34,342 bases of DNA, taken from a virus. Taxonomy: Duplodnaviria > Caudoviricetes. Both the position numbers and the translations under genes were made by a program. The number at the start of each line of letters is the position of its first letter. The stretch's first letter is position 1. Below, piece after piece: positions 1 to 34,342 of the stretch. The stretch spans positions 1 through 34,342 of the IMG/VR virus record IMGVR_UViG_3300005611_000108, one strand, 5' to 3'. Below the pieces are notes generated by a model. That model did not search any database, was not told the DNA's origin, and saw only the letters and a program-made list of their open reading frames with translations.

Positions 1-1
1 T

Positions 2-841
2 GATCCTGCTAAAGCGCGTGTTGCTTTGCAAAATCAGGTCAAAGACTGGAAGGCGCAAGGCTTAGACACTACTCGAAGTGAAGGCGCGATAGCTTTAGAT
101 GATGGCGCGATGATGCAGGCTTTACAAGAGCAGGGTAGCATGGGCTTGGAAATTGACCAGTTCGCAAAGAATGTTTTGACGCCTGATTCAAGCAAGCAGC
201 GTCAACTTGATATACAAGAGCGTACACTATCACAAAGACAGACTGAACAAGAGTTCCAAGAGCGACAAGCAGAAGCCAAAGCTGGGGAATTATCACCTAC
301 AGTACAAAAAATACTAGATTCCTCTCAAACATCTGCAATAGATGCTGGGAATAGATCAAGGTCGTTATCTGTCTTGGCTGATGACATAGCAAAAATAGAT
401 ATAGGAGGTGGTGCGGCTTCATCTACCAGTGAAATGCTAAAAACTCTGTTAGGTTCTCAAGATGAAGTGTCTAATCTTAGAATGAGATTTAGAGCAGTAA
501 GATCTTCACAAGCTGTTCAAAACTTACCTCCCGGCGCTGCATCTGATAAAGATATTGAGCTTGCTTTAAGTGGTTTTCCTAGCGAGAATGCAAATGCTGA
601 ACAAGTTTCTTCATTCTTAAGAGGGGCTGCAAAATTAGAAGGCATAAATGCTGCTTTTGAAACGTTCAAATCTGATTTAATATCTAACACAAAGTCTACA
701 AAAGGTCTTTTATCTAAATGGAATGACACAGTAGAAAGTGAGGCGCTAGGTAGAAAGATCAGAACGTCAGAATTATTTATAACAGCGCAAGAAGAAGGTA
801 TTACTGTCGAAGAGTTGAAACAGCAGCTAGGTATAAAATAA
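2..841 (+). CDS. DNA ejection/transfer (pilot) protein, 5' partial
   Basis: Frame is open from position 2 (DPAKARVALQNQ...). Helical, Q/E/A-rich. Lies before a second ejection-like gene and the tailspike, as in P22-like gene order. Confidence 0.6.
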   Translation, partial: DPAKARVALQNQVKDWKAQGLDTTRSEGAIALDDGAMMQALQEQGSMGLEIDQFAKNVLTPDSSKQRQLDIQERTLSQRQTEQEFQERQAEAKAGELSPTVQKILDSSQTSAIDAGNRSRSLSVLADDIAKIDIGGGAASSTSEMLKTLLGSQDEVSNLRMRFRAVRSSQAVQNLPPGAASDKDIELALSGFPSENANAEQVSSFLRGAAKLEGINAAFETFKSDLISNTKSTKGLLSKWNDTVESEALGRKIRTSELFITAQEEGITVEELKQQLGIK

Positions 842-2616
842 TGGCTAATCTTTTAGACGAACTTAGAGCAAAAAATAGTCAAAATGAACGCGCAAAATCT
901 TCACCTCAAACCGTTGGCGGTTTCAGTTTGCTTGACGAGCTAAGAGCTAAACAACAAAAAAAGGAAAATCAAAATGACATACGAAATAGTGATGTTGGTG
1001 CTAATATCAGTAGTGATATTGCAAGAGATGAACAAGAAAAGCCTGTAAATGACGAAAACCTATACCGCAATGTTATTACATTAGATGAAGTAGACGAAGC
1101 GTTTAAGAAAGTGCCGGGCGCACCCGCATTAGCTGAATTAGTAGCGGGTGCAAATAGAACCATATCGGGCGTTTTAGATTTTTTAGGGCCTAACAACATT
1201 AATGCCGTTTTAGAATTAGCTGGTAGCAATAAGCGCGTACCTACATTTAGTGAGGCTATCACCGAAGAAAAAGGCGCGTTTGATGATTCTCTGATAGGAA
1301 AAGCAGCGGGGACGGTTGGGGAATTGATACCTAGCGCCGTCGGAATAGGTCAAGCGTTAAGATTTGGTGCGCAAGCATTGCCAAGGATTCAGGCGGGCGA
1401 ATCTACTACTACTGGCGTAGTTAGACAGTTAGGTTCGTCTAAAGTAAGTCAGGATGTATCAGGAGCGGCATTATCGGGAGTAGGTGCAGAGTTGGGCCGT
1501 GAGGCAGGTGGGGAAACTGGCGCTCTAATAGGAAGCTTAGCCGCCCCTATAGCAGCCGCCACCATACCATTAAACGCCGCCAAAAAAGAAGCATCTAAAC
1601 TTTTAAGCAAAGCTGCGCCAACAGTTGAAAAAATAAAAGAAGTGGCTGGTGGAATATACAGATCACTAGACGATTCTGGAATTTCAGTACCATCAAAGTC
1701 TTTCGATGACTTGGCTGATGACATTGCTAGAGTATTGAAAAAGGAGGGCGCTGATGAAATATTAACGCCAAAAGCGCTACGAGTTGCCAACAGGTTTATT
1801 GAAGATAAGGGCTCAAATAAGACGCTAACTGAACTTGACACTTTGAGGAAAATAGCAAGAAGCGCCGCTGAAAGCCAAGATAGAAGCGAAGCCAGATTAG
1901 GCCAGATTGCCATACAAAAAATAGACGATTATATGGACAATATAGGCGGTGAAGTCATCCAAGATAAAACAGCCGGTGAAGCTTACAGGGCTGCTCGCGG
2001 CCTATGGCAAAGATTAAGAAAAACAGAAGTATTAGAAACGGCTGTTAATAATGCAAGAGATCAGGCTAGCGGTTTTGAAAACGGCATAAGAACTCAATAC
2101 AGGCAAATACTAAAGAGCATAAATACTGGAAAGCTTAAAGGGTTCACGGAGCAAGAGGTTGATGCAATCAGAAAGACTGTGAACGGCACAAAAGCAGGGA
2201 ATATAGCTAGATTCCTTGGGAAGTTTGGTGTTCTGGATGGTATAACATCTCGATCATTAACAACGTTAGGTGGAGCAGGCCTTGCAGGCGCTGCCACTGG
2301 TAGTGGTGGTGTCGCTGCCGCTGTGCCTCTTATCGGTCAGATATCTAGCGCCTTAGCTCAAAGAATGACTTTAAACAATGCAAAAATGGCGCAAAATATT
2401 ATAAAGGCTGGCAAAAACTGGAATTCAATAGCGAATATTTACGCGAAAAACACGCCAAAAGCACAGCAAATCGCATCCGAACTAGCGGAGCTATTTTTGG
2501 CTAACAAAATACCTGTTGATTCAATCAACTTAAAATCGGCTAAACCATTAATTTCTGACGCGGCACTAATAGCGGCTATTGCAAAGTTTAATGATCAGAA
2601 GGAACAAAACCAATGA
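841..2616 (+). CDS. DNA ejection/injection protein (P22 gp16/gp20-like position)
   Basis: 591 aa, G/A-rich hydrophobic segments (GGAGLAGAATGSGGVAAAVPLIG). Directly upstream of the tailspike; TAATG-type coupling at 841. Confidence 0.6.
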   Translation: MANLLDELRAKNSQNERAKSSPQTVGGFSLLDELRAKQQKKENQNDIRNSDVGANISSDIARDEQEKPVNDENLYRNVITLDEVDEAFKKVPGAPALAELVAGANRTISGVLDFLGPNNINAVLELAGSNKRVPTFSEAITEEKGAFDDSLIGKAAGTVGELIPSAVGIGQALRFGAQALPRIQAGESTTTGVVRQLGSSKVSQDVSGAALSGVGAELGREAGGETGALIGSLAAPIAAATIPLNAAKKEASKLLSKAAPTVEKIKEVAGGIYRSLDDSGISVPSKSFDDLADDIARVLKKEGADEILTPKALRVANRFIEDKGSNKTLTELDTLRKIARSAAESQDRSEARLGQIAIQKIDDYMDNIGGEVIQDKTAGEAYRAARGLWQRLRKTEVLETAVNNARDQASGFENGIRTQYRQILKSINTGKLKGFTEQEVDAIRKTVNGTKAGNIARFLGKFGVLDGITSRSLTTLGGAGLAGAATGSGGVAAAVPLIGQISSALAQRMTLNNAKMAQNIIKAGKNWNSIANIYAKNTPKAQQIASELAELFLANKIPVDSINLKSAKPLISDAALIAAIAKFNDQKEQNQ

Positions 2617-4451
2617 CATCAAGATTCGTTTTACCACTAGCCGACGTTGGCGCGGGCTTAACTCCAAGCTCAGGCGCACAGTTATTCTTTTATGAAACTG
2701 GTACGACTACGCCTAAAGATACTTATTCTGATAGTGCAGGCACTACGCCTAATGCTAATCCTGTTGTGGCTAATAGCGTTGGTGTTTTCCCTGATATTTT
2801 TATAACTGGTACTTATAACGTCGTTCTAAAAAATAGCGATGGTGTTCAGCAGTGGGCGGCTGATCCTGTTAGTGAGTACGCCACGTTTGTAGCGGGGGGG
2901 TACGTCTCTAAAGCTGAACTAGCTGCGACTGATGGTGAGTTGCTTGTTGGGTCGTTTGGTTCGTTAGCGGATGCGGTGGCGGGAATCACAGCGGCTGACG
3001 CAGGCAAGCGGGTGTCATGGCTTGGTTACTACGCTGCATCGGATGGAGGGAGTGGTTGGGGTATTGTGAAAACTGGCGCACACACTGCTGATGGTGGGTC
3101 TATTTTAAGTGCTGGCGCTAGTTTATACATTGAGCAAAATCTGGAAGGCGCCAAGATAAATATAAAGAAATTCGGGGCGCGTTGTGATAACGCGACTGAT
3201 GATATAACAAAGTTAGTTGCTGCTGATGCTTATGCTGCATCTCTTGGTGGTAGCACATTAAGACTACCAGAAGGAACTTGTTTGATAAGCGCGGTTTTTA
3301 CATTAAGTGCTGGAAATGGGTTAGAAGGACTTGCTAGGGATTCGTGCATAATAAAACAAACCGATACATCGCTTGGCGGTGTTAAGTTAAGCGGGATAAA
3401 CAGAGTTAGCAATTTGAGAATTGAGGTTGACTCGGCAAACACCAACACGACCGCAATAGGGCTAGACGCATCAGGAACATCGGATAACATAGTAGAACAG
3501 GTAAGGGTTTTATATTTCGCTTACGGCGTTAGATCAACTGGACTGACGTGGCGACAAACTTATGATCATGTACGGATTGAAAACCCAACAAATACAGGCT
3601 TTCATTTTGATGATGCAAATCTGCATCTTGAGGTATATTTGAAACAGTGCTACGTCGTAAATAATAATGCGCTAGGTCTAACAAACAAAGTGACTTTATA
3701 TATAAATGGTAGTAAGGGAACCTATATAAATAACTTCGCATCTGATGGTGGCGTAGCCGTATCAACTAAAAATACAGGTGCTGTTATTATTAATTCAAAT
3801 GTCGTAATTGACGGTTCGCACTGGGAAGGGTACGAGGTTCCAGCAGGCGCGATAGCTGGATCGACGTTTGATAGTCTGATTCACGTTTCAGGATCATCGT
3901 TTGAAACAAGTGCACTGCATTGTCAAGTAGTTGACCCTACCACAGCTTCTACTGCTGCAATTATTGGATTACAAAGCAGCAGTAGGGTGGTTAGCAAAAA
4001 CATAGTATTAAACAGTACCACTATTTCCGCGTACAGCACTCAGCACATCGGCATAAGCAACACGTTTGGCGATAACATATTTGAAATGCTAGGTGGGGAT
4101 AGAAATCTAGTAATAAAAGAAGCAGGGACGGCAGCAGGGACGGCGAAAGCGGTAAGGTCTGGTATTGAAAGCAAAAGAAGCGGAGACTCTGGGTCATTTA
4201 CAATAGATGTAAATACAATATCAAGCATATTTTTTGCGGGCAGCACAGGCAGCTTAACAGGGTTTACAAATCCCATCTCTGACGGCCATCGAGTCCGAAT
4301 AGTGCATAGGGTTGTTGGTGTTACGACTGTTCATAGTTCAGCATTTAGACATCAGGGCGCTGCTAACTTTGTTGGCACTGGAAATGCTATGCAGGTTTTT
4401 GAATATAGCGCTGAAGGGGATTTCTGGTCGGAAGTTTCAAGGGTTTCATAA
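2613..4451 (+). CDS. Tailspike / receptor-binding protein with pectate-lyase-like beta-helix
   Basis: N-terminal particle-binding motif (GAQLFFYETGTTTPKDTYSD...NANPVVANSVG) and beta-helix start motif NIKKFGARCDNATDD followed by LRLPEGTCLI. Confidence 0.85.
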   Translation: MTSRFVLPLADVGAGLTPSSGAQLFFYETGTTTPKDTYSDSAGTTPNANPVVANSVGVFPDIFITGTYNVVLKNSDGVQQWAADPVSEYATFVAGGYVSKAELAATDGELLVGSFGSLADAVAGITAADAGKRVSWLGYYAASDGGSGWGIVKTGAHTADGGSILSAGASLYIEQNLEGAKINIKKFGARCDNATDDITKLVAADAYAASLGGSTLRLPEGTCLISAVFTLSAGNGLEGLARDSCIIKQTDTSLGGVKLSGINRVSNLRIEVDSANTNTTAIGLDASGTSDNIVEQVRVLYFAYGVRSTGLTWRQTYDHVRIENPTNTGFHFDDANLHLEVYLKQCYVVNNNALGLTNKVTLYINGSKGTYINNFASDGGVAVSTKNTGAVIINSNVVIDGSHWEGYEVPAGAIAGSTFDSLIHVSGSSFETSALHCQVVDPTTASTAAIIGLQSSSRVVSKNIVLNSTTISAYSTQHIGISNTFGDNIFEMLGGDRNLVIKEAGTAAGTAKAVRSGIESKRSGDSGSFTIDVNTISSIFFAGSTGSLTGFTNPISDGHRVRIVHRVVGVTTVHSSAFRHQGAANFVGTGNAMQVFEYSAEGDFWSEVSRVS

Positions 4452-4496
4452 ATGCGACTACAAAACGTTAAACAGTCAGAGCATCAAGGTGATTAA

Positions 4497-4832
4497 ATGA
4501 CATTAGGCCAACATCAACGAAAATTTACACTAATGATAGCTCAGCTTGTGATCTTTGCTTATAGCAAGGGTTATGAGTTGACTTTTGGTGATGCTTACAG
4601 AGACTCAAGATCGTTTGGTGATGTTGGTCAGTCTAAAGGATATGGACGCGCTAATAGCTTGCACAAGATGAGGCTAGCCGTGGATTTTAATCTATTCAAA
4701 GATGGCAAGTTTTTGCAGACTACTGAAGATCACAAAGAGCTAGGCGAGTTCTGGGAGTCGCTAGGCGGTTCATGGGGCGGTAGGTTTAATGACGGCAATC
4801 ATTATTCTTTAAAATATAGGGGCTTGCGTTGA
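4497..4832 (+). CDS. Endolysin, M15-family Zn peptidase
   Basis: Motifs GDAYR, SLHKMRLAVD (SxH-x6-D) and WGGRFNDGNHYS. Confidence 0.9.
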   Translation: MTLGQHQRKFTLMIAQLVIFAYSKGYELTFGDAYRDSRSFGDVGQSKGYGRANSLHKMRLAVDFNLFKDGKFLQTTEDHKELGEFWESLGGSWGGRFNDGNHYSLKYRGLR

Positions 4833-5110
4833 TTGAAACGTGCATTACAGCAGCTATAGGCGCAACAGTCAGCATATTAGATGCTGGCGGATTGCCTTAT
4901 ATCAGACTAGCCAGAATGTGGTTTGTTGCCTTTTTTTTAGCTGTGTTTTTATCTGATGATGTTATAAATGCTATGCAGCATTTTTTTAGTTTCAAGGTTT
5001 CTGTTGGCGGAACTGTCTTTATGACAGCTCTGTTTGGCTCGGCAATTACCGAAAGGTTCTTATTTTTTATAAAATCGTTTAAACTTAGCACATTGGGTTA
5101 TAAGAAATGA
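4829..5110 (+). CDS. Putative holin (2-3 TM segments)
   Basis: 93 aa with hydrophobic segments and a basic C-terminus; overlaps the endolysin stop codon. Confidence 0.55.
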   Translation: MIETCITAAIGATVSILDAGGLPYIRLARMWFVAFFLAVFLSDDVINAMQHFFSFKVSVGGTVFMTALFGSAITERFLFFIKSFKLSTLGYKK

Positions 5111-5535
5111 TATTAGATACAGTACTAGACGCAATATTAACGGCTTTTGTGGTAGTAAGCTTAATGAGATTATGGCGAAAGATAAAAAGACCGTTAGTAT
5201 ATGTCGTTGAAGATAGTGAGTCTGATATCATGCTGTTGAAAATAAACGCTGCTTTTGAGCGTTATGATGTAAGATATTTTAGAAGTTTGGAATCAATAGG
5301 ATTTAGGCTTGCTATTAATCCGCCAAGCGCGGTGATTGTAGATTACAAGTTAGCAGGCAAAACGAATGGCGATCAATTATTTAGATTTTGTAGACGAAAT
5401 CATATACCAGTTTTAATGACTACGGCCTATGATGGTGAAATAATGGGAGTCGATGCTAAGTTTATAGCAAAGAAAAGCGGCGACAAATCATATTATTTAC
5501 AGATAGAAAACTTTTTAAACGAGGTGTCAGTATGA
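5107..5535 (+). CDS. Membrane-anchored single-domain response regulator (receiver/REC domain)
   Basis: N-terminal TM followed by [11 protein letters not shown] hallmarks: VYVVEDS (acidic pocket), VIVD79YKL (phosphoacceptor), NGDQL, PVLMTT106AY, FIAK122. Confidence 0.8.
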
Positions 5536-5717
5536 TTGAATTTTTTGAAAATGTACCAGCGTGGATAGTCGCAATAACTACAGTCGTGACTGCTTGCACA
5601 GCAATTACCGCTATGACTCCAACCAAGACGGATGATGAAGTTATAAGCAAACTGCTAAAGGTTTTAAACTTTTTGGCTGGCAATGTCGGCAAAAACAAAA
5701 ACGCAGACGACAAATGA
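5532..5717 (+). CDS. Small membrane protein, holin/antiholin candidate
   Basis: 61 aa, one TM, then TPTKTDD and an amphipathic helix; ATGA-coupled on both sides. Confidence 0.5.
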
Positions 5718-5920
5718 TTGAGTGGCTAATAGGCGGCTTAGCGTTAATCATAGCTTTTTTTGCTTGGCTGTTGCATGGCGCAACAAATAACCGAATGAAA
5801 GACAAAGAGCAGGAGCTTGAAGACTGGTCGGGGGTAACTGATGTTAGACGTAAAACACGTGACAAGCTCGATAGCGATCCTGATTATGTTAAGCGGGTGC
5901 AAGACAGTTTCAACGATTGA
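5714..5920 (+). CDS. Inner-membrane spanin (Rz-like)
   Basis: N-terminal TM plus a charged helical tail; overlapped by a lipoprotein ORF in another frame. Confidence 0.7.
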
Positions 5921-6029
5921 TTCTTATTGCGCTCTATATGAGCCAGTTAGAAACTATCTTGACGTGGATCAAGCTATCATTGATCAGATAAATGTCAATA
6001 ATGCTATTTATCTCGAACACTGCAAGTAA
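5841..6029 (+). CDS. Outer-membrane lipoprotein spanin (Rz1-like)
   Basis: Signal peptide with lipobox LSGC and additional Cys residues; overlaps the i-spanin. Confidence 0.75.
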   Translation: MLDVKHVTSSIAILIMLSGCKTVSTIDSYCALYEPVRNYLDVDQAIIDQINVNNAIYLEHCK

Positions 6030-6161
6030 AGCTAAAGCTCTCGCTGAACAGCTTTTAATTGCTGTTCTATGGCTTGTCTTTAAAATTCTAGGTTTAATTA
6101 GACGCGTGATAGATTATTGATTATACTAAGCTCTTACAGTCCTTCCCCAGTAGTAATATTT

Positions 6162-6187
6162 GCCCACATTTCTAGTGGGCTTTTTTT
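6162..6187 (+). terminator. Rho-independent terminator ending the late/lysis operon
   Basis: GCCCAC-7nt-GTGGGC followed by T7, at the junction of convergent operons. Confidence 0.75.
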
Positions 6188-6411
6188 ATTCCTAAACAAA
6201 ACAATTGCGCTTTGTAATTAAAGCCCAGCTCAGGCGCGTAACCTGTGTTTTTATTGCGTCTTGTGAACGCTATTAACCCTGTAGAACAACATAACTTACA
6301 TCGGGATTGATAGCCTGTAATGGTTGTTTTATTTTTACTGAAATCTTCCCAAGGTAAAAACTTATTGCACTTTGAGCACTCACGCCCTTCATCTGTAATT
6401 AATGCTTTCAT
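6172..6411 (-). CDS. Zn-finger protein (CxxC...CxxC)
   Basis: RECSKC...SRCKLC. ATG at 6411 has a GGAG RBS and is preferred over the 6441 start. Confidence 0.6.
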   Translation of the reverse strand: MKALITDEGRECSKCNKFLPWEDFSKNKTTITGYQSRCKLCCSTGLIAFTRRNKNTGYAPELGFNYKAQLFCLGIKKAH

Positions 6412-6432
6412 TTTTTCTGTCTCCAATTTCCT

Positions 6433-6512
6433 GTATAACACTGAATATCCAGAATTATACGGAATCCATATAACACGGTAAAAAGCGGATTCCGTCTAAT
6501 AAAGTGTTATGC
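6433..6512 (+). repeat. attC-like site 1 (atypical)
   Basis: GTATAAC...GTTATGC. TAACACT/AGTGTTA outer stem; inner stem ATTATACGGAATCC/GGATTCCGTCTAAT pairs at 13 of 14. Confidence 0.55.
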
Positions 6513-6764
6513 GCGCACACTATCAAGCCAGTCTTTTAAAATGGTTTTTAGTAATACGTCCCATTGATCCAGTTGCGTGAAATCTTTCTTGCCTTCAATT
6601 ACGTCCTCGATTAACGCAACTGGAATAACGTGAACGCTTTCACCACAATTTACGGTTAAGTGCGGTTTATTGTCGCTTATATGTCTTATATTATTTTTAA
6701 TCAGATCGCATCGGCATCTATGTCCGTACTCCCCACAATCACTGCATAAAGGTCTACTGCTCAT
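6507..6764 (-). CDS. Cassette A hypothetical protein (N-terminal CxxC-H-C knuckle)
   Basis: ATG 6764 with AGGGGG RBS; stop TAA lies within the core site GTTATGC. Confidence 0.7.
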   Translation of the reverse strand: MSSRPLCSDCGEYGHRCRCDLIKNNIRHISDNKPHLTVNCGESVHVIPVALIEDVIEGKKDFTQLDQWDVLLKTILKDWLDSVRA

Positions 6765-6783
6765 AAATCCCCCTAATAAATTC

Positions 6784-6846
6784 GTATAACAACCCATTCT
6801 TTCGGACAGCGTAAAGAGACACGCTGTCGCAAAGTTTGGGTTATGT
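6784..6846 (+). repeat. attC-like site 2 (63 bp)
   Basis: GTATAAC...GACAGCGT-loop-ACGCTGTC...GTTATGT; L boxes are degenerate. Confidence 0.7.
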
Positions 6847-7059
6847 GTGGTCAATATTTCTTAATAATCTATCAATAAGTAATTCGTCACCAACACTTAC
6901 ATTAAGTGGCCAGTTACTGTTTGATCGAGCTAAAACGCTAATAGCTCTTTCTAGCTCTTGTATTTTATTCTTTAGATCATGGTTTTCGTTAGCCAAGCCT
7001 AAATTAAATTCTTCAAGCTTATTAATTCTTTGGGTGTATTTAGTTTCAAAAAGCTCCAC
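6841..7059 (-). CDS. Cassette B hypothetical coiled-coil protein
   Basis: GTG start after AAGGTGAG; stop lies within the core GTTATGT. Confidence 0.65.
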   Translation of the reverse strand: MELFETKYTQRINKLEEFNLGLANENHDLKNKIQELERAISVLARSNSNWPLNVSVGDELLIDRLLRNIDHT

Positions 7060-7093
7060 ATCTCACCTTTTTCGTGGCATCAAGTAAATGGTC

Positions 7094-7158
7094 ACATAAC
7101 AAAAACATCAAACGGATTTCGCAAAGACCCGCTCAACGCGTTTATGTCCTGGTTAGGC
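7094..7158 (+). repeat. attC site 3 (65 bp, canonical)
   Basis: R'' ACATAAC, 5 nt, L'' CAT(C)AAAC, L' GTTTATG, 5 nt, R' GTTAGGC; carries the extra C typical of attC L''. Confidence 0.88.
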
Positions 7159-7461
7159 GTCTTTAGCGGCCTTTAGTAGCTGCTCTTTCGCTTCAAGATA
7201 TTCACTCTCAGAACATTTATATTCTTCAGTTAAATAACATGCATTTCGCTCAGGGCTGCATCTTTCAATTTCCAACTCAAATTCTTTCTTGTCCCTTAAA
7301 TAGCTTGTAGTGACTTTTATTGCTGTGCTTTTACTTTCCTCTATTTTCCCAAAAATAACAGCGTCTAACTCGTCAAGCATAAGGTCATGCTTGTAGTAAA
7401 AGGGGAAATCAATATTAACTTTTACTTTTTGTTTTATGGTTTTTGTAACTTCTATTTCCAT
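7153..7461 (-). CDS. Cassette C hypothetical protein
   Basis: 102 aa with AGAAGGA RBS; flanked by the perfectly complementary GTTAGGC and GCCTAAC. Confidence 0.75.
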   Translation of the reverse strand: MEIEVTKTIKQKVKVNIDFPFYYKHDLMLDELDAVIFGKIEESKSTAIKVTTSYLRDKKEFELEIERCSPERNACYLTEEYKCSESEYLEAKEQLLKAAKDA

Positions 7462-7492
7462 CTTATTTTATCCTTCTAAAGTTAATTAGTGC

Positions 7493-7551
7493 GCCTAACA
7501 AGGCGCTCAAACGGACGCGATAAAGCCGCGCCCTTTAGCTTGTGGCTATGT
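7493..7551 (+). repeat. attC site 4 (59 bp; core altered GTT->GCT)
   Basis: GCCTAAC AAGGC GCT(C)AAAC GGACGCG..CGCGCC CTTTAGC TTGTG GCTATGT; classic 59-base-element layout. Confidence 0.88.
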
Positions 7552-7815
7552 TCTTGTATTCCACTTGTCTTTCATGCGATCTCGCAACTCTTCAAACGTT
7601 TCGCCACCATCTAAAACACCATTTGCAAAATCAAAATTGCCGCAATTAGGGCATGTTATTTGGTGGCATCCGTCCGGGCCGCAACAACACCATCGTATGT
7701 TTTCATCACCGCAAAATGGGCAAGGCTTAAACATAACAATGCGCTCTTGGTCGGACTTGCTATTATCGTGCTCGCTCTTATTTAAGTGCGTGTTACTATC
7801 TCTTAACCATGTCAT
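7546..7815 (-). CDS. Cassette D Lar-like (restriction alleviation family) Zn-ribbon protein
   Basis: KPCPFCG...ITCPNCG...KWNTR pattern. Start 7815 has a GGAGA RBS; alternative start at 7734. Confidence 0.65.
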   Translation of the reverse strand: MTWLRDSNTHLNKSEHDNSKSDQERIVMFKPCPFCGDENIRWCCCGPDGCHQITCPNCGNFDFANGVLDGGETFEELRDRMKDKWNTRT

Positions 7816-7860
7816 ACTTTATATCTCCGTTCTCGCAAGCCGCAAAGCTTGGGGTTATGT
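7731..7860 (+). repeat. attC site 5 (130 bp, long type)
   Basis: ACATAAC AATGC GCT(C)TTG..CGGACTTGC...GCAAGCCG CAAAGC TTGGG GTTATGT. Confidence 0.8.
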
Positions 7861-8055
7861 GTCTAAAACAAAATCGCCGCGCCAATCGCATTCAACGTCA
7901 GTAACTCCATGAAAAAACAGAAGCGGTTCAACGTAAGTGTCGAAATATCGCTCATTTACTGCTTGTGACCCACACGAACAGTGATGAAATATCGGAATAT
8001 CTAGCGGGTCGCAAGGTGTTATCAAGTTGTCGTTTTCGTTCATTTTAAATTTCAT
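7855..8055 (-). CDS. Cassette E hypothetical protein
   Basis: AGAAGGTGA RBS; flanked by GTTATGT and ACATAAC; stop lies in the core. Confidence 0.65.
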   Translation of the reverse strand: MKFKMNENDNLITPCDPLDIPIFHHCSCGSQAVNERYFDTYVEPLLFFHGVTDVECDWRGDFVLDT

Positions 8056-8079
8056 AAATCACCTTCTAAATTAATAATC

Positions 8080-8135
8080 ACATAACTCTCACATCAACGG
8101 ACTGCTGAAGCAGCCGCAAAATAGGAAGGTTATGT
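8080..8135 (+). repeat. attC-like site 6 (56 bp, L' degenerate)
   Basis: ACATAAC TCTCA CATCAA CGGACTGC TGAA GCAGCCG ... GTTATGT. Confidence 0.7.
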
Positions 8136-8369
8136 GTCTAAAGCATCGCTGGCTATTTTTACGGCACCACAATCACCATCAGCGCCCCATTTGATTTCTT
8201 CAATCTCAAGCAATGCTCGTTCTAATTTTCTTATCCTGTTTTGTAAATTTTCAGAACAATTGTGAACGCAATGCTTAGCAAACAGTTTCGCGCTTGTACT
8301 GGTTACAAAACGCTTATCTAAGCTATCTGGGAACTCCATAAAAACTTCAAATTCTTCATCTATATTCAT
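8130..8369 (-). CDS. Cassette F hypothetical protein
   Basis: 79 aa with AGGT RBS; stop lies in the core GTTATGT. Confidence 0.65.
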   Translation of the reverse strand: MNIDEEFEVFMEFPDSLDKRFVTSTSAKLFAKHCVHNCSENLQNRIRKLERALLEIEEIKWGADGDCGAVKIASDALDT

Positions 8370-8411
8370 AAATTACCTGCTTCTAACTAGCCTTTACGAC
8401 ACAATATCTAC

Positions 8412-8594
8412 TTAAATACTAAAACTACGCTTCGGCTTATCTACGCCACTAACGCCGTTCGCTATATTTTTAATCTTCCCGCCATTCTTAAAAAACTCTT
8501 TTGTCTGTTTGGCTATCAGGCTAGATTCTTCTTTCTTGATTCGCATGATTCGCCCGTGGCTCATTGCTTCACCTGGCTTTAGTACTGTTGTCAT
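8412..8594 (-). CDS. SutA-like RNA-polymerase-binding domain protein
   Basis: Motif EFFKNGGKIKNI..GVSG resembles the SutA core EEFLSRGGKVQEI (recalled from memory). Confidence 0.55.
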   Translation of the reverse strand: MTTVLKPGEAMSHGRIMRIKKEESSLIAKQTKEFFKNGGKIKNIANGVSGVDKPKRSFSI

Positions 8595-8716
8595 TGTTCA
8601 GTCTCCATTCTCAATAGTATTGAAACGGCTTTTACAAGGCTTGAATCAATCGCCTCAAGTCCGTTTCTCGATACTAGCCATTTGCCTGTTAATTGGTCTT
8701 TGTATGTTGTAATCAT
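8591..8716 (-). CDS. Small hypothetical protein, 41 aa (not in ORF track)
   Basis: MITTYKDQLTGKWLVSRNG...; ATGA overlaps at both ends. Confidence 0.6.
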   Translation of the reverse strand: MITTYKDQLTGKWLVSRNGLEAIDSSLVKAVSILLRMETEQ

Positions 8717-8892
8717 AGTGCGTGCCTCAGTAGTAATTGCGGTAATTCAGATTCAACACAGCCTAAAACATCGTAATAAATATCAGGCATTTCTGAATCT
8801 AATTCTTCCAACGCTTCAGCAAACGAAGCAGCGACAATGGATTTATGTAATACAGTATTTTCGTGTGAGTATGTAATTTCATAAATCTTCAT
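8713..8892 (-). CDS. Small acidic hypothetical protein, 59 aa (not in ORF track)
   Basis: MKIYEITYSHENTVLHKS...; first ORF after the promoter, ATGA-coupled to the next gene. Confidence 0.6.
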   Translation of the reverse strand: MKIYEITYSHENTVLHKSIVAASFAEALEELDSEMPDIYYDVLGCVESELPQLLLRHAL

Positions 8893-8924
8893 TATTGCTG
8901 TCCGTTGCTTTAGTTGATAGCTAA

Positions 8925-8953
8925 ATATTAGTACTTTATTACTTAACTATCAA
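8925..8953 (-). promoter_or_regulatory. Sigma70-type promoter facing the cassette array
   Basis: TTGATA-17-TAATAT with an upstream A-tract. Confidence 0.65.
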
Positions 8954-8971
8954 GCGTTTTTTGTTAATTGT

Positions 8972-9955
8972 TTATAATCTAACTGGCATAACTATAAAAG
9001 AATCATTAATCAAGCAAGCTTTACCGCCTCCCATTTTAATATCCAGATCGTTGCAATTTGCAGCGTTTATAGCGTCAATTAAGAAATGAGTCATAAAACC
9101 TATTTCAATGTCACCAGTTGAAACTACATCACATTCAGTTTCAGCGCCTTCATTTTTCAAGATCGCCGTATCTTTAGTAATATTAAATCTAACCATATCG
9201 CCGCCTATTTGAGCTGTTTTAATTGCGCTCAATAGATCACCTGAGTTGGCAGTTAAATTAATCTCAAAATCTTTAGGTATAATTCTTTGCCAATCTGGAA
9301 ATTTAGCATCAACCAACCCTGTCGAAAAAATAGCGTTAGCGGCTTTAATAATTAACTGATTAGACGACACAGAAACAACGCCATCAATCTCTGGAAATTG
9401 GCGTATAGTTTCTGCAGGTATGATCACATCAGGGCCGTCATATTTGGATTCAATATAGGCCATTCTCATTCCGTCAGTTGCAACTGCATAGCCTTTCGTT
9501 AGATGAACGCCATTTAACATGATCCGCACATCTTTGACCGGCAAAGCGTGAGATATAACAGAAATGGCGTGAACTAAATCAGCACTATCAATGCCGCATG
9601 ATTCTGATTTCTCTAAATCAGGTATAGGAAACGCATCATAATCCATACTTTCGAGCTTGATGCTTGTTCTACCCTGCTTAATGTTTTTATCTGTTATCTC
9701 AATTTCGCCAGATTTCATATTAGTCACGGCACGTGAAAGCTTTACAGCCTCTAACGTACATTGACCTGGCTCACCTTGAGCCTCGAATATCTCTTGATAT
9801 GTGCGCACACTGTCACTAGCAGTTAGCGTGCAGCATTTACCATCAAAGCTTAGCGCCACATGGTTATAAATTGGCATCATGGCCCGACCATTTGCAATTT
9901 TAGCCGCTTTCTTTATTACACTTAAAAATGTTGATTTGTCTGTGATTATTTTCAT
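8972..9955 (-). CDS. dnaN: DNA polymerase III beta sliding clamp homolog
   Basis: Motifs LTASD, DAFP, RIMLNGV, VATDGMRMA, KFPDWQRIIP and C-terminal IVMPVRL. Confidence 0.9.
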   Translation of the reverse strand: MKIITDKSTFLSVIKKAAKIANGRAMMPIYNHVALSFDGKCCTLTASDSVRTYQEIFEAQGEPGQCTLEAVKLSRAVTNMKSGEIEITDKNIKQGRTSIKLESMDYDAFPIPDLEKSESCGIDSADLVHAISVISHALPVKDVRIMLNGVHLTKGYAVATDGMRMAYIESKYDGPDVIIPAETIRQFPEIDGVVSVSSNQLIIKAANAIFSTGLVDAKFPDWQRIIPKDFEINLTANSGDLLSAIKTAQIGGDMVRFNITKDTAILKNEGAETECDVVSTGDIEIGFMTHFLIDAINAANCNDLDIKMGGGKACLINDSFIVMPVRL

Positions 9956-10917
9956 TAGAATAACTCGTATTGTTTGATAGATGCTGATTCAAGATTGCGC
10001 ACAGCTAGATTAAAATAAGACTCTTTAAGCTCCGCCCCTATAAATTTACGGCCCATTTTTAAAGACATATATCCTTCTGACCCAATACCCATAAAAGGTG
10101 ACCATACTACATCATCTGGATTACTCCATAGTTGTATACATCTTTGAATAACATCAAGCTGTAGAGGGCATATATGGCGCTCGTCGTCACTGTCTCGACC
10201 TTCTCTAAAGTTCAATGTATCGGATTGGTTTACGTCCATCCATACTGGGCTTGCGTATCGCTGCCACACATCGACGCTAGTATTTTGACTTGATGATTTA
10301 ACCTTCCAGCACGTTCGACCGTCATCCCATTCATGGCGCTCAAAATCAGGAGCAGGGCTATCACCTACATAATATTTAAACTCACCTGCGATATGATCGA
10401 CATTAGCGCCAGGCTTGCGCATCATTATCATTGTGTCAGGTATGCCCATTCTACTCATTGAGCTGTCTTTTTTGATGGTCTTATGGAGCAGTCCAAGCGC
10501 CTTAGTTCTTTGCATTGCAATAACTGGATCTTTCCAAATAACAACTTCGGAATGAAAAATAAAACCAGCGTCTTGATATGCTTTTATTAATTCACCTCTA
10601 AAATCTCTAATACCGATAAAGCCGTCATTTTGTTTTGATGTAGGTAGATTCATACAGTGAATAGCAACAATACGGCCTGATTTCATTACCCTGAACTGCT
10701 CTTTAATTAAAAATAAATATTGCTGCCAGAACTCGTTTGAGTCTTTACTGTTGCCCATATCTCTATCGCTGTTTGAGTACGTGTATAGCGACTCAAAAGG
10801 CGGGCTAAAAACAGAAAACCCAACTGATTCGTCAGGCAATCCGCGAGCCACCTCAACAGTGTCTGCATGATAAATTGACATATCGTCATTTATTATTTGA
10901 TTGATTACTTTAGCCAT
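9955..10917 (-). CDS. Amino (N4-C/N6-A) DNA methyltransferase, beta class
   Basis: Catalytic FSPPF near the N-terminus; HICPL and SAM-binding SPFMGIGS near the C-terminus. Confidence 0.9.
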   Translation of the reverse strand: MAKVINQIINDDMSIYHADTVEVARGLPDESVGFSVFSPPFESLYTYSNSDRDMGNSKDSNEFWQQYLFLIKEQFRVMKSGRIVAIHCMNLPTSKQNDGFIGIRDFRGELIKAYQDAGFIFHSEVVIWKDPVIAMQRTKALGLLHKTIKKDSSMSRMGIPDTMIMMRKPGANVDHIAGEFKYYVGDSPAPDFERHEWDDGRTCWKVKSSSQNTSVDVWQRYASPVWMDVNQSDTLNFREGRDSDDERHICPLQLDVIQRCIQLWSNPDDVVWSPFMGIGSEGYMSLKMGRKFIGAELKESYFNLAVRNLESASIKQYELF

Positions 10918-12266
10918 TTCGCTATCTCCATTATTATAGTTGGGTTATATTCTGTCTTTGTAGTTGATGCGCTGAATATCTCTTTATCCATTGCCGTTTT
11001 CATGTGATCAATCATCATTGCACCTAAATGATAATTTTGTTTATCTTTTCTTTGTATGTTCTCAATTACAGAACCTTCAGTATCTGCCGAAATTACATGG
11101 ACATGAACATCGTTCTTTTGCCCGAACCTCCAGCACCTTCGAATAGCCTGGTAGTAAGATTCCCAGCTGTCCGATAAACCAACAAATATCATTTGATTGC
11201 AGTTCTGCCAATTCATGCCGAATCCAGCTATTTTAGGTTTGCTTACAAGCACGCGAACATCGCCAGATGAAAACCCTATCAATGATGATGATTTATGTTC
11301 TGGTTTATCGCTGCCTTTTACCTCTACTGCATCATTTATGAGTTTAGTTAATTTTTCTGACTCTTCATTTAAATTACACCAAACCAGTATTTGACCTTGC
11401 ATAGAATTGGCAATGTCAGCGGCTTGTTGAACCCGTTCGTCTACCGAATCTTTGCGCGCTTTGTTCCTGTCTTGCAGCCCTTGAGCAGGATCAACTATTA
11501 GAGAGTCGACTGGATCAGTTTCAATAACATGAGAATGATAAACGATAGGCTTTAATTTATGTCTTGAACCATCAAAACCTAAATCAGATGGGTTTCTTAT
11601 TACTACAGCCCATGAAGCCATCCACTCGAAAAACCTTGACTGGCCATGACCTTTTAAACGCCATTTTGAAGTATCAGAACCATCGTGAATAAAAAACATA
11701 GCGAGCATTTCAATCTGACTCATAATACCTAGAAATTCTGACTGCGTTCCTATCTCCATAAAATCGTTAGGGCTAGGCGTGGCTGTGCAACTTAATCGAT
11801 AAGGAATTGATAATGCGAACTCTGTTATCTCTTTTCTTCGAGTTCCGTTCATGCCTTTTAATATGCTTGATTCGTCTATTACGATGCCTGAAAAATACGA
11901 GCTATCATATTTATGTAACTGCTCATAGTTTGTTATCTGAATGCCGTCAATCACCGTATCAGGATCGGCTTTAAATATAGGGATGCCGTACTTTTCACCC
12001 TCTAATATTGTCTGACTCGATACAGCGAGAGGCGCTAAAATCAATACTGGTTTTTTAGTGTGCAAATATACTTGATGCGCCCATTCCAACTGCATTATGG
12101 TTTTACCTAGACCAGTGTCAGCAAAGATAGCGGCCTTTCCTCTTTTTAATGCCCATTTAACAATCGGTATTTGATAGTCAAAAAGGTTTTTATTTAAGTC
12201 ATTGCAAACAAAACCAGATTGATTCTGTCTAAATGACTTATTAGATAAAAACTCCTCATAATTCAT
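10905..12266 (-). CDS. SNF2-like SF2 helicase
   Basis: DTGLGKT, IDESS, TATP, GFGMN, QAIRRCWRFGQ. Confidence 0.88.
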   Translation of the reverse strand: MNYEEFLSNKSFRQNQSGFVCNDLNKNLFDYQIPIVKWALKRGKAAIFADTGLGKTIMQLEWAHQVYLHTKKPVLILAPLAVSSQTILEGEKYGIPIFKADPDTVIDGIQITNYEQLHKYDSSYFSGIVIDESSILKGMNGTRRKEITEFALSIPYRLSCTATPSPNDFMEIGTQSEFLGIMSQIEMLAMFFIHDGSDTSKWRLKGHGQSRFFEWMASWAVVIRNPSDLGFDGSRHKLKPIVYHSHVIETDPVDSLIVDPAQGLQDRNKARKDSVDERVQQAADIANSMQGQILVWCNLNEESEKLTKLINDAVEVKGSDKPEHKSSSLIGFSSGDVRVLVSKPKIAGFGMNWQNCNQMIFVGLSDSWESYYQAIRRCWRFGQKNDVHVHVISADTEGSVIENIQRKDKQNYHLGAMMIDHMKTAMDKEIFSASTTKTEYNPTIIMEIAKWLK

Positions 12267-12310
12267 ATTCTCTTCACCCTTTATTATTAAATTAGAAAAC
12301 CGATTATTAG

Positions 12311-12538
12311 TTATTTATTATTAAATGTAAATAGTTTTTTGTTAAAATATCTACGGATTAAATATGACCTGGCTATACTTATGACTGTAAACCAAGCACC
12401 TATCATCAAATTATCTGACATTGAAATATTAATGTCGTAAAACGGAAAAATAACAATCTGTGAAAATAACGCTACTAAATAGCCTATTGCCACATTTGTT
12501 ATTGATTCAATAAATGATTGTAGTTTTGTTTGCTTCAT
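12311..12538 (-). CDS. Small 2-TM phage membrane protein
   Basis: QTKLQSFIESITNVAIG...RSYLIRRYF; two hydrophobic segments. Confidence 0.7.
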   Translation of the reverse strand: MKQTKLQSFIESITNVAIGYLVALFSQIVIFPFYDINISMSDNLMIGAWFTVISIARSYLIRRYFNKKLFTFNNK

Positions 12539-12678
12539 CTCTGCGCACTCACTAGCGGTTTTTGATCTGGTTTAAGCGGGTTATCAATCACATGCGTCAA
12601 CGGGTGGTCAACGCATAGCTTTTTATTCTGGCTGTCTAATCTGATTAGTGGCGCGTGGCAGTGGGGGCATGTGGTCAT
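12535..12678 (-). CDS. Small Zn-ribbon protein, 47 aa (not in ORF track)
   Basis: MTTCPHCHAPLIRL...LCVDH; ATGA-coupled on both sides. Confidence 0.6.
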   Translation of the reverse strand: MTTCPHCHAPLIRLDSQNKKLCVDHPLTHVIDNPLKPDQKPLVSAQR

Positions 12679-13001
12679 ATATATTTGCTCACAATTATCT
12701 TAAATTCTTCAAATCCGTTTGCCACTTCTGACTTATAGCCGACTTCAGACAAATACTTTAGCCACATGGCTTGATTCTCTGAAAGTTTGCCGCCTTCTGG
12801 TTTTTTCATTTCTATGAATAGTTTTAAGCTTGGTATAAATAAATCAGGAACGCCGCTTCTAACACCCTCTGCTTTTAGCTTCATAGCTGTTAATCGGCTA
12901 CGCTTGCCGCCATTTGGTATTGCAAATACCCAATGATCAGGATAGTTGGCCTCTATCCAACAAACAGACCTTACCTGCTCTTGATGTTCTATATCTTTCA
13001 A
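12675..13001 (-). CDS. VRR-NUC domain nuclease
   Basis: EHQEQ, FAIPNGG, GVPDLF, FIEMK, LSENQ. Confidence 0.88.
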   Translation of the reverse strand: MKDIEHQEQVRSVCWIEANYPDHWVFAIPNGGKRSRLTAMKLKAEGVRSGVPDLFIPSLKLFIEMKKPEGGKLSENQAMWLKYLSEVGYKSEVANGFEEFKIIVSKYI

Positions 13002-13183
13002 AATGGTACCTCCATATAATAATCAGGACATGCTTTATGAGTCGCTGCAAAATCTTCTGGCGGCTCTTGATTGTGCTTCATGCAAATACCCTCATTGCTG
13101 TAAGCCTCACAAGTGTGGCATATTTCAGGAAATATCTTGGCTTCATAATCAATTAATATTTGTGGTTTTTCGTGTCTAGGCAT
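12998..13183 (-). CDS. Cys-rich hypothetical protein
   Basis: CHTC...C..H...C; ends in EVPF; coupled to its neighbours. Confidence 0.6.
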   Translation of the reverse strand: MPRHEKPQILIDYEAKIFPEICHTCEAYSNEGICMKHNQEPPEDFAATHKACPDYYMEVPF

Positions 13184-13184
13184 A

Positions 13185-14771
13185 TCAAAAAATCCTGTTT
13201 GTTATTTGATAAAATTTACCTTCTTTTTTGTATTTTATAGTTTTTGGCGGTAAAGCTTTTGTCATAGCTTCAGCTATTTCCTCTAGTGACATTTCTTGGT
13301 TAATGATGGCGCATGATCTAGTTGCCATTTCTGCCAACTGGTTTAATGCTTTGTTACCCGCAAAGCCGCTATGCGTTACGCACAAATATTCTGTTATAGC
13401 GGGATCAGAAAGACCGCCGTAATACCTAACAGCTAGCATTTCTTTTCCGCTTGACTTGCTAACATGCTTTAACCATCGCCATTCATTAACGTTCATCTCT
13501 TCCGGCGCTTTGCCCATAATATCTTGGGTGTGAAGCCTTGGCTGGGTTTTCTCTTTTTCTTCAACAGGAAAAACATTCCCGCATTCGGTACACGTTTTGC
13601 ATGATGCGTGAACTATCTCAAAGCAACTAGGGCAAGCTTTAACAGGTGCTTGACCTTCGCCAGGTCCTGCTTTAGTTGGCGTAATAACATTAGTGATAGG
13701 ACCATGCTGTTTTACACAGCCAGCAAAATCTAATACTAGGCAATGATCAGTATGCGACTTAGGGCGCAAACCTCTGCCGGCCATCTGCACATATAGGGCT
13801 GGTGACATGGTAGGCCTTAACATGGCAATAAGATCAATATCAGGGTAATCAAATCCAGTGGTTAAAATATTGGCATTTGTTAATGCGCGTAATTCGCCAG
13901 ATTTAAACCTTTTTAAAATATCTTCACGTTGCTTTTTAGTGTTCTTTCCAGTGATACATTCAGACTTTATACCTCGCCTAATCAATTCATCTTTTATATG
14001 TTCAGCATGTTCAACACCAGCACAAAAAAACAGCCATGCTTTTCTATGTTCAGCACGTTCAATTACTTCATTAACAATAGCCTGGTTTGAATCTGTATTA
14101 TCTACAGCGGCTTGAAGCTCCTTTTCTATATACTCACCACCTCTTTTGTGGACTCCTTCAGTGCTCAGCTTAGCGCCTGTTAGCTTGCTTCTAAGTGGAG
14201 CTAGAAAGCCTTTATAAATCAGCTCTTCAATCGTGACAGGGTTTAAAATGTCGTCAAAAATAGCCGGTTTATCTGTGATTAATCCATGCCCCAATCTGAA
14301 TGGTGTAGCCGTTAAACCTATAACCCTAAGATTTGGATTAATAGCTTTTAAATCTTCTATAAACTGACGATATCCGCCCTCGTTTTTATGATTAACCAAG
14401 TGGCATTCATCTATGATTATTAAATCAATATGGCCTACTTCTTGCGCCTTATTTCTGATCGATTGAATGCCAGCAAACGTGATTGGCTCATCTAAAACTT
14501 TCTGACCAACACTTGCAGAATAGATACCCATTGGCGCACCTTTCCAGTGCTGGCGCATCTTTTCAGCGTTTTGCTCTATTAGCTCTTTAACGTGAGTCAA
14601 CATTAAAACCCTTGTTTCAGGCCAGCTTTGCAAAGCATCTTTACAAAGCGCTGCTACAATGTGGCTCTTGCCCGCTCCGGTCGGAAGCTCTAGACAGGGA
14701 TTGCCTTGGTTGCCATCTTCAAACCACTTATAAAGCATTTCTATGGTTCTTGTCTGATAATCTCTAAGCAT
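13185..14771 (-). CDS. SF2 DEAD/H helicase (RadD/YejH-like) with Zn finger
   Basis: LRDYQ, PTGAGKS, DECH, TATP, QMAGRGLR, CPSC..CTEC. Confidence 0.92.
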   Translation of the reverse strand: MLRDYQTRTIEMLYKWFEDGNQGNPCLELPTGAGKSHIVAALCKDALQSWPETRVLMLTHVKELIEQNAEKMRQHWKGAPMGIYSASVGQKVLDEPITFAGIQSIRNKAQEVGHIDLIIIDECHLVNHKNEGGYRQFIEDLKAINPNLRVIGLTATPFRLGHGLITDKPAIFDDILNPVTIEELIYKGFLAPLRSKLTGAKLSTEGVHKRGGEYIEKELQAAVDNTDSNQAIVNEVIERAEHRKAWLFFCAGVEHAEHIKDELIRRGIKSECITGKNTKKQREDILKRFKSGELRALTNANILTTGFDYPDIDLIAMLRPTMSPALYVQMAGRGLRPKSHTDHCLVLDFAGCVKQHGPITNVITPTKAGPGEGQAPVKACPSCFEIVHASCKTCTECGNVFPVEEKEKTQPRLHTQDIMGKAPEEMNVNEWRWLKHVSKSSGKEMLAVRYYGGLSDPAITEYLCVTHSGFAGNKALNQLAEMATRSCAIINQEMSLEEIAEAMTKALPPKTIKYKKEGKFYQITNRIF

Positions 14772-15789
14772 CTTTGATTATCCTTCCGTCAAATTCTTTT
14801 CTGATATAATTAACGTATTTATCGCCTTTAGCGCACTCGCTAGGGTTCGCTAATATCTCAGAGCTTCTATATCCTGATTCGCCGTTAAGAACTTCTTTTC
14901 CGTCAATGATGTATATTATTTCGCTCTCATTTTCAGCGTCTTTAGTTTTCCATGGCGTTAAATCTGGATGAATAACGTGCAAATCACACCCGTCATTCTG
15001 AAAATCAGTAGGGATAGAATCTTGATGTAACTCACAAAACCAAGTTGAATCTTCTTTAGCTGTTGAATGCGCGCAAGTTCTACAATTGACCTCTTTTGTC
15101 AGGTTTGTTTTATGGCAAAATTCGTGAGCATCACAAAACCGACATTCAAACCAAGTCAGATCTACTGAAAGCGGGGCGGGGAGTCTATTTTCTAAAGCAA
15201 TTCGCTTGCCTCGCTCTATGTATTTCTCAGCTAAAGCGTGATCAAGTCTAACGCGCTCTGTGTAGATAGAGTCGTCGTTTTTACAGATCGCAAAATACAA
15301 AGCGCGGTCTATTTTTAGACCGAACATATAAACTTGCATTTGCACATAGTGAATAAATTTAGACTTCTGAACGCAATTCTTAACAACATCATCAAAGCTT
15401 TTCTTTGAGTGAGTCTTAGCCTCGAAAACATGGCGCTTCGTTGGAGCTTCTGGAACTCCGCTCTCTATAATTCCATCGATGGAGCCGCTAAAGTGACTTC
15501 CAAAATTAACACGCGCTTGACTTCCGCCTGTCGAATGTATATCTATGCCAATAGCACGCAAATCTTGAGCTATCCAGTTTTCTTCATGGTGCCCACGCCT
15601 AAATATTCTTAAAATACGGCCCTTAAATTCTGGAATGACAGCCCAGCGAAAAGAAAGCCATAGCCATCTATCGCAAGGATGGCCGATTTGTGAAACTCCA
15701 AGATGCGGTCTTGGCTTTTCCTTTCTTGATTCGTGCGCTTTATCAATCAAACCTGCTATGCTGTGTTGTGGTTCTGGTATTAGTGACAT
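14764..15789 (-). CDS. PD-(D/E)XK exonuclease (Cas4/YqaJ-like)
   Basis: SQIGHPCDR, GSIDG, EAKT, QMQVYM, CRFC...C cluster. Confidence 0.82.
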   Translation of the reverse strand: MSLIPEPQHSIAGLIDKAHESRKEKPRPHLGVSQIGHPCDRWLWLSFRWAVIPEFKGRILRIFRRGHHEENWIAQDLRAIGIDIHSTGGSQARVNFGSHFSGSIDGIIESGVPEAPTKRHVFEAKTHSKKSFDDVVKNCVQKSKFIHYVQMQVYMFGLKIDRALYFAICKNDDSIYTERVRLDHALAEKYIERGKRIALENRLPAPLSVDLTWFECRFCDAHEFCHKTNLTKEVNCRTCAHSTAKEDSTWFCELHQDSIPTDFQNDGCDLHVIHPDLTPWKTKDAENESEIIYIIDGKEVLNGESGYRSSEILANPSECAKGDKYVNYIRKEFDGRIIKDA

Positions 15790-15808
15790 AATTACAAACC
15801 CTTATTAA

Positions 15809-15842
15809 AAATACCAGCTGGCAAAATTTAAATACCAGCTGG
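15809..15842. repeat. 13-bp direct repeat with palindromic core; likely minus-strand terminator or operator
   Basis: AAATACCAGCTGG at 15809 and 15830. Confidence 0.55.
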
Positions 15843-15853
15843 AATAATTTTTA

Positions 15854-16336
15854 TTATTTCTTAGCCCATGGCGCAGAGCCTTTGGCTGGATTTTGTACTG
15901 GTGCGCCTTCAGGTTTTGACCCGCTTGAAACACCGCAAGATAAAGTTTTATAGCCTTTAACGTCGTTTGAGTCGCCATACTCTTCAGATTTGCGAACGGC
16001 CAACTTAATGCTTAACTGGCCGCCTATTAGTTGATCAGTATCTTGAACTGTTGTTAGTCCAATAGCACGCATAAGCTCGCCTAGTTGCTGTCGTCCGATT
16101 TCTTCAGCTTTAGGATTTGGGTTTCTAATGTTCAAATTCCCAAACACTACGCGCCCTTGGTGAGTTGGGCCTAATACATCGTATTGCACTGCAATGTATT
16201 GACCAGTACCAGCCTTAGTATCTTTAAGCTCAGCGCCTTTAATATTGACCTCATACCATCCAGCCGGTAGAGGATCATAGCTATTGTTTGATTCTGGTAA
16301 TTCGTTTACGTTAATTGGCATATCTAAAAATGACAT
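15854..16336 (-). CDS. DUF669-like ssDNA-binding protein
   Basis: YDPLPAGWY motif, flexible tail ending APWAKK, Sak4-module context. Confidence 0.8.
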   Translation of the reverse strand: MSFLDMPINVNELPESNNSYDPLPAGWYEVNIKGAELKDTKAGTGQYIAVQYDVLGPTHQGRVVFGNLNIRNPNPKAEEIGRQQLGELMRAIGLTTVQDTDQLIGGQLSIKLAVRKSEEYGDSNDVKGYKTLSCGVSSGSKPEGAPVQNPAKGSAPWAKK

Positions 16337-16338
16337 AT

Positions 16339-16728
16339 TTATTCCCCTGTTTTTTCAATTGAAAATGATGTTCTTGCTGGTTTTGTTGTAATTGCATCTA
16401 AAAGAGGTGCAATCATTTCTTTATCTGCACTATTCCAAGCCTTGGCATTGATAGCAGGTGACCATCTAAAAAGATCACCTAAATGCTCAGATAGTCCATG
16501 CTCGTGCGCTATTTCTTGCAGTTTGTCGCTGTCAATTTTGCGCGTCATTCTTGCTGTTGTTTTAACTTTGAATTGATCTATGTCAAAAGTTTTTGAACCT
16601 TCGACATTAGAATCAACTCCCAAAGCATCAATTAAAGCGTCTTCTATATAGCGCCTGTTTTCAGATGCAGCGCGCTCTATTTCTTTTTCATTGATCCACG
16701 ACTCAATGAGATTATTTATCTGGCTCAT
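16339..16728 (-). CDS. Conserved phage recombination-module protein
   Basis: 129 aa between the Sak4-like ATPase and SSB; coupled to both. Confidence 0.6.
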   Translation of the reverse strand: MSQINNLIESWINEKEIERAASENRRYIEDALIDALGVDSNVEGSKTFDIDQFKVKTTARMTRKIDSDKLQEIAHEHGLSEHLGDLFRWSPAINAKAWNSADKEMIAPLLDAITTKPARTSFSIEKTGE

Positions 16729-17399
16729 TTAGCGCCCCCTATTTTTGCAATGATCGCGCCTAAATCTGGTGACTCCCACGGATCAAGCTTTCCTGATCTG
16801 TCTTTAGCCTGCCATAATCCATCGCCTTCACACATTAGCGCCCTTTGAACAATTCCTTCAGCGTCCTTTTCCATTCTTAGCGCCAGCACTTCATCAACTA
16901 AATATGGTATTTGTTGGCCTAATTTAGCGCCGGGCATTGAAGGCGAATATAAAAGCTTGCCTGTTTCGTCTTGCTGCTTTTCGCACTTAGCGGAAAAGTA
17001 AATATTCTTACCTTGGATATCTCTAAATGCGCGCATTAGCTCAAGAACTTGAGTAGCCATTTCACCATAAGCGGCTCGACCGTCTTTATTAACGCTCTTT
17101 TCATGCGCTAAAATCACCTCGCCTATTTCGCTTATCGAATCAATAGCAATGCTTTCAAAGTCGTCACACTCCCCGCTTACGATATACTGATAAGCTTCTT
17201 TTAGATCGCTGTATGATGAAATATTGATATAAGGTATATCTTCACCCTCTAATGACAATAGACCACCCTCGGCGCTTATAATAATTGGATTAGGCAAGGT
17301 TTTAATTAGCGATGTTTTGCCTGATCCAGCCATACCATATACAACAATTTTCACACCATTTGCTTTAGCATCTGACGTGCTTCTTAACTTTATAGCCAT
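16725..17399 (-). CDS. Sak4-like AAA ATPase/recombinase
   Basis: YGMAGSGKT, SAEGG, IDSISE, AKDRSG. Confidence 0.85.
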   Translation of the reverse strand: MAIKLRSTSDAKANGVKIVVYGMAGSGKTSLIKTLPNPIIISAEGGLLSLEGEDIPYINISSYSDLKEAYQYIVSGECDDFESIAIDSISEIGEVILAHEKSVNKDGRAAYGEMATQVLELMRAFRDIQGKNIYFSAKCEKQQDETGKLLYSPSMPGAKLGQQIPYLVDEVLALRMEKDAEGIVQRALMCEGDGLWQAKDRSGKLDPWESPDLGAIIAKIGGAK

Positions 17400-17456
17400 G
17401 TTTGTTTTCTCTCGTTTAAGCAGTGGTTGGTTGATTCCGTTTACTGCATGAGTTGA

Positions 17457-17486
17457 ATATTACATTGCTTTAGTTTAGAGTGTCAA
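17457..17486 (-). promoter_or_regulatory. Leftward sigma70-type promoter in the divergent control region
   Basis: TTGACA-18-TAATAT. Confidence 0.5.
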
Positions 17487-17526
17487 CACTGACAGTAAAG
17501 AAATTTTACAAAAGAAGGTAAAAAAG

Positions 17527-17697
17527 ATGCTCACATTAGAAGAAATAAGAGACAAGCTAAGAGATAGAAATCTTAGCAAGGTTAGCAGGCTATCAGGAGT
17601 AGGCTACAATAATCTATATGCTATAGCTAAAGGCCATAGAAAGAACCCGACCTACAAAATATTAGAAAAGTTAAGTATTTATTTGGAGCAAAATTAA
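17527..17697 (+). CDS. Cro-like HTH regulator, 56 aa (not in ORF track)
   Basis: MLTLEEIRDKLRDRNLSKVSRLSGVGYNNLYAIAKG..KNPTYKILEKL; AGAAGGT RBS; abuts the primase start. Confidence 0.8.
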   Translation: MLTLEEIRDKLRDRNLSKVSRLSGVGYNNLYAIAKGHRKNPTYKILEKLSIYLEQN

Positions 17698-19710
17698 ATG
17701 GCAGACCTTAGAAATATATTAGGCGGTACGTGGACGCCGCCAAAAGAAAAACAAATAGATCCACCAGAGGTACAGCTAAGAGATGCCATGATTGCCGCAG
17801 GCATTGAGCCACCCCAGTTAATACAGTTTGACGGAAAAATACATCGTTTTAGATCAGGCACCAGCGGGAAAAAAGCAGGAGATAAAACAGGCTGGTACGT
17901 AGCTTTTTCTGATGGCGTACCTGCTGGCCGCTTTGGGTGCTGGCGACTAGGTTCTGAAATAACATTTAGGGCGGATATGGGGCGAGAAATAAGCCCAGCG
18001 GAAGAAATGGCAATCGCGAGACGATTAAGCGAAGCCCGCGCAAAACGAGAAGAAGAACAAAAGAAAACACAAGCAGCCGCCATTACTTCTATAGATTCTA
18101 TTTGGTCAAGTTGTGGCGCTGCTAGTCCTGATCATCCATATCTAAAAAGAAAAGGCGTCCAACCTCACGGCGCTAGGGTAACTGGCGACGGGCGTTTAAT
18201 CGTTCCACTATTTAGCAAAGATGGTGAGCTGGCAAGCCTGCAATATATAGATAATGAGGGCGGAAAACTTTATCACTCAGGCGCCGCTACAAAAGGCTTA
18301 TCATGGATGGTCGGATTACATGAAGATAGAGCATCTTCAGTCTATCTAGCTGAAGGTTTTGCAACCGCTGCAACTATTCACGAAGTGACAGGCAAGCCTT
18401 GTGTAGCTGCCTACACAGCATCAAACTTGGTTCCTGTCACTGAAATGCTTTTCGAGCTTTATGGTAATTCTCTCGATCTAATTATAGTCGCAGATAATGA
18501 TGAAAGCGGCATAGGCCAAAAATATGCAGACCAAGCAAGTGCTAAGTTTGGAGCGCGTGTAATTATGCCACCAGAAAAAGGCGATGCCAATGATTATGCG
18601 CAAGCAGGCCATGACATTTTAGAGCTATTAATACCTAAATTAGAATCAGACTGGCTTATACCTGCTGATGATTTTTGTGCTCAACCTGCGCCTATTTCAT
18701 GGCTGGTTAAAGGCTGGCTACAGCGTGATGCTCTTATAATGATTCACGGCCCTAGCGGTGGAGGTAAAACATTTTGTATCTTAGATATGGCGCTAAGAAT
18801 GGCGTCAGGTTTGTCCATGTGGGCTGGACACAAAGTAAATGCAGGTGCAGTCGTTTATTTGGCTGGTGAGGGGCATCACGGATTAAGGGGGCGCATAGCA
18901 GCTTGGAAACAACACAACCAAGCAGGCAAGCTAAATATGTGGCTATCAAAGAGTGGATGCGACCTAAATCAAGCAGAAGGCTATCGAAAGACCGTTGATT
19001 CAATCAGGACTATCAAAACAAATCCGGCCATCATCATAGTTGATACGCTTCATAGATTTTTAAATGGCGACGAAAACAGCGCGCAAGACGCCAAAACTAT
19101 GTTAGATGCTTGCTCAGCTCTCATGAATGAGTTTAGTTGCTCGGTTGTATTAGTCCACCATACAGGCGTTAATAACGAAGCACAACATAGGGCGCGTGGT
19201 TCTAGCGCGTGGCGTGGCGCGCTTGATATTGAAATTAGCGTTATACCTGCCGATGATGATAATCCTATGCAGATAGTACAGCGTAAATCTAAAGATGCTG
19301 AATTGTCACAAGATGTTTATGCCTATCTTGAGAGCGTAGCAATTGAAGGCTGGTTTGATGAAGATCAAGAGCAAGTGACTAGCGCCGTTCTTTCGATCAC
19401 TGAAGACAAGCCAAAAGAAGCCACCAAAAAAGACTCTAAACTAGACAGTCATAAGAAAATATTTGAGCGTGCATGGTGGTCAAGCGGTGCTGAAAATCGA
19501 AACGGAATGCCTTATTTGAGCAGATCAGGATTTAAATCTTTTCTAGTTGAAATGGGGTATAAAGACGGAACTATTAAGAATCACATGAAGCCATCTTATG
19601 AGAACGGGTATCTATACAGCCTATTAAATGCCGAAATTATCGGTGATTTTGAGCATGGTTGGGTGATTTTAGATGCGGTTTGGGGAAGTGCTTTAAATCT
19701 TAGAAAGTGA
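17698..19710 (+). CDS. Primase-helicase (Toprim plus RepA/AAA_25 helicase)
   Basis: HPYLKRKG, LAEGFATA, VADND, GPSGGGKT, IIVDTL, LVHHTG, RGSSA. Confidence 0.92.
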   Translation: MADLRNILGGTWTPPKEKQIDPPEVQLRDAMIAAGIEPPQLIQFDGKIHRFRSGTSGKKAGDKTGWYVAFSDGVPAGRFGCWRLGSEITFRADMGREISPAEEMAIARRLSEARAKREEEQKKTQAAAITSIDSIWSSCGAASPDHPYLKRKGVQPHGARVTGDGRLIVPLFSKDGELASLQYIDNEGGKLYHSGAATKGLSWMVGLHEDRASSVYLAEGFATAATIHEVTGKPCVAAYTASNLVPVTEMLFELYGNSLDLIIVADNDESGIGQKYADQASAKFGARVIMPPEKGDANDYAQAGHDILELLIPKLESDWLIPADDFCAQPAPISWLVKGWLQRDALIMIHGPSGGGKTFCILDMALRMASGLSMWAGHKVNAGAVVYLAGEGHHGLRGRIAAWKQHNQAGKLNMWLSKSGCDLNQAEGYRKTVDSIRTIKTNPAIIIVDTLHRFLNGDENSAQDAKTMLDACSALMNEFSCSVVLVHHTGVNNEAQHRARGSSAWRGALDIEISVIPADDDNPMQIVQRKSKDAELSQDVYAYLESVAIEGWFDEDQEQVTSAVLSITEDKPKEATKKDSKLDSHKKIFERAWWSSGAENRNGMPYLSRSGFKSFLVEMGYKDGTIKNHMKPSYENGYLYSLLNAEIIGDFEHGWVILDAVWGSALNLRK

Positions 19711-19736
19711 CCTAAAAAGTGCCCTACATTGCTTAT

Positions 19737-19853
19737 GGTACAAATGGGTACGCGTCGCGGAGCTAGCGTATCCCTTTTTTTGTACCCTGTCAAGCATGTT
19801 TTTGTCGATCTAGGGTACAAGGTACAAAAATACCATCTTGTACCTTTTGTACC
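19737..19853. repeat. GGTACAA iteron cluster, putative replication origin
   Basis: Forward copies at 19737, 19814, 19821; reverse copies at 19780, 19838, 19847; followed by an AT-rich tract. Confidence 0.6.
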
Positions 19854-19968
19854 TGTTTAAGCATACAGCACATTCATTAATTGCAAAACAACAATAAAAC
19901 ACTTAATATAAAACAACTAACAGATAGGGATGGATGTTGTTTTATTTATTAAAATTTTTGGAGTATGT

Positions 19969-20136
19969 ATGGATAAAAAAATTATTGACTTATCGCTATG
20001 CGGCGCGTGTGGATTTTTGGCGTTATGGTGCGTTGGCGATGTTATAGCAGATCATGAAGTTTTATTTAATCTGTTTACTGGCATTGCAAACTCTATTTTT
20101 TGTGTTATTTCGTATAACAAAGCTACTTGTGTATAA
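19969..20136 (+). CDS. Small 2-TM membrane protein
   Basis: ATG 19969 after GGAG; hydrophobic. Confidence 0.5.
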   Translation: MDKKIIDLSLCGACGFLALWCVGDVIADHEVLFNLFTGIANSIFCVISYNKATCV

Positions 20137-20152
20137 CAACAGAGGAATAAAA

Positions 20153-20353
20153 ATGAACAACGACGAAATCAAAAATATTATTGCCGAACTCAAAGCGAAC
20201 GGTTTTAAGCTGAATGCGATAGAAAATCATCTTGGATTTGCTAAGGGTAAATTCAATAATTTTAAATACGATATGACCAGTTTCACTGATGCAGAAAAAG
20301 CGAGCTTGGTTAAATATCACAAAACTGCTTTGAAGTTGGCGGGGAAAATTTAG
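20153..20353 (+). CDS. Small HTH-like protein
   Basis: ATG 20153 after AGAGGA; GFKLNAIENHLGFAKGKFNN. Confidence 0.55.
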   Translation: MNNDEIKNIIAELKANGFKLNAIENHLGFAKGKFNNFKYDMTSFTDAEKASLVKYHKTALKLAGKI

Positions 20354-20415
20354 GCATCTTTACACTGTAAAGTTAGAATAATAATACCCACAAAAAACAT
20401 AGGGTTATAAAAAAT

Positions 20416-20613
20416 ATGAGCCATGAAGACTTTAAGCAACAATTAGACCAACTTGAGGCGGCGCTAGATAAATCAATCCAGGGCTACGCAGATGCTATCG
20501 AAACAGCATACAAATACGGAGCGCTCGACGCGTTTTATGACAACCTAGCGAACCCACCAGCGGTATTGTGGGCTAGATCAAAACTTAAAAAAGAATTGGA
20601 GCGTAAGGAATGA
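20416..20613 (+). CDS. Hypothetical protein
   Basis: 65 aa; ATGA-coupled to the next gene. Confidence 0.55.
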   Translation: MSHEDFKQQLDQLEAALDKSIQGYADAIETAYKYGALDAFYDNLANPPAVLWARSKLKKELERKE

Positions 20614-20891
20614 GTGACTATGACAAAGAGTTTTATGGCGAGTATAACGACCAAATAAACAATCCATCACACTATCAAATCATGCCAGGAGTTGAAGTTA
20701 TTCACGTTCGACGCGCATTGATGGATAAAATACCATCTGGAGCTAATTATAACGCCATAGATGAATGGAGCAGAGCTTGGGAGTACCTGACTAGAGCTTG
20801 GAGCAAAAACGGCTTAGAAGACTTTAAAAAGGCTCAGGTGTATTTGGGCTGGTTGATTGAGCGCTTAGAATCGGAAGATAAAAATAATTAA
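20610..20891 (+). CDS. DUF3310 family (T7 gp1.7-like) protein
   Basis: INNPSHY...EVI...YLTRA..KNGLEDFKKAQVYL. Confidence 0.8.
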   Translation: MSDYDKEFYGEYNDQINNPSHYQIMPGVEVIHVRRALMDKIPSGANYNAIDEWSRAWEYLTRAWSKNGLEDFKKAQVYLGWLIERLESEDKNN

Positions 20892-20901
20892 CAAAAACAC
20901 C

Positions 20902-20930
20902 TTTACAGGTTAATAATAAAATACTAATCT
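20902..20930 (+). promoter_or_regulatory. Sigma70-type promoter, paralog of the 8925-8953 promoter
   Basis: TTTACA-17-TAATCT with shared flanking sequence. Confidence 0.6.
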
Positions 20931-20962
20931 TAGCTTTCTAACTAAAAACAAGGGGAAACAAA

Positions 20963-21025
20963 ATGATCTATGAAATATTAGCACTAGCGGTTGTTTGTTT
21001 GGCTTTCGGAGTATGGGCGCAATGA
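20963..21025 (+). CDS. 20-aa hydrophobic peptide (not in ORF track)
   Basis: MIYEILALAVVCLAFGVWAQ; AAGGGGA RBS; ATGA-coupled to 21022. Confidence 0.55.
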   Translation: MIYEILALAVVCLAFGVWAQ

Positions 21026-21255
21026 ACATCAAACTAGAAGACCTAACACTAAAGCAACTAACAAGCGTCGAAGAGTGTATTTACAATTCTGACTACGTGT
21101 TCACAGATGACCAGTTCAGAGCGTTCATAGATCAACAGCTTGAGTTCGGACTCGATCCAATCGAGCTAGAACTGCAAGAAGAGGTTGTTTATATTTACGA
21201 TACGATTTACTACTTTGAGGATTTGATAGCAAAGGGTGAGTATGAGCAAAACTAA
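21022..21255 (+). CDS. Acidic hypothetical protein
   Basis: ATG 21022 coupled to the peptide stop; D/E-rich. Confidence 0.6.
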   Translation: MNIKLEDLTLKQLTSVEECIYNSDYVFTDDQFRAFIDQQLEFGLDPIELELQEEVVYIYDTIYYFEDLIAKGEYEQN

Positions 21256-21430
21256 CAAAGAATATCAGGATTACCGTTCAATCTGGCGCAATAAACCCGC
21301 GCCAGTTATTGAGGCTGAAATACACGTAATAGAGGTTTGGGCGCACGAGATCGATAAATATTTGCATCGTGAGGCGCTAAAGTCGGAACAAAAACTAGAA
21401 ATATTGAACGGGTTGCTAGGAGAACGATAA
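21242..21430 (+). CDS. Hypothetical protein
   Basis: ATG 21242 after AAAGGGTGAG. Confidence 0.55.
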   Translation: MSKTNKEYQDYRSIWRNKPAPVIEAEIHVIEVWAHEIDKYLHREALKSEQKLEILNGLLGER

Positions 21431-21588
21431 TGGAACAATTTAAACTAACATACGTTATGAACGATAAGCCGCGTCAGTATTTAACGCGTGCTGATGACGG
21501 TTTTCAAGCAGAACAGAAGTTTTTAACTTGGGCTAATATGCTTGATTTGCCAGTTCGAGTAGTCAGCGTTGAAAGGATTTCAATATGA
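21430..21588 (+). CDS. Hypothetical protein, 52 aa (not in ORF track)
   Basis: MEQFKLTYVMNDKPRQY...; TAATG and ATGA coupling. Confidence 0.6.
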   Translation: MEQFKLTYVMNDKPRQYLTRADDGFQAEQKFLTWANMLDLPVRVVSVERISI

Positions 21589-21782
21589 CAACGCTACACA
21601 GCATCAACCAAGGCACACAAAAAGCAATCATTGAGAAGTTCAATCAACTGGTCGAAGTAAGCTATGCAAATTTACACGGTCACGTCATGCTGATAGATTC
21701 AATCGAACATTACGAGCAAAACGGACTTGATGCACGCCATGTACTAAAGCTGCTGAATGATCACATAGCAACTACGCATTAA
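21585..21782 (+). CDS. Hypothetical protein
   Basis: 65 aa; AAGGA RBS. Confidence 0.55.
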   Translation: MTTLHSINQGTQKAIIEKFNQLVEVSYANLHGHVMLIDSIEHYEQNGLDARHVLKLLNDHIATTH

Positions 21783-21843
21783 TTGTATTCTTGTCAATAA
21801 CAAATTAAACTAAGCGCATACGAAACCATTTAAGGTCTTTGCT

Positions 21844-22212
21844 ATGCGCTTTCTTATTTTTATACCTCTCCTATTCTTGTTTTTGCTTGCCCCTATTTTG
21901 GCGTTTGCCACTGATATTGTATTAACATGGGACACACCGACGCATAGAGAAGACGGCTCTCAGATAGAGCAGATTGACCACTTTAATTTATACACGTCTA
22001 TCAACAACACAGCGCAACCCATTACGCAACTAGATGGCGCTGCTACAACTTATCAACTCGACAATGCAGAGCCCGGAAACTACACTTTCAATATTAGCAC
22101 TGTTGAGTTTGGGCAAGAGGGTGCGCAATCAGAGCCTGTTAGCATCAACATAAACGAGAAGATCATATCTAGAATTGGCAAGGTTAAGATAACTATTGAG
22201 GCCGTTGAATAA
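21844..22212 (+). CDS. Exported fibronectin type III domain protein
   Basis: Signal peptide ending AFA; VLTWDTP..REDGS, FNLY, PGNYTFNISTV. Confidence 0.7.
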   Translation: MRFLIFIPLLFLFLLAPILAFATDIVLTWDTPTHREDGSQIEQIDHFNLYTSINNTAQPITQLDGAATTYQLDNAEPGNYTFNISTVEFGQEGAQSEPVSININEKIISRIGKVKITIEAVE

Positions 22213-25200
22213 TGGCTTACGTTGTAAATACAAAAACCACTGCTGGCACTGGCGGAAGCGTCACTGTAAACCTACCCGCACATCTCGATGATGATGTGGT
22301 GTTTATATTTGTTAGTGGACTTAACGGCACTGGAATAACTGCGCCTGCCGGTTGGGAATCTATCGGCACACTTAGTAACTCAGGAAGCGCACGAAATGCG
22401 TGTTTCTATCAGCGCGCAGTTACTGCTCCATTATCCGCACCTACAGTAACATCTTCTAACGGTTCTTTTAAGCTAGGCGCCGTATCTATTGTTGTAAGGG
22501 GTGCTGACGTATCTACCACAACATCTGCTTTTGATGCCTTTGCAGAAGGCACAACAGGAGGAGCTTTATCTGTAACTAGCTCAGCCTTAACACTTGCGGA
22601 TTCTAATGAATTAATCTTATTAGTAACAACGGGCGAACGATCAGCCGAAGACCCTTTCTTTGCCGCTGGTGACTGCATAGATTTAGAATATATTAACGAC
22701 ACTGTCAGCGCGCATTTTATACTTGGAGCCGGTTATACATATAGCCAGACATCACCAAGCCCTCAATACACCTCATATACAGCAGATGATGCAAGCAGCG
22801 GTATGGGTATATTTGCTATTGGCGTGATTGATAATGGAAATGGTCACGTAGCTGGATACTCAAAGCAGGGAACAGCAGCGGATTTAATATACTTCAATAT
22901 AGCTAGCCATGCTGACGCGATAACTGGTCAAGTAGATGTAACAGATGTATCGTTCACGCCACAAATCAGTAGTGTTACAAGCGCAGAGAGCAGTGTCACA
23001 CAAACAACTATAAACGACAGCTTCACTGGTGAGGGTGCTGTACATAAACTATTCCCAAACCCTATTGGCGTTGCTTTGCAGTCTAACAGCTCGGAGACAG
23101 GCAATCTGCTAATGAGAGGAATAACGCTTACAAGCACAATAGACTTGTCAAACTCAAGACTGTCTATGTCAGCAGCGGCAGACTCTATAAACGTCGCATC
23201 TCTGGATGATCTTGGCAGACTGATAGGCTTTGGCGACGCAACTAATGCTAGTATGTTCTTGTATGACGGTAAGGATGCGGCAGTAAAATCTACGTTAGGA
23301 ATTCAAACATACGTTATAGACACAGCAGCTACAGGCTACGAAATAGACACCTTTGGTGGTGGTTCACTAAATTGGGCGGCTGTTAAGCATATAATTCATG
23401 GCGTAATGCCATCAAGTTATAGCGGTTATTATTTCTACACCGGGCCATTATATAAATTATCAGCAATGACTATGTTGGGAGGTAGTAGTACCTTACCATG
23501 CACATTTGATGATTGCGCAAAAGCCGCTATAGGTGGAGCATTAAATACAGTAACAAATCAGTCAGGACAAACAAAAGGGCAGTTTTATTCGCTTCAAGAT
23601 ATAACTATTGGTGATGGAACTAATAGCATCTATTGGAAGTCTCAGTATCAAGCCATCGAGTTTCCTCAAGCTTACAATTACTCACGAGGCATAGTTCAGG
23701 CGCAAACTGACGCATCATCAACCACGTTAAAAATATTAGCGTCTGCTAGCTGCACAATGGATTTTGATGTAACCACTATTGACATGGGCAACTATCATAA
23801 TTTTACTGTGGATGCCTCTTCTAGTTCTTCTGCTACATACAGTTTTGAGAGTTGTATTATTCTGAACGCTACACCAACCTTACAATCTGTTGGATTAGAT
23901 AAATATAGTGGGATGTCTTTAATAGGCTGTAAAGAATTAACAATCAACGGCTTTGACAATAAGGCAACTAAAACACTTGGAAGTGTAACGGTCTCAAATT
24001 GTGTAGATAGTTATGCAGTCACTGTGACGAGCGAGGATGAGTTCGGAGCACTCACTGACTGTATATTTAAAAATAATGCCACAGCCATATTAATAACAGG
24101 CAATCAAACCGGCTCTTGGTCAGACCCAAATTTAACCGTTAGTGGCAACACTTACGATATTGAGTACTCAGGAACAACAGACTTTAGCATTCAGTCTGCA
24201 AACGTTTTGACGGTTAATAATTCAAGCACTGGTACACTAACAACAGTTACCCCTACTTTTGACTTGACTGTAAATTCTAGCCAAACAGGCAGTACTATTA
24301 ATGTGTTTACTACTTCGACTCAAACTGTATTAGACACTGAAGCTTCAGCTAGTCAGCTCGTTTACACTCACTCAAGCGAAACGGTTGACATAACTGTACT
24401 AAAAGACGGCTATATTCCTTACAGACAGACAGGTTTAGCCTTGTCTGGTACGGTCACGATTGACGTGCAGCTAGTTAAATCAAGAGAATATAATTCTAGC
24501 CATGGATTAACTTATACGACAGATGCAAGCTGGTCACGTTCTTTGAACCAACTAACTGTTCCTACATGGGGAGTTACTGGCCAGAATGTCTTCAGCTTGA
24601 TTCTTGAGTCATTTAGAACTCAGTCAACACTTGCCAATACAGCCTTTAATTTAGAGATGGATGGTGCTAGTTCACTGTTTTTAACTAATGGAGCTGAAGG
24701 CGCTAGTGATGCAAGTATAGAAAATTTAATCGAGTGTGGTACTGCCTATTTAGATAGCTCAGGTGTAACTACTGCTTCATGGGTAGCAGTTAAGTCGGTA
24801 GGCAATGCAAGCGGTTTTACTGGCGAATATCAGCAAGTAGACGGAAGTGGAACAACAGATGCCAGAGCAACTGGCATATTTAACGAAGCCATAAAAATGT
24901 ATGGCGATGTTAGTCACGGTAATTTTGATTATAGGGGGCACTTGGTACTTAAATACCAAGTAAATACGTATAGAGAAGCTAGAGTAGATGTCATAGATAG
25001 TTATGGCCTGTCTACACTGTCACCAACTTTATATATTGTTGCGCTTGAGCCTGTAGCAATAGATATTACGGCGGGTGATCCAGCAATAAGTATTACTATA
25101 GTTGATCATACCGGCGCACCTTTAGTTGTTGGCGGTAAGTCTTTTGATTTTGAAATACAAGACAATGGCGCAAATAGTGCAGAAGATATTCTAAGAGAGT

Positions 25201-26459
25201 TAAATTATAACTTATCACTAGATGCGACTTATCAAGGGCGCGACCCGTTCAACTGGCCCGAATTGGTTTTGCAGTCTGGCACAACATACGAAACAATTAG
25301 AGGTGTTGTCGAGGGCTTATCTGGTGAGCATGGCGTATATGTTAGCCGTAGCGCCGCAGATCACCCTGACTTTGTAAGGCATCAATCAAACGACGGAACA
25401 TACTACGTTAAGCCAGTGTTAGCGAATGGCTCTATATCTGGCATCACAGCCGGTTCAAGATTGCGTATCTACAATGAGACAACAGCAACAGAAACAGTAA
25501 ACGCAATCAACGCGACCACTAGCTATTCTATAAACTATACAGAAGGCACAACATACACAGCCGGTGATGTAATATCTATTTATTTGACATACCAGAGCGG
25601 AACAAGTGCAAAGCTTGGATTTAGTACTTCAGCTATAGCGTCAAGCATAGGCTGGTCAGCTATCGCTAGTCAACTAGATGATGATGTATATAACACAAAC
25701 GCTATAGACGGATCAACGCTGACAAAATTCACAGCGGATTATGTAAACGATGAGATTGATTTAACAACGGCGACAAACTTTACCGGCCCAGAAGTCTATG
25801 CGTTTTATGTTTTTGCAATCACTAGCGCTGATGGCATTCGCAATTCATTTGGCGGATTTACCGCGCTAGATTCTGGAAATTATCGGAATAATGTTAGTGT
25901 TGTTAGCATGAAGCTGGATAACACAACAACTACTGAAGTGTGGCAAACGGACACGTCAAGAATATTTAGAACAGACAGCGCAAGACCTGTCAGAAATCCA
26001 ACAAGCGGCGGGGGCGGGATCGACGTAAACTGGCAAAACGTAGTTTATGTTGTAACAGCAGGTAGCGGGTTAACGGCAGGTCAAGCGGCAGAACTAACAG
26101 CAGCGGCACAAGCTTCGACAGTCAACACTAAAATAGGCACGCCAGCGGTAACGGTTAGTGATGATATTGCTGCAATATCGGCAGGTGGTGACGCTACGCA
26201 AGCAAAACAAGATATTATCATCGCTGATTTGGCGGTAGTAGATGCTATTGTGGATTCAATTCTAGAAGATACAAGCACAACAATACCCGCACAAATAGCA
26301 GGGTTAATTGCACCTGATAATGCAAGCATAACAGCCATAAAAGCAAAAACAGACTCTTTGACATTCACTAAAGCGAATGAATTAGACTCGAACATACAAA
26401 GCGTAAATGACGTAACGGTTCAAGGCACTGGCTCAACCGGCGATGAGTGGGGGCCGTAG
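22212..26459 (+). CDS. Large beta-rich multidomain virion fibre/adhesin-like protein (1415 aa)
   Basis: S/T/G-rich with no signal peptide; C-terminal coiled segment ...AIKAKTDSLTFT...EWGP. Confidence 0.6.
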   Translation: MAYVVNTKTTAGTGGSVTVNLPAHLDDDVVFIFVSGLNGTGITAPAGWESIGTLSNSGSARNACFYQRAVTAPLSAPTVTSSNGSFKLGAVSIVVRGADVSTTTSAFDAFAEGTTGGALSVTSSALTLADSNELILLVTTGERSAEDPFFAAGDCIDLEYINDTVSAHFILGAGYTYSQTSPSPQYTSYTADDASSGMGIFAIGVIDNGNGHVAGYSKQGTAADLIYFNIASHADAITGQVDVTDVSFTPQISSVTSAESSVTQTTINDSFTGEGAVHKLFPNPIGVALQSNSSETGNLLMRGITLTSTIDLSNSRLSMSAAADSINVASLDDLGRLIGFGDATNASMFLYDGKDAAVKSTLGIQTYVIDTAATGYEIDTFGGGSLNWAAVKHIIHGVMPSSYSGYYFYTGPLYKLSAMTMLGGSSTLPCTFDDCAKAAIGGALNTVTNQSGQTKGQFYSLQDITIGDGTNSIYWKSQYQAIEFPQAYNYSRGIVQAQTDASSTTLKILASASCTMDFDVTTIDMGNYHNFTVDASSSSSATYSFESCIILNATPTLQSVGLDKYSGMSLIGCKELTINGFDNKATKTLGSVTVSNCVDSYAVTVTSEDEFGALTDCIFKNNATAILITGNQTGSWSDPNLTVSGNTYDIEYSGTTDFSIQSANVLTVNNSSTGTLTTVTPTFDLTVNSSQTGSTINVFTTSTQTVLDTEASASQLVYTHSSETVDITVLKDGYIPYRQTGLALSGTVTIDVQLVKSREYNSSHGLTYTTDASWSRSLNQLTVPTWGVTGQNVFSLILESFRTQSTLANTAFNLEMDGASSLFLTNGAEGASDASIENLIECGTAYLDSSGVTTASWVAVKSVGNASGFTGEYQQVDGSGTTDARATGIFNEAIKMYGDVSHGNFDYRGHLVLKYQVNTYREARVDVIDSYGLSTLSPTLYIVALEPVAIDITAGDPAISITIVDHTGAPLVVGGKSFDFEIQDNGANSAEDILRELNYNLSLDATYQGRDPFNWPELVLQSGTTYETIRGVVEGLSGEHGVYVSRSAADHPDFVRHQSNDGTYYVKPVLANGSISGITAGSRLRIYNETTATETVNAINATTSYSINYTEGTTYTAGDVISIYLTYQSGTSAKLGFSTSAIASSIGWSAIASQLDDDVYNTNAIDGSTLTKFTADYVNDEIDLTTATNFTGPEVYAFYVFAITSADGIRNSFGGFTALDSGNYRNNVSVVSMKLDNTTTTEVWQTDTSRIFRTDSARPVRNPTSGGGGIDVNWQNVVYVVTAGSGLTAGQAAELTAAAQASTVNTKIGTPAVTVSDDIAAISAGGDATQAKQDIIIADLAVVDAIVDSILEDTSTTIPAQIAGLIAPDNASITAIKAKTDSLTFTKANELDSNIQSVNDVTVQGTGSTGDEWGP

Positions 26460-26873
26460 GTGGCTAGCTCGTGGGGGTTAAGTTGGTACAATTCATGGGC
26501 TAATAGTTGGGGCGTCTTAACACCTGACGTCATTACTGTAGGCAATGGTATATATGTAGATGGCGTATTTGGTAGCGGTTTCTTTTTAGATAAAGATTTT
26601 GATAATGGCGTATTTCTAAATAAAAGCTTTGGCCTTGCATCTTCTATTACGTCATGCTTTTCGCTAGGCGCATCAATTAGTGGTTGCTTTTCTGTAGGCG
26701 CATTTAAATCTTTAGTCTTTGGGAGTTGCGAAGTCGTAGCGGCTACGTTTTCCCAAAGTTTGCTCAAAACTAAAACAACGGCTTATAATGTAACAAATAG
26801 TAGCGTTTTCGGCTCATCGGTAACAAAAAACGCGTCTTTCGGTAGCGGAGTATCAAAAAATGAGCAATATTAA
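26460..26873 (+). CDS. Decapeptide-repeat structural protein
   Basis: N-terminal SWxx repeats, then ten 10-residue units with Phe at position 3 in nine of them. Confidence 0.6.
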   Translation: MASSWGLSWYNSWANSWGVLTPDVITVGNGIYVDGVFGSGFFLDKDFDNGVFLNKSFGLASSITSCFSLGASISGCFSVGAFKSLVFGSCEVVAATFSQSLLKTKTTAYNVTNSSVFGSSVTKNASFGSGVSKNEQY

Positions 26874-27171
26874 TAAAGGCGAAATCGGGCAAGCGTTACG
26901 TATAAATCTAGGTGAAGATATAAGTGCTGCAACTTGCGTTATTATCTGCGAGCCTGAAATCGGAACAGCGAAAGAGTTTGCGGCCATAGTGCCAGCTACG
27001 GCAGTCATCGTAAATGGTGAAACACTTAACGCTAATGAGTATGCAGAATATACAACAACCAGCGCCGAAGATTTAGATTATGTCGGAAGATGGCGAATGA
27101 AGCTAAAAGCTACATTTTCAGCAAGCGATATTAGACAAACAAACTATTCAAAATTTAGAGTTTTGAGTTAA
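26860..27171 (+). CDS. Small beta-sandwich virion adaptor-like protein
   Basis: 103 aa; YTT...DLDYVGRWRM pattern resembles fibre/baseplate attachment domains. Confidence 0.45.
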   Translation: MSNINKGEIGQALRINLGEDISAATCVIICEPEIGTAKEFAAIVPATAVIVNGETLNANEYAEYTTTSAEDLDYVGRWRMKLKATFSASDIRQTNYSKFRVLS

Positions 27172-27277
27172 GCCCCGACAAGGCAAACGATGTGCAACCC
27201 CGTAAAAGGAGGTGATCATCTCGCGGCTATGATGCGAAAGATTAGCAAGCCTAGAACGCTGGGAAGCGCCACGGGCT
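27171..27277 (+). ncRNA. Candidate structured RNA upstream of terminase
   Basis: AGCCC/GGGCT closing stem, CGCT-GGGA-AGCG GNRA hairpin, and AAGGAGGTGATC. Confidence 0.3.
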
Positions 27278-27299
27278 AACTTATTTAAGGAGTATAAAC

Positions 27300-27554
27300 A
27301 TGCCTAAGCATATAAAGATAAACGCTTCTCATGCAGCAAAGACTAGAGAGAAGATACAAACAACACAGTTAATAAATGTATTAACTAAGCACGCGCTAGA
27401 AGATTCAGATTTGAGCGCTACAAGGATTAAAGCAATTGAGATATTGTTAAGAAAGACGCTACCAGACTTGAAGCAGGTTGAAGTAACTGGAGAAGATGGC
27501 GGAGCTGTTAGAGTGGATAATAAATTTACTATTGAAATAGTTAAGTCTGTTTAA
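27300..27554 (+). CDS. terS: Terminase small subunit (putative)
   Basis: TAAGGAG RBS; coupled to TerL; C-terminal VEVTGEDGG. Confidence 0.65.
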   Translation: MPKHIKINASHAAKTREKIQTTQLINVLTKHALEDSDLSATRIKAIEILLRKTLPDLKQVEVTGEDGGAVRVDNKFTIEIVKSV

Positions 27555-28990
27555 TGCCGCGCTTGCAGATACCAGAAAAGCTAGAACCGCTATTAAGACC
27601 TAAGAAATTTAAGGTTATTTACGGTGGCCGTGGTAGCGGTAAGTCAATGACAGTAGCAGATTTACTGCTATTAAAATGCAAGACAGAAGGCGCAAGAATA
27701 AGCGGTATGCGTGAACATATGAACTCAATTGATGACTCTGTTCACGCGCTGTTTGAGGATGAGATAAATAGATTAGAGCTAGAAGGTTTTGAGGTGTTGC
27801 GTTCGGATATTACAAGCGACACAGGAGGCTCGATTAGATACAAAGGCTTAGCTAGAAACCCTGAATCGGTAAAGTCGATGCATGGATTCGATATATTTTG
27901 GGTGGAAGAAGCAGCTACATTATCAAAGCGCTCACTTGATTTGTTGATACCGACATTGAGATCCGAATCATCTGAGCTATGGCTAACATTCAATCCCATG
28001 TCGAGCGCTGACCCGATTTATCAGGAATTTATAAAGCCATTTGAAAACGAACTGACAGAAAAAGGATATTATGAAGATGATCTACACATGATCATCAAGA
28101 CGAATTATACAGACAATCCATTTTTTCCTAGCAACCTGGAACAGCTTAGATTAAAGCACAAAGAGACTAAATCGAGAGCGGAGTACAATCACATCTGGCT
28201 AGGCGAAACAAATGACAGCGTAGAAAATAGCATCATTAAGCTTGAATGGTTTGAAGCGGCTGTTGATGCGCATAAACTGCCTAGGCTCGCTAAAGTGTTT
28301 GAGCCAAGAGGCGCGGTTGTTGCTGCTCACGACCCTAGCGACACCGGAACAGATGCCAAGGGCTACGCATTACGTCACGCGTCGATATTTAAGAAGGTTC
28401 AAGCTAAAGACACAGGCGAGATAGACGAAGGTTGTGATTGGGCTACGGGTAAATCAATACAGGATAATGCTGATTGGTTTGTGTGGGATGGTGATGGAAT
28501 GGGAGCAGGTTTAAAACGTCAAGTTTCTGATGCTTTTAACGGCAAGAAAATACAGCATCACATGTTTAGAGGCTCGCTTTCTGGATCAGGTCAAGATAAT
28601 GCAAATGCTGTATTTCAGCAGATTGATGTAACAGACACTAACACTAAGACTTACGCGCAAACATTTAAGAATAACCGCGCACAATATTACATGAGACTAG
28701 CAAAGCGGTTTTATAACACTTATCGATGTGTCGAAAATGGCGAATATGTAGACCCTGAAGAAATGATAAGCATTGATTCTGAAGGCGTGGAAGATATGGA
28801 TAGACTAAAAGCTGAATTATGTCGCATACCATTGAAGCCGAACAATAATGGCCTTTATCAGATTATGACAAAGCTCGAAATGAAAAATTTACAAATCAAT
28901 TCGCCAAACATGGCCGATAGTATGATGATGGCGCTATATACGCCGCCAATAGTAAATACACAATCAATAGACTTCGCCTCGGAGTGGTAG
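27554..28990 (+). CDS. terL: Terminase large subunit (PBSX-like)
   Basis: YGGRGSGKS, WVEEA, TFNP, HDPS, SPNMADS. Confidence 0.95.
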   Translation: MPRLQIPEKLEPLLRPKKFKVIYGGRGSGKSMTVADLLLLKCKTEGARISGMREHMNSIDDSVHALFEDEINRLELEGFEVLRSDITSDTGGSIRYKGLARNPESVKSMHGFDIFWVEEAATLSKRSLDLLIPTLRSESSELWLTFNPMSSADPIYQEFIKPFENELTEKGYYEDDLHMIIKTNYTDNPFFPSNLEQLRLKHKETKSRAEYNHIWLGETNDSVENSIIKLEWFEAAVDAHKLPRLAKVFEPRGAVVAAHDPSDTGTDAKGYALRHASIFKKVQAKDTGEIDEGCDWATGKSIQDNADWFVWDGDGMGAGLKRQVSDAFNGKKIQHHMFRGSLSGSGQDNANAVFQQIDVTDTNTKTYAQTFKNNRAQYYMRLAKRFYNTYRCVENGEYVDPEEMISIDSEGVEDMDRLKAELCRIPLKPNNNGLYQIMTKLEMKNLQINSPNMADSMMMALYTPPIVNTQSIDFASEW

Positions 28991-28992
28991 CA

Positions 28993-31167
28993 ATGAAAGA
29001 AGATAAAGACAAAATGCACAGGCTTGCGCTGCAACGTTTTGAGCAAGTAGAGACTAAAGAAAAAGACCAGCGCACGCTTGCTGTTGAGGATTTGCGATTT
29101 GCTCAATCTGAGGATGGTCAGTGGGATGATGATGCTATTGAAAAGCGCAAAGGCAGGCCACGCTACACTATTAACCGCATTGCCGGCGCTATTGATCAGC
29201 TAATAGGCGACCAACGACAAAACAGAACATCTATCAAAATCCGTCCTGTATCTGGCGGCGCGTCGGAAGATGTAGCGGAAGTAATGAGCGGGTTAATACG
29301 TAATATCGAAGTCTATAGCAAAGCTGCTAATGCTTACGATAATGCGTTCGATGAAGTTGTAAACGGTGGTTACGGCGGATGGCGCGTATTGTCGCAATTT
29401 AACGACGATGATGCTTTTGAGCAAGACTTGGTTATCAAGCCGATTCTAGGTGCTACTACTTCTTTATGGTTCGATCCAGCCGCTAAAGAATATGATAAGC
29501 GAGACGCTAATTGGGCTTTTCTAACTGTTGAAATGACAAAAGAAGAACACGAGGCGCGTTTTCCTGATAAGCCTTTAGTTAATTTTGACACTCACGAGAA
29601 CCGCTCAGCTTGTCAATCTTGGGTTAGTGAAGATACTGTAAGAGTCGCTGAATATTGGGTTAAAACTCCAATGATGCGCGAAATCGCTAAATTATCTGAC
29701 GGCCGCGTAATTGATATAAAAGAAGATGGCGCGGCACTTGATGAGCTGGCAGCGCAAGGCGTGACGGTTGTTAAAACTCGCAAGGTTAAGAGCCACAAGG
29801 TTGAAATGTATTTAATGAACGGCAGCGGCTTCTTAGATGGGCCTAAACCTTGGGCGGGAAAGTATATTCCTTTAGTGCCTGTTTATGGTCGTCAATCGTT
29901 TATTAACGGAAAAGAGTACACTCGCGGCTTGGTTAGATTCGCGAAGGATGCGAACAGAATTTACAACTATGCGACAAGCTCAGCGATTGAGGCAACAGCA
30001 TTAGCACCTAAAGACCCGATTTGGTACACACCTACACAGGTGGCAGGCCACGAGAACAAATACCGCAACTTTAACACGCAAAACAGCCCGTTCATGCCGT
30101 ACAATCCAGACCCATCAACAGGCGGCGCACCACCACAACGAGGGGGCGCACCAGCGGTACAGTCTGCAATACTTCAGCAGATTAACCAAGCGAGTATGGA
30201 TTTATATCATGTGACGGGTATGCAACCGCCTTCATTCGCGGCTAATCCTGAGCTGAAATCAGGCAAGGCTATCCAAGCACAAGAACGCCTTGGTGATCGA
30301 GGTCAATTTATCTTCACGGATAACCAGACTAAATCCATCGAGTACACAGCAGAAATGTTAATTGATCTAATACCACGCACTTACGACACAGAGCGTCAAG
30401 TCAGGGTAATGATGCAGGATGGTGAAACGGAATTAGTCACAATTAATCAGGAAATCATCGACGATCAAACAGGCCAGCCGATTATCGTTAATGATTTAAC
30501 ATCTGGCAAATATGACATCATTGCTGAAACAGGCCCAGCGTTCGCATCACAACGCCAAGAATCAGCGCAACAGATACTTGAGCTAATTGCAACAAGCCCG
30601 ATGTTTGAAAGCTTAGCTATGGATTTAGTCGCTAAAGACTTGCCAATACTTGAATCTAAAGAGCTAACTAAACGAGTTAGACGTGTAATGATCAAGCAGG
30701 GCATTGTTGAGCCTAGCGATGAAGAGATTAAAGAATTAGGACTTGATCAGCCACAAGCGCCAGATCCTCAGCAGCAAGCAATCACTGAGAATATTCAGAT
30801 TCAGACTGAGAAGCTAATTAGTGATATTAATAACAAGGATGCTGATACAACATCTAAACTCTTGAAAGCCCAACAGTCAACAATTGATACCTACAAAACA
30901 TTGATTGAAGCGTTGGAGAAAAAAGCAGCTATGGGCGCTAGTATTACGCCACAAGATCGAAGTGTTGTTATAAAACAACTTGATATTATGCGAGAAGGCC
31001 AACAAGAAATAGACGACGGTCCGAACTCTGAAGAGGCACAAGACTTAGCGCGAATGATGCAGGCACAGCAAGGCCAAGGCGTACCAGGTGAACCAAGCGG
31101 CGCTACTCGGCGGCCAACAGTAGAGCAACCAAGCACGCAAGCAGGACAAAATATTGAAAGTCAATAG
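28993..31167 (+). CDS. Portal protein, P22-like
   Basis: GQW, RPRYTINRI, SGKAIQ, GKYDI and a long C-terminal helical region; ATG 28993 after GGAG. Confidence 0.93.
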   Translation: MKEDKDKMHRLALQRFEQVETKEKDQRTLAVEDLRFAQSEDGQWDDDAIEKRKGRPRYTINRIAGAIDQLIGDQRQNRTSIKIRPVSGGASEDVAEVMSGLIRNIEVYSKAANAYDNAFDEVVNGGYGGWRVLSQFNDDDAFEQDLVIKPILGATTSLWFDPAAKEYDKRDANWAFLTVEMTKEEHEARFPDKPLVNFDTHENRSACQSWVSEDTVRVAEYWVKTPMMREIAKLSDGRVIDIKEDGAALDELAAQGVTVVKTRKVKSHKVEMYLMNGSGFLDGPKPWAGKYIPLVPVYGRQSFINGKEYTRGLVRFAKDANRIYNYATSSAIEATALAPKDPIWYTPTQVAGHENKYRNFNTQNSPFMPYNPDPSTGGAPPQRGGAPAVQSAILQQINQASMDLYHVTGMQPPSFAANPELKSGKAIQAQERLGDRGQFIFTDNQTKSIEYTAEMLIDLIPRTYDTERQVRVMMQDGETELVTINQEIIDDQTGQPIIVNDLTSGKYDIIAETGPAFASQRQESAQQILELIATSPMFESLAMDLVAKDLPILESKELTKRVRRVMIKQGIVEPSDEEIKELGLDQPQAPDPQQQAITENIQIQTEKLISDINNKDADTTSKLLKAQQSTIDTYKTLIEALEKKAAMGASITPQDRSVVIKQLDIMREGQQEIDDGPNSEEAQDLARMMQAQQGQGVPGEPSGATRRPTVEQPSTQAGQNIESQ

Positions 31168-31252
31168 CTTTCGATATACAATCTATACATTGTAAAGATT
31201 TACGCATACGAGAAGCGCATTCTCGGCTGACTACCTTTTTAAGGGCGATAAA

Positions 31253-31999
31253 ATGAGTGAACAAGAAAACGCTGCACAAGTTGAGGAAGCTACCTATGAT
31301 CTCGAAGAGGCCATAGAGAATGAAATCAACGAAACATCGGAATCAGCACCCGAAGAGGATACGCAAGAGGAACCGACAGAAGAGGCCGAAAAGCCAGAAA
31401 CTGACGCATTTCAAAAGCGTGTCAACAAGCTAACGAAAGAGAAATACGATGCAAAGCGAGAAGCTGAAGAGCTTCGAAAGCGGCTAGAAGAGTTAGAATC
31501 AAAGCCCAAAGCAGAGGCCAAAAAGCCAACGCTTGAAGATTTTGATTATGACGATTCGAGTTATCAAGATGCGCTTATAGAGTACAGAGTACAGAAAGCA
31601 ATTCAAGATAAAGAAGCTGCACAGGCCACAGCTAAACAGCAAGCTCAAGCACAAGAGGCGCAAGCCGCTTTTAATGAGCGAGTTGAAAAGCTTAATAAGC
31701 CTGACTTTTGGGATGCTGCGAACTCAATACCAACATTAGATCCTAGCGTAGCTCAGGCACTAACATTGGCAGATGAGGGGGCGGAGTTAATTTACCACCT
31801 TGGCACACATTTAGATCAAGCTGATAAATTAGCAAGCATGGCACCAACCCAAGCGCTTTTATACATCGGTAAACTTTCGGCTAGTTTGAACAAAAAACCA
31901 GATATTAAACTTAGTGCAGCGCCTGACCCTATCGAGCCAATTAATTCTGGAGGCTCTTTGTCAAAAGATCGAGGGCCAGACGGGGCAGTTTTTGAATAA
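31253..31999 (+). CDS. Scaffolding protein
   Basis: Acidic and coiled; FQKRVNKLT, KPTLEDF, APDPIEP; lies between portal and coat. Confidence 0.85.
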   Translation: MSEQENAAQVEEATYDLEEAIENEINETSESAPEEDTQEEPTEEAEKPETDAFQKRVNKLTKEKYDAKREAEELRKRLEELESKPKAEAKKPTLEDFDYDDSSYQDALIEYRVQKAIQDKEAAQATAKQQAQAQEAQAAFNERVEKLNKPDFWDAANSIPTLDPSVAQALTLADEGAELIYHLGTHLDQADKLASMAPTQALLYIGKLSASLNKKPDIKLSAAPDPIEPINSGGSLSKDRGPDGAVFE

Positions 32000-32015
32000 T
32001 TAAGGAGTCCTTAAA

Positions 32016-33290
32016 ATGGCTAACGATTTCGATAGTAACGTCACCCGCAAACTAGCGCGTGTCTTTTTAGAAAAGTTTGAATCAAACCGCGTTTTATCTA
32101 AAAACGTAAACACTCAACTGTTGTCTAATGCGTTTGACCCTTCAACGGGTGACACTGTAGACTTTAAACGCCCTACTGACTACAAATCCAGTCGAACTAC
32201 TGACGGTGATGTATCAGCAGGAACAGCTCAATCTATTATCACTGGTAAAGCGTCTGGTACAGTTCAAGACTACTTCACAGTAGAACTAGATTGGAAAGAA
32301 GCAGATCAAGCGCTCAAGATGGATCAGCTAGACGAGCTTATCGCTCCGGCGGCTAACCGTATCATCACAGATATGGAAGTTGATTTTGCTAGCTTTATGC
32401 GCAAGAACAACGGCTTGCTTGCAGGTACTTATGGCACAGCGGTAACTACTTGGGATGATGTGGCGGCGGCAGGCGCGGTAATGGCATCTAGCGGTATTCC
32501 TTCTGACCAACCTTGGTGCTACGCGGTCAACCCGTATACGCAAACTAGCCTAGCTTCAAACCAACGATCTCTAGGCGCTGGCGGTAGTGCTGGCGGCTTG
32601 ATTTCAGAAGCTCATCGCAAGGCTATCATTTCTGACAATTTCGCAGGAATGAAAGTCATGACGGCAACAACGCTATCAAGCGTTACTTCTGGCGCTGGCG
32701 CAGATCGTGTTGGTGCATTGGCGGCTAACCCTGATGTTACTTATGTGACAGCTAAAGACACTATGACACAATCATTAAGTGTTTCAGGCTTCCAAGCTAA
32801 CTTGCCAATAAAAGCTGGTGAAGTGATTCAGATCACAGGTCGTAACCGTTTGAACCTAAGCACTAGACAACCTATCGTCAATGCTTCAGGCGCAAACGTA
32901 GTGTTTACGGCAACTGTCAAGTCTGACGTTACTTTGAGCGGTACTGGTACAGGCACAATCGTTATTAGCGGCCCAGCTATCTATGAGGCAACCGGCGCTT
33001 ATAACACTGTTGATTCGGCGCCTGTGTCTGGTGATGTTGTAACGCTGTTAGGCGCTGCTTCAACAATCTACCAGCCTAACCTGTTCTGGCACAAGCAAGC
33101 GTTCGGCATCGGTTCGGTTCCTATCGATAAGCTTTACAGTACAGATACTTTAGGCACAACTAAAGACGGCTTGCAGATTCGTGTTTCAAAAGGCGCGTCA
33201 ATCCGTGAGAATAAGCAGATTGTTCGTTTCGACTTGCGCCCCGCTTATAGTGTGCTTAATCCTTTCTTTGCTGGTCAAGGCTGGGGTTAA
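32016..33290 (+). CDS. Major capsid protein, P22/Sf6-like
   Basis: TGDTVDFKRP, NLFWHKQAF, VRFDL; TAAGGAG RBS. Confidence 0.93.
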   Translation: MANDFDSNVTRKLARVFLEKFESNRVLSKNVNTQLLSNAFDPSTGDTVDFKRPTDYKSSRTTDGDVSAGTAQSIITGKASGTVQDYFTVELDWKEADQALKMDQLDELIAPAANRIITDMEVDFASFMRKNNGLLAGTYGTAVTTWDDVAAAGAVMASSGIPSDQPWCYAVNPYTQTSLASNQRSLGAGGSAGGLISEAHRKAIISDNFAGMKVMTATTLSSVTSGAGADRVGALAANPDVTYVTAKDTMTQSLSVSGFQANLPIKAGEVIQITGRNRLNLSTRQPIVNASGANVVFTATVKSDVTLSGTGTGTIVISGPAIYEATGAYNTVDSAPVSGDVVTLLGAASTIYQPNLFWHKQAFGIGSVPIDKLYSTDTLGTTKDGLQIRVSKGASIRENKQIVRFDLRPAYSVLNPFFAGQGWG

Positions 33291-33295
33291 TACTC

Positions 33296-33319
33296 AGGGG
33301 CTTCGGCCCCTTATTTTTT
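33296..33319 (+). terminator. Rho-independent terminator after the coat gene
   Basis: AGGGG-C(TTCG)G-CCCCT followed by TATTTTTT. Confidence 0.85.
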
Positions 33320-33329
33320 CAGGTGATCT

Positions 33330-33494
33330 ATGATTGAATGGACTAAACCAAACGGCTCAAAAATTACAACTAATGAAGAAAAAGCGAGTATAATCGAGGC
33401 TGAAAAGCTAGGTTGGAAGCGATCAAACGAGGTCAAGCAGAATGACAACAGCACTACAGATCGTAAACGCAGCGGCGGAAAAAATAGGCGTTAA
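33330..33494 (+). CDS. Small hypothetical protein, 54 aa (not in ORF track)
   Basis: MIEWTKPNGSKITTNEE...; AGGTGA RBS. Confidence 0.5.
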   Translation: MIEWTKPNGSKITTNEEKASIIEAEKLGWKRSNEVKQNDNSTTDRKRSGGKNRR

Positions 33495-33873
33495 GACTGC
33501 CGAAATTGCGCTTGAGGCTTCTGATTATCAAGTCATCTTCGATGAAATGAATGACATGCTCAGCGAGTGGGCTGATTCTAATATAACACCTGCTTTCACT
33601 GATGTTTTGCTAAGCACTGATACAGTTAATATCGAACGAGACGCCGTCGGCGCTGTAAAAAACAATCTAGCAATTAGAGTTGCGCCTATCTTTGGTCGTC
33701 AAATCACGCCATCTTTAGCAGCTATTGCATTACAGACTTATAACAGATTGTTAGCTTCGACTGTCTACATTGGTGATGTTGCATATCCTGATACTTTGCC
33801 AACCGGATCAGGTAACGATTGCTACACAGAAGATAATCGTTTTTACACTCCAAACAAAAGCGAGAACTTCTGA
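33442..33873 (+). CDS. Head-tail adaptor, P22 gp4-like
   Basis: MNDMLSEW, NLAIRVAP, LPTGSGN. Confidence 0.88.
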   Translation: MTTALQIVNAAAEKIGVKTAEIALEASDYQVIFDEMNDMLSEWADSNITPAFTDVLLSTDTVNIERDAVGAVKNNLAIRVAPIFGRQITPSLAAIALQTYNRLLASTVYIGDVAYPDTLPTGSGNDCYTEDNRFYTPNKSENF

Positions 33874-34342
33874 TGCCTCGCGTCCAACTGCCAATAGGTT
33901 TTACTTTCTATCAATCCGACAGTTTGCCGTTTTCTGCTCAGCGTTGTGTTAATTGGGTTCCTACTGTTGGTGAAGCCGCCGGTTTAACAGACAGATATTT
34001 AGCTCAACCCTTGGGCTTAAAGTCGTTAGTCGATTCAGGTCTAGGCGCTAATCGTGGCGGCTTAGCTATGGCTGGTATCCCTTATTTCGTCAATGGCACA
34101 AGCTTAATAAGCGTATCATCTTCAAGCGTAGTAACTAATCACGGAACTATTGTAGGCTCAGGCCGCGTATCAATGGCAACAAACGGGCGCTATCTTGTTA
34201 TAGTTGTGCCCGGCTCAACTTGCTGCGCTTATGACAATGTGGACGACACGCTACTGCCTATAACTGACGTTGATTTTAGATTAGCGTCTAGTGTTGTTTA
34301 TAAAGATGGCTATTTCGTGTTTTCAGCGTATGACGGAACGGT
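33873..34342 (+). CDS. Tail hub / DNA stabilization protein, P22 gp10-like, 3' partial
   Basis: MPRVQLPIGFTFYQSDSLPFSAQRCVNWVP...; open to the window end; follows gp4. Confidence 0.82.
   Translation, partial: MPRVQLPIGFTFYQSDSLPFSAQRCVNWVPTVGEAAGLTDRYLAQPLGLKSLVDSGLGANRGGLAMAGIPYFVNGTSLISVSSSSVVTNHGTIVGSGRVSMATNGRYLVIVVPGSTCCAYDNVDDTLLPITDVDFRLASSVVYKDGYFVFSAYDGT

Follow-up and report, generated by a model that had tools for sequence, protein, structure and literature searches.

The DNA analysed here, referred to as the window, is the whole of a virus record of 34,342 bases with an estimated completeness of 92% (CheckV). P22-like portal, scaffold, coat, and tail-accessory genes are encoded in it, and the nearest portal proteins are those of Thalassomonas phage BA3 and Vibrio phage VvAW1 (both ~35%). 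A lysis module occupies the plus strand up to position 6029, and a replication and recombination operon runs leftward from 17399. At the distal end of this operon, where it meets the lysis genes, lies an array of six short open reading frames (ORFs) and six sites. A sequence-only reading had described these as six palindromic sites in one-to-one alternation with six ORFs, forming an integron-type cassette array; all were located at the places it gave. The features discussed below are as follows.

6172..6411, minus strand: fixed flank gene left of attI, zinc-finger or nuclease-like, related to PHROG Lar-like and endonuclease families
6455..6512, plus strand: attI-type primary site (S1), with repeats at 6460-6473 and 6486-6499, L box 6494-6500, and R box 6506-6512
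6507..6764, minus strand: ORF A, 85 aa, Cys-rich N-terminus, phrog_30574 (cassette A, 6507-6840)
6784..6846, plus (top) strand: S2, attC of cassette A; weak model score of 9.0 bits, fold -15.6 kcal/mol
6841..7059, minus strand: ORF B, 72 aa, GTG start (cassette B, 6841-7152)
7094..7158, plus strand: S3, attC of cassette B, folds weakly; 12.2 bits
7153..7461, minus strand: ORF C, 102 aa (cassette C, 7153-7545)
7493..7551, plus strand: S4, attC of cassette C, with G/CT at R'; 24.9 bits
7546..7815, minus strand: ORF D, 89 aa, Lar-like zinc-finger body (cassette D, 7546-7854)
7731..7860, plus strand: S5, attC of cassette D, whose long loop holds the start of ORF D; 23.6 bits
7855..8055, minus strand: ORF E, 66 aa (cassette E, 7855-8129)
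8080..8135, plus strand: S6, attC-like site of cassette E, L boxes unpaired; missed by the model
8130..8369, minus strand: ORF F, 79 aa, last unit, terminating at an R''-like core at 8381-8387
14764-15789: Cas4-domain exonuclease gene
16725-17399: Sak4-like annealing protein gene

Elsewhere in the window, positions 8412-8594 encode a protein of 60 aa whose SutA RNA-polymerase-binding domain (PF20661, over cut-off) makes it a possible transcription modulator of the phage; it is retained at 81-86% in the relatives G001 and L001. The block at 8972-12266 encodes a beta clamp, a DNA methylase, and a second helicase; the clamp is missing from G001, where the block has no BLAST match. A response-regulator-like ORF within the lysis module (5107-5535; PF00072, E 0.002, under cut-off) is conserved in relatives, and a 1415-aa ORF ahead of the terminase (22212-26459) gave no match to Pfam or PHROG.

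The sites were scored with a bottom-strand covariance model trained on 20 bacterial attC sites only (59-95 bases). Training loci carried an integrase above the TIGR02249 cut-off, which was present in 43 of 61 genomes of the Oleiphilaceae family. In the 31 loci examined, the top strand was set by the position of intI rather than by the hairpin. On the minus strand of the window, the model, a check proposed along with the sequence-only reading, matched S4 (E 9e-5) and S5 (E 2e-4) strongly and S3 and S2 weakly, and gave no match at S1 or S6. Two further places in the window scored 14.3 and 9.2 bits, so the model by itself does not place S2 and S3 over background; in other phages, sites closely related to S2 scored 16-25 bits, and bottom-strand matches were obtained in 10 phage loci. 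S4 and S5, two of the five attC sites, reached at least 20 bits in this model of our own, and as a pair above 20 bits with no intI they correspond to a CALIN under the threshold given in the available passages of PMC9892861 (at least two attC within 3 kb, no intI). No Rfam family matched.

The R''-L''-loop-L'-R' arrangement, with extra-helical bases in the L'' arm, is clear in S3, S4, and S5 and plausible in S2. GTT is present at the R' crossover of S2, S3, S5, and S6, and S4 has GCT. The two ends of a single site, described earlier as often not complementary, match at 6, 6, 4, 7, and 8 of 8 bases in S2 to S6, respectively. S3 folds at -4.7 in the array versus -8.6 as a predicted circle junction, and folding energies are similar for both strands of S2, S5, and S6. 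S6 folds at -9.2 to -9.4 with its L region open and is likely a decayed or chimeric site. Because S4 is without the conserved GTT in the array and the L boxes of S6 are unpaired, part of the array may be frozen.

Site 1 is of a different kind. Its L and R boxes are separated by a 5-bp spacer, with the G/TT crossover at 6506/6507, and it matches the sites upstream of intI in three bacterial loci (L054, L085, and L086) at 42, 40, and 42 of 55 positions without gaps, where the other 28 of the 31 intI loci gave 24-31 matches and shuffled sequences 24-30. The matching sequence occupies the same position upstream of intI in each of the three, and an Oleiphilaceae genome from a GTDB scan carries a homologue of site 1 between intI and the first cassette. 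On this sequence resemblance, site 1 is attI-like and not attC, and the attC-type identity holds for S2 to S6 only. Heads of the attI type occur in seven phage or phage-like contig lineages, and both repeats are retained in unrelated phages. One contig, L029, has two such heads (reverse strand, at 2965 and 5181), each leading its own cassette run. The fixed flank gene at 6172..6411 occupies the place that intI has in bacterial integrons; it is not a cassette and is 79% identical in a relative assembled twice (G001 and L015).

The integrases of L054, L085, and L086 are 57-70% identical to one another and 38-47% identical to 14 of the 15 others compared; the fifteenth, from L072, belongs to the same clade (group identity 57-74%), but its upstream DNA ends early. 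Their relatives are integron integrases of 455-456 aa, two of them named from Oleiphilus. The attI class is uncommon, as a strict pattern was found in 1 of 401 genomes of the order, one already known. A search of GTDB with the attI pattern returned 20 matches, about the number expected by chance, with arrays at L042 and L044 only, and the right arm of the phage attC had no match in the sample of 401 genomes. In L042 (Oleiphilaceae; 2960-4020, reverse strand), a CRISPR array that ends in repeated degenerate units abuts the attI-type core heading the cassette array, and the intI is found on a different contig. Another gene-boundary motif consists of CGACA with, in most copies, a minus-strand stop codon 10 bases further on, and is located between small early genes adjoining arrays and before three attI-type sites (window 8397-8414; nine copies in L044, three in L032, two in L029, also in L018 and L033). 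It looks like an attC right arm without a left arm, and the attI regions of L060 and L065 contain CGACA as well.

The relation of the ORFs to the cores follows a regular scheme. Read on the minus strand, the stop codon lies in the right-hand core in 6 of 6 array ORFs, compared to 4 of 40 other genes in the window (Fisher p=2e-5), and consists of TAA+C in five and TAG+C in one. This confirms the earlier observation that every stop lies in a core; the stops sit in R' rather than R'' because the ORFs are inverted relative to the polarity of the attC sites. As had also been noted, the cores flanking ORFs A to E are complementary, at 7, 8, 8, 7, and 8 of 8 bases (5 of 8 for F), as expected if each of the units A to E entered as a circle. 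The alternation of sites and ORFs holds by position, with two departures: no hairpin or attC lies behind the core of ORF F (8381-8387), and the start codon, ribosome site, and first 28 codons of ORF D are all contained within S5.

All six ORFs lie on the attC bottom strand and face attI, opposite to classical cassettes, a feature that the sequence-only reading missed, as it did the attI character of site 1. Since the covariance model matches S2 to S5 on the minus strand, this is the bottom strand; the ORFs are encoded there and are therefore reversed. At 34 phage sites (model matches in 10 phage loci scoring 16 bits or more, with weaker matches and the duplicates of L026 dropped), the ORF was on the bottom strand at 31, on the top strand at 2, and unassigned at 1, compared to 2, 16, and 2, respectively, at the 20 bacterial sites (p=3e-9); this ratio describes the present pool only, since patterns taken from sites of the window itself were used to find the comparison loci, which are thus not an unbiased sample. 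The ORF starts within the attC at 11 of the 34 phage sites, and several long sites include both the ribosome site and the start codon. Two other accounts of the orientation were considered and rejected. Canonical polarity, with the attC top strand on the minus strand, would separate ORF D from its start and is also at odds with the joint movement of ORF A with the site on its 5' side. Inversion via wrong-way insertion by top-strand recombination would flip the attC too, and the attC polarity relative to attI is normal.

The suggestion of phage-like cargo was upheld by ORF A (phrog_30574), by ORF D, and by a cassette gene of L015 that belongs to phrog_322, a family present in many isolated phages. 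ORF D matches phrog_599 (E 2e-5) and PF14354 (E 8e-5, under the curated cut-off). Seventeen homologues of ORF A share a 60-aa core and have many differing N-termini, one of them like an attC-borne leader; against the ESM Atlas, the best score of ORF A (0.83) was at chance level. A Neptuniibacter MAG contains a homologue of cassette A. ORF B has a partial homologue within the array of L032. ORF C has only three homologues and no PHROG or Pfam family, and a scan of viral contigs for it gave a single weak match, L087, which has no attC match. The leader of ORF E is common, up to the ATG, to two unrelated ORFs in L025/L026. A defense search with PADLOC gave nothing convincing, and a promoter scan for Pc was at chance level (8 found versus 10 expected).

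Relatives of the phage provided evidence for gain and loss of cassettes with the break at G/TT, as had been anticipated. G001 and L015, two assemblies of one phage, are 79% identical to the window over 2 kb of left flank, up to the GTTA at 6509, beyond which they carry other cassettes in at least eight units. In a different phage, L032, the attI is 94% identical, and both the left flank and the first cassette differ; the first cassettes behind the same attI thus differ among the window, L015, and L032. Cassette A, with its leader and attC, sits core to core in the middle of the array of an unrelated 49-kb phage (L089, phage G068), which shows that the ORF moves together with the attC located 5' of it. 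Together, these cases show cassettes that move as units bounded by G/TT. Another contig, L014, matches the window at 100% identity for 3519 bases and breaks off precisely at GTTA 6509, and the bacterial contig L086 likewise ends at the GTTA of its attI; both endings fit an assembly branch without proving one. Of 46 shared segments, 34 end on the right at R' against a background of 13%, a proportion that is in part a product of construction, since attC sites make up many of the segments. No match to the array was obtained by BLASTN among 50,697 isolated phages, and the clamp-gene relatives L001-L003 end before the array.

Sharing of sites without sharing of genes was more common. Copies of S5 that are 94-97% identical occur in L032 and twice in L015, joined to other ORF bodies, and overall, differing ORF bodies are attached at R'' in four families of near-identical attC (88-97%); some leaders are identical exactly up to the ATG, after which the bodies differ. 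Such pairings outnumber whole-cassette matches, which comprise cassette A and a partial match between L024 and L089. Bottom-strand recombination by IntI does not explain the same attC with different gene bodies. Top-strand recombination would produce it, at a frequency that the available text of PMC5027507 puts 1000 to 10000 times lower; the Sak4-like protein and de novo cassette formation are alternatives. In the long attC shared by these loci, a one-base difference in the L'' arm (window 7744-7753 versus L015 6040 and 7809 and L032 6551) alters the frame that joins the leader peptide to the gene body.

Part of this pattern could arise if the sites had been captured once from a host integron and now served as short homologies at which annealing and exonuclease proteins of the phage swap genes. 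Both a Sak4-like protein and a Cas4-domain exonuclease are encoded, S6 looks chimeric, S5 has its loop but not its right arm in common with L015, and the fusion of one attC to different ORFs would be accommodated. We nevertheless consider exchange by homology improbable as the main process, as breaks occur at a 4-base core between sequences without other homology, the bracketing cores are still complementary for each cassette, an attI with both repeats is maintained in unrelated phages, and the extra-helical bases keep IntI polarity. Homology-based swapping may operate alongside IntI.

With regard to the enzyme, the earlier statement that no tyrosine recombinase is present held: PF00589 was found neither in the window nor in G001, and an IntI profile searched against six frames of both yielded nothing (best E 0.49). 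G001 covers the part missing from the window, which contains head-closure and ejection genes, in keeping with the expectation that tail genes were absent. Among nine other array-bearing virus records, six are without PF00589, two of them 99% complete, and the remaining three encode a tyrosine integrase. These three speak for a phage-encoded recombinase that acts in trans from a coinfecting phage or prophage, yet by length (350-380 aa) and position they are ordinary phage integrases, and site 1 matches the attI beside a true IntI (402 bits on TIGR02249); we regard this alternative as quite unlikely. That the hairpins are only RNA elements of the early transcript (processing sites, terminators, or translation leaders) with no DNA recombinase involved is the least credible explanation, for although the ribosome sites and start codons inside 11 of 34 sites indicate that the sites do act on the transcript, Rfam gave no match, the sites match bacterial attC and attI, and gene content switches at the cores.

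Overall, we favor with good confidence the interpretation, drawn from sequence comparison, that an attI and five attC-type sites with six genes facing attI form an array whose units are likely inserted, removed, and reordered by a host IntI during infection. By its sequence, an attI with L and R boxes heads the array; there is no intI beside it and neither a Pc nor ORFs collinear with the attC top strand. The array is therefore a CALIN with attI rather than a complete integron, and likely represents an integron split in two, with the platform site and cassettes on the phage and the enzyme supplied by the host. The integron-type reading is supported to this extent.

Each unit runs from G/TT, across the reversed ORF with its leader, to the attC, and the hairpin accordingly stands in front of its gene. 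Under the host-IntI interpretation, the enzyme is presumably a long IntI (~455 aa) from the clade whose attI is similar to site 1 and which occurs in Oleiphilus-like Gammaproteobacteria. This IntI would cleave the minus (bottom) strand in its folded form, with new circles entering at 6506/6507, which would make A the newest unit and E and F the oldest and most decayed. The genes would be read from the leftward early transcript of the phage and not from an integron Pc. A second process would give one attC-leader pair new gene bodies, joined either at R'' or at the ATG. A broader proposal, that unrelated phages of integron-bearing marine Gammaproteobacteria maintain their own cassette pool, built from reversed phage genes, through host IntI and a copy of the host attI, with phage and host pools mutually silent and attC-leader segments re-paired with new gene bodies, is offered as tentative; if it were true, the arrays would document, in readable form, the making of new integron cassettes.

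Clusters of attC in phages have been described by Qi et al. (2023), who, in the passages available, reported 17 CALINs among 10,705 phage genomes, recombination of 5 of 6 phage attC sites by IntI1, and attI only in phages or prophages also carrying intI (PMC9892861). The window shares with those examples an attC cluster between small ORFs in a phage without intI, and differs in having an attI without intI, in the reversal of all ORFs, and in a cassette common to an unrelated phage. We applied the covariance model to published phages: TJE1 was canonical at 3 of 3 sites, the annotated ORFs of ctTUS972 lay on the bottom strand, and no clear attC cluster was found in Shewanella phage 3/49, Vibrio phage H188, or P12002L. 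The PH101 array (NC_029094 75900-78000, L105) was mixed, with flipped annotated ORFs bearing a repeated leader and attC as well as a repeated forward leader after two sites, and the PH101 site that IntI1 recombined (PMC9892861) precedes a flipped ORF. The PH101 and TJE1 arrays are called typical in orientation there, and the passages found do not discuss flipped ORFs (PMC9892861). Phage attC clusters are thus already known, as far as these passages extend, and the flipped layout exists in published examples. What is new is an attI that names the likely enzyme and the joining of near-identical attC to different gene bodies; the former points to a testable enzyme, and the latter bears on how cassettes arise. 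No account of phage-borne attI without intI, or of flipped phage cassettes, was found in the literature searched, mostly in non-subscription journals.

Chromosomal integrons of Oleiphilaceae with a long IntI (L054, L085, and L086) have the same attI sequence and layout, the same attC structure, and the same polarity of attC relative to attI. In contrast to them, the phage has no intI, its ORFs face attI where the bacterial ORFs read away from it, and its cargo consists of phage genes. The cargo of the bacterial array L042 is presumably made up of toxin-antitoxin-like pairs.

Repeated hairpins that bound swappable early genes also occur in T4-type phages as PeSL stem-loops, which are promoter-bearing repeats thought to shuffle by homology. 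Unlike PeSLs, the sites of the window carry attC and attI signatures. Classical cassettes, as described in the accessible parts of PMC5027507 and PMC5371416, have the same R''/L''/L'/R' hairpin with extra-helical bases, a 57-141 bp size range, and the G/TT crossover, and the selectivity of recombination for the bottom strand keeps their ORFs reading away from the promoter and attI. In the phage, the attC polarity is normal, whereas the ORF within the unit is reversed and may start in the hairpin loop. Many integron cassettes are anti-phage defenses, according to the part of bioRxiv 2024.07.02.601686 that was available. Speculatively, a host-type cassette inserted into the phage array would lie antisense to the early transcript and be silent, which would shield the phage from host defense cassettes. 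Integrons are familiar as tools of bacteria; a phage that holds a cognate attI along with flipped cassettes of its own would put this machine to phage use.
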